DNA of 64,000 nt from an uncultured Methanosarcinales archaeon (GTDB lineage: Archaea > Halobacteriota > Methanosarcinia > Methanotrichales > Methanotrichaceae), in contig CAWJKV010000002.1 in the NCBI GenBank assembly GCA_963843555.1, forward strand, positions 1 to 64,000, read 5' to 3'. Below, one piece after another: positions 1 to 64,000 of this stretch. Both the position numbers and the translations under genes were made by a program. Below the pieces are notes generated by a model, which worked only from the letters and a program-made list of their open reading frames with translations, was not told the origin of the DNA and made no database searches. Each line of letters opens with the position of its first letter. The stretch's first letter is position 1.

Positions 1-533
1 TGTGCAGAGGCTGTTGACGGGGCTTTTGGCTCCGTGACAATAGCTGGTGCATAGCTGGATACGTCAGGGTTGATCCATAGAGCTTCGAACTCGCCTCGCT
101 GAGAGATCTGCCCATTGCTGACCTTCGTGAGATCGCCCATGATCGACTGGCTTTCCGGATCGATATTTCCTTTCAACAGGTTGGCGGTCTGTTCAGTGCC
201 ACTTAGAGATGTCAGGACCAGATCTACACTATTTCCTTTTACGGAACCGATAACTACGCCATTCCATGACTGGCCGCTATCTGGCTCATATTTTGCCTGG
301 CCATAGAGGTTTTCGCCCTCCTGTTCGAGGACCATGATCACAGGGCCTGTTTCTATTCCCATTACAGACCAGATGTAGCTCAGATTAGGGACAGAACCAT
401 TGCCGCTTTCATTTAATTCGCGAATATTTGTCTCATTGGTCGAATTATTCAGAGACTGAGCCTGCGCCAGAGACGGACACGCGGCTATGATGAATATGAG
501 CACCAGAGGAAGAATCATAAGTCTCTTTATCAA
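1..533 (-). CDS. Secreted hypothetical protein (3' end outside window), paralog of the next gene
   Basis: Minus-strand frame TTG(533)/ATG(518) MILPLVLIFIIAACPSLAQA (signal peptide), then LSYIWSVMG..VLEQEGENLYGQAKYEP..WNG..VDL matching 821..1627. Confidence 0.75.
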   Translation of the reverse strand, partial: MIKRLMILPLVLIFIIAACPSLAQAQSLNNSTNETNIRELNESGNGSVPNLSYIWSVMGIETGPVIMVLEQEGENLYGQAKYEPDSGQSWNGVVIGSVKGNSVDLVLTSLSGTEQTANLLKGNIDPESQSIMGDLTKVSNGQISQRGEFEALWINPDVSSYAPAIVTEPKAPSTASA

Positions 534-820
534 TTTCAGGCCTCCAATTTTGCCGTTGGTTTTTCAACTTTCGACGATGAATGATAATCAAGTATTCGTC
601 ATTTGACAATAAGCATCTTTCTCATCTTCTTCCATATTAAGCCTTTCAAATTGCAGGCGTTTCAAATCCCAAAAGCCTTCTCCCAAAACGAGTCGATCGC
701 ACAGGCCAAAGCTCCCAAGGCTCCGATCCGAAATGATGCAGAGATAAGATCAAAGGTGTATTTTAAAAATAGAAAAAAGGAAGCGGCATTTCACTTCTCT
801 CTGCCGCTAATCCTCTTGAT

Positions 821-1627
821 CTAGAGGCTTCCGCCCATGCCGGGTGGAACGCCGCTGAGGTCGCCGCCTGGACCCATCTTATCGGCATACTCGCGGACAT
901 CAACAAACCTTGATTTGGGCTTTTCCGCCGTTTCTGTCTCGCTGGGTGAGGTCGCCGCATCAGCAGAGGCGTCTACGGTTGCTTGAGTCTCCGCTGCCGC
1001 TATGGGCTCCTCGATGGTAGCAGAAATATAGCTGGATGTATCCGGGCTGATCTGCATGGCGGTGAAGGTGCCTTTGTTTATGATCTTACCCAGACTTGTC
1101 TGCGTATAATTGCCTTGAATGGTTCCATTCAGGTTATCCAGGATCCCGGAGAGCTTTGAACTTACCAGCTCGTTATCCTTCTGGGCGGTGATGGTCAGAT
1201 CCACCTTATCGCCGGCAATGGCTCCTGTGACTTCAGCATTCCAGGCCATGCCGCCTTGGGGCTCGTACTTGGCCTGGCCGAAGAGATCCGTGCCGTCCTG
1301 GTCCAGGACCATGGTGATCTGATCTGCCTCGACACCCGTAACGGCCCAGATGAACTTCAGATTAGTGCCTGCGATCGCATTCCCTTCACCGGTTACATTC
1401 CCGGGAAGGGTTGCATTTGATGCTATGGTCGCGTTCGCAAGCTGGCTCTCATTTGTGACAACGGTTATGTTTCCCGGAGAGACGATGCTTACTGCAGCAG
1501 TTGTATTATTCAGTGCAGTTGTATTATTCTCCATAGTACTCGTATTATTGGCGGACTGACCCAGGGACAGGCCTGCTGTAAAGAGGAACACAAGCAGTAG
1601 GGGAAGAATCATGTATTTCTTATTCAA
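821..1627 (-). CDS. Secreted hypothetical protein, Asn/Thr-rich N-terminus
   Basis: ORF 821..1735; likely start TTG 1627 or ATG 1612 before hydrophobic signal peptide MILPLLLVFLFTAGLSLG; many N-x-T/S sequons. Confidence 0.8.
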   Translation of the reverse strand: MNKKYMILPLLLVFLFTAGLSLGQSANNTSTMENNTTALNNTTAAVSIVSPGNITVVTNESQLANATIASNATLPGNVTGEGNAIAGTNLKFIWAVTGVEADQITMVLDQDGTDLFGQAKYEPQGGMAWNAEVTGAIAGDKVDLTITAQKDNELVSSKLSGILDNLNGTIQGNYTQTSLGKIINKGTFTAMQISPDTSSYISATIEEPIAAAETQATVDASADAATSPSETETAEKPKSRFVDVREYADKMGPGGDLSGVPPGMGGSL

Positions 1628-1993
1628 GTTATATGCCTCCAATGATTTCCAACCATTTGGCGATAGGCTTTTCGTCATTTGCCTATAACGTACTTCCCAG
1701 TCGCATCTTCTCCTTAATAAGCTTTTGTCGAGCATCTCTTAGGCAGGCTGGAAGTTTTGGATCACCGTCGATATCGGGAGCTGGCTTGGATGCGGGTTGC
1801 ATTGGTCTGAATCGGGATGCTGAGGGCCTGGCGGGGGGCGCAGCAGGCCTGTTGCCTTGTTCGGGTCGAGTGGATGGCCGCCAACGTCGGGACGCCCGCT
1901 CATGCGGCTTCGCATAGATAGGGCGGGCCAGAGATCCGGGTCAAAAAAGAAGATGCATTTGATTCCTGTGAGCGTTTTCCGGATTGTTGTCTT

Positions 1994-2410
1994 TTAACAA
2001 TGCCCACACCAGCTCACTTCATTTACCTCAGCGACAATGGTATCAGAAAACCTGTTGAAAGCCCTCTGGCCGCTTCCTTTGTAGGCAATCCATCCGAAAA
2101 GGCAGTCCAGCGGCAGGAAAAAAGCCTTGCCGAAGCTCTCCAGGGCCGAATCTCGAAACCCTATCTTCTCGCCCACAGGACCCACCACCACTACGTTCAT
2201 GAGCATCTTTCCCAGAGACTGACCGCGGTAGCCCTCCAGTGCCGTCCAGTAGATAAAAAGCAGTACCGCAAGGATCCCCAGTCCCTCTGCACTATTGGCA
2301 CCAGCAGTTGAAATGGTCATGACGCTGGACCACGGGATTGCCACAAGAAGCACATCGATCAGCCAGGCCCAGAATCGGTCTTTCCAGCTCGCTCTCACTA
2401 TCGCATCCAT
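1994..2410 (-). CDS. RDD family membrane protein
   Basis: A.W.DRFWAWLID...GQSLGKMLM..VV...QR..NRFSDTIV, typical RDD pattern. Confidence 0.85.
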   Translation of the reverse strand: MDAIVRASWKDRFWAWLIDVLLVAIPWSSVMTISTAGANSAEGLGILAVLLFIYWTALEGYRGQSLGKMLMNVVVVGPVGEKIGFRDSALESFGKAFFLPLDCLFGWIAYKGSGQRAFNRFSDTIVAEVNEVSWCGHC

Positions 2411-2446
2411 TTGGTGATCCTCTCAAGCTTTTATATCATATCTTCA

Positions 2447-2823
2447 TTATTTTTTAAAATTGTATCCGCAAGTGTGAACCCTTCTTATGTCCTCAGGCGT
2501 GAGCGGAAAAGCTTTGCATATGCTCGGCCTCATCCTATATATCTTGCAGCGTTTGCCTCTGGCATCGAGTGCAGGGCAGCCATGGCAGCATCTGCCGCAT
2601 CTTGCGCAGTCTCCGCTCCTTTTGGCTCGCCATTTCACTACCTGGCTTCTTTTGGCATACCAAAAGACCCTTCTTCTGATCCATCCGTCCAACATTGCCA
2701 AACCATCGTTAATCTGTGCCAGAGCGGCATGGTGTTCTCGGCTGGCTCCTCACCTGCTACATCTCGGGCCCTGGCCCTTAATCCTTTTGAGATACCAAAA
2801 CGATTAAAAAGATTACGACTCAT
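2447..2823 (-). CDS. YkgJ-like cysteine cluster (Zn/Fe-chelating) protein, apparent frameshift near 2700
   Basis: CARCGRCC..CPALD..RCKIY..RP.IC..FP motif; N-terminal part is in another frame (2638..2823). Confidence 0.7.
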
Positions 2824-2941
2824 ATGAAATCTTACAGCTTCAATTAGACCTCGAAATGATATACTCTCGCGGAAGGCGTCTTCGAGCAGCAGAAGGAGAG
2901 CCGAGATGTTGAGCGTCAGAGCTTTTCCTATCTCTTAACTT

Positions 2942-4519
2942 TTAAGTAGTTTCAATTTGTCTGCAATCCCCAGCATTTCTGTAAAGAATATTATAAGCGC
3001 AGAACGGTATGACCCTCCCGTCAGGCAAAGAATAATGGATGCCACATCTCTGCAGCCTCTCCAGATCAATATTATAGGCATCCTGGAAGTGCATGGTTCC
3101 AATAAAAAGGGTCTTTTTATGGAACTCTCTCAAAGATTCACGTGTCCCATTTCTAAAGATGCTGATGAGCATTCGAGTTAATTTCAGGTCGCTTGGTGCC
3201 AGATCCTCATCCACAAACTTGGGCAGCTCCTTTAATATCATGCCGGTCATCTTAAGCTTACTAAAGCTGGATCCATTGAAGTTCTCAGCCTCTATCCTGA
3301 TTCTTTCCAGCAGCCCTTCGACATCGATAAATCTCGTCAAGGGAACCAGACGGCCATTGAACTTGTAAACGTAGGTAGCAGCGCCGCAGCAAGGATGAAT
3401 GGTAAAGACAGGTTGGACCCTATCTGACTGTGCAGCTAATAGCTCAGATAGTGGAATTATGAAAGGTATGGGATAAAAGTCATCCCGTGTAATCTCGTTG
3501 TTCATCTGCTCCTCTAAAAGGGCAAAGAAATCTGGTATAGTTATCCTTTTTTCTGCTCTTTCCTCTGCATCCATCCTTCCAGTGAACGAGATAGGCTGGA
3601 AGTTCACACCATTAACTATATCCAGGTTTTTAGAGGCGAATCCAACTATTTCTCCCACCTGATGATCATTTATGCCCTTTGCAAGCGTTGGAACCAGCAC
3701 CACGCTTTCCAGGCCTGCCTTTTTTAAATTCTCCAGGGCCTGAAGCTTTATTGGCAGAATATCCCGGCCGCGATTCGATATATATGGCTCAGGAGTTACT
3801 CCATCGAACTGGAGGTAGGCCGTGTTCAGGCCGCTTTTCTGGATCGATTTGCAAAATTCCAGACTTTTAGCGAGGCGCAGGCCATTAGTCGCTATCTGGA
3901 TCTGCGAAAAACCCAATTTTTTAGCAAGGCTAATTATCTTTGGCAGATCGTCTCTCAGGGTCGGCTCGCCACCAGAAAACTGTACGGCCGGACAGGGGGC
4001 CGGTTTTTCTGCTCTGAGATTTTTCATCATAGACCAAATTTCGTCCAAACTGGGGTCCAGATGGTCGCCTCCGGCATCAGCAAAACATATAGGACAGGCC
4101 ATATTGCATCTGCTGGTCAGATCTATGTTACCAAGCAGGGTGCTCGTGATATGATTTTTGCAGATGCCGCAATCGAGAGGACATCCCTTTTGCTCTGAGG
4201 TAAGGTTGCTTGATTTGTGACCGTTCTGCAAATACTTAATGAATCTTTTATATAATATTGCATCGGACCAATAAATCTCCCGAAAACTTCCATGATCATC
4301 GCACTCTTTCTCCATGAGGACCTTGCCATTCTCCTGAAATATGTGTGCTGAAACCACCTTGAGGCATACAGGACACAGAGAGGATACCGTTTTATCAATA
4401 GCACCCCTCGAAATGTCGGTCAAGGTAATATCCGTACCTTTCGCATTGTCCGCGATGGGCACGTCCCAACATATGACGGAGTCAGACTGAACAAATGGTC
4501 CTTCACGGATTCTTGACAT
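2942..4519 (-). CDS. tes: Radical SAM protein, tetraether lipid synthase (Tes/GDGT-MAS, MJ0619) family
   Basis: N-terminal CPVC..ECDDHG site, GCPLDCGICKNH, CNMACPIC radical SAM motif, SGGEPT, HPCCG, C-terminal RCGIHY..PDGRVIPFCAYN. Confidence 0.8.
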   Translation of the reverse strand: MSRIREGPFVQSDSVICWDVPIADNAKGTDITLTDISRGAIDKTVSSLCPVCLKVVSAHIFQENGKVLMEKECDDHGSFREIYWSDAILYKRFIKYLQNGHKSSNLTSEQKGCPLDCGICKNHITSTLLGNIDLTSRCNMACPICFADAGGDHLDPSLDEIWSMMKNLRAEKPAPCPAVQFSGGEPTLRDDLPKIISLAKKLGFSQIQIATNGLRLAKSLEFCKSIQKSGLNTAYLQFDGVTPEPYISNRGRDILPIKLQALENLKKAGLESVVLVPTLAKGINDHQVGEIVGFASKNLDIVNGVNFQPISFTGRMDAEERAEKRITIPDFFALLEEQMNNEITRDDFYPIPFIIPLSELLAAQSDRVQPVFTIHPCCGAATYVYKFNGRLVPLTRFIDVEGLLERIRIEAENFNGSSFSKLKMTGMILKELPKFVDEDLAPSDLKLTRMLISIFRNGTRESLREFHKKTLFIGTMHFQDAYNIDLERLQRCGIHYSLPDGRVIPFCAYNILYRNAGDCRQIETT

Positions 4520-4689
4520 CTTGTTTCCTCTTCACGCTCTTGTTTTCTGATTATGTAATTTATAGCTTTCTCTTGTCTTCCCCATATTTAATTTATAGAT
4601 AGTTAAAGAGGACATCAGAAAAGCATGAAAAGTTATGACGGCAATACACTGATCGTAGGTCTCTTGACATCTAATTGGAAAAATAACTC

Positions 4690-5290
4690 GGAAGTGTCTC
4701 GAATTTGCTGTAATTTCGTAGATGCTCTGTATCTACTACTATTCTATTCCTCTATAGATAAATACTTTGCCTGTTATTCATTCATTATTTTATTAATCAA
4801 GATACACTTTGCCAACTTATTTCATCATTTTGATTCCTTATGCGCATCAGATCTCACCGTAATTACACTTCTCAGCCCCTATCCTTAAGACTCGGAAACG
4901 GAGCTGTCCAAAAAACCGTTACCTTCTGATTCTGCTACGCTGGCCCCAAGAATATCTCTAAGGCCATCTTCGCGAATTCGTGACAATAAGGAGAGTTCTG
5001 ATTTTGCACCGAGCCCTCGTGTCTAACTTCAAAATATATTGTATCCACAAGAAGATAACGGATCATGGCTTCAATCGGCTTCTTGAGAACTCAACAACTT
5101 TTCGTCCAGAATTTTGCATTCGAGAGACTTCAAATGAGGATAGCCTATCCAGACCAAAGCTTTGACCAACTCCTCCATCCTTAGCGTCGAAACATCTTGA
5201 AATATGCGATTCTGCTATTGTTATCAGCAATGCCTCAACACGAGAATATCTCTCAAAACTTACAGATACCTTTGATGAGAAGCTATGTTT
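4690..5290 (-). mobile_element. Degenerate IS256-family element remnant
   Basis: Frame-hopping translation gives FERYSRVE, QDVSTLRMEELVKAL, RYLLVDTIYFEVR, IREDGLRDILGASVAESE, LKDRG, SDAHK (IS256 DDE transposase segments); terminus-like GGAAGTGTCTCGAATTTGCTGTAATTT at 4690. Confidence 0.75.
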
Positions 5291-5341
5291 CATACAAAAC
5301 CTTTAAACCTCAGTAGGTGCGTTAGATCGGTAGGTGGTCCT

Positions 5342-5770
5342 ATGTCAGTCAATCTCTGTGCATTAATTTTGGCTATTGTTGCCTTGATGACTATAAATAT
5401 CACGACTGGTGCGAGAGATGCTTACACGGTTAATATGGTCGACAGCAAAGAATTCGGGAACTATTTAACCAATGAGACATTCTTTACACTCTATCGTTAT
5501 TTGAGCGATCCTCAGGATAAAGAAATAAGCACCTGCTATGGCAGTTGTGCCAGGATATGGCAGCCTTTCTATGAAGAAAATTTGACTATAAATCCCGAGT
5601 TGAAATCCATAGATTTCGATGTCATCACCCGAGATGACGGCGAAAAACAGCTTACATATAAAGGGTGGCCGCTCTACCTATATAGTAAGGATACCAAACC
5701 CCTTGAGACCAATGGACAGTCAATAGACGGCCTATGGTTCGTGGTCAATCCACAAAACCTCACCAGATAG
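5342..5770 (+). CDS. Secreted protein, COG4315/Lipoprotein_15 repeat family
   Basis: Signal peptide; TLYRY..D...STCYGSCARIWQPF...RDDGEKQLTYKGWPLYLYSKD..G.SIDGLWFVV. Confidence 0.85.
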   Translation: MSVNLCALILAIVALMTINITTGARDAYTVNMVDSKEFGNYLTNETFFTLYRYLSDPQDKEISTCYGSCARIWQPFYEENLTINPELKSIDFDVITRDDGEKQLTYKGWPLYLYSKDTKPLETNGQSIDGLWFVVNPQNLTR

Positions 5771-5806
5771 CTTATTCAATTAGCTATCTCCATATTTTAT
5801 TACATC

Positions 5807-6519
5807 GGGAGCGCGGAGGGTCACGAATACCCCGACCTTCAGGTCGGGGATGAAGTGAACCCTCGCCCGTTCTTTGTGCTCTCTTAAATCGATAAAACGA
5901 TTGCTTCTTTTAAAATGAGGTTGTACTTGGCACCTTAGCCACAGGTGGTGCCACCCACCTATGGCTAGGATGTGATAAGCGTTGGAATTGTGCAGTTTTA
6001 GCCATGGCTATGGTCAAATCACCTACCACATCGTGCTGGTGCCCAAGTATCGATACAGAATATTCTACAATAGGCAAGTTAAAAAGGATTGCGAGTTGAT
6101 CCTCAAAAATATTTGCATGGAGCAAGGCTACAAAATTCATGCCATGGAAATTGTAGCGGATCATGTTCACTTGTTCTTGGAATTCCACCCAAGCACTTCT
6201 CTATCAAAAGTCGTTCAATATTTGAAAGGAGGCAGTTCGCATAGGTTGTTCAAGCTTCATCCTGAATTGAAGAAACGCTATTGGGGTGGAAACCTATGGT
6301 CAAGTGGCAAGTTCTTTCGATCCGTAGGAAATGTGACTGCTGATACAATCAAGCACTATATTAAGGAATCTCAGGGGAAACCGAAAGCGGAGTTCCAATC
6401 GTATGGATCAAGGGGATCTGGGCAACGAAGACTCGACGATTTCTGGATTCCATAAAACCGGGCGTGAGGGCGTGCGGCCCGAAGCATACCCCATCCTTTA
6501 GGGTGGGGTGGCCGCACGC
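5807..6519 (+). mobile_element. IS200-type insertion sequence (tnpA only)
   Basis: Subterminal hairpins CCCCGACCT-TC-AGGTCGGGG (about 5829-5850) and GCGTGCGGCC..ACCCCATCC-TTTA-GGGTGGGGT-GGCCGCACGC (about 6470-6519) flank a Y1 transposase; exact ends approximate. Confidence 0.85.
5982..6455 (+). CDS. tnpA: IS200/IS605 family Y1 (HUH) transposase
   Basis: YHIVLVPKYR, DHVHLF (HUH), LKGGSS, LWSSGKF.RSVG, TIKHYIKESQ. Confidence 0.95.
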   Translation: MELCSFSHGYGQITYHIVLVPKYRYRIFYNRQVKKDCELILKNICMEQGYKIHAMEIVADHVHLFLEFHPSTSLSKVVQYLKGGSSHRLFKLHPELKKRYWGGNLWSSGKFFRSVGNVTADTIKHYIKESQGKPKAEFQSYGSRGSGQRRLDDFWIP

Positions 6520-6686
6520 AGTTTGATCTCAGCGAATTTTCAGCTTGGTCCTGCATTAAAATAGAGTTCTCGATAGGTATTCGAGTCACAATTTGTAATA
6601 ACTATGATATTCGGTCCGCAAGCGCAGCGTTCTCGGATCATACATGTTCGACTTATTGGATCGGAGTGGTATCTATCTGATAATTA

Positions 6687-7745
6687 TCAAAAAAATATTG
6701 ATGACGAATCCGTTGATCGTCTTGGGAATTGTGCCTTAGCTGGAACTCTGAAGCAAATGCAATCGAAGACGCCTCTGGCGGACTTGAAGGCCTCTGCATC
6801 TGCATAGTTCATGTCATTAAATCCGCCAAAACAGCAGGGCAGCCATGGATCTTCCTCCTCTGCCTCCTCTGAGGATATGTAAAGATTCATATTCTTCTTA
6901 ATGTGAAAGCTCCCCAGGTAATCCTCATCTATCTCTATCAAAGGCTTCTTCCAGTTTTTCATTGCCAGGCCGAGGACTTGAACCTCCTCTGACTCTTCTT
7001 CCGATTCATCTTCTGATTCTTCCTCAGGCTCTTCATCCACCGGGATTCCCTGAATCTGAAGCACTCCAAAGTGCGCCCGGCCATCAACCAGATCCTCTTC
7101 TATGTTCATTGTGGTATTTGTGGCATCTGATTGAGCATCAAGCACCTTATTCAATCCTTGAGCGTGATCCACACGATGATACAAAGAATTCAAACCATCG
7201 CGGTTCTTGATCCAATCTTCTTCTTTCAATAGGGAATTGAAGACAACGGGATTGAGACTATAGTACCCTGATCCAAGGCCCATTACCAACGGGCTGTAAG
7301 TCATTTTGCTATCTTCTTTCATCTGAACAACGCTAGTGGCTTCTTCCTCATCCTCGATCACCTCACCATCTTCGTCGTAAGCCCCGTTGATCCAGGTCTT
7401 ATTGATGTATCAACTCTCTGCATATATTATTGAATCAATATCTATCGTCCCGCTGCCGTGGGCTTTGTTCTTCGCCTCAACGCCGTTGGACAGGCGTCCT
7501 TCAGTTCCAAGGACATCCGGCATTTGAGCATATTTATAGGCAGCAAAGAAGCCTGTGCCGATCACGTTCTGTCCAAAGTTGAATTTCAGATTTTTCTCTT
7601 CCAATGTTGTCGGATTGTTATATGCAGCATTATTCTCCTCTAATTGCTCCTCATTTTCCAAGTTATCGGCTGTGGCAATGCCCATCAGCAGAAAGAAAGC
7701 CAGCAATAAGATAATCTCTCTCAGATCATTCCCTCCCTGATACAT
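6687..7745 (-). pseudogene. Secreted acidic hypothetical protein interrupted by one in-frame TGA at 7410-7412
   Basis: ORFs 7410..7745 and 6687..7361 share a frame (IIYAES*YINKTWINGAYDEDGEVIED); signal peptide; C-terminal WLPCC..CIC. Confidence 0.65.
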
Positions 7746-8228
7746 CTCGATGTTAGCACGTATAGCTTATATTATTTTAAGATATCCACTAATAATTAAC
7801 TGATGTAACATGAATTCATAACCTTTTCTCTCATATTTATTAAAAGTACTAAAATAATCAAAACGGTCAAAAATCGTATGTTGCTCCGATCGATGATAAA
7901 GTCGTGCATATAATGCTCTACATGCACCAGTGGTTTCCATGCTCATGCGTATCATACCCGGGCATGGGAATCGATTCCATCTGAGAGTAGCTCGCGTGCC
8001 AGGTGTGTTTGGTGTGAGGTTTCTTCGAGTCTCCCTATTCAATTTTCACCATCTGGCTCTGCTAAGTAATGAACTGCCCTGGTATTTATGCCAAAACCAG
8101 TAACTGCCAGGATAATGTGCCACTATTTTCTTACCCGATTAAGGCATACGAATCAGGGATAATTGTTACTCTATATGATTGAAGATAGTCTTTTATAATT
8201 GAATGATATTTTGGTATCTGGTGAAACT

Positions 8229-8948
8229 ATGCATATTCCTGATGGCTATCTAGGGCCAAATACATACATAGCATTTTGGATCATTATGATCCCTATCTGG
8301 TATTATGCCGGAAAGAGACTGAGTAAGGAGCTGAGATCCAGGCAGGTTCCGCTGCTGGCCCTGGCGGCCGCTTTCTCCTTTGTCATTATGATGTTCAATG
8401 TGCCAATTCCGGGAGGCAGCACTGGCCACGCTGTAGGCGGCGCAATAATTGCCATCGTCCTGGGACCCTGGGCGGCAGTAATAGCCATCACCGTGGCTCT
8501 TGTATTGCAGGCATTGATGTTCGGTGATGGAGGAATAACTGCCATTGCCGCCAACTGCTTCAATATGGCAGTAGTGATGCCGTTTGTGGCATACTATACT
8601 TACAAATTTATCAGCGGGAATACAGATATTACATCTTCGAGAAGGGTCATTGCAGCGGGCATAGCAGGTTACATTTCGTTAGTTGCTGCTGCCGCTCTTA
8701 CTGGCTTTGAGTTCGGGATACAGCCCATCCTGAATCACACCCCCGAAGGAGTCCCGCTCTATATGCCCTATCCCCTGAGCATAACAATGCCAGCCATGCT
8801 AATAGAGCACGTTTTCGGATTTGGCATCCTGGAGGCTCTGATTACTGCATTGATCTTTGCCTACATACAGAGGACAGATTCATCACTACTCTACGGAGAG
8901 AAATCTGTTGCGCAAAAGAACAAAATGAAGAATACAGTCCCGGCCTGA
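8229..8948 (+). CDS. cbiM: Co/Ni ECF transporter substrate-binding component CbiM/NikM
   Basis: Invariant N-terminus MHIPDGYL, FNVPIPGGSTGHAVG, LMFGDGGITAIAAN. Confidence 0.95.
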   Translation: MHIPDGYLGPNTYIAFWIIMIPIWYYAGKRLSKELRSRQVPLLALAAAFSFVIMMFNVPIPGGSTGHAVGGAIIAIVLGPWAAVIAITVALVLQALMFGDGGITAIAANCFNMAVVMPFVAYYTYKFISGNTDITSSRRVIAAGIAGYISLVAAAALTGFEFGIQPILNHTPEGVPLYMPYPLSITMPAMLIEHVFGFGILEALITALIFAYIQRTDSSLLYGEKSVAQKNKMKNTVPA

Positions 8949-8949
8949 G

Positions 8950-9273
8950 GTGGATAACATGGAGAAAATAGTCAGAAACTTTGCCATTGGCCTTGCATTG
9001 CTGATAATCCTGGCACCCTTAGGACTCTTAGCTGTCGGAGAGACCTTTGGCGAGTGGAGCGTGGAGGAGGTCGAGGAGAAACTGGGCTTTGTGCCTCCGG
9101 GATTGGAGCAGCTCTCGTCGCTTTGGGGTGCACCTTTGCCGGATTATGCCATACCAGGCAGCGGCGATTCAATGACCGTATCAGCGGCTGCCTATATCCT
9201 GTCTGCGTTGATAGGAGTTGCGATATGTGGCGGGCTGCTGTACTTCATGGGAAAAAAGGTTGCCAAAGACTAG
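8950..9273 (+). CDS. PDGLE-domain small component (NikN/CbiN-like)
   Basis: PLGLLA..TFGEW..E...PLPDY, two TM helices, directly after cbiM. Confidence 0.85.
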   Translation: MDNMEKIVRNFAIGLALLIILAPLGLLAVGETFGEWSVEEVEEKLGFVPPGLEQLSSLWGAPLPDYAIPGSGDSMTVSAAAYILSALIGVAICGGLLYFMGKKVAKD

Positions 9274-9366
9274 CGGCACTTCTTTTCTCCCTTTTTGAAC
9301 CTCAAATCTCGACAGATTCATCAGCAATACTTGATCGCTATTTGAAGTGCGGACACCCGAGGAATT

Positions 9367-10305
9367 ATGCTACCTGAATGGATGAAAGAAGTGGATGTGG
9401 GTCCTTGCAATTGCTCTGCAATATATCATGGCAAGAAGGGCTTTGTGGGGAAGACGATTGATGGAATCTTCGACTTTATCCAGGAAGCTTTCATTTCTGA
9501 GACCTACGCCAAGCGCAATGGCCTGCTGCAGAGCCTGGATCCAAGAGCCAAGCTGATCTCCATTCTGGCGGTGATATTTGCTACCAGTACGATAGGAGAC
9601 TTAAACGTACTGATATTTGTCTACCTGCTAACGTTGCTTTTTGCACATCTCAGCAAGATCAATGTAGGATTCTTCATCAAACGGGTCTGGCTCTTCATTC
9701 CCATCTTTGCGGGCATCATCGCCCTGCCCATGATCTTCAATATCTTTCTGCCCGGGCAATGCATATTTCAGGTGGCATACCTTGGGCCCGGTGCCCACCT
9801 GGGACCCTTTTCACTTCCGGCCAACATTTGCATCACCGAGCAGGGAGTTAACATGGCTATCATTTTCACAATGCGAGTAGCAACCTGCGTCTCGGCCGTG
9901 GTTCTGCTTTTCATCACTACACCGCAGCAGGTGCTCTTTAAATCCGTGCGCTCTGTAGGCGTCCCCAAGATCTATGTTCTGACGCTGGAGATGGCCTATA
10001 GATACATCTTTTTGCTGATGGACATGGTGCGCGAGATGTACGTTGCCAAGAAAGCCAGGACCATTAAGTCTCGAAGCATGTTCGAGGAGCAGAAATGGGT
10101 TGGCGGGCGCATGGGCTATACGCTGATACGATCTATAGATATGAGCGAAAAAGTCCACATGGCCATGATGTCACGGGGGTTCAATGGCGACGTTAAGGTC
10201 ATGCAGCATTTCAAGATGAAAAATCGAGATTATTTTGCAGCCGCAGCAGGCTTATCGCTAAGCGTATTGCTTGTATTGATCTCCCAGGACATTATTCGGG
10301 TATAA
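9367..10305 (+). CDS. cbiQ: Co/Ni ECF transporter T component
   Basis: LQSLDPRAKL, MAYRYIFLL, AKKAR, AMMSRGF. Confidence 0.93.
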   Translation: MLPEWMKEVDVGPCNCSAIYHGKKGFVGKTIDGIFDFIQEAFISETYAKRNGLLQSLDPRAKLISILAVIFATSTIGDLNVLIFVYLLTLLFAHLSKINVGFFIKRVWLFIPIFAGIIALPMIFNIFLPGQCIFQVAYLGPGAHLGPFSLPANICITEQGVNMAIIFTMRVATCVSAVVLLFITTPQQVLFKSVRSVGVPKIYVLTLEMAYRYIFLLMDMVREMYVAKKARTIKSRSMFEEQKWVGGRMGYTLIRSIDMSEKVHMAMMSRGFNGDVKVMQHFKMKNRDYFAAAAGLSLSVLLVLISQDIIRV

Positions 10306-10309
10306 GAGC

Positions 10310-11140
10310 ATGGAAGCGATCTTCGACTTAAGAAACATCTCCTACTCATACGTGGGAAAGATAAATGCCCTGAAAGATATCAGCTTAGAGATAGGACAGG
10401 AGGAGCAGGTATCAATAATCGGCACAAACGGCAGCGGCAAATCGACTTTGCTCGCCATTTTAAATGGATTGATATATCCCAGCACAGGAGAATTCTATGC
10501 CTTTGATAATCAGATCACCGAAGAGATCTTTGATGCTGTTAAGGATAATAAGTTCCGATCTTATTTCCGCACCAAGGTAGGCTTTGTCTTTCAAAACTCG
10601 GATATTCAGCTCTTTTCCCCCACGGTCTTCGAAGAGATTGCTTTTGGACCCCTGCAGCTCGATGTCACTCCAGAGGAGGTTAAGACCAGGGTCGATGACA
10701 TCCTGGAGATGATGGAGATCGCCAAGCTCCGGGATAGGTCGCCTCATACCCTGAGTGGCGGAGAGAAGAAGAAGGTATGCATAGCCACTGTCCTGGTTAA
10801 CAATCCCGATGTCCTTCTACTGGACGAGCCCACGGCCGGACTTGATCCCAGAACTCAGCTCTGGCTGGTTGAGCTCCTGCAGGAACTGGGACGGGCGGGC
10901 AAGACCATAATCATTGCCACCCATGACCTGGAGATCATAGAGCAGATCAGCAAGAGGGCCATTGTCATGGGTGAAGATCACAGCATTAAAGTGGATGGAT
11001 CTGCTGAAGAGGTGCTGAGCGATTTCGATCTTCTGCTGGCTGCAAATCTCATTCATGAGCACATGCATCTCCATGGCAGACTGGTACATGAGCATCTGCA
11101 CGGCCACAGGGAAGAACATATACATGGACATTACACCTAG
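10310..11140 (+). CDS. cbiO: ECF transporter ATPase with His-rich C-terminus
   Basis: GTNGSGKST, LSGGEKKKV, LLLDEPTAGLDP; tail HEHMHLHGRLVHEHLHGHREEHIHGH. Confidence 0.93.
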   Translation: MEAIFDLRNISYSYVGKINALKDISLEIGQEEQVSIIGTNGSGKSTLLAILNGLIYPSTGEFYAFDNQITEEIFDAVKDNKFRSYFRTKVGFVFQNSDIQLFSPTVFEEIAFGPLQLDVTPEEVKTRVDDILEMMEIAKLRDRSPHTLSGGEKKKVCIATVLVNNPDVLLLDEPTAGLDPRTQLWLVELLQELGRAGKTIIIATHDLEIIEQISKRAIVMGEDHSIKVDGSAEEVLSDFDLLLAANLIHEHMHLHGRLVHEHLHGHREEHIHGHYT

Positions 11141-11364
11141 ATTAGAGAAACAGATGCTGTTAGCTTGACTTTTCTTGGCAAATTGGTAAATTAAGTCAAG
11201 GGCGCTTACGGCCAATAAAGTCATATTATTGTGCAAAGATATCAGACTCCATAAAACTCATTATAGAATAGTATATATCTCATAACAACATAATAGATAT
11301 TGATAGTCAATGTATCTCCTATTCTGATAATCCTGACTATCAAAATCCAGAGAAGGTGGTATAA

Positions 11365-11547
11365 ATGGAAGAGAAGCATGAACATGAGCACAAGCCAGAA
11401 AAGATGCATGAACATGAACACGAACACGATATCAAACATCAGCACGAGCATGAGCACGAAGACAAAACCCATGAGCATGAACACAAACACGAAATAACGC
11501 ATGAACATGTTCATGGGGAAGAGGAAGAGCATAAAAAGAAAGATTAA
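11365..11547 (+). CDS. Small His/Glu-rich protein (60 aa, 19 His)
   Basis: AGGTGG RBS-like motif before ATG; HEHEH repeats; followed by a T-rich terminator-like tract. Confidence 0.75.
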   Translation: MEEKHEHEHKPEKMHEHEHEHDIKHQHEHEHEDKTHEHEHKHEITHEHVHGEEEEHKKKD

Positions 11548-11791
11548 ACTGATTCGAAACTCATTTTTTTTCTTTTGCTGGCCAAGCTGTGCAAGATGGC
11601 CAAGATTGTAATTTTCGTACCAGCTCGATATGCCCAACAACTGATCTGGAACGGACTTCGCAGAAGACATAAATCCTATCGAAAAGTTCATAAATCATAA
11701 GCTAATTTTCAGATATTGTAACAACAAATGGCTGAGAAGAGATTGGAGCCTGGCGTCAACAATCGCGAGGAATAAGAGAAGGTGAAATATA

Positions 11792-12163
11792 ATGAACCAT
11801 CCTGATCGTGCATTCTCCTTCCAGGAGATCAAGAGTAAAGATGACCTGATGACAGCAATGATCAACTGCAAATGGCCTCTTTGCTATAGCTTCTATCATG
11901 CGAAACTGCTCTACCTGAACGATGGCGAGAGCGAGGATTTTCCGGAATACGCCGTCGTGACAATTGACAAGACGGAATGTCGCTTTGGCATTCACGGGCG
12001 CGAAGTGGGACGGATCAAGCCCGCAGGCATGCAGGCCTCAGAGGTGCCAAAGCTCATCCAGGAGTTGAATGCTGGCCACTATTCTGGCGAGAATCCGGTC
12101 CAGGTCGTGGCGGAGCCCAAATGGCACCACAGTTGCCAGCTTTGCAGCTTGGAAGAAGAGTAG
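11792..12163 (+). CDS. Hypothetical protein with C-terminal HHSCQLC motif
   Basis: GAAGGTGA RBS, 123-aa ORF with normal codon usage. Confidence 0.75.
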   Translation: MNHPDRAFSFQEIKSKDDLMTAMINCKWPLCYSFYHAKLLYLNDGESEDFPEYAVVTIDKTECRFGIHGREVGRIKPAGMQASEVPKLIQELNAGHYSGENPVQVVAEPKWHHSCQLCSLEEE

Positions 12164-12692
12164 AACATAACCTGTACTGCGCCGGGCCGGAGGGGGTCAA
12201 TCTATGTTCCCCTGGCCAGGAATTGCTACATACAGGAGAATAATTGCACTTATGATGTATCCGGGTCCATCCCGGATTGTCTTTCCCTCCGGAAGGAGAG
12301 ATTTTATGCAGGTAAGGCATTCGTCCAGACAGAAGTTAGGCCTTCATGGGAGGCATGCGCGAATGGGTATCTGTCCTAACACTGCAATGCACCGGATTTC
12401 TAAAGTGAGGACCCCATATTGCTGGAGGGGAGGTTTTCCCGGGATTTCTCCAGTGAAGCCTTTGAGTCATTTAACGATTCTTTCCGATTTCCATTGTAAC
12501 TTGTAGTACAACTTATGCCAAGAAAAATAATAAGGGATAAATTATATGCACGATGGTCGAGTTTTGATACAAATAGTCATCATTTTCTTCCAGGAAAAAC
12601 CATCTTGATGCATGAAGAAAGCCTCAGAAAGACTTAATAGCCAATAATTTCATGATATACTATCAAGCATAAAGAAATGGAGGTGATTTAAG

Positions 12693-12809
12693 ATGTGTTG
12701 CCATACAGACGATAAGCATGAACATGGACATGAGCATGAAGGCGAGAAGCATGTGCACGAGCACATTCATGATGCAGAACACAAGCACGGACATAAGTGC
12801 TGCCATTAA
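12693..12809 (+). CDS. 38-aa His-rich peptide MCCHTDDKHEHGHEHEGEKHVHEHIHDAEHKHGHKCCH (not in ORF track)
   Basis: GGAGGTGA RBS just upstream; 13 His; CCH at both ends; located in the Ni/Co transport locus. Confidence 0.75.
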   Translation: MCCHTDDKHEHGHEHEGEKHVHEHIHDAEHKHGHKCCH

Positions 12810-12971
12810 TTCTAAATATCTTTTTCGATAATTTATTCAGAAGAGGATTCCTGGCACGGACTCTGGGCAACTGGTTTTCAGAGCATGCCAGGATTTCCTT
12901 AATGGCGAATTTGAAGTACCAGGATTGTTTAATTGGCCTCCTTCTAGCTTGTTCTGCTCACTCTTCATACA

Positions 12972-13166
12972 TCAAAGAAAGATCCGGACCTTCCTGATCG
13001 GATTATTCCTTCTATCTACTACAAGGACTTCTTCACCATCTTCAATTCCTGGATCTGAGCCAACCACTTGCCCGGAGAATAGGCGACCTCCACGAGCGAT
13101 AAAGGGCACTGCCGCATCTGATACCACTACCTTGCTTATTGACGGTTCACAAACTGTTTCAGACAT
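12972..13166 (-). CDS. Stand-alone PUA-domain-like small protein
   Basis: KVVVSDAAVPFIARGGRLFSGQVVGSDPGIEDGEEVLVVD; AGGAG RBS. Confidence 0.7.
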   Translation of the reverse strand: MSETVCEPSISKVVVSDAAVPFIARGGRLFSGQVVGSDPGIEDGEEVLVVDRRNNPIRKVRIFL

Positions 13167-13258
13167 AACATACTCTCCTCTGAGAAACTCCCTTTTGGGA
13201 TGAGTATTCTCTATGGCTAAATAGATCTTACTAAGTAATAAGCCTTTTTATCATAGTG

Positions 13259-13723
13259 CTACCAAAGAGAGTGATGGGAGGCAAAAAGAGATCGGGCTGA
13301 AGAGGAGTCTACCTGGGCACAATTACAAGCCATAATGCTGCAAGACGCGCTAAACCCGGGTTCGCTGCGCTCGATAGCGGCGGTCAGCTCGTCTACCATT
13401 ACGGGCTTCGACAGGAACTCATTTGCCCCTGCATCAAGACATAACTCTCGATAAACATTCGAATCACAGTCTGTGATAACTATGATCTTCGGTCCCAGAG
13501 GCCAGCGCTCACGGATGATTTTTGTGGCCTCAATTCCATCCATCTGCGGCATCTGAATATCCATGAGCACCATATCATAAGGCTGTCTCTCAAGATAATG
13601 AAGGACCTCGATTCCGTTAGCTGCTGCTTCTGCCCGGAGGCCCATCTTCTTGAGCATCAGCTGTGTGACCTTTTGATTGACGGGATCATCTTCTGCCATA
13701 ATTATTCTTAGATTTTTATTCAT
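13259..13723 (-). CDS. Single-domain response regulator (receiver)
   Basis: AEDDPVNQ, YDMVLMDIQMPQMDGIEAT, FLSKPV. Confidence 0.92.
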   Translation of the reverse strand: MNKNLRIIMAEDDPVNQKVTQLMLKKMGLRAEAAANGIEVLHYLERQPYDMVLMDIQMPQMDGIEATKIIRERWPLGPKIIVITDCDSNVYRELCLDAGANEFLSKPVMVDELTAAIERSEPGFSASCSIMACNCAQVDSSSARSLFASHHSLW

Positions 13724-14058
13724 ACATATCCACCAGAAGTAGATAGCGCTACTTCCATCTAATAAAGAGCCGGGCCAATCTTACTATTAGCCTTCAAACC
13801 AGGCAGACAGCTTATCGGTTAAGGACGAATCGGCTGCAATGTGCTGGATCTGCCTGGTATTGAGCAATGGAGGGCCAGATCAACCCGGCGCGATTGTTAC
13901 TTGTTTCTTCATAATTATAGCTTTTTTGGTAATACAAAATTCGAAAAATAGATTCAGACAGGTTCATGCTGTCCTACATGATCTGATCGGAGCACGGCAG
14001 AGCAATCCGAGAAGTTCATCGCCCTGAGAGTGTTGGGGCCACATCTCCAGCAGGAAGT

Positions 14059-14872
14059 TCACTTGCTGGCTGAGAGGGGGATTGGAATCGAATCTGAAGC
14101 ACTATCAAGGGACCTGATAGGAACTACATGCGGCCTGCCCGATACGTTCATCACCAGTGCCTAAAACTCCGAAGACATGAGCCATGGTCTCGGCGCTGAA
14201 CAAGGAGGCCGGAGTGCCCAGGGCATGGATCTTCCCTTTTACAATCATGGCCAGCCGGTCTGAGAACCGTCCTGCCAGATTGAGGTCATGGATGGCCATT
14301 ACCGCTGATATTTTCTTCTCCTTGACGAGACGGCTTACGGCCTCCATCACCTCCAGCTGGTGTTTAATATCTAGATTGGATGTCGGCTCATCCAGGAGGA
14401 GTATTGCGGGCTCCTGGGCAAGGGCGCGGGCAATGAGCACCTTCTGCCTCTGACCTCCAGAAAGCTGGGAGAAATCGCGCATGCTCAGGTCTTCCAGGTG
14501 CAGAAGCTCCAGGATCTCAGACACCTTGTCCAGGTCGGAATCGCCGACCTTCCAGCTTATATGGGGCTTGCGACCCATGAGCACAATGTCGAATACTGTA
14601 GTGGAAAAAGGGCTGGAGCTGCTTTGGGGAACATAACCTATGGTTCGGGCAATCTCCGGCCCGCTCATGCTATTGATATCCCTTCCATCCAGGAAGATGC
14701 TGCCTTCTGCCTTTAAAATGCGGTCAATGCACTTGATTAGCGTGGTCTTACCCGAGCCATTGGGTCCCACAAGGCTAAGAATCTCTGAATGCTCCACCGC
14801 TAGATTAACATCATCGAGAATTTTATGATTGCTATAGCTGAATGTAAGGCTCTTTATATCGATTTTTACCAC
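14059..14872 (-). CDS. Iron-siderophore/cobalamin-type ABC transporter ATPase (C-terminal frameshift near 14165)
   Basis: GPNGSGKTT, LSGGQRQKV, LLLDEPTSNLD, HDLNLA; tail LVMNVSGRPHVVP in the alternate frame. Confidence 0.88.
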
Positions 14873-14937
14873 TTTTATCCCTCTGTTTTGAAAATTTGGA
14901 AGATGTTAAAATTTTATCTCTTCTCCTACTTTCAGTC

Positions 14938-15352
14938 CGTGATCGAGATTTGCCCGCATGCGAAGGAAGTGATCCCCTTGCCGTACGCCAATCGACGGAA
15001 GCTCTTCCTCTGCGGTGGCACTCTCCAGAAACAATAGGCTAAAGCCGCTTCTTTCGATAAATGAAATTATTCCGCTCGCATCGCAACCATCTCCGCTGAG
15101 AAATATGGCGGTGATAAGATCGAATCCGCTGTTGCAGCAGCTTTTTCTGATATCTGTGATCATGAGCGAGGTCATGCGATGTAGCACCAATTCGTATGAT
15201 TTGATCATCTCTTTTCAGAAGAGGAGTCCGGCCTTGGCAGTTCGGCCGGAGACCAACGACAGGCAGACGACGGTAAAGGAGTCAATAGCTCTCTGTCGCT
15301 ATTCCTGGGATAAGGATATTACCAGTTAATAAACCTTTTGCATTTCGTAGCA
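14938..15352. repeat. Copy 1 of dispersed direct repeat (core 15211-15352)
   Basis: Shares TTCAGAAGAGGAGTCCGGCCTTGGCAGTTCGGCCGGAG...CTGTCGCTATTCCT...TTTCGTAGCAA with 21989-22322. Confidence 0.9.
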
Positions 15353-15421
15353 AAATGGGACGGAGAAGGCATTAGAGCGAGTGATATCAAAATAATTTCG
15401 AACACATCATCTTCAGCTATT

Positions 15422-15449
15422 GTAATACTTTTTATAGCAGAACTGCTAC
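15422..15449. promoter_or_regulatory. Candidate NikR-type operator GTAATA-N16-TGCTAC overlapping a TATA box
   Basis: 6-16-6 geometry as in the E. coli NikR site; TTTATA in the spacer; 11 nt before ATG 15461. Confidence 0.5.
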
Positions 15450-15460
15450 AATAGTATTAT

Positions 15461-15631
15461 ATGAGAAAAGTAAAAGGAGAAGCTCTTCCAGAGAAGAGAA
15501 CCAGATCAGAGATTCGCTATTTCGATAAAGATCTCAATCCGGTTTCCAGAGACAAAGCCACGTGGGCTGTCTTCCGGGAGATGGATGACAACGGCACTCT
15601 TTTTTTTGAGGCACAGGGATTTATCGACTAG
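15461..15631 (+). CDS. 56-aa hypothetical protein MRKVKGEALPEKRTRSEIRYFDKDLNPVSRDKATWAVFREMDDNGTLFFEAQGFID (not in ORF track)
   Basis: Clean ORF about 25 nt after TTTATA; followed by a T8 terminator-like tract. Confidence 0.7.
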   Translation: MRKVKGEALPEKRTRSEIRYFDKDLNPVSRDKATWAVFREMDDNGTLFFEAQGFID

Positions 15632-15800
15632 CTTTTTTTAATATACGGCATTATACCGTCTCCCTTCTTCAAAAATATTTTTTCCTATCTTACGATAAAC
15701 ACCAGCTTGAAATTGAGCCCGTGAAGAGACGGACCGAGGTACGATCAGATTGCTCAAACCGCCCTATCTGACCTTCTGGTGGTGAAATGGGTGGTGGCAA

Positions 15801-16228
15801 ATGGTCCACATCTCCGAAGGGGTCCTCTCTCTCCATGCTGGCAGCAGCATTCCTCCTCACTGCCCTCATTGCTGTCGTCTCTATGGGCAAGATTGGCGGG
15901 TGTTATGATGAATCTGGAAAAGTTGGCCATTGAGGAAGGGAACCTGATGCCAAGGTGATGGTCCTGGATGAGCCCACATCAAACCTGGATCCACGCTCCA
16001 AGAAGGAGATGGTCTCGCACATCAGAAAGCTGCAGAGCAAATGGGACCACTATCATTTCTGCCACGCATGATGTGAACCTGGTGCCGATCCTAGAGGATC
16101 TGTTCGAGACCCTGCGAGAGGGTGGTTTTTATTCTGGAGATATTCCTTTTGCAAAAGATGAGGCTGTGAAGGCGATACGAGATCTGCTGAAAAAAAAAGG
16201 GCCCTATTATCACTCGGCCTTGATGTAG
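15801..16228 (+). pseudogene. Collapsed remnant of a second cbiM...cbiO operon
   Basis: MVHISEGVLS (CbiM/NikM N-terminus), then within 150 nt VMVLDEPTSNLDPRSK..TIISATHDVNL (ECF ATPase C-terminal half). Confidence 0.7.
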
Positions 16229-16385
16229 TCATTTCTCAAGGTTAATGCCGTTCAATATTGAGCTTGACCTTGCCATCCGTATCCGTTCACTGCCTACAGC
16301 TTGGTGTCATTGCCGATTCGTTCCTTGATATCGGAATGAAGTACTTCTACACTGTAAAATAATAAAAGAGGAAGCCTTGAAATAA

Positions 16386-17273
16386 TCAGGCTTCAGGTTT
16401 TACGTAATCAGTCCTCAGAACCAGAGTTGCGCGATAGACCGGACCAATGAAGGTCTTCTCATTGGATTTATCACCGCGGGGCAGATCCTTGGCCTCCACC
16501 ACACGCGGGTCCATGAGGGTATCAGCAACAATTATCCATTCGCTGAACTCCGAGGAATCCTTCAAGTTCAGACTGACTTTGCCATCTTTGTCTGTGACGC
16601 CAGATATCTTTGAATCATTGCCCACTTTTTCAGCGGTCACAGTGATGTTACTGACGGGTTGGTTCTTGTACAACACCTGGACCTTGAAGTCGCCTTTGCC
16701 CGCCTGAGTTATGTTGTCTACGGGTACTATCTCCAGAATCTTTCCCAGGGGCTTTGACGCAATAGTGAAATCAGAATCAGGCCCGGCGACGAAGGACTTG
16801 GCATAGGTGTTCAAAGGATAAGATCTCTCGATATACCAGTCGTCAGCCCAGCCGGTCTTGTTGATGGAATCGATGTCAATATCATCGACAAATCCGGCTT
16901 CCCAATATCCCTGCACGGGTGGATTGGTGATGAAATGAGTCCAGGAGCCGCCGTCGTTATATGCATATATCACATTCAATCCTGGAAACTCCACATTAAA
17001 ATCTAAGACCGGCCAGAATCCACTTGTAGCCGTCTTATTATTGACAAGATGATCTACCACTCCCCCATCCTGTCTCATTATGCTGAGGTTAACATAATTC
17101 TCCGGCAACTCTGCGGAGGTGGTATTGTGACCGGCTCCAATGGGCAAGATCACAACGTCTCCCATATCTGTCCAACCGGATAAGGGCCGGACGAATAGGT
17201 TATGCGCGTTCACTGCTGCAGGAGAAAATAACATAAGCAGCACCAAACATAGCAATAATTGTTTCATATACAA
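16386..17273 (-). CDS. DUF4198-like secreted metal-uptake accessory protein
   Basis: Signal peptide then AHNLFV, GAGH, YAKSFV, LEIVPV, VQVLYKNQPV, TDKDGKV. Confidence 0.75.
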   Translation of the reverse strand: MYMKQLLLCLVLLMLFSPAAVNAHNLFVRPLSGWTDMGDVVILPIGAGHNTTSAELPENYVNLSIMRQDGGVVDHLVNNKTATSGFWPVLDFNVEFPGLNVIYAYNDGGSWTHFITNPPVQGYWEAGFVDDIDIDSINKTGWADDWYIERSYPLNTYAKSFVAGPDSDFTIASKPLGKILEIVPVDNITQAGKGDFKVQVLYKNQPVSNITVTAEKVGNDSKISGVTDKDGKVSLNLKDSSEFSEWIIVADTLMDPRVVEAKDLPRGDKSNEKTFIGPVYRATLVLRTDYVKPEA

Positions 17274-17290
17274 TACACCACACCTATTTA

Positions 17291-17318
17291 GTATTACTAT
17301 CTATTTAAATGTTGTTAC
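17291..17318. promoter_or_regulatory. Candidate NikR-type operator GTATTA-N16-TGTTAC
   Basis: Overlaps the TTTAAATA TATA box of the DUF4198-like gene. Confidence 0.55.
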
Positions 17319-17498
17319 AAATTTTGCATTACAGGACAAAAGCCAGAGGAAGAAGAGAGTAAGAATTGTACATCTATGTCGGAATTATCCACATTATCTT
17401 TTTAAGAATTAAGAATAAATTTGGATCGGTATTTGTTCGGAGACTAGTAATAGAATATAGGCCAATCTTGCCAATAACGGAAAAAGATTGATGGAATT

Positions 17499-17526
17499 GT
17501 AATAATGCCATATTTCATAATATTAG
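17499..17526. promoter_or_regulatory. Candidate NikR-type operator GTAATA-N16-TATTAG
   Basis: Near-perfect 6-16-6 palindrome just upstream of TTTATTAA and the solute-binding-protein remnant. Confidence 0.5.
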
Positions 17527-17600
17527 ATCCAAAGAATTTATTAATAAAGGAGACTATTTCAGAATTGTTCCAATAACAGAGACTTATGAGAAGAATAGAT

Positions 17601-18035
17601 ATGAAGATGCAGTTAGTTTCAGCTTTGTTGATTCTGCCATTGGTGGCATAGCTCCTCTGCGGATCCGCCTGGGCAGCAGATACCCCTTGACTATAACCGA
17701 CTCGGTAGGAAGAAACATTACCTTCTCCGAGCCGGTAGAGCGGGCAATAGTACTAAACTCGGATGCGCCTGAAGCCGTAGTGATGCTGGGTGCCGTGGAC
17801 AAGGTGGTCGGGGTCTCAGATACTGTGCAGAAGAAAGGCTACTATTTCCCTATGCTTGCCAAAAAGCAGAATGTGGGCAAATGGAACCAGCCCGATTATT
17901 AGATGATCGGGGACCTGGCCCGGTTTGCAAAGATAACATTTTGCCCGATATCTTGGTAATGGATACAGCTATCCCGATAAATTCTATGGAATATATGGTG
18001 TGGAAAAGGGTCTGGCTCCCTTCAAGGATATCAAG
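17601..18035 (+). pseudogene. BtuF/FepB-like ABC substrate-binding protein remnant
   Basis: Broken signal peptide, TITDSVGRNITFSEPVERAIVLNSD..DKVVGVSD..NVGKWNQPDY*, internal stops. Confidence 0.8.
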
Positions 18036-19139
18036 AGCCAGCGATATCATGTGGGCTGACGGGGAGCAGCTCGCTCAGATGTTCTTCCTTTTGGGCGTGG
18101 AGCCGGTCTGGAAGGGCGGGCGCGTCAAGAGTTACAGAGTGATGAGTCTCGAAGAGCTGAATAGGCCCCGGATCGATGTAACTGTGCGGGTCAGCGGATC
18201 ATCAGAGACTGCTTCTACAACTGCATCGAGTTGCTCGACCAGGCCATTCAGGAGGTGGCTGCTCTTGACGAGCCCGAGGCTATGAACTTCCTTCGCAAGC
18301 ACTCCTTGCAGGGCAGCAGCCACGCCCGCATCTTCGCCAGCCGCCCGGGAACTTACGGAAATGGAGTGAACTTAGCCGTCTATGCTTCCGCCTGGAAGGA
18401 GGAAAAGGATCTCACTGACGTCTTCATTCAATGGAACAGCTATGCATATGGCAAGGATATCTTCGGCCAGGAATCAGGGCAGGCCCTGGTGCAACAGCTC
18501 AAGAGTGTGGACCTGACCTTCAATAAGACCGTCACCGATGAGTACGACCTCTTGGGATGCTGCTGCTACTTCGGCACACACGGCGGCCTGACCAATGCCG
18601 CCCGCGAGCTTTCCGGCCATGAAGTCTCGTCCTACTACGGGGATACGAGGGACCGGGAGAATGCCGAGATCAGAACCCTGGCCGATGAGATGCGCCGTGT
18701 GGTTCGGACACGGCTTCTCAACCCCAAATGGATCGAAGGAATGAAGCAACATGGCTACAAGGGCGCGGGCGACATCTCCAAACGCGTGGGCCGGGTCTAT
18801 GGCTGGGAAGCCACGACGGAAGAGGTCGACGACTGGATCTTCGACGATATCGCCAAGACCTTCGTCCTTGATGAGGAGAACCGCAAGTTCTTTGAGGAGA
18901 ACAACCCCTGGGCCATGGAGGAGATAGGCCGCAGGCTCCTGGAAGCCGAGCAAAGGGGGCTGTGGAAAGCTGACCAGGAGGTGCTGGACGCCCTGAAATC
19001 CAGCTACCTGGAGATTGAAGGCTGGATGGAGGAGAAGATGGGCGAGACAAACGGATCCTTCCAGGGCGGAAGCATCGATGTCATGCCATCGGAGCATGCC
19101 CGGGCCTGGAGGGATATGATTTCTAAAGCTAAGCAGTAG
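18036..19139 (+). pseudogene. cobN: CobN/BchH-type chelatase, C-terminal portion only
   Basis: DIMWADGE..GVEPVW, RPRIDVTVRVSG, RTRLLNPKWIEGMKQHGYKGA, NPWA..RLLEA..RGLW; N-terminal majority of the protein is missing. Confidence 0.85.
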
Positions 19140-19214
19140 AGAAAAAAAACTTGGATTAGAATCAAGCTAAAAATATGAATACATAAAATTTAGTAGAATT
19201 TCAGCAAAAAAAAA

Positions 19215-19901
19215 CTAAGAGCGGAAAGAGATCATTCTTTCCTCTCTATTCACAGATTCCTCTCCATTCTCAGATTCTTGATTTGTCGGCAATGCCGTCA
19301 TGGTTGCCTTACTATCATCGATATCAGAAAAATCGACGGAGGCATCCCTGGAAGCTTCAGTGGCATCAACATAGGCTCCTACCTCCTGTAATGTGGTTTT
19401 GATCTCGCTGAGGTTGTCTTCTATCTCCAAGGAAAGCGCCATTATCATCCCGTAGATCTCATCGGTCTTATTCAAGAAAGCTCCTGCCTGGGCGGCACTT
19501 GCTGCCGCTGCTTCTCTGTCCGCTTCTGCACTCTTCTGCAGGGACTGGATATTTTGCTCTTTACTATTGATCTCCTCCAGCAGCGCCCGAGTTTCATTAT
19601 ATATCGCCTTTGCTTCGTCTCTGGCAGACACAGCCTCATCCCTGGCCAATTGTGCCTCATTCATTAATTTTCTGGATTGAGTTATCATAATATTCGAGCT
19701 CAAGGCCATGGTCTGAGGAACCATGGGCGTCACGAAACCGGATGGCGCAAAATTGTAGCTCTGGCCGGGCAGCTTGGCTCCTGCATCCAGGTTGATGACA
19801 AGGTCGCTGGGTCCGCTGCCCAGGTAGAGTGGCTCAAGGCCCGCACATGTCAAGGTCTGCGCGAGAAACATCGAGATCATTATCACGATTTTAAGATTCA
19901 T
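19215..19901 (-). CDS. Secreted hypothetical protein with Ala-rich coiled coil
   Basis: ATG 19901 MNLKIVIMISMFLAQTLTCA signal peptide; heptad-like helical region. Confidence 0.7.
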   Translation of the reverse strand: MNLKIVIMISMFLAQTLTCAGLEPLYLGSGPSDLVINLDAGAKLPGQSYNFAPSGFVTPMVPQTMALSSNIMITQSRKLMNEAQLARDEAVSARDEAKAIYNETRALLEEINSKEQNIQSLQKSAEADREAAAASAAQAGAFLNKTDEIYGMIMALSLEIEDNLSEIKTTLQEVGAYVDATEASRDASVDFSDIDDSKATMTALPTNQESENGEESVNREERMISFRS

Positions 19902-20311
19902 GTCAGTTTTCACCCAGGCTCCATTGAACTTTCTTAGTACATAAATATTTTTATTCTTCGTCAGTAATGGCCGCGCTACTATTACGATAAAGGTCATATG
20001 GATGATGAAAGCGCCCGGAAAAGCTGGGCACCACACTCTGGGAAAATGGCGTCAACAGGCAATGAATTCCTGATGACCTGCAATCAATATTAAAATCAAT
20101 TAAAAAAGTACTTATAAGCTACATGCGTAATATTTATAAGTCCAACAAAGGAGATCTATACCTGGGAAGTTTAGGGAGACGCCATGTTGGGATTGATCCG
20201 TCAGGCCTAGGCTGACGCGGCATCCGCAAAGCAAAGGAGCTGGGGTATGAGGATGACCCAGACCATTCTTGATTTTTCTTTAAGTTACTGCATGGGAGTG
20301 TTGATGGAAAA

Positions 20312-21922
20312 ATGAAAGCAAAGTATGGAATAGCAATAGCTTTGTGTGCCCTGATGGGGCTGGCAACGAGTTCAGAGCTGCAAAACGAGAGTTCTGGACC
20401 GCAAGCTGAGGAACTCGCAACCGGGCTACAGCAGGACACCTATAACGACAGCCCCGAGCTGAACGGGGTGCAGCGCCTGCCGGGAAAGCTGCCCCCGGAT
20501 ATGCCCGTGGACCTGCCCATTCCTGATGGAGCCAGGATCGCGGAAAGCGAGATCCAGGAAGATTCGATAATCTTTGTGATCCTGGATGTCCCCATGACAC
20601 CGGATCTGACTCTGGACTTTTACCGGAAGCGTTTGACATCTCAAGACTGGACGGAGATTCCAGGGATGAACCGGGGGTTTGTAGAACAAGGTGTTTTCAG
20701 CGTGAATTTCTGCCAGGGTCCCAATAATTCCTCGCTGATAGTCACCGCTACTCCTCAGGAAAATGGAACTGACCTCTGTATTAGCGTCATGAGCGACACT
20801 GATTATTCATTCTGCTCACAGGGCCCGAGCTTCTTGGATGACTGGCTGATGCCAATTCCCATGCTGACTGGACCCAACGGAACCAGGATGCTCTACGCGG
20901 AATCCATGGGCGGTCCCGACAGTATGCAGGCGGTCTCGGCAACTCTGGAGACGGAGATGAACAGTTCCTCTCTGACGGACCATTATGCCGATCAGCTCAA
21001 GGCAGCCAACTGGACAATGATAGGCGCAGACGAGAGCGGTCCCTCCTCCTGGAGCTCTTGGAGCTACAATAATGAGGATGGCCGGGCCTGGGACGGTTTC
21101 TTGATGGCTCTGGAGCTTCCCGGGACTGATGAGAAACAGAGGTTCGTCTTAATGCAGGCCACCTATAACTACAGCCTCGAGCTGGACGGGGTACAGCCCC
21201 TGCAGGAAAATCTGTCCCAGGATATGCCCCTGGACCTGCCTATTCCTGAGGGTGCCAGGATCGTGACAAATGAGATCGAGGAAGAAACAGGAATCCTTGT
21301 GATTCTGGATGTCCCCCTGACACCGGAGCTGACTTTGGATTTCTATCGGGAGCGTCTGGCCTCTCAAAACTGGACGGTGATCGAGATTCCAGGCATGAAC
21401 CAAGGATTTGTAGAACAAGGTGTTTTCAACAAGGCGTTCTGCCAGGGTCTCAAGAATTCCTCGATGGCACTTACCGCTACTCCTCAGGAAAATGGAACTT
21501 ACCTCAGTATGAGTATCATGAGTGATCCTGATTATTCATTTTGCTCACAGGGACCGAGCTTCTTCGGTGACTGGCTGAATCCAATTCCAATGCTGACTAT
21601 ACCCAACGGAACTATGATGTTCAACCCGAACTCCATGGGCGGTCCAAACAGTACGCAGGCGGTCTCGGCAACTCTGGAGACGGAGATGAACAGTTCCTCT
21701 CTGACGGCCTATTATGCCGATCAGCTCAAGGCAGCCAACTGGACAATGATGAGCGAAGGTGAGAGCGGTCTCTCTTCCTGGAGCATCTGGAGCATCGAGG
21801 ATGAGAATGGCCGGGCCTGGCAAGGTTTCTTAGTGGCTCTGGAACTTCCTGGAACTGATGGGAAGCAGAAGTTCGTCCTAATGCAGGCCAACATGTTGGA
21901 GAATTACTTCTTGAATGTATGA
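20312..21922 (+). CDS. Secreted protein made of two tandem repeats of about 241 aa
   Basis: Signal peptide; nucleotide-level repeat units about 20438-21160 and 21161-21889. Confidence 0.85.
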   Translation: MKAKYGIAIALCALMGLATSSELQNESSGPQAEELATGLQQDTYNDSPELNGVQRLPGKLPPDMPVDLPIPDGARIAESEIQEDSIIFVILDVPMTPDLTLDFYRKRLTSQDWTEIPGMNRGFVEQGVFSVNFCQGPNNSSLIVTATPQENGTDLCISVMSDTDYSFCSQGPSFLDDWLMPIPMLTGPNGTRMLYAESMGGPDSMQAVSATLETEMNSSSLTDHYADQLKAANWTMIGADESGPSSWSSWSYNNEDGRAWDGFLMALELPGTDEKQRFVLMQATYNYSLELDGVQPLQENLSQDMPLDLPIPEGARIVTNEIEEETGILVILDVPLTPELTLDFYRERLASQNWTVIEIPGMNQGFVEQGVFNKAFCQGLKNSSMALTATPQENGTYLSMSIMSDPDYSFCSQGPSFFGDWLNPIPMLTIPNGTMMFNPNSMGGPNSTQAVSATLETEMNSSSLTAYYADQLKAANWTMMSEGESGLSSWSIWSIEDENGRAWQGFLVALELPGTDGKQKFVLMQANMLENYFLNV

Positions 21923-21988
21923 AGTTTAAATATTTTTTAATTTTTCCCAATTGGTCTGCTGACGGCACTGGGATTCCGTGCAGCAACC

Positions 21989-22322
21989 CGTGATCGGGAT
22001 TTGCCTCTTGTGAAGAGACAGATCCTTTCGCCGCACGCCAATCGCCGAGTGTGGGGTTATAGCGATGAAAAGATCGAATCCCCTGTTGCAGCTCGCATTT
22101 TCTGGAATTCTGGTATCTACGATCATGGGCCAGGGTTATACGATGCCGATCCTATTGGTATGATTTCGATCATCTTTTTTCAGAAGAGGAGTCCGGCCTT
22201 GGCAGTTCGGCCGGAGCCCAACGACAGGCGGATGAACGGTAAAGGAGGTCAATCACTTTTCTGTCGCTATTCCTGAGATTAGGATATAACCTGTTAATAA
22301 GCTTTTTGTATTTCGTAGCAAT
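21989..22322. repeat. Copy 2 of dispersed direct repeat (core 22176-22322)
   Basis: See copy 1 at 14938-15352. Confidence 0.9.
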
Positions 22323-22362
22323 AAGGCACTTGGTGAGTGCACTGGCGCGTTATCCGCCCATC

Positions 22363-23158
22363 TCAGTCATCCTCATAAATCGGCTTCTCCGGCACCAGGT
22401 AGATGGTCCAGAAGACCAGGAGGGTTATTATGGCCTTTACTATGATGATTGGTCCAGATCATCTGCTGCAGGCCTGCAGCTCCCACTATCCCCGCAAAAG
22501 CGATGAGGGGAAAGAGCAGGCTGTCCACAGGGATGGAGACGGCATTGGAGGCGAAGACCCGCGTCCACTGCGGCCAATTTCGCCGTTTCCCGCGCGTCCA
22601 GAGGTGATAGACCTTGGTATCGATCAGCTCGGCCAGCAGCGCCGTCAGTATGGAGCCTATGACGATCCTCATCTGCAGGGAGAATATCGATTGCCACCCA
22701 GAGCCCGAGGTGTCTATGATGCCGAAGAGGAACGCCCAGGCCGTCTGGCCTCCGCTATTTGCCCAATCCGTTTGGGCGGGCAGCAGAACCACCAGTTGAA
22801 AATAGAGAGCGGCGAGCAGGTTGAAGCCCGCCGCCAGCCAGATGGTGGTTATGGCCGCCTTTTGGCCGAGCTGCTTATGGATCAGGTCCCGCCAGGTGAA
22901 GGTCAGGGAATATATGAAACCGGCATCCATGACCAGGCTGCCGAAATAGGTGACCTTGGTGGCGGCAATGTTTCCTGCCAGCGAGAAGAAAAGGTACAGC
23001 CCGCAGAGAATTATGGTGGCCTGAGTCTTGTCGATGCGGAGTCTGCCGCCCAGGAGCCCATTTCTGTCCGGTTTGCCTATGTCTTCTGGCTCCTGTACAT
23101 TCGCTTCCTGGCTCTGCTGCTGTCTTTGTCTGCGATCTGCTAAATCGTTCTCAGCCAT
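22363..23158 (-). CDS. yhhQ: Queuosine precursor transporter (QPTR/YhhQ, VUT family); frameshift near 22445
   Basis: NIAATK, YSLTFTWRDLIH..G, RIVIGSILT.L.AEL.DT.VY, W.RV.ASN.VS.P.DS.LF..IAF. Confidence 0.85.
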
Positions 23159-24558
23159 TTATTCTTGAGTTCCATAAAAGTCCCTGCTCTTATGCTTTCC
23201 CTAAGATCTCTCCATGAAGCGGAGCATGAAATGGAGATTATGAATCGTTGCTAACCGGAAATAGGAGAGCTCCCCGCAGACGTAAAGATGGCGAAGATAG
23301 GCTCGCGAGTAGGTGCGGCAGGTCGAGCAGCTGCAGTTGGGGTCGAGGGGCAGCTCATCTTCTTTGAATTTAGCTGACTTTATATTTATGTGGAACTTGT
23401 TCTGCAAGCGATCCGCCCGATTCCGGCGAGAGGAAGAGGCTTCCCCTGCGAGCGATTCTCGTCGGCGAGACGCAGTCGAAGGTATCGATTCCTCTGGCTA
23501 CGCATTCAAAGATGTCGTCTATCTCCCCTATCCCCAGGAGATGGCGCGGCCGGTCGTCCAATCTGGGAACCGTCCAGTCCAGAACCTGATGCATATCTTG
23601 CTTGCTGTTTCCCAGAGATCCGCCGATGGCGATGCCGTCAAAGGATTGGGATGCGATGGCTTCGGTGCTCATGCCGCCGCAGGTCCTCAAACCAACCGCC
23701 CTGGATTATGCCGTAGATGGCCTGGTTTTTGTCGTGATACCGAATGGACTGATCCGCCCAATCATGGGTTCGCAGCATGGCTTTCTTGGTGTATTCGTAG
23801 TCGGAGAGGGGAGAAGTACATTCGTCAAAAGCCATGATGATGTCGGAATCGAGATTGGACTGAATTTTCATCGACTTTTCCGCATTCAAGAAATGCCAGG
23901 CTCCGTCGGCCATGGACTTGAAGGAGATGCCGTCGTCAGTGATCCTGGTCAGATTCTCCTTCTTCACTATTTTTGGACCTTTCTTGGCAATCTCTCGGGA
24001 CCTTTTGCTCCCTTCGCTGCTCTCACCATAGTCCCTTCTGTAATTCGATTTATAAATCTCGCAGAAGTCAGTTGTGTCCTGACAATCGCCATCTTCTGAA
24101 CACTCACTGAGAGGCTGTTTTAAATCGTGCTGGTTTGAATTGCCCCCCCCTTCTGGAAGAGACTCTTTTTTCTCTTCGCCCGCGGGGCAGGAGAGCTCCT
24201 GCGGGAAGATGTTACCGATCTTGCTGATGTTGTGCTCTCTTCCAAAGCCCAGAGAGAAGGCCTGAAAGCCGCCCGAGTCGGTAAACAGCGGCCCGGCAAA
24301 TCCCATGAACCTGTGCAGCCCGCCCAGCCGTTTGATCAGCTCGTCTCCCGGCTTCAGGTGAAGATGGTAGGTGTTGGCAAGAGCGCACTGGACGCCCAAA
24401 GATGCCAGATCGTCTGAGCCAAGAGCTCGCACGCTTCCCAGGGTTGCCACCGGCACCAGATAGGGCGTCTCGATATCTCCGCGCCTGGTTCTTATCAGCC
24501 CGAGCCTGGCCTGAGTCTCTTTATCCTGGTCAAGGATTTCAAAAGAAAATCTATTCAT
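23140..24558 (-). CDS. tgt: Bacterial-type tRNA-guanine(34) transglycosylase; about 3 frameshifts
   Basis: [62 protein letters not shown], Zn site [18 protein letters not shown]; no PUA extension. Confidence 0.9.
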
Positions 24559-24756
24559 TTCATATTACCTGATCTGATCCCTGGTTTCATGACTCATGTG
24601 CCATGTTGTTTATGGACTTTATGGCATTGCACTTCCTGACCATTCTAATTCTCATGGAGTCTACGACGAACACATAAATTGTGTCTAAAGGTTCCATTTT
24701 GCCAAACGCCAAATCCTTAATATCAGGAGAGTATTGGGACTAATGGTGATTTTCTC

Positions 24757-25197
24757 ATGTCAAAAAGCCAACGCATTGTGCTGCTATTTCTTGCGCTATC
24801 AATTCTCTCGATCTCGGCTATGGCCCAGAGCTCGAATTATAGCGTGAACCTATCTGCAAACAAGTTCCTGGGCAGCTATCTTGTTAACCAGAGCGGCTTT
24901 GCCCTTTACTACCTATGCAAGCGACAGAAGATGCCAACGGCGCCAGCGCCTGCTATGATGCATGTGCCAACACGTGGACGCCATTTTATGCAGAAAGGAT
25001 AACCTCACCGGACGGTCTGAATCCCGCGGACTTTGCCACCATAACCAGAACCGACGGATCAAGGCAGACGACCTATAAGGGCTGGCCGCTCTACCTCTAT
25101 TCCAGGGATCGAAGCCGCTGGCGATGTTTTCGGAAGTGGCAAAGAAAACGGCCTCTGGCACGTCGTCAGCCCGACGGATCAATCTCAGCTCTTCTGA
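24757..25197 (+). CDS. Second COG4315/Lipoprotein_15 secreted protein (frameshifted)
   Basis: GSYLVNQSGFALY, SACYDACANTWTPF, RTDGSRQTTYKGWPLYLYSRD, GLWHVV across frames. Confidence 0.8.
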
Positions 25198-25275
25198 AAT
25201 CCTGCAAGAGAAAAATATGATTGAATTGTGAGGCTTCGACTCTGAGCCTCACATCCAACTCAATCTTATCGCCTG

Positions 25276-25837
25276 CTACTTCTTTAGCGATCCTATGGTC
25301 GTCGGGATGGCAGCATAGGGAAAGATCTCAAATCCGCGGGGGAACTTGAAGCTTCTTTGGCCAAGCTCCTTATCCGCGGCCTTCAGGGCAGCGCTGTCAC
25401 TTCCCGCCGCCTGAACTCTTTTCAGGACATTGTCCGAGGACTCCTCTTCTTCCACCTGCTCCTCCACGTACCACTGCAAGAAGCACTTCGTCGCCTGCGT
25501 CGGACTCGCTCTCGGCTACGTCCACAAGCGCATGAATGAGCCCGGTCACCGCCCGCTCATGATCCCAGACGTGCTGGAAAGCCTGCAGGGGCGAGTCCCA
25601 GGAGAACTGTGGGGCTTCCACCGCCATCATCCTGGCTCTTCCGCCGGAATTTGCCACGTAGTCCAGCATCTTCATGGTATGCACCAGCTCCTCTCCCGCC
25701 TGTGCTCTCATCCAGCTGGCAAAGCCCGTCAATGCAGTCGACTCAAAATAGTAGGACATGGAGAGATAGAGATATGAGGAATACAACTCTCTATTCGCCT
25801 GCACATTCAGAGCTTCATTCATCTTTTCGCTGAGCAT
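25276..25837 (-). CDS. ftn: Ferritin (frameshift near 25500)
   Basis: LNVQANRELYSSYLYLSMS, QAGEELVH, HERAVT, LQWYVEEQVEEE. Confidence 0.9.
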
Positions 25838-25880
25838 GGCAACACTCCTTGTATTTCATATCCGCAATATTCATCCGAAG

Positions 25881-26042
25881 CTATTCCATCTTCTTGAACA
25901 TCTCTTTTCCCACGCCACATTCCGGACAGGTCCAGTCGTCGGGCAGGTCTTCGAAGGCTGTTCCTGGAGCGATGCTGGAAGCCGAATCTCCCTTCTCTGG
26001 ATCGTAGATGTATCCACAGACTGTGCAGACGTACTTGTCCAT
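25881..26042 (-). CDS. Rubredoxin (53 aa; not in ORF track)
   Basis: [44 protein letters not shown]. Confidence 0.95.
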
Positions 26043-26045
26043 TTT

Positions 26046-26933
26046 TCACTCACCACTTATCTTTCTTAGACTTCGATCTAAATAAAATCTTCCAGCGCGT
26101 GCCGCTATCTTTGCATCTCTCTCGGCAAGATTCGGCTTGAATTCAAGGAAGGCCTGGTCCAGCCGGGGCGCATCAATCTCGTAGAACTTGCCGAGGGGAA
26201 TGGGTTTTTCAAGGCTGTCATAGTTCCAGGAGCGGATGATCTTCTGGGCCTCTTCAAAGCTGCCGGTATTGTTTCCCTGCACCTCGTAGGTCATCTTGTT
26301 GTAGCCTCGTACAGGTTGAAGTAGGATACACAGACCTGGAGCACATCCACAAAAGAGAAGCCCTTATGCAATATCGCTTCGCGGAAGAGCTTCTGCAGTT
26401 GTTCAATGCCGTGCGTGTAGCCCCGGGCGATAAAAGAGGCTCCACTGGCAAGCATCAGATCGGGTGGGTTCAGGGGATGCTCAGCTGAGCCCGCGGGCGT
26501 GGACTTGCCTTTGAAGCCCAGCGGCGACGTCGGCGTGTACTGGCCGGTGGTCAAGCCGTAGACGCGGTTGTCGTGCAGGATCAGGGTTATGTCGATGTTC
26601 CTCTTGGCCGCGAAGATGAGATGGTCCAGTCCCTCGGCCAGGCTGTCGCCGTCTCCCGAGAAGCAGATAACCTTCAGATCGGGATTGGCAAGCTTAATGG
26701 CCGTGGCTACAGGCAATCGTCCGGCCGTGGATGGAATAGAAGCTGTTCACATTCATGTAATCCACGATCTTGCCGTGGCAGCCGATACCGGAGACCAGAA
26801 CGACCTTCTCTATGGGGAAGCCTTCTTCGTCCAGCTGTGCCAGAACAGTCCTCATGGCGCTGAGGATGGAGAAGTTGCCGCAGCCGGGACACCAGGTGTT
26901 CTTGGCTGAGGTATTGAGATCTTTAGGATTCAT
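26046..26933 (-). CDS. 2-oxoacid:ferredoxin oxidoreductase beta subunit (frameshifted)
   Basis: NTWCPGCGNF, SGIGCHG, IHGR, GDGD TPP motif, NRVYGLTTGQYTPT, LQVCVS. Confidence 0.9.
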
Positions 26934-28619
26934 GCCTGTTCCTCCCTGCCTTTACCGTTCCAGCTCAGAATTCAGGTCGTCTAACGAAAACGGCCTTCCA
27001 TCATACTTCAAAATTCTGGTCATCGATCTTGATGCCATAGAAGCCGCACAGCCTTGCCAGCTGTGCAGTGGAGTTGCACTCGACAGCGATCAGCCTCTCG
27101 ACACCCTGCAAGGCATCCTTCAGCCTCTTTTCCGGGAACGGGCAGAGCACCAGCACCTGAACCACCTTGAGACCCAACTTTTGCGATGCCTCCATGCAGA
27201 CGCCTCTTGTTCGAACCCCAGCAGAGCAGAGCGGTTTTGCCTTTTTCATCTCCAAAGACCTTCACAGTCTCGTATCCCTCCAGATCTCTGGCCAGGGATT
27301 GACCCTTGAGCTGACGTTTGTCGCTCATCTTCCTGGTTATTTGCGGGTCCTCGGTGGTTATGCCGTGCAACATCATGCGTGTAGCTGTCCGACTTGATCA
27401 CCTGCCCCTTTTGGGGAGGATAGGCCAGTGGTGAGACGCCCGTGTCCCCTGGAGCTGTAGCGGTTGTACGTCCCCTGCCCATCCCAGAGCAGGGGTGCCA
27501 CTGGCGCCTGCCTCCCCTGCAGCACTCAGGTCGAAGCTGTACTGGCCTTCGCTGACGATCTTGTCGGATAGGATGAACGCTGGAATCTGGATACTTCCAG
27601 GCCATGTTCAGGGCAACGCTTGACCAGTAGTAGGCGTCTTCCGCGTCGCCAGGTGCGACCACGAACCTGGGAAACTCGCCCTGGCCGGCATTGAGGACGA
27701 AGTGCAGATCCCCCTGGGCCGTGTAGGTGGGCAGACCCGTGGAAGGTCCCGTCCTCTGGGCCATGACGATCGCCACAGGCATCTCCGCCATGCCGGCCAG
27801 GCTGAGCCCTTCGGTCATGAGGCAAAATCCGCCGCCTGATGTTCCCACCGCCGCTTTGACTCCAGCGTAGGCGAAACCCCTGCGCCATGAGCATCACAGC
27901 GATCTCGCTCTCGGGATGGACCACCTTTAAGCCGAATTTCTGAGCCGATTTTGCCATGAAGTCCAGAATGCTTGAAGAAGGAGTCATGGGATAGGCCACG
28001 TAGGCCTCCAGACCCGGCTTTGATCAGGCCGAGGCTGATGGCCTGGTTGCCGGTCATGATGGGCTGAGGCTGCTGGTCTAGCTTATCCATGCGGCAGAAT
28101 TCAGCGGCCTGATCATAGCCCCGGCGAGCGACCTCCAGATTTTTCTCCAGCTTCTTTGGGATATGCTTTTTCAGGACCTCTTCCAGGACGAGCCAGTCGA
28201 TGCCCACAACCTTACAAAATGCGCCCAGGATGCAGCTATTCTTCATGACCGGCAGGGCTCCCGTCTCCTTCAAGATCTGAGTGACGGGAATGCTGGAGCT
28301 CTTCTGCCTGACTCCATCCACTTTCACTTTATCGGCATCGTAGATGACAAATGAACTCTCTATGAAGACGGCTTTTATGCTTCTCTACAGTCTCCTGGTT
28401 CAGGGCGATCAGAACATCGATCTGGTTCCGATGAGTACCTATCTTCTCTTTGGATGCTCTTACCAGAGAAAAGTTATGCCCACCTCTGATGAGTGAAGGG
28501 TAATCATAGTACATGTAAATGCGGTAGCCCAGACGGTTGAAGAGCCGGGCCACGGTCAATCCCGCTTCGTTTATTCCGTCACCGGCGACGCCGCCAATGA
28601 GAGTAGAGAAGTCTTCCAT
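26930..28619 (-). CDS. 2-oxoacid:ferredoxin oxidoreductase alpha(-gamma) subunit (multiple frameshifts)
   Basis: IGGVAGDG, YPSLIRGGHN, MTGNQAI, AYPMTPSS, ESEIA, TSGGGF.LMTE, QRTGPSTGLPT. Confidence 0.9.
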
Positions 28620-28834
28620 CAATCCTCCATTCAAAATTTCATATTGATTATCTATTTTTCCCAGCAGAGCTGCATGGCGTTTTTATCGAACAAAACCACT
28701 TATCTCTATGCTTTATTTGTATTTAAGCTTCTTGTACTGCAACAGTACTGCAGACATTAGATAAGGGTCTGAACTATTATCCTGCCTTCCGGAATCGATA
28801 TTTTAAAGTAGTTTCCACTCCATAATCAAGCATA

Positions 28835-29398
28835 ATGCAGAATGCTGAAACGAAGTTAGAGAGCAAGAAAAGGGCAATGGTTCTTCCAGATAGAGCTGGC
28901 TTTTCCGTATGGATAGCTGTGGCCGCAGTCGCATTCTTAGCTTTGCAGGCGGTAGTCGTAGTCGCATCGGCTCATGAGACCGGATCTCCTCATGAAGAAC
29001 TGCCGCCGCCCTGGCCGTATCATGTTCTGCTGGTGACCACCGGATTCGTGGTTATGCTGGGAGGAATGCTCACAGCAAGATTCATGAAAGAGAAGAACTG
29101 GTGGCTGAAGACCCATAAGAGACTGGCGATATCAGGAGCGCTCTTGACGGTATCCGGGTTTATTGTAGCCGCCTACATGGTCTCGACCTATATGGAGACC
29201 TATCTGGTCATGGAACCACACGCATATCTCGGAATTTCGGCATTGGCACTGGTGGTCTTCGCTCCCATCATGGGATTCATGCAATTTCGGACGAAAGATA
29301 AAAGGATGCATATCATCCACAGATGGACCGGCCGTCTGGCCATCGCCATGGTCTTGATCAATATTGGGACCGGATGGATGATGATCAGGGCGATGTGA
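28835..29398 (+). CDS. Cytochrome b561-like membrane protein
   Basis: TM helices with spaced His (YHVLL, KTHKRL, PHAYLG, IHRWTGR). Confidence 0.7.
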   Translation: MQNAETKLESKKRAMVLPDRAGFSVWIAVAAVAFLALQAVVVVASAHETGSPHEELPPPWPYHVLLVTTGFVVMLGGMLTARFMKEKNWWLKTHKRLAISGALLTVSGFIVAAYMVSTYMETYLVMEPHAYLGISALALVVFAPIMGFMQFRTKDKRMHIIHRWTGRLAIAMVLINIGTGWMMIRAM

Positions 29399-29410
29399 TG
29401 GGAGAGAAGG

Positions 29411-29653
29411 ATGAAGGAAGATGTAACTGCAGATGCAGAGCTTGATTGCGTCGGTCTCTTCTGCCCCTTGCCTATCGCCAGGACAAAAGAGGAGATTGAG
29501 AATGTAGAGGTGGGCCAGATTTTGAAGGTGGAAGCAGACGATCCTGCTGCTGAGGAAGACATCTCCCGCTGGGCAAAGCGGGTGGGCCATGAGGTCGTCA
29601 AGCTCGATAAGTCGGGAAATATAATCACCTTCTGGATAAGAAGAAAAAAATGA
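29411..29653 (+). CDS. tusA: TusA-family sulfur carrier
   Basis: LDCVGLFCPLP, ADDPAAEEDI..W. Confidence 0.92.
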   Translation: MKEDVTADAELDCVGLFCPLPIARTKEEIENVEVGQILKVEADDPAAEEDISRWAKRVGHEVVKLDKSGNIITFWIRRKK

Positions 29654-29693
29654 TGCAATGACATGATAGAAAAGAAGAATGGTGAATTCAGGA

Positions 29694-30052
29694 TGAGCAG
29701 GATACTTTATGTTCAGACCAGCGGCCTCGATACGCCGGAGAGGCTTTACGCGCCCTTTATACTGGGCACAACCGCCAGGGCCATGGATGTTGAAGCCTCT
29801 ATCTTTTTCATGATCAAGGGCATAACCGCCATGAAGAAAGGCGAGGCAGAGAAGATCAAGATGGGCAGTTTTCCCAGCCTGAAGGATGTCATCGACCAGG
29901 CTCTGGCTGCGGGAGTCGAGATGTACATTTGCGAGCAGAGCACTCAGCTCCTGGGCATTCCCAGGGGCGACTTCATAGTTGAGGCCAAGATTGCAGGGGC
30001 AGGAACCTTGAACGACCTGGCTCTGGATGCGGACTCGGTTATCAGCTTCTAG
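29694..30052 (+). CDS. DsrE-family protein
   Basis: PERLYAPF..A.AM..IFF..G, GVEMYICEQS, AGAGT. Confidence 0.85.
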
Positions 30053-30136
30053 TGGCTTAGAGACTTAGAGATTTAGAGAGAATAGGTCTTAGCAACAGAA
30101 ATTAGGGCAGAGATTTCTGGAGGCAAGAGAAAGAAT

Positions 30137-31293
30137 ATGTGCGGAATTTACCTGGATTATCAGTCTGCATCCCCGGTGGACCCCAGAGTTCATGAATTTT
30201 CGGAGAGGTATCTATCAAGCGATTTTGGGAATCCTTCCGCCCTTCATTCTCGGGGTCTGGCCGCCAGGGCCGCCCTGGAGGAAGCGCGAATCAAGGTGGC
30301 GGAGTTGATCAATGCGGAAGGCCCGGAGAGCATTATTTTCACCGGAGGTGCGACCGAGGCCAACAACCTGGCCATCCGGGGTGCTGCCCAGAGAAACGCC
30401 GAAAAAGGCAAGAAGCTCCTGGCCAGCAGCATCGAGCACATCTCTGTTCTTAACCCCTTGAAGGATCTTGTTGAAGAGCGGCTATGAGCTCTCGCTGGTG
30501 CCGGTGGATAGCTATGGGGATCATCGATCTGGCCCGGCTGGAGTCTCTCCTCTCCAAAGAGACCGTACTTACATCGGTGATGTACGCCAACAGCGATATT
30601 GGAACCATTGAGCCCATAAGAGAAGTGAGCGACATCGTGCACGAGCGGGGCCTGTACCTGCATGTGGACGCTACCGCGGCCGCGGGCAAGATCACAGTGG
30701 ATGTGCAAAAGGAGGGCATCGACCTGCTCACCCTATCCTCAAACGATCTTTACGGGCCGCAGGGTGCGGGCGCGCTCTACGTGAAACCCGGCGTCCGGAT
30801 TCAGCCCGTCCTTTTCGGAGGCGGCCAGGAGCGCGGCCTTCGGGCTGGAACTGAGGACCTCTATGCCATTGCAGGCATGGGCGAGGCTGCCCGGCTGGCG
30901 AAGCTGGAGAAGGCTGACGAAAGCTGCGCCTGCAGGCCATAAGGGACGGACTGATCAAGGAGATCCTCAAGATTGAGGAGTCGTATCTCACCGGCCATCC
31001 CGACACAGAGGCTCCCCCACCATGCCAGCTTCCGGTTCAGCAGAATCGAGGGAGAGAGCATACTCCTGACCATGGATGCCATGTTCAACATCCAGGTATC
31101 CACGGGATCGGCCTGCTCCTCTCGCACTCTGGAGCCGTCTCATGTGCTTCTGGCCATAGGCTTAAAACATGAGCAGGCACATGGCTCCATGGTTATGACT
31201 CTCGGAAAGCAAAACAATCCCGACCAGATACCCGCAATCGTGAATGCAGCGAAAAAGACAGTAGACCGGCTGCGGGCTTTATCTCCGCTTTAA
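30137..31293 (+). CDS. iscS: Cysteine desulfurase (frameshifted)
   Basis: IYLDYQS, FGNPSALH, FTGGATEANN, IEHISV, HVDA, GGGQERGLRAGT, VSTGSACSS..PSHVL. Confidence 0.9.
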
Positions 31294-31308
31294 ACAGGTG
31301 AAAACGAA

Positions 31309-31755
31309 ATGGCACAGATAGGTTACTCCAAGAAAGTTATGGAACACTTCATGAACCCCAAGAATGTGGGGGTGATCGAGAACCCGGACGGATACGGAAA
31401 AGTGGGCAACCCGGTCTGCGGCGATCTCATGGAGATATTCATCAAGGTCAAAGATGACAGGATTGATGACATCAAATTCAGGACCTTCGGCTGCGGCTCG
31501 GCCATAGCCGTGAGCAGCATGGTCACAGAGATGGCGAAAGGCAAGACGCTGGACGAGGCCATGTTGATCAACCGCAAGGATGTGGCGGACGAGCTGGAAG
31601 GACTGCCTCCGCAGAAGATGCACTGCTCAAACCTTGGTGCCGATGCCCTGCATGCGGCCATCAAGAACTACTGGGTGAAGATCGGGAAGATCAAGCCTGA
31701 GGAAGCGAAAGAGGAGGAAGAGAGCCACGAGGGGGAGGCTTGCGGGACGGAATAA
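31309..31755 (+). CDS. iscU: Fe-S scaffold IscU/NifU
   Basis: HFMNPKNVG, GNPVCGD, FGCGSAIA, LPPQKMHCSNL. Confidence 0.95.
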   Translation: MAQIGYSKKVMEHFMNPKNVGVIENPDGYGKVGNPVCGDLMEIFIKVKDDRIDDIKFRTFGCGSAIAVSSMVTEMAKGKTLDEAMLINRKDVADELEGLPPQKMHCSNLGADALHAAIKNYWVKIGKIKPEEAKEEEESHEGEACGTE

Positions 31756-31844
31756 GGTTATACAATGTAAAGATGGTAACTGGGCCAAGGTTTCTGCGCT
31801 ATTGATGTTCAGAGGGCAATATCACTGCACAGGGACCTCAATCC

Positions 31845-32187
31845 CTAAAAGCCTCATCTGTGAGGATCTTATTGATCTGATCCAGAATCGGCAGAATTTG
31901 CTTTTGCAGAATATCCCACAATATCTCCTCGTCGAGGCCGAAGTATCTGTGGACAGAGATATCTCTTAAGCCCGCAATCTTACGCCATGGGACCTTTGGA
32001 TATCGTTCTCTTACCTCCGGCGGAATGTGCTTGGCAGCTTCGCCGAGGATTACCAGATTGAAAATTACCGCATCGTAGGTTTTTCGTCTGCAGCGAAATG
32101 ATCAAAGTCTAGTTCCTCAGCGTAACGCAATATCTTCTCGCAAGATGTCTGCATATCCTCAAGAAACAGCAGGTAGTCCCTGGACAT
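31845..32187 (-). CDS. HEPN/DUF86 (HepT-like) toxin, frameshift near 32085
   Basis: [11 protein letters not shown]..., [23 protein letters not shown] (Rx4H). Confidence 0.85.
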
Positions 32188-32467
32188 AGAGGGCCTCACT
32201 CTCGATCTGTGGCTTGAGTCTGGGCCGGATGGACTTGCGGGTGACCAGATCCACAGGATTGCCCAGCAGATCCTCAAGGAAGAACTTGAGATCCATATAC
32301 CCATCGAAGGTAGCCGGGCTCTGGAACTCCACCACGATGTCCACATCGCTATCCGTCCTGGCCTCATCCCTAGCCACAGATCCGAAGACTGCCAGAGTCT
32401 TTACACCCATGTGAGTCAGCTCATCTCTATGAGCGGCCAGTATATGCAGGGTCTCCGATCTTCTCAT
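32159..32467 (-). CDS. MNT nucleotidyltransferase antitoxin
   Basis: FGSVARDEARTDSDVDIVVEF; overlaps the HEPN gene. Confidence 0.9.
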   Translation of the reverse strand: MRRSETLHILAAHRDELTHMGVKTLAVFGSVARDEARTDSDVDIVVEFQSPATFDGYMDLKFFLEDLLGNPVDLVTRKSIRPRLKPQIESEALYVQGLPAVS

Positions 32468-32804
32468 GGTTCTCTCAAAAATTACTATGTAGATCTTTAA
32501 TATAAAGGCCTTTTGAAGGTCGCATTCAAGGATATCAAAACGATCTTAGATATCTCCGCCTGGATTAGCTCTTGCCCAGACTGCATCGTTATTATTGCCG
32601 GATTTGATCCTGATATCCGCGAGTCAAGATGGCAAAGCTGTCCGTCCAAAATCTCCCTGCGCGTGGGTATGCGGGCGCACGCGGCCGCACGGGCGGGCCC
32701 GCCCTTGCCGGCGAGTTTTACCTGTGTTCGGGCTGAACGGGAACTATGATACCTAGAATTTTTTGCCGGAATGTTCATCTCTTTTCACGTCCTACATTTC
32801 TCGC

Positions 32805-34178
32805 ATGAAGCTGGTGTTTCACGGAGCAGCGGGCGGTGTAACAGGATCCCACACGATCCTTGAGGCTGATGGTTCACGAATCGGCATCGATGCAGGGCTC
32901 TATCAGGGGAGTGAAGCGGTGAAGAACCGTTCCGGATTCGGATATAGCCCTGATTCTCTGAAGGCGCTGCTGCTAACTCATGCTCATATCGACCACTGCG
33001 GCAGGATACCGTTGCTGGTTAAAGAGGGTTATCCGGGGTCCGTTTACTCCACCTCGGCCACGAAAGACCTTTGCGAGATAATGCTGAAAGACTCTGCCCA
33101 TCTCATGGCCGAGGCAAGTGATCGCAAAAACCGTCATCGAGATCCTAAACAAGATCCACCCCTGCCTCCACTTTACGCGGAAAGTGATATTTTCCCGGCC
33201 ATGAAACGGTTCCAGCCTGTAAACTATGGAGAGAAGCTCGATCTGGGCAACATCTCCGCTAATTTCAGGGACGCGGGCCATATTCTCGGTTCGGCCATGA
33301 TCGAACTGACCCATGCCGGCAAGAAGATCGTTTTCAGCGGCGACCTCGGTCGGCCCGGAGTTCCCATTCTACGTGACCCTGAAAAGATAGACGAAGCCGA
33401 CTGGCTGGTACTCGAATCCACCTATGGCAACAAAGACCATGATGATATGGCTGCCCGGGGAAAGAAGCTCTTGGAAATAGTGCTGGAGACGCTGGAGCGG
33501 GGCGGCAATGTCGTCATCCCGGCCTTTGCCGTGGGGCGTACTCAGGAGATACTCTATGAACTCAATCCTTATGCGGAAACGGGCGCGCTGAAAGGGGTCA
33601 AATGCTACGTAGACAGCCCCATGGCCATCTCGGCAGGAGAGATCTACAGCCGCCATCCAGAGTGCTTTGACTCCGAGACGCTTTCCATGCTGAAGCGGGG
33701 AGACAGCCCATTTGAGTTCCCCGGACTGCATTACACCAGATCCAGGGATGAATCGAAGGCCATTAATGATCAAAAAGAGCCGCATATCATTATTTCGGCC
33801 AGCGGAATGGGCACGGGAGGCAGAATTGTTCACCACCTGATCCATAACCTGGGGCGCAGGGACAGCACAATCCTCTTCGTCGGCTATCAGGCAGAAGGGA
33901 CTTTAGGGCAGCGGTTGGTGAGCGGATCTGAGAGTGTCCGAGTAATGGACCGGCAGATAGATGTGCAGGCCAAGGTCGAGTCCCTGGAATCATTCTCGGC
34001 CCATGCGGGCCGAAGCGAGGTCTTGAAGTGGCTGCAAGCTTTCAAGAGATTCCCTGAAATCGTTTTCCTCAATCACGGTGAGACCAATGCCACAGAGGCG
34101 CTTTCCCAGATGATAAAGCAGGAGTTTGGAGCCGAAGTCGTGGTTGCGGAGCCGGGAAAGAGCTACCTGTTCGGATGA
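32805..34178 (+). CDS. MBL-fold beta-CASP ribonuclease
   Basis: THAHIDHCG, AGHILGS, SGDLG, ESTYG, PAFAVGRTQE, SASGM, FSAHA, NHGE. Confidence 0.93.
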   Translation: MKLVFHGAAGGVTGSHTILEADGSRIGIDAGLYQGSEAVKNRSGFGYSPDSLKALLLTHAHIDHCGRIPLLVKEGYPGSVYSTSATKDLCEIMLKDSAHLMAEASDRKNRHRDPKQDPPLPPLYAESDIFPAMKRFQPVNYGEKLDLGNISANFRDAGHILGSAMIELTHAGKKIVFSGDLGRPGVPILRDPEKIDEADWLVLESTYGNKDHDDMAARGKKLLEIVLETLERGGNVVIPAFAVGRTQEILYELNPYAETGALKGVKCYVDSPMAISAGEIYSRHPECFDSETLSMLKRGDSPFEFPGLHYTRSRDESKAINDQKEPHIIISASGMGTGGRIVHHLIHNLGRRDSTILFVGYQAEGTLGQRLVSGSESVRVMDRQIDVQAKVESLESFSAHAGRSEVLKWLQAFKRFPEIVFLNHGETNATEALSQMIKQEFGAEVVVAEPGKSYLFG

Positions 34179-34417
34179 GATTGCAGGGCGGTTCGCGGAG
34201 TACCTATCGAATCGTTTCCTAATAACGGAGAAGCCCTCGATCAAGCATGCGAGCGCTCTGGGGGCCGCCGGCCCTGCCTCTGCCCTGCCAGGCAATAGCC
34301 GTGCCGTGTGCGAGTCCAAATCGTTGATTTTAATAAAAATGAAGACTTATTCTTGCAGATGGCCTGAAAAGTTAATAAAAAATTATTTCAAAAAAAAAGA
34401 TTGGCGATTTTTCCCTG

Positions 34418-35230
34418 TTAGTAAGGGGCGTTTAGCCACTGGTACGTGCCGTAGGCCCAGGCAATGGCATTGGCACTTTCATTGTCCCCACTACTATAGT
34501 AGTAAGCGTTGTTGAACGCTTTCTGATACTCTTTCATTGCGTCTGCATTATCCAGTCCGGCTTGAGGACCAGTGCTGACGCGAGGAACGTAATTCCCAGG
34601 ATAGACTCCCAAATAGTCGACGGGATTGTTGGTCGGAGGAAGGTAGTAACCGCCAGTTGTAGTGGTGCCTGATACATCGATTGTCACACTATTGCTTGGG
34701 GCACCATTTACCATAAAGGCCACTGTGTGCCGTCCAGGAGCATCTGCATAGAAGGCGAGTTTGCTGGTGGGGTAAATGAAGTACTGGTACTCAACTTTCT
34801 GACCACTTGCATCGTTCAGTACAAAGCTGCCTGTGCCCTCGCTGGGAGTGATTGCTAATAGCGGTACCAAAGCTCCCTGGGGAACCTGGGCGTACTGCGA
34901 CCAGTCTCTTGTTCCCTGTATCCACAGAGCATTGCCTGAAGCAGCCTGTTGATATGTAGAGTAAGGAACTTGCTGCATCTGGGTGCCGAAGTAGACGTAT
35001 GTTGGTGCGCTCGTGATATTATATGCCACGGGAGGTGTAATATGTGCGCTTGGGGCGGATCCTCCAATCGAGCCATAGAATTGAGTGTAATCATAAGTGC
35101 TAGCATCAGCACCTGGCATTGGGCCTGAATAGCCGCTCAAAGCCACTACGTTGGTCTGTGCCTGAACCCCTGACAAACATGCTAATAGAATGAATGCCAC
35201 TAAGGTCGATAACAACCTGTTCATTTTCAT
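34418..35230 (-). CDS. Secreted Tyr-rich hypothetical protein
   Basis: Signal peptide; LWIQG..WSQYA.VP.G, FYADAPGRH. Confidence 0.8.
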   Translation of the reverse strand: MKMNRLLSTLVAFILLACLSGVQAQTNVVALSGYSGPMPGADASTYDYTQFYGSIGGSAPSAHITPPVAYNITSAPTYVYFGTQMQQVPYSTYQQAASGNALWIQGTRDWSQYAQVPQGALVPLLAITPSEGTGSFVLNDASGQKVEYQYFIYPTSKLAFYADAPGRHTVAFMVNGAPSNSVTIDVSGTTTTGGYYLPPTNNPVDYLGVYPGNYVPRVSTGPQAGLDNADAMKEYQKAFNNAYYYSSGDNESANAIAWAYGTYQWLNAPY

Positions 35231-35669
35231 AATTCATCCTCCGAAGGTTAATTCTGGTTGATGCAAACATCAAATCCGAGTATATCTATTTTTGCCAGGC
35301 AAAGCCTGACAATAGATGCGTTGAATTCTATGATATTTATACGTTTCAGCTGTTAAAATAACTTAAATAATTTCATAGAAAACATATAAAATAGGATAAC
35401 AGTAATATTTCCTAAATGTCTTGCCTCTCAAGAACCGCATCTTTGGAGTCGCTTCATAGCGATTGATATGCGAGATAAAAAAGGATGCGACCGTTATCCA
35501 TTCTCGAATTAACAAATAGCAGGCGAAACGCAATCCAAATTCCCACTGACATGTATGTTGCTTTTGCCCGAAAAGTCGATAATAGTTTTCGCGAATGTGA
35601 GGCATATTCGCGATTCTATTTGTCGAGAAATAGATTTTGACAAAAATCGAATATTAAATATTAGATTTA

Positions 35670-35744
35670 TAGCGGGGAGTAGATTTGAACTACTGATCTA
35701 CGGGTTATGAGCCCGTCGGGATATCCTGACTACCCTACCCCGCT
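35670..35744 (-). tRNA. tRNA-Met(CAT), initiator
   Basis: AGCGGGGTAGGGTAGTCAGGATATCCCGACGGGCTCATAACCCGTAGATCAGTAGTTCAAATCTACTCCCCGCTA: A1-U72, GGG/CCC anticodon stem, CAT anticodon, TTCAAAT loop. Confidence 0.97.
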
Positions 35745-35958
35745 GCACTTGGGATATACACACTCACTTTATACTAGCTTATAAGGCTTGCGTACAGAAT
35801 CCTCCGCAACTGAAGCGAAGAGAAACCGCCGATATGCATTTGTTGACGGAAATTCCATCAACCTATTACTGCAGCCTCGCGTACCGCGGAATATCTTTGC
35901 GGCATATCTGCGCCCGGGATTCGGTTACTTAATGTATCCCTAGTCCAATCAGGTCTCT

Positions 35959-36591
35959 ATGTTGCTGTTGGGCGCGGATGAAGCTGGCAAGGGTCCTGTT
36001 ATCGGCTCCATGTTCGTCGCCGGACTGGTTATCGAGGAGGAGAATCTTTTCGACCTGGCGGCTTATGGTGTCAAGGACTCCAAGCAGCTCGCCCCGGCGA
36101 AGAGGGAGATACTGGCCAAGAAGATAAACAGGATTGCCACTGATCAATACATCCTGGAAGTCAAAGCAGAGGTCATCGACGAGCTGCGCCTTGTCATGAC
36201 TATGAACGACATCATGGTAAGGAGCTTCTCCCAGGTGGTAGGAAAGCTGCATGCCGATAGAGCCGTTCTTGATGCCGCGGACGTAGATGCTGCCCGATTT
36301 GCCAGAGCCGTCCAAACCTTGAGCAAGACCACTATGGATCTGATTGCAGAGCACAAAGCAGACGAGCGCCACATGGTCGTCTCAGCCGCCTCAATTCTTG
36401 CCAAAGTTCGACGGGATGCGTCCATACGTGAGCTGGAGTTGGCCCTGCATTGCAGGATCGGCAGCGGATACCCACATGATAGGGATACGATCGCATTCCT
36501 GAGCAACTGGGTAAAGGAAAATCGGGATCTTCCTCCCTGCGCCAGGCACAGCTGGGCAACAGCGCAGCGTATAAAAGCTAGTTTTATATAG
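35959..36591 (+). CDS. rnhB: Ribonuclease HII
   Basis: GADEAGKGPVIG, VKDSKQL, EHKADE..VSAASILAKV.RD, GSGYP. Confidence 0.96.
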   Translation: MLLLGADEAGKGPVIGSMFVAGLVIEEENLFDLAAYGVKDSKQLAPAKREILAKKINRIATDQYILEVKAEVIDELRLVMTMNDIMVRSFSQVVGKLHADRAVLDAADVDAARFARAVQTLSKTTMDLIAEHKADERHMVVSAASILAKVRRDASIRELELALHCRIGSGYPHDRDTIAFLSNWVKENRDLPPCARHSWATAQRIKASFI

Positions 36592-36631
36592 GCTGCCTGA
36601 AATTAAGAGGCCCCAAGGAAGAAGGGATCAC

Positions 36632-37777
36632 ATGGATATAGAGGATACTTTGCTCATGATTCCAGGGCCGACCAAGGTCGCGCCTCGCGTGCTGCGCGCA
36701 ATGTCAAAGCCCATGATCAGCCACAGAAGCGGCGAGTTTGGAGCAATTTACAGCGAATGCTGCGGATTGCTCAAGCAGTTCTTCGAGACCAGGAATGACG
36801 TAGCGATAATGACTGGCAGCGGTACATTGGGCATGGATGCCGCTGTTGCCAGCACCATCGGCCATGAGGATAGAATCGTTACCATTTCCAACGGCAAGTT
36901 CGGAGAGCGCTTTACTGAGATCGGAGAGAGATATGGTAAGGCCGTTCCTGTGAAGTTCGAGTGGGGCACACCATTCGTCCTGGATAAGATTGCGGCCGCA
37001 TTGGAACAGGGTGCCAAGGCCGTGGCCATGGTCCACAATGAAACCTCCGTCGGCCTCACCAACCCTGCGAAAGAGGTGGGAAAGCTAGCCCGGAAACACG
37101 ACGCGGTATTTATTGTGGATGGCATATCCTCAATAGGCGGCAACGAATTTCTCACCGACGGGTGGAACATCGATATTGCCATCACCGGCTCACAAAAGGC
37201 GCTGGCTGTGCCCCCCGGCCTGGCAGTAGTCTCCGTATCACCAAAAGCGGAAGAGCGCTTCCTGCCCCAGAGCAGCAGCTATTATGCAGATGTGAAGGCC
37301 CACTTAAAGAGCGTCCGGAAGAGCCCGGCGCAGACTCCCTTCACACCTGCGGTGCCACTGTTCTTCGCCATGCAGGAGGCTCTGCGCCTGGCAGCCGAGG
37401 AGGGCTTCGCCGCTCGCAGGACAAGAACGGCAAAGCAGGCGGAGTCGGTTCGATCTGCAGCAAAAGCACTTGGTATAGAGCTATTTCCCACGGTGGACGA
37501 GAATACATATTACTCCAATACAGTAACCGCCATGAAAATGCCCGCGGGCGTCACCGATGACAAGCTGCGCGGCGGCATGAAGAAGCAGGGCGTTATCGTC
37601 TCCGGAGGTCAGGAGGGTCTCAAAGGCAAGATCTTCAGGATCGGCACCATGGGCGTCTGCTCCAGCGGCGACATATTGCGAACCATTCAAACTCTGGAGC
37701 TGGTTCTGGCCAAGGAGGGCCAGCTGCACGCACGCGGCGCAGGAGTTGAAGCCGCGAGCAAGGTGCTGGAGAGCTGA
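36632..37777 (+). CDS. Class V (serine-pyruvate/alanine-glyoxylate-type) aminotransferase
   Basis: LMIPGPT, HNETSVG, VDGISS, GSQKALAVPPG, FRIGTMG. Confidence 0.92.
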   Translation: MDIEDTLLMIPGPTKVAPRVLRAMSKPMISHRSGEFGAIYSECCGLLKQFFETRNDVAIMTGSGTLGMDAAVASTIGHEDRIVTISNGKFGERFTEIGERYGKAVPVKFEWGTPFVLDKIAAALEQGAKAVAMVHNETSVGLTNPAKEVGKLARKHDAVFIVDGISSIGGNEFLTDGWNIDIAITGSQKALAVPPGLAVVSVSPKAEERFLPQSSSYYADVKAHLKSVRKSPAQTPFTPAVPLFFAMQEALRLAAEEGFAARRTRTAKQAESVRSAAKALGIELFPTVDENTYYSNTVTAMKMPAGVTDDKLRGGMKKQGVIVSGGQEGLKGKIFRIGTMGVCSSGDILRTIQTLELVLAKEGQLHARGAGVEAASKVLES

Positions 37778-38125
37778 TCCGACTAATAGATTTACACATT
37801 TTTTTATTTAATCTGTTTTGCAAAAAGTAACAACAATTAATGTTGACTTTAATCGATTTTTTAGAATCTAGTCGAATAAATCAAACTGCACGAAACATTT
37901 TTATACTGTAATATCTCTAATAGATTTTAAGGTAATTATTAACAAATGGAATATAATGAAGTGATAGACCGTTGGGGAGTGCCCATCTGCAATAGGCAAA
38001 AGGATTTATAAGTAGGCACCGGTTAGAACATATTCGTGATTTCATGGGGGTTGAGTCAGTTGGAGGGAATGAAAGCTGAAATAGGCGGTGACGGATTAGA
38101 TCTGTGTTCTTTGCCACTTAAGAAG

Positions 38126-41100
38126 ATGGGCAAAGGGAAACACTGTTTCACGCTATTGCTTATTATTATTTAAGCATAACTTCTGCTTTGTTTCTGGCCC
38201 CGGGATGCACGGCAGAGATCGACTTTGATGTAAGAAATGCAACTGTAACTCCTGACTATGGATACGAGGACTTTGCCTATTCAGCCCAGATATGGCTGAG
38301 CGATTCTTCGGCCAGCAGAGTAGGTGAGCTCGCAGTAACTAAATTCAGGGTAGATTTATATATCTACGATAAAGATAATCTGATTTACAGAGAGCCTTCT
38401 TCTGATGTAGTTCTCAGCCAACAGGATATTCAGAGCAGAATCAGCCGTCCTCTTGTCTTCGGTCCATACAGATTAACGGACAAGTTAGGAATAACCAGCA
38501 CCAGCAATGCCTCTTATGAATTTGTTCTCTATCGATCTGGAGAAGAAGTCGCGAGGTCCGCCAGATTGTCAGGTCCCGTTCTCCAGCCACCGACAATAAC
38601 CGGCCTGCCTCAATTCGATGAGACTCCCTATTTCTTCCAGGGCATCTCAGCGACCGCCGGGTTCAGGGATCAGGACGACATTTTGGCCACCTGTCATCTG
38701 GAAATTGCAGGCCCTCTGGGAACAAATGAATCCAGGAACTGGAAGACTGGAGAGGTTCCGTGCAAGCACGCGGGTAAGAACGTTTATACCTGCACTCTAT
38801 TCCAGGATCTCTCATCTTACAGGGAGGGCGGAAACTTCAGCTTCAACATCGTCTATAACAATCTCAAGCTTGACCCCTTGTTCTTCGGGCCCTACAATAT
38901 CTCCCTTCAGCCCTACAGTCCCCTCGTAGAAAGACTTACGGTTCCCCAGCTCCTTGATTCGTCCAACTTCACAATTCTTGCCTACGTCAGAGATGAGGGG
39001 GTTAAGATGGTGGGGGGCCTCCCGATAGGTAGTACTGCCAATCTAATAATAAGCCGTCCCCCCAGCGGAATTGTCATTTACAACTCATCTGAGCCGACTA
39101 TCCAGGGCCCCTATCTTGTCTATGTTTGGAATAAAGACCAAATATCGTTCAGCAGGGACGATGTGCTGCAGAGCAGAGTTGTCCCATTCCAGGCCAGAAT
39201 CGAATATAAGAATGAAAACTGGAATTACGGTGCCAATGCATCCAGCATTGACTTTAGAGTGGTAGAGGAGATTCCAGAACTGGATCTACAGTATCCGTCT
39301 TTCGCTTATGTTCGGTCCGGTGAGACCACCACTATTGACATAACTGCTGTGGTTGCATTCTCCAAAGGGCCCGGCAATATGAATTTCAGGCTTTCCGGTC
39401 CCGCTGAGAATCTCAATTTTACCGACAAAGGAACCTCTCTGGGAGGAAACAGGTACCAATACAAATGGCAGATTAACTTCGATAAACGTCACATCGATGG
39501 CAATTATACGCTCTCCATGTCCTTTGTCCATCCTTCGCTTTCCGGCGGCAAATTTGCCTTTGATGACCGGTCCATAAAGGTGGCCCCGGTTTTTGTGCAG
39601 TTCGATAGGGCCAGCGTCTCGCCATTCTTCGGCCAGTGGAATGATAGCTACACCTATTCTTTGAAGATCAATACAAGCATTCCCCTCGATGTCCATCTCC
39701 AGACCTATGATCACTGCAGCAATGAATGGACTGAAAAGGGAGTCGAGAATGCATCAGAGACCGGATCAGGGCTTAATTGGACCCTCAAGCCCTTTGATTA
39801 TGAGTGTTCTGAGATGGAAAAGCAAGGGGCAAAGTACAGGTTCAAGGCGACATTTTCCGGGCAAGACTACCTCTCGAAGGCCTATGACGGCCCATCTTTC
39901 TCAGCAGGCAATCCCATTCTCATCTCCCTGGATAGTGATCCTGTTGTATATGTCCATGACGGCAACCGATCTTCCAGTAGCGTTCAGGCAGTAGTAGAGT
40001 ATACCATCGGCCAGGGAGAAGCCGTTCTCAGGCTCAAAGGACCGGAGAAGAATATTGAGCAATCACAGGAGGGAGTTGCATTGGGCGGCAATAGATATCG
40101 ATATGATTGGAGCCTGCCCTTTGATGAATTGAATACTGGAAAAAATTTTACGTTAAATCTCAGCTACAAGCACCCCAGCCTGCCAGCAGAGTACCAGCTT
40201 GGTGAAAGAGAGATCTCCGTCCAGCCTTTATCAATTGCCTATGGAGATTCAAAGGTTGTGCCTGATAAAGGCAGATGGAATGATACCTATGCCTACTCAG
40301 TACCCGTGAACTCAAGCGTTGAAATGGAAGTCAAGCTGGAGGTCTATAACGTCTGCGGCCATGAATGGGCACAGATTGCTGCACGGAATAATTCCAGCCG
40401 GGCAGAGCATCATTAACCTGACGGCCAGGCCGTTCAATAAAATGTGCGAAGATTTGCAGGGAAAGAATGCGAGCTACCGCTTTGTCGCCAGCTTTGCAGG
40501 GGATACCTTCCCATCCGATACGTATGCGGGACCTTTAATCGATTACTTCATGCGGGTCCGGCAGGAAAATGGCGCGAACACTACGATGATGCCTGAAGAA
40601 GTGAGGGGCGACGTGAGCCCAAGAAGAGGTATCCTGCAGGCCTGGCAGGAGAGCGATAAGCTGTATGCATTCACCTATACCGCTCAACTCAAAAATTTGA
40701 GCTCAGGGCAATTCGCCCTGGGTAGAGCTATTGGTTAAGGCTCCCGGTCGTTCCTGGAAGGCTGTGGGCGAAAAGCAGCAGTACGATCCCAATCAGGGCA
40801 ATTTAAGCTGGACCGTCAAGCCGTTCTTCGATACAGAGTTCCTGGGAACAGCCCAGTTCAAGTTCCTGATCGATGGGAGGGAGAGCAATGTGTTTGAAGG
40901 ACCTGAGATCATCGCCGTCTATAAAGATTTGAGTTATCAGAAATCAGCTATTGTTGGATTGTATAACTATCAAGGTACGATCAACGCGTCCATCAACTTA
41001 ACTCTCGATCTATTGGGTTCGGAAGATAACGAACACTGGAGGAATATCGGCAAGATTCAGAAGTATACATTCGGAAGCGGTGAAGTGCTAAAAACCTGGA

Positions 41101-41168
41101 AAGATGAGCCCGCGATACGATATTATGAGTTTGATATCAAACCGGCAGCCGGCAAGGTGATGAGCTGA
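38126..41168 (+). CDS. Large (about 1000 aa) secreted beta-rich repeat protein; apparent frameshifts near 38170, 40395 and 40705
   Basis: ATG 38126 with signal peptide in an adjacent frame; ORFs 38188..40416, 40319..40738 and 40731..41168 continue one repeat pattern (LGGNRY twice). Confidence 0.75.
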
Positions 41169-42600
41169 TGCGTCAAAAGGAAATTTGGTTAATTGTCATA
41201 GCTCTTTTGATTCTCTCTATAGCTTTCCAGCGATCGCTCCGGCGGGTCCGCAGCCTTCGTCCGACAGTGGCAACAGTGGTGGCGGTGGTAGTGGGGGTGG
41301 ATCTCGCCTCAGCCTGGCGAGTTTTACCAATTACCTGGAGAGCTGGCAAAAGGAAAATCCAACGAAGTATCAGTACATGACAAAGCTCATGAGCAATGGA
41401 AACACCCGAGCATACAAGGTACCATCCATTGGATTAAAATATTCTAAGAATAGATCAGTTAACAGGAACGATGAACTGGATATAAAATTCCAGGTCCAGA
41501 ATCCCAATCCTATTGACCTTCGGATACCTCTTTTCATCGATCTTGAGGCGATGCCTCCCGGAGAGAATGGCTATAAGAAGATAAATCAGAACTCAATGAT
41601 TGTTCAGCCATTTTTCTATACGGAAAATAATGACGTCAATTTCTTCGAATCAAGCTGGCCGGAATTGAGTACCTTCGGCCAGATGAACAGAATGGGTATT
41701 CTAAAACTCAAGACCGGAGAGGTGAAGCTCCGTGCCGTTTACAATGATGGAACCCGGAAAGAATATTCCGACTCCTGGAAATTTTATCCACCTTACTATG
41801 GCGAGCTTGTTCTTAATCTGACCAACCGCCCTCCTGAGATGAAGAATATCTCCATCACGCCACCAAGTACTATGAGGTTCAATGACCCCATAGAGTACAA
41901 GGCGGAGATCGAGGATTCTGACGGAGACATGCTCAATGTGACTCTCCATATCTTCGACACAAAGGGCAAAGAGCTGAAGAATGTTACCCAGATGGTGTTG
42001 CCGGGATCTATCAGCTTCAAAGCCAGCCAGTTTGGATTCTTCAGCGAGACTGATGCAGGTAAAAATTTTACCTATTACTATAGTTTTGATGATGGAATAA
42101 ACAGCAATAGAACTCGGATTCAATCGGGACCGAATATTCGCCAGGGGCCGAAGCTCTATGTGGATCAGCTCAATGTTACACCTCAAAGCAGTAATTGCTA
42201 TTGGTGGCAGTGGTATACCTTCAGTATGAGAGCGAAGAACTTGAACCAGGAAAATTTCGATGTGGTCTTTACCCTGCTATGCAGGACAGAGAATAGCGAT
42301 TGGAGGACGATAGAAAGCAAAACTGTGAAAGTGGGCCCTGAACCGCAAATGATCTCTTTTAACAAAACCGAACCGTTCCTCGTTACTGATGCCAATGCTA
42401 CCTCTTTTTATCGCATTAAACTCTCTGAGTACGATCAGACCGGCAAAGATGTAGTGGAGGCGGCCGGGCCAAAGATCAATGCCAAGATGGTGCCTTATGC
42501 CATTTACGATCCGGTTATGGTCGCAAACGTTGCATCGCTGCTATTTGTGATCCTGGCGGGAAGCCTGGCTTTAGAGAGAAGTCATAAGAGGAGGGATTAG
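41168..42600 (+). CDS. Secreted protein with Gly/Ser linker, Ig-like modules and C-terminal TM anchor; frameshift near 41230
   Basis: TGATG overlap with upstream gene; MRQKEIWLIVIALLILSIAF signal; C-terminal VMVANVASLLFVILAGSLAL-ERSHKRRD. Confidence 0.75.
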
Positions 42601-42602
42601 AG

Positions 42603-43274
42603 ATGGACCGATTCCCTCTTTTTGCCATCATCCTGGCAGCAATTCCAGTATTGGCAAGCGGGCTGGATCTGGCAGGAAGTGCCCTTCTCCTGGGCATTAT
42701 TCTTGGGGGAGCTGCGGCATTGCATATCTATAACCTGTGGAGGGTTCATAGAAAAATAGAATCGTTAGAACACTCCAGCATAACTAAAGAGAGCTTTTAT
42801 AATGAACTGGCCATTGCCCAGGGCTCAAACTTCTCTGCTCTGGCTCTTGCGGCATGGCTGATGCTCATTGTGGCTATCGCTTATCTCTATTTCCTGGTTC
42901 CGACAATTCTCGCCATCAGCTACATGCAGATTCCAGACCTGGCATCCAGTCCAAACGGTTTTGTCACCTATGGATTGGCCATTGCCTCGGCGGCAACAAT
43001 TTTGATTCTCGGCCTTGACAAGCTGCCTGAGAGCTATAGGGAGTTCAAGCTGACAGAGCTGTACAGTTTCTACTCCATCTCAAAGGAGGCGAAGAGAACG
43101 ATCGTCCTGACCATTCCCGCCCTCAGTATCTCGATAATTTGCTCGGCTTATACCGGCACCATCTATCCCGCGCATGATCCACTTGCTGAGAGCCTGTCTT
43201 TAATCCTCCTGGCACTCTCGGCAGGAACGCTGGTGGCTATCATTTATAAGGACGCAGTGGAGGGATGGAGATGA
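42603..43274 (+). CDS. Polytopic membrane protein (about 5-6 TM), unknown function
   Basis: Hydrophobic segments; starts 2 nt after upstream stop; ATGA overlap with next gene. Confidence 0.8.
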   Translation: MDRFPLFAIILAAIPVLASGLDLAGSALLLGIILGGAAALHIYNLWRVHRKIESLEHSSITKESFYNELAIAQGSNFSALALAAWLMLIVAIAYLYFLVPTILAISYMQIPDLASSPNGFVTYGLAIASAATILILGLDKLPESYREFKLTELYSFYSISKEAKRTIVLTIPALSISIICSAYTGTIYPAHDPLAESLSLILLALSAGTLVAIIYKDAVEGWR

Positions 43275-45025
43275 AATTGTGTGTAGTTGGCATCGGCGGA
43301 GCTGGCGGCAATGTCACCCGCGAGTTCATAGGAAATGTTGATCTTGATTTTAATCTGATTTCCAGCATAACCAAAGCCGAATATATATCCCCAGGCATGA
43401 TGAAAGGAATATGGCTTGACGCTGACAAGAATGATGCCCGTAACCTTCAGCATTTCTTTGGAGATATCAACGATGGAGCATATCCGGCTTTCTTCATCCC
43501 ACATGACGCTATTGAAGATGCGTCAGATATTCATATTTTTGTGAAAGAGAAGTACGGCTACGATGTAAAGAAGCAGGGTTTCGTGAGAGACGCCCAGTAC
43601 ATAAAAGCCATCTTTGAGATCTTCGATAGTGATTGCGAGATACAGGAGTTGGCAGCGAGAGAATTCGATTTGCTGGATTCAAGAGACAGGAATGGCAACT
43701 CGGAAGAGATGGAGAAAATTGGTCTCAAAGAGGATCCGAATAACGGTAACGGCAATGGTAATGGCAATGGTGTCGGCAATAGTAACTGCAATTCTTTCAA
43801 GAAACAGGCACCCAATCCCATCTTCGATTGCGCCTGGAAAACGATCAAGCCTTACACTACATTAGGTGGCGGCAACTGCGATGGCATTCTCTTCATCGTA
43901 TCTTTTGGTGGCGGCACAGGAACTGGATTTATAAACCCCATCATCAGCCACATCCGAAATGAAGGTAATGCAGACTATCCTGTATTCGTCCTGGGAATTC
44001 TAACTGAGTTTGGCGACTTTGCTGATCGGGCTCAGTTTTCTGAGGAAGGGCGCAGGAATCTGGCGGCAACAAGCGCTCTTTACGACCTGCTCACAGAAAG
44101 TAATGGAGCCAATGGAGTCATCCTGATTGACAATCAGATTCTGGTAGATAAGTTTGGGAAAGATTATGCGGCTATGAACAAGTTCATCTACCAGATGATG
44201 ATGCCAATGGTTTTGGGGCGCGACTACCCTGGAGAGACCCCACCGAGCCAGGCTGTTGCTCATAATTTCACTAAGGGCCTTTCCAGGCCGCCTCTATTCG
44301 TACCGCTTTTCTCGACCATTTCCCGGTGCAAGAATCCAGAAGAGGAGCTGGTCAGAAGAGCTCTTGCGACGGGGAGGCTCTTCGGCTGCACGCCTGAGAA
44401 GGCCGATATTGCGGTGGTCTTTTGCCGGGGGTTTGTCGATTCAGAGAAGATCAGGAAGGCTTTATCCAAGCAGACCGGAATAAGTGAAGGGAAGATTTGG
44501 GTACTGCGAAAGATGGGTGAAGAGAACGATGAGATCCTGATTATGCTCAGGAATCCTTATGGTGACGATCCCCGGGCTTACACCCGCGAGGGAACTCTGG
44601 AGAACAGGTTTTGCAGGGTGATCTCCATGGCTCTCCAGTACATGAATCAAAATGCAGAGGACCTCTTATGTGAGGGCAAGGATAGCCGGAAAAGAAGCAA
44701 AGATGGTTCGGATGAATCAATAAAGCTCACGGAAAAAGCAAAGCATGCTCTGGAAAAGTTCTTCTTTGGGGAACAGGGATTTATAAGAGACAATTTCGGC
44801 AAAGAGGCGGGTTTTGCCTACGAGCTACGGGAGGCCAGAAGGAGGCTGAGGGATGGAGAGAAGCCCTTTTTCATTTATCCCATGAGGATCTATCCAAAAA
44901 GCGATAGGGTTTTGGAAAATAGCGGAAAGAATTACTGCCAGGACGAAGATGAAATCTCCCGGATCGTTGATAAGCGGATTAAAGAGATACTGGCGGAACA
45001 GGGATTGCTGAATATTGGATGCTAA
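43271..45025 (+). CDS. Divergent tubulin/FtsZ-superfamily (CetZ-like) protein
   Basis: MKLCVVGIGGAGGNV (T1), SFGGGTGTG signature (43907-43927), PVFVLGIL, VILIDN..L, Y..MN..I; long C-terminal extension. Confidence 0.88.
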   Translation: MKLCVVGIGGAGGNVTREFIGNVDLDFNLISSITKAEYISPGMMKGIWLDADKNDARNLQHFFGDINDGAYPAFFIPHDAIEDASDIHIFVKEKYGYDVKKQGFVRDAQYIKAIFEIFDSDCEIQELAAREFDLLDSRDRNGNSEEMEKIGLKEDPNNGNGNGNGNGVGNSNCNSFKKQAPNPIFDCAWKTIKPYTTLGGGNCDGILFIVSFGGGTGTGFINPIISHIRNEGNADYPVFVLGILTEFGDFADRAQFSEEGRRNLAATSALYDLLTESNGANGVILIDNQILVDKFGKDYAAMNKFIYQMMMPMVLGRDYPGETPPSQAVAHNFTKGLSRPPLFVPLFSTISRCKNPEEELVRRALATGRLFGCTPEKADIAVVFCRGFVDSEKIRKALSKQTGISEGKIWVLRKMGEENDEILIMLRNPYGDDPRAYTREGTLENRFCRVISMALQYMNQNAEDLLCEGKDSRKRSKDGSDESIKLTEKAKHALEKFFFGEQGFIRDNFGKEAGFAYELREARRRLRDGEKPFFIYPMRIYPKSDRVLENSGKNYCQDEDEISRIVDKRIKEILAEQGLLNIGC

Positions 45026-46069
45026 AAATCGTGAGGACCTGCTGCTGGTCTGGGCAGGGGAAGGAGCAAGTAAAAGGATAGCTTCCAGAGTGGGAAGAAG
45101 CATGACGCTTCGCATTTGAATATCTTTCGAATCCGAGCCATATCATTCCTTAATCCACTCCAATGGCTCCCAGGTATTCACAGGCTGCGACAGCTCACAC
45201 AGGCTGCTGCAAGGACATGGTCATGCTCACATTTTCTGCGAGTCGAATCCGGGCCCTGGCAAGGGGGAGATCACACACATCACAGTCTTTGCTCCCATGG
45301 TTTTGGCGTCTTCTGGAACAAGAGGCTTTGCAACGGCTGAAAGAGGTTTACATCGATTGTGAATCCAGCATTCAACTGGCCATGCAGGGCCTAGAAGGCC
45401 TGAAGATTTTGCAGGAACTTCCCAGGAAAGAGGCCAGTGCCTGCTTTTGTCAAGAGCGAGGTCGTGGGTCTCTCGCACGCCCTTCCTGCCCACGCGCCAC
45501 CCCAAGGCCACGCGGGCGGGATATTCCCTCGCATGCCTTCTTCCGGAGGAGGGAGATGAGAGAGCGAAGACCGGCGGCGAACGGGGCGGGCTACGGATTC
45601 CGGATCGAGTTTGCGGAGATTGTGCAGGGGCCGGTGGCGGTGGGGTGCGGGACGATGGAATGAGGGGATTTGAGAGCTATGCTCGCTTGCGTAAGCAATA
45701 TCTATTGATGTCAAAACCCGGCACAGTTGCCGCATAAGAGCAGTCTCCAGCATCGGTATTATAAATCATTGAAAGGATTTAGTGCTTGCCATAGGCCTTG
45801 GAAATCATCTCAAGAATCCGTAGCGAATCGATTTAAACACCATGTGCGATAAGGCGTCAATTAGGGACAAAACCTGGAAAGGAGACTGGATTTTGCCCTC
45901 ATTGCCCAATGTCAGTCATCCCCAATCGTCCCGGGTTGCCATTGTCGCTCGCCCAGCCAGCTCCTTGCTCATAGGCACGCCTGACGGGACGGCGTTATTG
46001 GCAACGCCGAAGATCTCCGCCAGCGATCTTGCCCCTCTCCCAATAATCCCATTTAAGAATTCAAACCTC

Positions 46070-46978
46070 TCAGACCAGCTTCAATAGATCGTCCCTCTTC
46101 AACATATGAACCTCTACCATGTGGTGGGGATGGTAGCGCATCTTCGCCTCCCGGATTCCTTCCACCCCCATATCGCTCTCCCGGTTGATGTAGGTATAGT
46201 CCCTGGCCAGGATCTTGGCCGTCTCGGCATTTATGGCCCGGTAGATTCCTTTGCAGTCGGGAAGGCCCTTCTCGAAGTGCACCAGTGCGGTGTCCTTATT
46301 CAGGCCCTCAAATAGAGACATGGCTCCGATCTTGCCCTCGGACCGGATGGCAAGTCCTGACAGCTCCAGCTCCCGGTAATGCGATATGGCAAAGATCACA
46401 GCATCTTTTTCGCTGGCAAGCGTGGGATCCGATTCGCAGTCCTTCCATTCGCACCACTGATCCAGAAACTCCCTGATCTCGGCGATGTTGCCCTCTCTTA
46501 TCTCCTCGACCTGGGGCGTACAGGTCTTCCTGAATCTGTTCAACTGGTGCCTGATGGTGAGAAACCCTTTTCCCGGCAGCTCTGCCAGTTCGGTTGCCAG
46601 ATAGACATATTCAAAGTACCTTCTCTGCGGATGAAACTCCAGCTCCGGATAAAGCCCTGCCATCCAGTCTTTCGTCTCAGTGTCCAGGATCACGAAGGGC
46701 AGCTCTTCTTCGCTCTGGGCGGCAATCATCATGACCTCTCTGAGCAGATCAGGATTGTGGGGGCCGATGGGAGGCCGAAAACGCGTCATTCCTGCGATGG
46801 TGCTGGATAGAACTATGCATTCTTCAACATAGGCATACCTGTAATGGGCATAATCATTCCAGCAGACCATATTTGTAAAGGTGTTGTCGCTGTGGCTCTG
46901 CGGGAAGCGCTCGTAATGCTTAACAAAGAAATCCCTGTCAGCCAGCGTGACTGGCTTAAAATCTGAGGTACTCAGCAC
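46070..46978 (-). CDS. DUF2156 family protein
   Basis: FEYVY...LAELPGK.F...R..LN.F, HFEKG, YRAIN, YINRESDMG.EGIR.AK..YHP. Confidence 0.9.
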   Translation of the reverse strand: MLSTSDFKPVTLADRDFFVKHYERFPQSHSDNTFTNMVCWNDYAHYRYAYVEECIVLSSTIAGMTRFRPPIGPHNPDLLREVMMIAAQSEEELPFVILDTETKDWMAGLYPELEFHPQRRYFEYVYLATELAELPGKGFLTIRHQLNRFRKTCTPQVEEIREGNIAEIREFLDQWCEWKDCESDPTLASEKDAVIFAISHYRELELSGLAIRSEGKIGAMSLFEGLNKDTALVHFEKGLPDCKGIYRAINAETAKILARDYTYINRESDMGVEGIREAKMRYHPHHMVEVHMLKRDDLLKLV

Positions 46979-47391
46979 GCTCTTGCCTCCCAGTCAAGAA
47001 GCATGGGAACATGCCCGGGCATTGGCCTGAACCCGAGAGTGCTGTAAAAATCCTCTTTCTCAGGCTCTGCAATCAGACCTATCCAGGCAATCTTGCGAGA
47101 TCGGCACTCCTCCAACAACGCCTTGAGGATTGTCTTGCCCACGGCTAAACTCCTCCATTCCGGCAGAACCACCAGATCTTGAATATATGCATCCGCAACT
47201 CCATCGGAGATCACACGGCCCATCCCCACAGCCTTGCCGGTAGTTATATCAATCGCCAAAGCGAAAAGAAAGCTTCCCTGGATCAAATCGTTGATCCGGG
47301 TCTGGTCCATGCCTTTTTTCCACCAGCCTCCGGCACGGTAGAGCTCCACTATCTCCTCCTCTTTCCAGGATCGTACGAGTTCGACCTTCAT
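46972..47391 (-). CDS. GNAT N-acetyltransferase
   Basis: VGMGRVISDGVADAYIQDLVVLPEWR..VGK, FYSTLGF. Confidence 0.9.
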   Translation of the reverse strand: MKVELVRSWKEEEIVELYRAGGWWKKGMDQTRINDLIQGSFLFALAIDITTGKAVGMGRVISDGVADAYIQDLVVLPEWRSLAVGKTILKALLEECRSRKIAWIGLIAEPEKEDFYSTLGFRPMPGHVPMLLDWEARAC

Positions 47392-47640
47392 CCGATCATT
47401 CCTATCTGCCGATCTAACATTCTGCAATATGCCTTCTCCCTGAATATTGAATGTTATTATTTATCACTCATTCTATATCAACCATTATCTATAATCGCAT
47501 AGAGAATATCGAATTATCTTAATTATTGGATATGGAATATGGAATGAAATATAGGACAGCTTATAGAAGGTCAGCGATCAAACTCTTCCAAAAAAGAAAC
47601 GGTTGAAGTCCTCTTGGATGGATCATTCTGCTCAGTCGAA

Positions 47641-48144
47641 TCAATCTACTCTCATGAAGAGCGAACCCGGCGTTGCGCAGATAGGACAGACGCCTGGAGC
47701 AACACGCTCAACAGTATTGCCGCAGACAGGGCAGACATAGTAGGGGAAGGTTTCTCTCTTGGCGCTGGCCTCAAGGTCTTCTAAGAGGCTCTTGTAAAGC
47801 CTGGAATGAATCTTCTCCACCTGATTAGCATAGTCAAAAGAGATCTCGGCAGCCTTATTGCCTTCAGCTTTAGCCGTATTGATCATTTCGGGGTACATCT
47901 TCTCCCATTCTTCATCCTCACCAGCTATTGCTGCCTGCATATTCTCTTTAGTGGACTTGATGGCTTTCATCGCTCTGAGGTGATTTGCGGCATGGACCTC
48001 TTCGGCTGCCGCTGCTGCCCGGAACAGCTTGGCCGCCTGTGCAAAACCTTCTTTATCCGCTTTTTTTGCAAAAGCGCTATACTTGCGATTGGCCTGCGAC
48101 TCGCCGGCAAACGCCTCTTTCAGGAATTTCTCTGTATTGGACAT
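47641..48144 (-). CDS. rbr: Rubrerythrin
   Basis: AFAGESQANRKY, EEVHA, MYP, EKIH, CPVCG..CPIC. Confidence 0.95.
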   Translation of the reverse strand: MSNTEKFLKEAFAGESQANRKYSAFAKKADKEGFAQAAKLFRAAAAAEEVHAANHLRAMKAIKSTKENMQAAIAGEDEEWEKMYPEMINTAKAEGNKAAEISFDYANQVEKIHSRLYKSLLEDLEASAKRETFPYYVCPVCGNTVERVAPGVCPICATPGSLFMRVD

Positions 48145-48224
48145 GGCTTAGAACCTACCTTCACTTTAATCCATCTTTTTACTTATCTATCTTTAAATGA
48201 AGTCTGAGGAGCCCTGGGGCTTCC

Positions 48225-50501
48225 TCAGGCGTATATGTCACCGCGCTCCACCTCTCGGGAAGCTTTCTTGCGAAGCTCCTTTCCTATTTGGGAATAATAC
48301 TTCATGGTGTCGGGCGTGACGGACGGCCCAATCTCCTGCAGGGCAGAAAGGAAATGCTTTTGATAGATCTTCGAGGCGTTCATATCTTCACGCAGAGCCA
48401 GCCGTCCGGCTTTGCGAACCACGGCGGCGATATCCGCTCCTGTGTACTGGTCGGTCTGGCCGATCAGCTCCTCAATGTCGATGTCCTCTGCTAGGGGCGC
48501 CTTTTTCAGGTGCACCTGGAAGATCTTCCTGCGAGATTCCATGTCAGGCACAGGTGCCAGTATCAGCTCGTCAAACCGTCCCGGGCGGAGCAGCGCCGGG
48601 TCGATGATATCCGGCCGGTTGGTGGCCCCTATTACGACCACTCCATGCAGCTCCTCGAGGCCGTCCATCTCGTTCAAGAGCTGGTTTACTATACGCTCTG
48701 TGGCATGTGGCTCTCCCATGGCTCCGCCTCGTATGGGAACCAATGCATCCAGCTCGTCAAGGAAGATGATGGCCGGAGCCACCTGCCTCGCCTTTCGGAA
48801 AATCTCTTCCACTCTCTTCTCGCTCTCCCCATACCACTTGGAGAGAAGCGCGCTTCCCTTGACGGTGATGAAATTGGCCTCGCTCTCATTGGCCACGGCC
48901 TTGGCAAGCATTGTCTTCCCTGTACCAGGCGGGCCGTAGAGCAAAATTCCCTTGGGAGCATCAATACCCAGGCGGAGGAAGCTTTCCGCATTTCTGAGCG
49001 GCCACTCCACCGCCTCCACCAGAAGCTGCTTGACGCTCTCCAGACCTCCGATGTCCTCCCAGTTCACATTGGGAACCTCGACCAGTATCTCCCTCATGGC
49101 GGAAGGCTGAACCTCCCGCATGGCCGCCTCGAAGTCGTCCTTTTGCACTATGAGCCTGTCCAGAATCTCTTTGGGAATGGTCGTCTCCTCCAGATCGATC
49201 TCGGGCAGGATACGACGCAACGCATTCATGGCCGCTTCCCGGCTCACGGCAGAGATATCTGCTCCCACGAAGCCGTAGGTCCTCTTGGCGTAGTCCTCCA
49301 GCACCACATCCTCATGCAGAGGCATGCCGCGCGTATGGATCTGGAAGATCTCCATGCGGCCGTCCGTATCCGGAACGCCCAGCTCGATCTCCCTGTCGAA
49401 TCTGCCCGGACGGCGCAGGGCCATGTCCAGCGCCTCGGGGCGGTTGGTGGACCCAATTACTATGACGTTCTTCCTCTCTTTCAGCCCGTCCATGAGAGAT
49501 AAGAGCTGAGCCACGACGCGCCTCTCGACCTCTCCAGTGACGTCTCCGCGCTTGGGGGCAATGGAGTCCAGCTCATCCAGGAAGATGATGGCTGGGGTGT
49601 TCTTCTCCGCCTCTTCGAAGAGATCCCTCAGGGCCTTCTCGCTCTCCCCGTAATACTTGGACATGATCTCCGGGCCATTTATGCTTATGAAGTAGGCATC
49701 GCTCTCATTGGCCACGGCTTTGGCGAGCATGGTCTTTCCCGTGCCGGGCGGCCCGTGCAGCAGGACGCCTTTGGGCGGATCGATCCCCAGACGGTCAAAG
49801 AGCTCGGGATGCTTCAGGGGAAGCTCAATCATCTCTCGGACCTTGGTTATCACCGGCTTCAATCCGCCGACATCTTCGTAAACAACAGAGGGCACGGAGC
49901 GCTCCGGCGTCTCTACGGCCTGAGGCAAGAGCTCGATATCAGTTCCTTCTGTGATCTTGACGATTCCTCCCGGGCTGGTGGAGACGACTCTGAGCTTGAT
50001 CTCACCGAGGCCAAAGGCCTGAGCGCCTAAAAAGCCACGGAATATCTCCTCGAACATGGTCTCCCTGCCCAGGGAATCTGTGGGAGGTTTTCGGACGCTG
50101 GTGGTGGATATAACATCACCACGCGTGAGCGGCCGGCCGTTAAAGACCTTGGTTAGGACGTCTCCTGGAGCAAAGATCTGCATTCCCTGCGTGACTGGAG
50201 CCAGGGTTACGTGCTTGGCCTCACTCCAGGTCGCCAATTTGACCTCTACATACTGGCCGATGCTCGTTCCAGCGTTGGATCTGATAAGGCCGTCCATCCG
50301 GATCATGTCGGTGCCCTGATCCTGAGAGTAGGCACTGACGGCCAGAGCAGCGGTGGGCCGCGAGCCGGTTATCTCGACTACATCCAGAGGGCGAGCGCCT
50401 ATTTTTATCAGGAAATCTTCTCCCATCCTGACTATGCCCTTTCCCACATCGCCCTGATTTGCCTCAGATACCTTCAGCCTCTCGGTTTCTCCTTCAGTCA
50501 T
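48225..50501 (-). CDS. cdc48: CDC48/VCP AAA+ ATPase
   Basis: Two GPPGTGKT Walker A motifs, [16 protein letters not shown]-domain. Confidence 0.97.
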
Positions 50502-50692
50502 ATATCTCTTACACCTGCTTTCTGATTAGATTTGGGCGTCTATTTTTTAAGTAGTTTGCTATTCGCCAGAGCTGTTTCTTCTCGGGACATCCTTTGAGGA
50601 ACACCTTTTTGATATTGCCTAAAAGGTTCCATTAGCTTTAAATCTTCTAAGGACCTAACATTAGGTCGTATAATTCATGGGTGGGTGGAAGA

Positions 50693-50974
50693 ATGGCAGG
50701 TACAATAGATGAATATAAGAGGCTCTTTCGAGAGGCTACAGTAGCTGACCAGATGAAACTGTTTCGGCTTCACATAGCGATCTATCTGGTAGTGAATATA
50801 ATTTGGCTGGCCCTTAATATGATGGACAGAATAAAGATTGAGCCAACCTGGGCGGTATACTATCCCCTGGTTGGATGGGGTCTGCTGGTAATTGTGCACT
50901 ACTGGTTCTACGTGCGCGGTGCAGAGAACCTGTGCCTGCTCAGGGAGCAGATGGTGGAGTCAAAGATCAAATAA
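50693..50974 (+). CDS. 2TM-domain small membrane protein
   Basis: FRLHIAIYLVVN..W..YPLVGWGLLVIVH. Confidence 0.8.
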   Translation: MAGTIDEYKRLFREATVADQMKLFRLHIAIYLVVNIIWLALNMMDRIKIEPTWAVYYPLVGWGLLVIVHYWFYVRGAENLCLLREQMVESKIK

Positions 50975-51002
50975 GAGAACTACAGCCCTTTTTTTCTGAT
51001 AG

Positions 51003-51251
51003 TCACACTTTTTGCATCAACTCCAACTTTTGAGTCTCTCTATCTTTCAAGAGCTCAATCAGCACGGAGAATATGGCTGCCTCCAGAGGATCGTCCAGTG
51101 CATAGAATGCCTCGCTGGAATGAATTTTGGCCATCCGGGCAAGCTCTTCTGCATAAATCTGGTCCTCCTTCTTCAAGGCCCGACCGGCCCTGACCCAGCG
51201 AGCAGAGACCTCCCGCACGCCCATGCGCACGCTCTCAAAGCTCCGGCCCAT
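51003..51251 (-). CDS. Small helical protein resembling the PolB2-associated family
   Basis: MGRSFESVRMGV..W...RALKKEDQ..A..H.SEAFYA..DPLEAAIFSVLIEL; TGATG overlap. Confidence 0.65.
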   Translation of the reverse strand: MGRSFESVRMGVREVSARWVRAGRALKKEDQIYAEELARMAKIHSSEAFYALDDPLEAAIFSVLIELLKDRETQKLELMQKV

Positions 51252-51769
51252 CAGAAAACCTCCAGGGTGGTCTGGCCGGTTGAATTCGTCTGCGCTTTTC
51301 GACTGCTCTTTGCAGAAGGCCTTGCCGCAGTGCGAGGCCTTTCGGCGAAGCAAAATACTCGGTCGGCATAATTCATCATCTTCTCCAAAAATGGATCTGA
51401 TGCAGGAGAATAGAGAAGCACAATGCAGCTCTTCGCCGCTTCTCTCATCGCCCTGGACACATACTCCACCATCTCTTCCGCGTCCTCGTAAAGTAGGGGA
51501 TCGTGCTCTAAGATCATTAGCGTGTGACGGTTATCCTCCAAGACCGTCATCAGCTGGAAGACGGTAAAAGCCCTCCTCACGTCCAGGTCTGTAAACCTGC
51601 GGTCCAGACCGCTCAATATGCGGGAGTAATTCCCGCAGACGTAAAGGATCTGGAATCTCTGTAAATCGAGGTGGCCGTTAAGGGCCTCGATCAGCAACTG
51701 CACAGGAGCCACGAGGACGTGGAAGGCTCTGTTGCCAAGGGTGATCGCAGGATGCAGTTCGAAGTCCAT
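51251..51769 (-). CDS. Degenerate RecA/RadA-like protein (PolB2-associated type)
   Basis: ILYVCGN, VRRAFTVFQL, LILEHDPLLY, C-terminal QTTLEVF (PIP-box-like); no Walker A. Confidence 0.6.
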   Translation of the reverse strand: MDFELHPAITLGNRAFHVLVAPVQLLIEALNGHLDLQRFQILYVCGNYSRILSGLDRRFTDLDVRRAFTVFQLMTVLEDNRHTLMILEHDPLLYEDAEEMVEYVSRAMREAAKSCIVLLYSPASDPFLEKMMNYADRVFCFAERPRTAARPSAKSSRKAQTNSTGQTTLEVF

Positions 51770-52473
51770 GTGATTGCTTACCTCCTGGGAGAAGATAAGA
51801 TCGAGGAATGAGCGGAGCGAATGTGATTAATTCTTGAATGTATCAATTTTATAGATAAGTCCTGCTTCAATGATGAGCTGATTACAATTATTAAACAAAA
51901 TAAAAAAATGCATATTTTTTGATAGTCGTAGGAAAACTATAGAAAATTTAAGCTATTGTTAGCCTCCATTACTTTTATATATATGCCTTTGTACTTTATA
52001 CAAAGGCCCCAAATCTCTGCATGCTAGTTAATCTATAAATATCGAAAAAGCTATGATAGATTCAGGACCCTCGCGAAGGCTAAATTGAAACAATTCTGAT
52101 ATAAAAAATTAATTTATCATTGATAGAAATTATCTGAAACAGGTTTACATATTAAAACTATTTTAAACAAAATTTTTCATATAATTACATAATGAAATTT
52201 TTTTATTTATTTATGACTAGATTTTATGAATAGCATCAGCCGGGGCTGTCACTGATTCCAATTTATAAATTTATAATTAATATAATGAATCATATATCTA
52301 ATGTGATTAGAACTTCAGATAAGTATAACTAGTATTATTAGTATCACTTAATTGTTTAAAATAAACAGTTCGGCGGCTGTCGAGTTGAAATTTGCGAGAG
52401 TCCAGAAATGCACATCAGTATAAGTGATAATCATGACAATGGTTGTACATATCAGAATCTCTAATAGGAGGGA

Positions 52474-53421
52474 TTGGATCTGGAATGGATGATATTCGCT
52501 CTCCTGGGCACGGTCTTTTTTTCTTGCGCTGGTGTACTGGATAAGCTCCTCCTCAGCAACTCTACAAATGACGCCAAGACCTATATCGTCTGCCAGGTTC
52601 TGGCTCAGCAGCTCTTTACGATCCCACTATTCGTGATAGAGTGCCCGAAATTTGTGTACCCCGAATCCTTCATAGCTCTTCTCTTCGGATGCCTGCAGAT
52701 ATTTCCGTCCTTTTTTTACATGAAGGCTCTACAGACCGAAGAGGCATCGAAAGTCAACGCTATGGAGTACGTGTACCTGATATTTGTTTTCATAGGCTCT
52801 ATATTCCTCTTTGGAGAGGTTCTGGATCTGAAATGCTGCGCTGGCGGACTGCTGCTGATCTTTGGCACACTCATCCTCTCCTACAAAAAAAATGGTGCCA
52901 TTGGCATAGGTTCGAATAGCCGCAGCTCAAAAATCCTGGCAAATCTCATGTCTCTATCGCCAACGATCAAGCCCTTCATGTCGTACTGGATCTTAACCGC
53001 CATCTATTACCTTTGCCTCAAATTTCTCCTCTTATCGATGGATGAGTGGCATCTCTACATCTGGTCATCCTTAGGCAGCCTTATGGTAGTCTTGCCCCTT
53101 ATGTGCAGGCAATCCATCCGCAGCGAGGTTACTGGCTTCTTCGCCAGCGGGGGCATTGCCGTAGGAGTATTGATCTCTGAAGAGACACTACAATTCCTGG
53201 GGCTTATCTTCTCGATCTTCGCCTATGCCGTCGGATCGGTCACACTGGTATCAAGCGTAGGTGCTCTTCAACCCATTCTGACTGTTCTCCTCATTCTGTG
53301 TATGGGAGTCCTCGCGCCAAAACTGGCAAAAGAGATGAATGAAAGGACTGATCGGAGATCATTGATGCAAAAAGGCATATCTTTTATGGTGGTAATGCTA
53401 GGAATATACTTTGTGAGCTGA
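52474..53421 (+). CDS. EamA/DMT family transporter
   Basis: About 10 TM; YMKAL..EASKV, FLFGE.L, GSVTLVS..LQP. Confidence 0.85.
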   Translation: MDLEWMIFALLGTVFFSCAGVLDKLLLSNSTNDAKTYIVCQVLAQQLFTIPLFVIECPKFVYPESFIALLFGCLQIFPSFFYMKALQTEEASKVNAMEYVYLIFVFIGSIFLFGEVLDLKCCAGGLLLIFGTLILSYKKNGAIGIGSNSRSSKILANLMSLSPTIKPFMSYWILTAIYYLCLKFLLLSMDEWHLYIWSSLGSLMVVLPLMCRQSIRSEVTGFFASGGIAVGVLISEETLQFLGLIFSIFAYAVGSVTLVSSVGALQPILTVLLILCMGVLAPKLAKEMNERTDRRSLMQKGISFMVVMLGIYFVS

Positions 53422-53490
53422 CCGCTGTGTCGTTGACCACTGACCGATCTAGTCTGCAAAAAAGATGTCAGCCTATTCTAAAACCGCAAT

Positions 53491-54000
53491 TCAAAACTCC
53501 TGCAAAGCATCCTGATAGCACCGGCGGGCCCTCTCGCTAAAGCAAACAGCAATCACATCAGAATCGTTCTTTTCCAGGTAGGACGTCATCTCCCGAAGGG
53601 CGATGCGACAGGCTCGTTCCATGGGAAAACCATAAACGCCTGCGCTGATGGCCGGGAATGCTATCGTTTTTATGCCGTACAGCTCTGCCAGGGCGAAGCA
53701 GTTCCTGTAACAATTGGCCAGAAGATCATCCTCGCCATTATCCCCGCCGCTCCAAATCGGCCCAACTGTATGGATGACAAAGCGGGCTGGAAGCCTATAG
53801 CCTCTGGTGATGCGGGCTTCTCCCGTCGGGCAGCCATAAAGACCGCGGCACTCCTCCAGAAGCTCCGGGCCGGCAATGCTATGGATGGCACCGTCCACAC
53901 CTCCGCCGCCCAAAAGAGAGTTGTTGGCGGCGTTGACGATGGCGTCCACCTTTAAGGTGGTGATATCGGCCATTACTAATTTAATTGTATCTGCTCTCAC
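53491..54000 (-). CDS. Macro domain O-acetyl-ADP-ribose deacetylase (YmdB-like)
   Basis: [41 protein letters not shown]. Confidence 0.95.
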
Positions 54001-55823
54001 TCTATCTCTTCCATTATCAATATCGCACCAGAAATGTTTTGACCGGATTCTATTAGCGGAGCGAGAATCATGTGCATTACGATGCGTTTGCCTTTCCTAT
54101 TAGTAGCCTCCAGGTCCAGTTCCGTGGATTTGCCTTCGTCCAAAATCTTCCGTATTGGCGCTGTGAGCTGCTCTACAGGCAGCCCCATATCCTGAACAAA
54201 AAAGCTCTTGCCAAGTATGTCTGCTGCCTGCAGACCCCACAACTCTTCAGCTCTATGGTTCCAGGCTAGAATGCAGCCGCCTCTGTCCATGAGCACAAGT
54301 CCTCTGTGGAGGCTTCCCAACACAGAATCGAGAAGGGCGTTCGTGAGGTTGAGATCGTCTGAACGCTGACTGAACTCATCGTTTGTTGTGCTAAGTTCTT
54401 CATTGGTCGACTGAAGCTCTTCATTCAAGGTCTCAAGCTCTTCATTTGTGGTCTGGAGTTCCTCCACAGAGGAGTTGAACTCTTCATTCATAGTCACCAG
54501 AACCTCATTTGTCGATTGCAGTTCATGCTTCGTACGTTCCAGTTCCTGCTGGAGACTGTATCGTTCCGTCTCGTCGGAGAAGACTATGCATAGTCCGATT
54601 GGAGTTCCTTCGTCCTGCAACAGAGGAGTTATCTCGATATCCATAAACCTGTTCCCGCCATTGGGCAGAATCCTCTCCACCTTCCTGCGGATCACGGGGC
54701 TGCGTTTAGAATATGACTCTTCGATGAGCGATCTAAGTCCCAGTGGACAGTAAGAAACCTCAAGATCCCAAAAGAGCCTGTCTACGTCTTGAGGAGATAG
54801 GCCAAAGAGCTTTCTTGCCTGTCTATTAGCAAAAGCAAGGAAACCGTTCAACTCCAGAATTATCTTTGCTCTTGAGGCTACTTCGAAGCATGCTTCTTGC
54901 AGATTAATCTGCGATATAGTAAGATGTTCCGGGGTCTTTATTATAGTCTTCTTTTCTGGAACCAGAAATCTTTCACACACCTTTGTTTGAGGGATCTTTA
55001 CCAGGATGCGGTATTTGACGTTGACGGGCATGAATAAGCTAACATAATTTGAGCTTAGTTCAGCTCGCCCCAGGAAGATGAATCCAGTGTCGTTTAGCCC
55101 AAAATGGAACTTGGCAAGTATTCTTGCCTGAGCCTCCGCATTGAAGTACATGAGCGTATTCCTGCAGATGAGAAGGTCCAGATGAGAGATGTGCGCGTCC
55201 CGTATCAGATCCAGGCGTCCGAATATGATTGGTCTTCTGAGGTGCGTGATAAATACGTAGCTATCTCCCGAATGCTCGAAATATTTCCGGCGAAACTCTT
55301 CAGGCACCGACTCCATATCCTTGGCAGAGTATTTTGCCCGGCGTGCATGGGCTAGTGCCTGCTCATCTATATCGGTTGCAAAAATCTTGACCCTCTTTTT
55401 AAAATCCTCTTCGCCGAGGGCTTCATTCATAAGCATTGCTATCGTGTAAACCTCTTCACCAGTCGCACACCCCGCTGACCAAATCCTGATTACTTCATCC
55501 ATTTTCTTGGAGGCCACGATCTTGGGTATCATCTCTTTTGCCAGGTAATCCCAGGTCTCTTTATCCCTGAAGAAGGATGTGACGTTGATGAGAATAGTAT
55601 TGAAGAGCTCGGAGAACTCCTCGGGATGGACCTCCAAATAGTCCTGATAAGCCTCATAATCAGCGATGTCCACCGCCTGCATCCGCCTCCCGATCCGCCG
55701 CATCAAGGTGGGATATTTATAAATTCTTAAGTCCACGCCATGAATGGTCTTGAGAAAATCGAGGAGATTTTCGAACTTCTCATTATTTTCCTGGCCATGA
55801 TCATTTTTTTCAGCCACTTTCAT
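53997..55823 (-). CDS. CheR-type methyltransferase with PAS-coiled coil-PAS (no CheB domain)
   Basis: [60 protein letters not shown]. Confidence 0.92.
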
Positions 55824-55930
55824 CGTCCTCCTTTCAACCAGGCAAATAAGACAGAATGGTGCTAATTGCCTTGAGGCCGCTGGCTGACGCCGTCAATGCA
55901 ACTATGCATCATACTTCCCCCACGAAGCGT

Positions 55931-58500
55931 TCAAGATTGGCTTCGAGCCTCGATCTTGTTCAGTTGCTCTGCCAGGTCCTCGATTCTCACGGGCTTGCTT
56001 ATGTAATCGTCCATGCCGGCTTCAAGACACCTCACCTTGTCGCCCTCCAGAGCGTAGGCTGTGACGGCGATTATCGCCGGCCCACTATCAGGCCAGCGCT
56101 GGCGGATAATCCGGGTAGCTTCCAGACCATTCATCTCGGGCATTCTGACGTCCATGAGCACAAGATCATAATCCTGGCGTTCCAGTGCCTGAAGCACTTC
56201 AATGCCATTTGCTGCCACGTCCGCCCTGTATCCCAGGCGCTTGAGTATCTGCAGGGCTACTTTTTGGCTTGATACATTGTCCTCAGCCAGGAGGATCTTC
56301 AGACGTTTGATCCGGGATTCTCCACGGCCTAGAGGCTGCACTGGCCGACTGCTGAGATTGCTGGATAACGAAGATACTTATCAGGACCTTATGCAGCTGA
56401 GATGGTTTGATGGGCTTGAAGAGGTAGGCATCGAAAAAATCAGGATCTATGCGCTGACCCATGGAAGTCAACATGACCAACGGCATAGTTTTGTTATATC
56501 TCCGGATCTTTCTTGCCAGGGTCAATCCATCCATCTCAGGCATGCTCATGTCGAGGATAGCAGCATCAAATGTATCTCCTCTTTGAATCCAGCCGAGGGC
56601 CTCCTTGCCAGACGATGCAATCAAGGGGCGACATGCCCCAGGAATAGGCATATGCCCCCAGGATATGACGGTTGGTCTTGTTATCATCAACTATCAGCAC
56701 GCTCTTGCCGGCCAACTGGGGCTGGACTCCTATCAGGGTTTTTTGTCCCTCGAGCGCGGTTTCTGCTTTGATGGTGAAGTGGAATATCGAACCAGTTCCT
56801 TTCTCGCTCTCCACCCAAATCCTGCCTTCCATCAGCTCCACGAGTTTCTTGCTGATGGCCAGGCCCAGACCCGTTCCGCCATATTTGCGAGTCACAGTTT
56901 CATCGACCTGGCTGAAAGGCTGGAAGAGACGATCCATCTGATCCGCGGAAATGCCTATACCCGTATCCTGAACTGCAAAATGAATCTGATGAGCGTCAGT
57001 GCCACTCAGTTTCAATGTCGAGACGGATAGCTTGATCTCGCCGCGTTCAGTAAATTTAACAGCATTATACAGCAGGTTCCCCAGAATCTGGCGCAGCCGG
57101 GTGGGATCGCCAATGATGAACTCGGGCACATCTTTGTCGATGGTGTATGCCAGGTTGAGGCGCTTCTCAGCGGCTTTGGCTGATACGAGGTCCAGAGCCT
57201 CCTCGACATTGCCCCGCAGCTCGAAGGGCTGCTCCTCCAGAACTGCCTTTTCGCTATCCATCTTCGAAAAGTCGAGGATGTCGTTGATTATGACCATCAA
57301 TGCGTCACCGTTTATCCTGATGGTCTCGATAAAGTCCTTCTGCTCAGGATTCAGATCCGCATCATCCAGAAGGATGGAGGTCATACCTATGACCGCGTTC
57401 ATGGGCGTACGGATCTCGTGGCTCATGTTGGCCATGAAATCGGATTTCGCCCTGGCTGCCTCCTCGGCGACCTCTTTCGCCTTCAAAAGGGCGCACTCGG
57501 TCTGCTTATGCTCCTCAATCTCCAGGCGCAGCTCTTCGTTGATGCATTCCACTTCCTCTTTTGCTAGCAACAGTGCTGCTGTTCTCTCCTGGATTCTTTG
57601 TTCCAGCTCGTCCCGCGCTTTACAAATCTCGTCTTCCATCTGTTTTCTTTCTGTTATGTCGGAGAGGGTAACTACGCAGCCTATGATCTCGCCTTTAGCT
57701 CCCTTTAGAGGTCCGGCGTTCACCAGCAATTGAAACAGCACACCATTGCGGCATTTCAGACTGGCTTCAGACTTCAGCAGCACATCTCCTTGAAGGGCGA
57801 CTAAAACTGGAGTTAGCAGCTCACCATTTGAAAGTCGGAGGTCGAATAGCTCCTCAAAAGGCTGGAGAATGGGATCGCATCCGCAAATCAGAGTTGCTAC
57901 ATCGCTGGCACGGATAATTCTCCCCGAATCATCGCATACCACAATGGCCTCCGTTGCCTGCTCGATGATGGAACGGGCCAGCCTTTCGGCGGCGATCATA
58001 TCTTCGTCCCGTTTCTGCACTGTCAGATCTGCTATAACAGCAGAGAAGGCTTCCTGTGATTCTGTCAGCGGGAGAGCACTGATTGTGATAAAAACCGGCA
58101 AAATGCTTTCGTCTTCTGCTTGAAGAGCCAGCTCTCCTCCACGCAAATCCTGCAAAAATCTCTCGAAGGCGGACCGATTCTCAGGAGGAATGAAACGATA
58201 AATGGAACTGCCTACAACTTTTTCCAGGGGAGATTTTGCCATCTCTGCAAAGCGACGGTTGCAGTAGAGGATGGTCCCGTCCTGGGCCAGGGTGACGGCT
58301 CCTTCGTTCATGGCCTCGATAAGAGTGCGGTAGGCGCGGTCCGACCCTTCCAGAGTGAAGACCTGCTCGCCATGCGGTCCTGAGGTGACCAGAGCATCTA
58401 CTTCGCCGCCTCTTATGGCACGCAAGAGCTCCTGCGCCTCTTCCAGACTTTTTTGTAGCTCCTCATTCCGGGCCTTAAGTCTCTCATAAGATTTGGTCAC
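55931..58500 (-). CDS. Hybrid sensor kinase PAS-PAS-HisKA-HATPase-REC-REC (frameshift near 56625)
   Basis: [30 protein letters not shown], two receiver domains in downstream frames. Confidence 0.9.
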
Positions 58501-58503
58501 GGT

Positions 58504-58905
58504 TTATTCCACGCTCTTGCAATCTTGGTTTTTCGGGTCTGGCAGTGGACCTTTCCTGGCGGCGGGTCCAGCCTGCACATCCAATCCCACCAGAACACGC
58601 TCAGTATCCGACATGCTGCCTACGAGCTTTCGCAGAGGTAAAGGAAGCTCCTTTATAAGCGTAGGTGCGGCTACGATCTGCCCGTCTTTGGCGAGGATAG
58701 GCTGCTGATAGATATCGATCACCTCAAGCTGATATCTTCCGGGAAGGTATTCTTCGCATAAGCGCTTGATGTTCTCGACGGCCTGAAGGGATTTCGAGTT
58801 CATTCCTGCCACATAAAGGTGCAATACGTACTTCTCTAGTGGTGGGTTCTTGATGGCGGATTCAAATTCCCTGGTCGTGTTATCCTGGTCATCCATGAAT
58901 TTCAC
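58504..58905 (-). CDS. kaiB: KaiB family protein
   Basis: [39 protein letters not shown]. Confidence 0.93.
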
Positions 58906-59283
58906 TCTTGCAGAGGTTTATCATGCAATTGTACGTCGCTCAGTCGATCTTTCTTTGCCGGTTTCAGGTCCAGGCCCACCAGCACGCGTTCGGTATTGGA
59001 TAAATCCCCTATGATCTTTCTCACGGGCTCGGGAAGCTTTCTGACCAGTGTCGGGATAGCGAGGATCTGGTCACCCTTGGCTAACTGCGGATTCTTCAAA
59101 AGATCTACCACTTCGATGCGGTACCTGGACTTCATGTGCTCCTCGCAGATCTTCTTGAGATTGGCAAAGGCGGTCAGACTCTTAGGGGTTTGGCCTGCCA
59201 CATACAGTTTAAGAATGAAGTACTCTCCATCCTGCTCCGGATCCTGGTTGGGCCGGTCCTGATTCGTCCTTACTTTCCGCCAT
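58902..59283 (-). CDS. kaiB: KaiB family protein (ATG at 59283 is out of frame; probable indel)
   Basis: [54 protein letters not shown]. Confidence 0.93.
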
Positions 59284-59285
59284 TC

Positions 59286-61025
59286 CTATCTCCTCTCCCC
59301 GGGCATACATTGAGTTGCGTCCGCATCCCTTGTTCTTGCCATCTCCCCCCGACTTTGCGCCAGATCCCGGGAACGCTTTTCTTCTTCTTTGGCGAGCAAC
59401 TTGAGCTCTTCCTCCTCTGTCTCGAACTCAAAATTTAGCAAGTCCATCTTTGCCTTCAGGGTGCGAAGCTTTCTTTCCAGCTCCCCCTTCTTGCGCTCAT
59501 TCTCCAGATCGGACGCCGACATCAACTCATCCTCTCTAGCCTCCTGAGCGGCTCGAGCCGAGCCCATCAAGAGTCCGCCCTGATTCCCAAGATAGACGTC
59601 CATGATCTTCACGCCCTGGTCCGTCAGCAAGAACTCGCGGATCTGGTTGGAGTGCCTCATCCCGCGGGACTTGATCACCGATATTCCATGGTTGCGTTCG
59701 CTGTCGGTCTCAAAAATGCGCAGCTTGAGCCAGGTATCAATCAACGAAGAGACACCCTGGCCTGTCTGTCCCTCATCCTCGATATCGACAAGACTGGTAC
59801 AGATCGCTGTGGTTCCTTTGGATTTCATGTAATCGATCAGGCGCGTAAGCATAGATTTGACATCCTCTGTTGCGCCTACGTTTATGAGATTGGATACGGG
59901 ATCGAAGATGACGACCTCCGGCTGGAATTTATCGATATGCCTGAGAATATCCAGGAGATGCATCTCCAGGCCAAAGGCCATGGGACGCATGGAGCGAATC
60001 TGTAGAAGCCCCTTATTTATCCAGGGCTCCAGGTCGAGGCCTATGGAACGCATGTTGCGGACGATCTGGCCGGGCGACTCCTCAAAGGCGAAGTAGATAC
60101 AGCGTTCTCCTCTCCGGCAGGCAGCATCAACAAAATGAATGGCAAAGCTCGTCTTTCCCGTTCCTGCCGTTCCTGAGATCAGAATGCTGCTGCCGCGATA
60201 GTACCCCATGCCATCCAGCATGTTGTCAAGGCGCTCGATTCCCGTGGAGATCCTTTCAGCTGAAGCCGAGTGCTCCAGCCTCAGCGAGGTGAGAGGAAGA
60301 ACTGAGATACCATCTTCTTCGATGAGGAAGGGATACTCATTTGTGCCGTGATTCGAGCCGCGGTATTTGATGATGCGCAGACGCCTGGTAGCGATCTGGT
60401 TCTCCATGCGGTTGTCCAATAATATCACGCAATCGGCGACATATTCCTCCAGGCCGTAGCGGGTCAGAGAGTGCTCTCCGCGTTCGCCTGTGACAATGGC
60501 TGTGACGCCTTTATCCTTCAGCCACCGGAAAAGCCTTATCAGCTCCGCTCTCAAGATGGCATCGTTCTTGAATCCCGAAAAGAGAGCTTCTATGGTGTCC
60601 AGCACCACACGCTTTGCTCCTATGGTGTCGATGGCGCAACCCAGGCGTATGAATAGCCCCTCCAGGTCATAATCGCCTGTCTCCTCAATCTCGCTTGGGT
60701 CGATTTTGACATAATCGATCAGCATCTGGCCGCCTGCGATCAGCCTGTCAAGGTCGAAGCCCAATGAAGCAAAGTTCCTTGTCAGCTCCTCTGCTGTTTC
60801 TTCAAAGGCTATAAAGACGCCCGGCTCGTTGTTCTGCACTGCTCCTTGCGCGAGGAATTGCATGGACAGGAGAGTCTTTCCTGAGCCCGCACTTCCCGTG
60901 ACCAGGGTCGGACGACCTCTGGGCAGTCCCCCGCCCGTTATCTCATCCAAGCCAGCGATACCTGTGGGGGCCTTTTCCAGTTGTTTATAATGAGATTCAG
61001 CAGGCGTATTATTGAGATCTATCAT
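59286..61025 (-). CDS. kaiC: Double-domain circadian clock ATPase/kinase KaiC
   Basis: GSAGSGKT and GTAGTGKT Walker A motifs, FEE, IIKYRGS.H, phosphosite region GVSSLIDTW, KSRGM.HSNQIREF, C-terminal coiled coil. Confidence 0.96.
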   Translation of the reverse strand: MIDLNNTPAESHYKQLEKAPTGIAGLDEITGGGLPRGRPTLVTGSAGSGKTLLSMQFLAQGAVQNNEPGVFIAFEETAEELTRNFASLGFDLDRLIAGGQMLIDYVKIDPSEIEETGDYDLEGLFIRLGCAIDTIGAKRVVLDTIEALFSGFKNDAILRAELIRLFRWLKDKGVTAIVTGERGEHSLTRYGLEEYVADCVILLDNRMENQIATRRLRIIKYRGSNHGTNEYPFLIEEDGISVLPLTSLRLEHSASAERISTGIERLDNMLDGMGYYRGSSILISGTAGTGKTSFAIHFVDAACRRGERCIYFAFEESPGQIVRNMRSIGLDLEPWINKGLLQIRSMRPMAFGLEMHLLDILRHIDKFQPEVVIFDPVSNLINVGATEDVKSMLTRLIDYMKSKGTTAICTSLVDIEDEGQTGQGVSSLIDTWLKLRIFETDSERNHGISVIKSRGMRHSNQIREFLLTDQGVKIMDVYLGNQGGLLMGSARAAQEAREDELMSASDLENERKKGELERKLRTLKAKMDLLNFEFETEEEELKLLAKEEEKRSRDLAQSRGEMARTRDADATQCMPGERR

Positions 61026-61200
61026 GATTGCAACTCCTTCCTGTCCGCTCTATTTTCGGCTACGGCAACAAGAATATGACCGCCTCTGCAATGGTGTACT
61101 CGAAATTACAGATTTGCACCAATCGCTGAGATAACAAAAAGGTTTCGATCAAAGAGATGTGAAAGAAGGTTGGAAGACCTCCAATCTGGTTGAGACAGGG

Positions 61201-61881
61201 TCAATAGCCCAGCTGATCATTCACCAGGATCAGAGTGACCCGCCCTTGCTGTCTTTCATTTGACAGAATAACACATTTTCCAATTTGGCTGGGCGCGCCA
61301 TAGACTTTCTTGGAGCGAGCATCCTCAAGAGGATAGGCATACTCACGAATTCTTTGCAGAGCGTCTGCCAGAGAGGGTACAATTTTATTTACCCCGGCCA
61401 CAAGAACCAGATGCTTGGCGGCAAAGGGCCAGGCTCCCACTCGGCTTCCGCTGGCGTCGCATGATACCAGCTCTCCTGTCGCGGCTATGGCATTCACCCC
61501 GGAGAGAAAATACTCGGCAGCGACGGATTTCCTCCTCATTTCGTTTCTAGTTGCGTCGTCATTTTCCGAGATCAATTTTCTGGCGAGATCTATCCAATTG
61601 TGCTGCTCGCTTTTCAGGAGATCCAGGTAGCCGATCTCAATCAATGTGGTGGACGACCCGTTCATGATTTCAGCGCCTGGCGGAATGAGCTCTTCGATCC
61701 TGGCCAATGCCAGACGACCATCCTGTACCCGCAGAACCTTGATTCCCCTGGCTTCGATCTCTTTCACGGATGATGCGATCTCCTTCTCGGCAGGGATCCG
61801 GCTCCACCTTGCGGTATCGACCTGCAATTCCGGCAGCAGGTTTGCAGCGCTATACAAAGTTCGCTTCTCCGTTCCGATCAC
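61201..61881 (-). CDS. LUD-domain (lactate utilisation LutC/YkgG-like) protein
   Basis: GSSTTL.EIG, FLSGVNAI..GELV.CD..GSRV, AG.NKIV. Confidence 0.85.
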   Translation of the reverse strand: MIGTEKRTLYSAANLLPELQVDTARWSRIPAEKEIASSVKEIEARGIKVLRVQDGRLALARIEELIPPGAEIMNGSSTTLIEIGYLDLLKSEQHNWIDLARKLISENDDATRNEMRRKSVAAEYFLSGVNAIAATGELVSCDASGSRVGAWPFAAKHLVLVAGVNKIVPSLADALQRIREYAYPLEDARSKKVYGAPSQIGKCVILSNERQQGRVTLILVNDQLGY

Positions 61882-62378
61882 CCTATATAGTTTTGTCCTC
61901 TATTCTTAAAATAGTTTAGCCACCTGGTCATTACAGCCCGAAAAAATACTTGAAAACGCTTTCCCGGACTGAGTCGGGCTTCTTATGGAGGACTTACGGC
62001 AATCTTCTAAAGTTAAATTTTTGTTACATATCAGTTAATCTTTTGCGCTGTTTGCCAGAATAAACTATAAAAAATTTATTTAATAATTCATGAGCTGAAT
62101 GCTGAAATTCTTCATATACAAAGTTCGCTTCTCCGTTCCGATCACCTTATATAGTTTTGCCCTCTATTTTTAAAGTAGTTTAGCCATCTAATCATTACAG
62201 GCCGAGAAAATACGCGAAAACGCTTTTCAGGACTGAGTCGGGCTTCTTGTGGAAGATTTATGGCAATCTTCCTAAAGTTAAATTATTGTTAAAGATCAGA
62301 CGGTTTCTTTACGCTGTTTGCCAGATTAACTGAAAGAATTTATTCAATAACTCTTGAGGCGAATGCTAAACTTCTTAT
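61851..62378. repeat. Diverged tandem duplication, period about 264 bp
   Basis: TATACAAAGTTCGCTTCTCCGTTCCGATCACC at 61851 and 62115; GGACTGAGTCGGGCTTCTT in both units. Confidence 0.92.
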
Positions 62379-62402
62379 ATATTGTTCTCCATATAGGAAA
62401 CA

Positions 62403-64000
62403 ATGAATCAGGGAAGGGGGAGTGAGTATGCACAACTGCTTGCGGTTGTTGTCTTCAGCCTCTTGTTAAGATTATTTGCGGGTAGAAGCTCACTAACCGA
62501 AAACGGGGTCTTGCTTCCAGGTTATGATGAGTATTACCATATGCGCAGAATAATATACACTGCAAGCCATTTTCCCAATACGCTTTGGTTCGACTCATAC
62601 CTGAACTATCCGGAAGGATTTGATGTAACCTGGCCGCCTCTTTTTGATCAGATCTCCGCGGCCCTCTGTATGGCCCTCGGCCAGCATACTAAAGAGGGCA
62701 TGGAGATGACGGCATCCTTTACTCCTATAATCATAGGCATCATAGCGGTCTTAGCCGTCTATTACACAGTCAGAGAACTCTTCGATCATAAAGTGGCTCT
62801 ACTGGCCAGCTTCATGGCCGCCCTGACTCCCTATTATCTTCTCTACACCAGGTTCGCTGCCATGGATCACCACGGTCTCGAGGTTCTGTTCGTTCTCATA
62901 ATATTGTTGTTCCTAACTATGGCCATCTGCCGGAAGGAGAAGAGATATCTATTTGCCTGCCTGGCCGGAGGTGCCATGGCCGCCCTGGCATATACCTGGC
63001 TGGGCGCTGGTATCTATCTTGGAATATTCCTGCTCTATGGTGCCGTTAAGATGGCATTGGATCTCAAAGAGGGAGAATCGTTTAAGGAGACCGTAACAAC
63101 GCTCTTGGTCTCCTTCGCATTTGCTCTTATCCTTGTTCTGCCGTTTTGGAATTCTTCCTGGCTCTCTTCCTCCTTCCGGGCTATAGCGGGAATGATCGTT
63201 GCCCTTTGCATCATGTATGCTATCGCCAACCTCATAGCAAAGAAGAATTTATCCTGGAAGGCATTTCCTCTGAGCCTCCTGATTTTATTGCTATTATTTG
63301 CCCTGCTCTCCCAGCTTCCCGGCGGATTTTTCGGTTTGGGTGCAGTTGTCCGCTACGGATTTGAGTATATCTGGGGCGGAGGGATGATTGGAAAGATCGC
63401 CGAGGCACAGCCGCTCATCTTTGATACAAAGAGCTTTTCTCGGGTAGCCTTCTCTCTGCTGGGATTGAATATTCTCTTATCCCTGGGTGGTATTGCTGCC
63501 CTCATAATGCACATCATCCGCAGCCATGGCGCAAAAAGAGAAGGCAGGATCCTGCTACTGGTCTGGGCCGTGTCCACCCTGATTCTAACCTTTGGCCAGT
63601 CCCGGTTTCTCTACATCTCCACGATCTCTATGGGAATCTTGATAAGCATTCTCTTCTTCTATATCCTGGATCTGGCAGGTAAGAGGCTTAAGGAAAACGG
63701 GCAGAAGACTCCGCGGATATTGGCTGCCGCCTTATTATTGCTCCTCATCCTGCCCACGGTCTGGCAAGCTACCTCCTTTTCCCTGAATTCATCACCAGCG
63801 GTGGCTGGCGATTGGCAAGAATCGCTCGTCTGGCTGAAGGAAAATAGCAACACTACCAGTTTCTTTGCCTCCCCAGAGAAAACACCTGAGTACAGTGTTA
63901 TGAGCTGGTGGGACTATGGCAACTGGATCCTCTATCTTTCCGAGCGTCCTGTGGTAGCTAACAATTTCCAGGTGGGTGTGGCGGATGCTGCTAAATTCTA
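62403..64000 (+). CDS. aglB: Oligosaccharyltransferase AglB/STT3 (runs off window)
   Basis: GYDEYYHMRR, FDSYLNYP.G..WPPLFD, DHH..E, IAEAQP, MSWWDYGNWI in frame from ATG 62403. Confidence 0.93.
   Translation, partial: MNQGRGSEYAQLLAVVVFSLLLRLFAGRSSLTENGVLLPGYDEYYHMRRIIYTASHFPNTLWFDSYLNYPEGFDVTWPPLFDQISAALCMALGQHTKEGMEMTASFTPIIIGIIAVLAVYYTVRELFDHKVALLASFMAALTPYYLLYTRFAAMDHHGLEVLFVLIILLFLTMAICRKEKRYLFACLAGGAMAALAYTWLGAGIYLGIFLLYGAVKMALDLKEGESFKETVTTLLVSFAFALILVLPFWNSSWLSSSFRAIAGMIVALCIMYAIANLIAKKNLSWKAFPLSLLILLLLFALLSQLPGGFFGLGAVVRYGFEYIWGGGMIGKIAEAQPLIFDTKSFSRVAFSLLGLNILLSLGGIAALIMHIIRSHGAKREGRILLLVWAVSTLILTFGQSRFLYISTISMGILISILFFYILDLAGKRLKENGQKTPRILAAALLLLLILPTVWQATSFSLNSSPAVAGDWQESLVWLKENSNTTSFFASPEKTPEYSVMSWWDYGNWILYLSERPVVANNFQVGVADAAKF

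Follow-up and report, generated by a model that had tools for sequence, protein, structure and literature searches.

A frameshifted tgt–yhhQ gene pair in a Methanothrix contig

The window (i.e., the whole stretch of 64,000 nucleotides that was analysed, from contig CAWJKV010000002.1 of an uncultured member of the Methanotrichaceae) carries two genes on its minus strand that overlap by 19 nt (23140–23158), namely tgt, whose product is a homologue of the bacterial tRNA-guanine(34) transglycosylase (TGT), and yhhQ, whose product would be a membrane importer of the QPTR family (Table 1). Both reading frames are interrupted, with three frameshifts in tgt and one in yhhQ, and all four lesions consist of a single extra base in the window. 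When the frames were joined, the tgt stop, the yhhQ start and the overlap proved to be those of the initial annotation, exact to the base, and the TGT motifs quoted there (DSGGFQ, FDECT, QGG and CxCxxC..H) were all found in the translation of the pieces. Specifically, the first tgt piece covers the TIM barrel's N-terminal half; DSGGFQ (Asp102) is followed there by the variable insert, AFDECT (Asp156 and Cys158) and GIIQGG (Gln203). At the yhhQ frameshift, the ORF in the window ends in the wrong frame, where relatives read WTNIIVKA... An Rfam scan of positions 22000–25200 at E ≤ 1 for RNA elements or riboswitches returned a single chance-level match only.

Table 1. Genes, gene pieces and frameshifts of the tgt–yhhQ locus (positions of the window).
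Feature	Position	Strand	Basis
tgt	24558→23140	minus	ATG 24558; stop TAG 23142–23140; four frame pieces (tblastn with intact relatives)
tgt piece 1 (residues 1 to ~295)	23674..24558	minus	TIGR00430 230.3 bits; tblastn
Charged low-complexity insert (~100 aa) after FSLG	23943..24243	minus	alignments; relatives' DNA matches skip query 507–736
tgt piece 2	23409..23669	minus	GGSLGNS pocket loop (23624–23604) and catalytic TFDCV (Asp280); TIGR00430 104.6 bits
tgt piece 3	23210..23401	minus	zinc site CSCSTC...H; TIGR00430 87.4 bits
tgt piece 4	23140..23208	minus	C-terminal helix and stop TAG; coding match 23208–23143
yhhQ	23158→22363	minus	ATG 23158; stop TGA 22365–22363; one frameshift near 22446
yhhQ/QPTR piece 1	22449..23158	minus	PF02592 100 bits
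yhhQ piece 2	22363..22443	minus	last transmembrane stretch IVKAIITLLVFWTIYLVPEKPIYEDD; coding 22443–22366, then TGA
Frameshift 1 (tgt)	23670..23680	minus	extra base absent at 23673 or 23680 in contigs of runs X2, X3 and X4; frame change 23674/23669
Frameshift 2 (tgt)	23402..23409	minus	extra base absent at 23407 or 23409 in runs X1, X2 and X3
Frameshift 3 (tgt)	23208..23209	minus	extra base absent at 23208 or 23209 in runs X1, X2 and X3
Frameshift 4 (yhhQ)	22444..22448	minus	extra base absent at 22446 in runs X1, X2 and X3

Integrity of the locus

The locus was matched in 23 of 24 genomes of the same genus, single-contig genomes included, with conserved synteny and 74–83% nucleotide identity, and tgt was read as intact (430, 449 and 453 aa) beside yhhQ, with the neighbouring korB, ferritin and lipoprotein genes kept (two of the three complete or near-complete genomes read). 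Comparison with four congeners yielded dN/dS values of 0.11–0.17 for tgt and 0.11–0.21 for yhhQ, and the corrected frames contain no stops. Moreover, each of the four frameshift sites is one base shorter in three of four independent metagenome runs, in contigs (88–99% alike) that stem from related strains and not demonstrably from the source strain, no run having contained more than 0.19 of the sampled words. Frame switches also occur across the genome, where a comparison with a complete congener showed them in 14 of 76 orthologues (18 switches in all, or 0.27 per kb), with those of FtsY, SufB, CobQ and iPGM among them. Since the related contigs lack the extra bases, so many other genes are broken and dN/dS is low, the four frameshifts are almost certainly assembly errors rather than marks of decay, which is how the initial annotation had treated them.

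For the frameshifts to be real, both genes would have to be recently inactivated pseudogenes in the source strain. Four frameshifts within 2.2 kb, and a density in the 22.4–26.9 kb region that is several times the genome mean, would suit such a history, as would the related-strain origin of the compared contigs; loss does occur, given that in congener G020 (93% complete) a 134-aa fragment is all that is left of tgt and yhhQ is missing. We nevertheless consider inactivation very improbable, as like breaks in FtsY, SufB, CobQ and the other affected genes would be unbearable for a free-living cell, the adjoining ferritin, korB and lipoprotein genes show breaks of this kind, and the lesions are all single extra bases, with no stops, deletions or surplus amino-acid changes. 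An origin of the region in misassembled bacterial DNA or in bin contamination is scarcely credible. The best-known relatives of both genes are bacterial, and the source genome is a draft (18 contigs, 3% contamination), but the synteny across congeners extends to single-contig genomes, the GC content at the locus is unremarkable without any break, and the flanking genes (CDC48, aCPSF, KaiC and a methanopterin-pathway radical SAM enzyme) are archaeal and methanogen-typical. On these grounds the contig is not chimeric, a point on which the initial annotation had called for a check.

A bacterial-type TGT with a shortened pocket loop

The profile of the canonical bacterial Tgt (TIGR00430/PF01702, EC 2.4.2.29; E. 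coli b0406 and the Z. mobilis enzyme) has a cut-off of 306.75 bits for a whole protein; each of the three matching pieces in the window stays under it when taken alone (Table 1), and the intact orthologues of the family score 443–479 bits. The archaeosine TGT (TgtA/arcTGT, TIGR00432) is of the same superfamily and is encoded in the same genome, with a distinct tgtA and an arcS-like gene on contig C7. Unlike TgtA, however, the TGT studied here has no PUA, C1, C2 or other C-terminal extension, the intact relatives (430–453 aa) ending at the C-terminal helix, and it scores only 78.7 bits on TIGR00432, against a cut-off of 350. It is thus of the bacterial G34 type and not a TgtA, as had been annotated from the sequence at the outset.

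Aligned to E. coli Tgt (~43% identity) and to the Z. mobilis chains, the protein retains Asp102, Asp156, Gln203, Asp280 and the zinc site CxCxxC...H, as well as Cys158; the first four are the catalytic and base-binding residues in Z. mobilis TGT numbering. The AlphaFold model of an intact relative (pLDDT 90.1) spans the whole Z. mobilis TGT fold, with a TM score of 0.93–0.95 (target-normalised) and an rmsd of mostly ~1.5 Å. The fold search was set aside as a discriminator between queuine-type and preQ1-type enzymes, the top matches being all Z. mobilis TGT variants of equal score; that a V233G triple mutant came first among them carries no significance. In contrast to canonical Tgt, the Methanothrix protein bears a large insert after FSLG, which varies between 55 and 100 aa within the genus and is predicted to be disordered (pLDDT of 44–67 for the corresponding part of the relative's model). 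The idea that this insert is a mobile or palindromic element was rejected, since the genome contains it only once and neither direct nor inverted repeats were found in it. With respect to possible tRNA targets, a check for GUN anticodons found genes for tRNA-Asp, tRNA-Asn and tRNA-His, all three with U33-G34-U35, and no tRNA-Tyr gene.

The pocket loop reads GG-SLGNS, which is one residue shorter than the preQ1-type GGLAVGE of canonical Tgt and does not match that motif, and Asn stands in place of Glu235, a residue that eukaryotic queuine enzymes retain. HMMER placed the loop in two registers, with position 233 being Gly in one and Leu in the other, and MAFFT together with close relatives (VSVGESKEEM vs. 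SLGKSKKDM) favours the loss of residue 231 and a Val233-to-Leu change over Val233-to-Gly, the change associated with an enlarged pocket in queuine-inserting TGTs (eukaryotic QTRT1, Chlamydia type). Cys158 is kept (AFDECT), where the aligned TGTs of a Chlamydiae MAG and of Arthrobacter have Leu (FDEL) and eukaryotic TGT has Val (PMC5699537). Queuine-salvaging TGTs “typically contain GG[LS][AS]G” in the wording of PMC11570991, a supplementary legend of which places a GGSLG loop 4.0 Å from modelled queuine and treats the motif as queuine-compatible in tgt-only bacteria. The resemblance to queuine-inserting TGTs that the initial annotation had seen in GGSLG therefore stands for the motif, which agrees with this legend, but is weakened by the retained Cys158 and the ambiguous register of the loop.

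Coupling to a QPTR-family transporter

The yhhQ product clears the PF02592 cut-off of 27.2 bits (Table 1) and scores 50.5 bits on TIGR00697, just under the cut-off of 50.95, on the frameshifted ORF; linked orthologues score 95–117 bits on PF02592. The coupling of the TGT gene to a YhhQ/QPTR gene, already pointed out for this window, was found to be a feature of the family: a YhhQ match lies within ~1 kb of the TGT in ~65 of the 70 Methanotrichaceae genomes whose TGT exceeds the cut-off (by hand comparison of listed coordinates), and both genes are absent in G125 and G105.

A second, standalone type of YhhQ was present in 15 of 16 cases in a Methanotrichaceae genus without the bacterial-type TGT (0 of 16), and another genus (g10) has both types, standalone and linked. 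Since standalone YhhQ occurs in genomes that lack a bacterial-type TGT and both types coexist in g10, the linked transporter is suggested to do something other than feed archaeosine synthesis. In a 16-row tree, a very long branch carried the linked YhhQ inside an archaeal group of weak support (87/85), without a usable link to any characterised transporter, and the tree was discarded as a predictor of substrate. Among characterised transporters, the QPTR of Chlamydia carries queuine and that of E. coli, the archetype, carries preQ0 and preQ1, as summarised in PMC11130926.

Queuosine pathway genes and phylum survey

Profile searches found queA in none of the five genomes examined and in none of 99 Methanotrichaceae, queF and queH in none of the five, and, for queG, only sub-threshold Fe–S matches in the source genome and the five genomes. 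The absence of queA, queG and queH initially noted for the window thus extends to the whole genome, with sub-threshold Fe–S matches as the only candidates for queG. With no match for queA, queH or queF and nothing above threshold for queG, the de novo route could not finish queuosine. In contrast, queC (four of five genomes) and queD (five of five) were found; both supply archaeosine, and since relatives make preQ0, an endogenous substrate exists. A search for the queuine-releasing hydrolase Qng1/DUF2419 matched none of the five genomes, and its control likewise matched in none.

Within a 401-genome sample of the phylum, 63 genomes carried a bacterial-type TGT over the cut-off and seven carried queA, with 56 having a bacterial-type TGT but no queA (Methanotrichaceae and three further families). 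The seven queA genomes all fell in families f4, f5 and f9, and the loci read in f4–f6 and f9 had a canonical pocket adjoining queA. Conversely, queA was found in 0/12, 0/64 and 0/54 genomes of families with a GGSLG-type TGT. Every locus read in the phylum conformed to this division, i.e., a canonical pocket with queA, or a GGSLG pocket with yhhQ and no queA. In a set of 80 named loci (four unreadable), yhhQ adjoined 6 of 32 non-canonical TGTs vs. 0 of 44 canonical ones, and queA adjoined 1 of 32 vs. 22 of 44.

Phylogeny and comparison with known systems

In two trees, the Methanothrix TGT fell outside the canonical clade (support 99 and 96) and grouped with TGTs of Chlamydiae, Actinomycetota, CPR bacteria and a Thermoplasmatales MAG, the last of which also carries a tgt–yhhQ pair; organisms with TGTs near this one mostly lack queA. 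The protein belongs to a largely archaeal GGSLG-type group, which comprises Methanotrichaceae, the three further families of the phylum and the Thermoplasmatales MAG. A bacterial donor was sought in vain, the deep branches being too weak (support 84–88). The initial annotation had proposed horizontal acquisition of the module by this archaeon, a proposal that found no support, as the pair is family-wide in Methanotrichaceae, the group is largely archaeal and no donor was resolved; a recent bacterial acquisition of the pair is not supported.

The arrangement resembles that of Chlamydia trachomatis, for which PMC11130926 and PMC11570991 summarise direct queuine salvage by a bTGT and a QPTR. Both have a tgt–QPTR pair in a genome without QueA, QueG, QueH and QueF, the Chlamydia-type TGT likewise lies outside the canonical clade, and its loop is likewise non-canonical and one residue shorter than GGLAVGE (GG-SMGKNKEEM in a Chlamydiae MAG, a sequence that is not of C. 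trachomatis itself). Unlike Chlamydia, however, the Methanothrix host is an archaeon with TgtA/ArcS that makes preQ0; its TGT bears the 55–100 aa disordered insert, is only ~38% identical to that of the Chlamydiae MAG and has Cys rather than Leu at position 158, and its linked YhhQ is a long-branch form of its own. The canonical bacterial Tgt shares the fold, the lack of a PUA domain and the catalytic, Cys158 and zinc residues, but differs in the loop, in Glu235 and in that queA, which adjoins E. coli tgt, is absent from the searched Methanothrix genome.

The gene is already named by NCBI, and bacterial-type TGTs in archaea are not new as such: Castelle et al. (2021, PMC8204110) described tgt–queA(–queH) clusters in 34 archaeal genomes, among them DPANN members and Methanosarcinales (e.g., Methanoperedens), and no Methanothrix appears in ten of the 17 TGT rows of Table S5 of that paper. 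Those clusters encode G34 TGTs of the bacterial type in the same class of archaea, but their pockets read GGLSIGEPKE or GGLCIGEPKE, they adjoin queA, they are 30–34% identical to the Methanothrix TGT and they form a separate clade inside the bacterial canonical TGTs, whereas the Methanothrix locus is of the salvage type with yhhQ. Bartonella henselae, finally, is likewise a tgt-only genome with QPTR, for which reconstruction alone leaves the substrate unsettled, but its TGT keeps GGLAVG and clusters with preQ1-type proteins (PMC11570991), neither of which holds for the Methanothrix TGT.

A proposed salvage route to position 34

Our main reading, to which we assign a probability of roughly 60%, is that the pair is a working two-gene Methanothrix operon, with frameshifts introduced by assembly, that couples QPTR import to G34 exchange, queuine being the most likely substrate. 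The transporter would import a 7-deazaguanine base, and the TGT would remove G34 of GUN-anticodon tRNAs (Asp, Asn, His and Tyr) and insert the imported base, most likely queuine released by neighbouring bacteria. Since the genome has no QueF, QueA, QueG or QueH, the inserted base could not be matured on the tRNA and would have to arrive in its final form. What was observed directly is that relatives have intact genes, that both products belong to their families, that catalytic and zinc residues are conserved, that the genes are coupled, and which pathway genes are present or absent; from there we infer that position 34 is modified, that transport is inward and that the base is queuine.

Salvage of a base into position 34 has good support. 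Among the possible substrates queuine is the likeliest, though unproven, with Cys158 kept and preQ0 endogenous. Accordingly, the proposal in the initial annotation that queuine is scavenged from bacteria is upheld in its salvage part by the importer coupling and the finishing genes not found, and is more tentative as to queuine itself. Literature searches on queuosine in Methanothrix/Methanosaeta and on its salvage in archaea returned no nucleoside data for Methanothrix tRNA and nothing on the pair; Castelle et al. (2021) was the sole relevant paper.

The same machinery might instead insert preQ1 or preQ0 and leave it as the final wobble modification, the base being imported by YhhQ or, for preQ0, self-made. 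The retained Cys158, as in preQ1-type enzymes, and the presence of queC and queD in the genus are in keeping with this, as are the preQ0 and preQ1 transport by the archetypal E. coli QPTR, the expectation of preQ0 salvage in archaea voiced in the YhhQ paper (PMC5372724) and the preQ1 salvage proposed in the Bartonella paper for two tgt-only lineages without QueA, i.e., Bartonella and Pelagibacter (PMC11570991); the loss of Glu235 could furthermore favour a nitrile-bearing base, if Z. mobilis mutant work is a guide. Yet the lineages proposed as preQ1 salvagers keep GGLAVG (PMC11570991), which the Methanothrix TGT lacks, this TGT groups outside the canonical clade, and the distribution of standalone and linked YhhQ suggests a separate role for the linked transporter, so that we regard insertion of preQ1 or preQ0 as rather unlikely. 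Much less probable still is a target other than G34 (DNA, as for DpdA, or another RNA site), with YhhQ supplying preQ0. Members of the TGT family have been co-opted for the modification of DNA (PMC5699537), the large lineage-specific insert lies beside the active-site face, and one piece gave a weak DpdA match (21.7 bits, cut-off 200); against this, the intact relatives are TIGR00430 equivalogs at 443–479 bits, the fold is that of bacterial TGT, and no dpdB- or dpdC-like partners were seen among the neighbour genes read.

Implications for a possible archaeal queuosine

In textbooks, queuosine belongs to bacteria and eukaryotes and archaeosine to archaea, and Q34 is usually said to be absent in archaea. 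Genes for the finishing steps of the bacterial de novo route have been reported in a few archaea (PMC8204110). Methanothrix ranks among the most abundant producers of methane, and a salvage-only pair in it suggests that the decoding of Asp, Asn, His and Tyr codons is shaped by a micronutrient of bacterial origin; the methanogens concerned live in syntrophic consortia. Extended beyond the genus, a dedicated and largely archaeal TGT/QPTR salvage clade would put a bacterial-made base of the queuosine family at the wobble position in many methanogens, an extension that we hold to be tentative and somewhat short of an even chance. The association of pocket type with queA or yhhQ within one archaeal phylum can guide annotation, and since cultured Methanothrix exist, as do complete genomes in which the genes are intact, archaeal Q34 is open to a direct test. 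Were the extension to such a clade to hold, Q34 would no longer be a trait of bacteria and eukaryotes alone, and acetoclastic methanogens of global importance would rely on bacterial partners for a micronutrient of translation.

Gene Layout and Family Assignment

The tgt and yhhQ genes lie on the minus strand in an overlapping arrangement, with the yhhQ start codon preceding the tgt stop by 19 nt, and the positions assigned in the initial annotation (22363, 23140, 23158, and 24558) proved exact. The motifs quoted there were likewise all confirmed in the TGT, which shows DSGGFQ, FDECT, QGG, GGSLGNS, FDCV, and CxCxxC..H. In an NCBIfam search, three tgt pieces matched TIGR00430 (G34 Tgt) with 230.3, 104.6, and 87.4 bits, while the TgtA model reached no more than 78.7 bits (cut-off 350), in agreement with the proposal that this is a G34-type TGT rather than the archaeosine enzyme TgtA. 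A tgtA and an arcS-like gene are also found in the same genome (on contig C7). YhhQ matched PF02592 with 100 bits. In NCBI, these TGTs already go by the name "tRNA guanosine(34) transglycosylase Tgt [Methanothrix sp.]", and such names assign the locus to Methanothrix (Methanotrichaceae). The 23071–23140 segment encodes a charged N-terminal YhhQ tail, 46–67 nt of which is skipped in contigs from related strains, so tail length differs among strains.

Features of the tgt–yhhQ locus and its neighbors in the window
Feature	Coordinates	Strand	Basis
tgt	ATG 24558 to stop TAG 23142-23140	minus	frame pieces set against intact relatives
tgt frame pieces (n = 4)	24558-23674, 23669-23409, 23401-23210, 23208-23143	minus	comparison with intact relatives
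yhhQ	ATG 23158, readable to ~22449, frame change near 22446, TGA 22365-22363	minus	
TGT pocket loop GGSLGNS	23624-23604	minus	
secreted lipoprotein gene adjoining tgt, split	24757-25002 + 24915-25220		
ferritin gene, split by frameshift	25397-25837 + 25276-25479		
2-oxoacid:ferredoxin oxidoreductase beta subunit (korB), split by frameshift	26694-26933 + 26291-26716		

The Frameshifts Are Read as Assembly Indels

Three frameshifts in tgt and one in yhhQ, which the initial annotation had regarded as errors, were compared with Logan contigs from four metagenome runs harboring related strains (88–99% alike); these contigs do not stem from the window's own sample, as the share of sampled words found in any run was at most 0.19. 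The contigs lacked exactly one base at 22446, 23208 or 23209, 23407 or 23409, and 23673 or 23680, with three of the four runs showing each difference, so that all four lesions correspond to single extra bases in the window. Further small indels occurred in single contigs (e.g., at 24533, 22585/22589, and 23203/23210). Genome-wide, frame switches were surveyed with 141 query ORFs of a complete congener, of which 76 whose orthologue in the window genome was ≥60% identical were kept, and the 65 without one were dropped. Such switches affected 14 of the 76 orthologues (18 in total, or 0.27 per kb), and the broken genes include those for the SRP receptor FtsY, SufB, CobQ, iPGM, a MiaB-like enzyme, and a P-type ATPase. 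Frameshift density near tgt far exceeds this average, with at least eight frame breaks between 22.4 and 26.9 kb.

The corrected frames contain no in-frame stops and show low dN/dS values against four congeners (0.11–0.17 for tgt and 0.11–0.21 for yhhQ). Together with the extra bases absent from related strains and the breakage of genes across the genome, these values uphold the view that the frameshifts are errors, and we read all four as assembly indels. That tgt and yhhQ would instead be real but very recent pseudogenes seems highly improbable. Elsewhere in the window, the 18231–19139 ORF matches only the last 260 of the 1090 positions of a CobN/Mg-chelatase model; it seems that the gene is cut short or interrupted upstream, likely through a further assembly indel.

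The Locus Is Native to the Genus

DNA of the locus was present in 23 of 24 same-genus genomes (74–83% identity), there is no GC break, and the other window genes are archaeal and methanogen-typical, which argues against the contig being a misassembled bacterial insert. A DNA-level search found the locus in none of 16 genomes from other families of the class. All three complete or near-complete congeners read carry an intact tgt (430, 449, and 453 aa) followed by yhhQ, and two of them share the korB, ferritin, and lipoprotein neighbors of the window. A 93%-complete congener (G020) retains only a 134-aa tgt fragment and no yhhQ (locus L021, G020:C1:92500-98500, about 3085-3375), which looks as if the pair had been lost naturally; ~0.7 kb from this fragment is a 227-aa ORF of unknown family.

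Two further ORFs of the window were noted. The 536-aa secreted-looking ORF at 20312–21922 has no Pfam match and consists of two near-identical halves of ~260 aa each (an internal duplication), and the 586-aa ORF at 43265–45025 gives a weak Tubulin/FtsZ GTPase-domain match (34 bits, barely above the cut-off of 33).

Fold, Pocket Loop, and Insert of the TGT

An AlphaFold model of an intact relative's TGT (not the window copy), made from a 59-sequence alignment, had a mean pLDDT of 90.1 and superposed on the Z. mobilis TGT with a target-normalized TM score of 0.93–0.95 and an rmsd of mostly ~1.5 Å. Alignments show that the TGT keeps its catalytic Asp residues and zinc site as well as Gln203 and Cys158 (Z. 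mobilis numbering). Whereas the pocket loop of the canonical E. coli Tgt reads GGLAVGE, that of the window TGT (GG-SLGNS) is one residue shorter and lacks Glu235. Two registers compete for this loop: in one HMMER alignment, position 233 is taken by Gly, the residue of queuine enzymes, while a second HMMER alignment and MAFFT delete residue 231 and have Leu at 233, a register favored by comparison of close relatives (VSVGESKEEM vs. SLGKSKKDM). Unlike canonical TGTs, the window TGT also carries a charged insert after "FSLG"; this insert spans 55–100 aa with variable length within the genus, has a pLDDT of 44–67 in the model, and is single-copy without repeats.

Pathway Genes and Substrate tRNAs

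The window genome (82% complete) and four near-complete congeners were searched for pathway genes. No queA, queH, or queF was found in any of the five, and queG yielded sub-threshold Fe-S matches only. queD was present in all five and queC in four, the missing one being the 82%-complete window genome. This gene set would allow synthesis of preQ0 for archaeosine, but not of preQ1 or the finishing of queuosine on tRNA. The tRNA-Asp, tRNA-Asn, and tRNA-His genes carry U33-G34-U35; the tRNA gene check of the window genome found no tRNA-Tyr gene.

Coupling of TGT with YhhQ

By PF02592 score, Methanotrichaceae have two YhhQ types, a tgt-linked one (~95–117 bits) and a standalone one (150–189 bits). 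Both occur in genus g10, and only the standalone type occurs in the genus without TGT (15 of 16 genomes). Hand comparison of coordinates placed a YhhQ match within ~1 kb of the TGT in ~65 of the 70 Methanotrichaceae genomes with TGT, the exceptions being two cases at contig ends, two genomes whose YhhQ lies elsewhere, and one genome that is not listed. Two genomes (G105 and G125) lack TGT and YhhQ together. Two or three distinct YhhQ lineages can be discerned in the family (loci L139, L140, L144, and L145): a long-branch, tgt-linked one; a standalone one that the largest family of the class also has; and one, resembling the tgt-linked YhhQ of Thermoplasmatales, whose gene is close to tgt in genus g17.

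Among 80 named loci (4 unreadable), yhhQ adjoined 6 of 32 non-canonical vs. 0 of 44 canonical TGTs, counts that underestimate yhhQ adjacency since only Methanothrix-linked queries were used. queA adjoined 1 of the 32 vs. 22 of the 44.

Distribution and Phylogeny

In the class sample (201 genomes), 82 genomes had a TGT above the TIGR00430 cut-off; they cover the majority of Methanotrichaceae genera plus three other families in which all 12 genomes have it, with none among the 86 genomes of the largest family. queA was found in exactly those 12 and in none of the 99 Methanotrichaceae. In the loci read, the TGTs of these three families are canonical (GGLSIGEPKE, ~370 aa, beside queA) and only 30–34% identical to the Methanothrix TGT.

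In the phylum sample (401 genomes), 63 genomes had a bacterial-type TGT and seven had queA, the latter in families f4, f5, and f9. The 56 TGT genomes without queA comprise 10 of 12 Methanotrichaceae, 37 of 64 in f8, only 8 of 54 in f15 (a family of another class, with the Methanotrichaceae-type pair), and one further family. In loci read from f8 and f34, the TGT has a GGSLGKSK.DM pocket and 49–54% identity to the Methanothrix type, with YhhQ within the flank in five of seven. The f15 TGT (GGSLGN(S/C)KSDMHQ) is 64–67% identical, and its linked YhhQ ~75% identical in all four loci read (L154–L157). In f4, f5, f6, and f9 (L042–L050 and L152–L153; both f9 loci read included), a canonical-pocket tgt lies directly beside queA (12/12 in the class sample, 7/7 in the phylum sample), matching the tgt–queA cluster already published for Methanoperedens and DPANN by Castelle et al. 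2021 (PMC8204110), with which bacterial queuosine genes in archaea are already in print.

The TGT tree (154 rows), built from the best 150 matches out of 1.84 billion representatives searched, split into two halves (support 99): 70 rows with non-canonical pockets, Methanothrix among them, and 84 rows with (L/V)(A/S)VGE pockets, including the queA-linked archaeal TGTs. The canonical clade kept a support of 96 after the named loci were added, and its archaeal members are monophyletic (100) within bacterial canonical TGTs. The Methanotrichaceae clade (98) neighbors a Thermoplasmatales MAG, Aenigmatarchaeota, CPR bacteria, Bipolaricaulota, Actinomycetota, and a Chlamydiae MAG. TGTs of f15 nest within it, indicating transfer between families, and those of f8 and f34 make up a separate clade (99). 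Methanotrichaceae/f15, f8/f34, the Thermoplasmatales clade, and some bacterial lineages are joined in one group with loose support (84–88). These trees point to no bacterial donor, and recent acquisition from bacteria is not borne out.

Proposed Base Salvage

The reading with the best support is base salvage, in which YhhQ would import a 7-deazaguanine base that TGT would exchange for G34 of GUN tRNAs. We put the probability of such salvage, with queuine as the likeliest base, at roughly 0.6. Queuine is favored because the genome encodes nothing to mature preQ1 on tRNA, because archaeosine could be served by the separate standalone type of YhhQ, and because the TGT groups with tgt-only lineages that are predicted, or for Chlamydia shown, to use queuine (PMC11130926 and PMC11570991). 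A supplementary legend of the latter, moreover, puts a GGSLG loop 4.0 Å from modeled queuine. The retained Cys158, the lost Glu235, the uncertain loop register, and the availability of endogenous preQ0 speak against queuine. The same mechanism with preQ1 or preQ0 as the base we deem rather unlikely.

Literature searches found no paper on a TGT–QPTR salvage pair in methanogens. By the filter given in its methods, PMC11570991 left genomes carrying QueC, QueD, and QueE out of its tgt-only survey; the available part of its Table S2 lists no archaeal taxon, and "archaea" gave no match in its two supplementary files.

From the sequences of the loci read, the rule is that a GGSLG pocket goes with yhhQ and without queA, and a canonical pocket with queA. 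Within one archaeal phylum, tgt–yhhQ pairs occur commonly and keep to this rule in the loci read.
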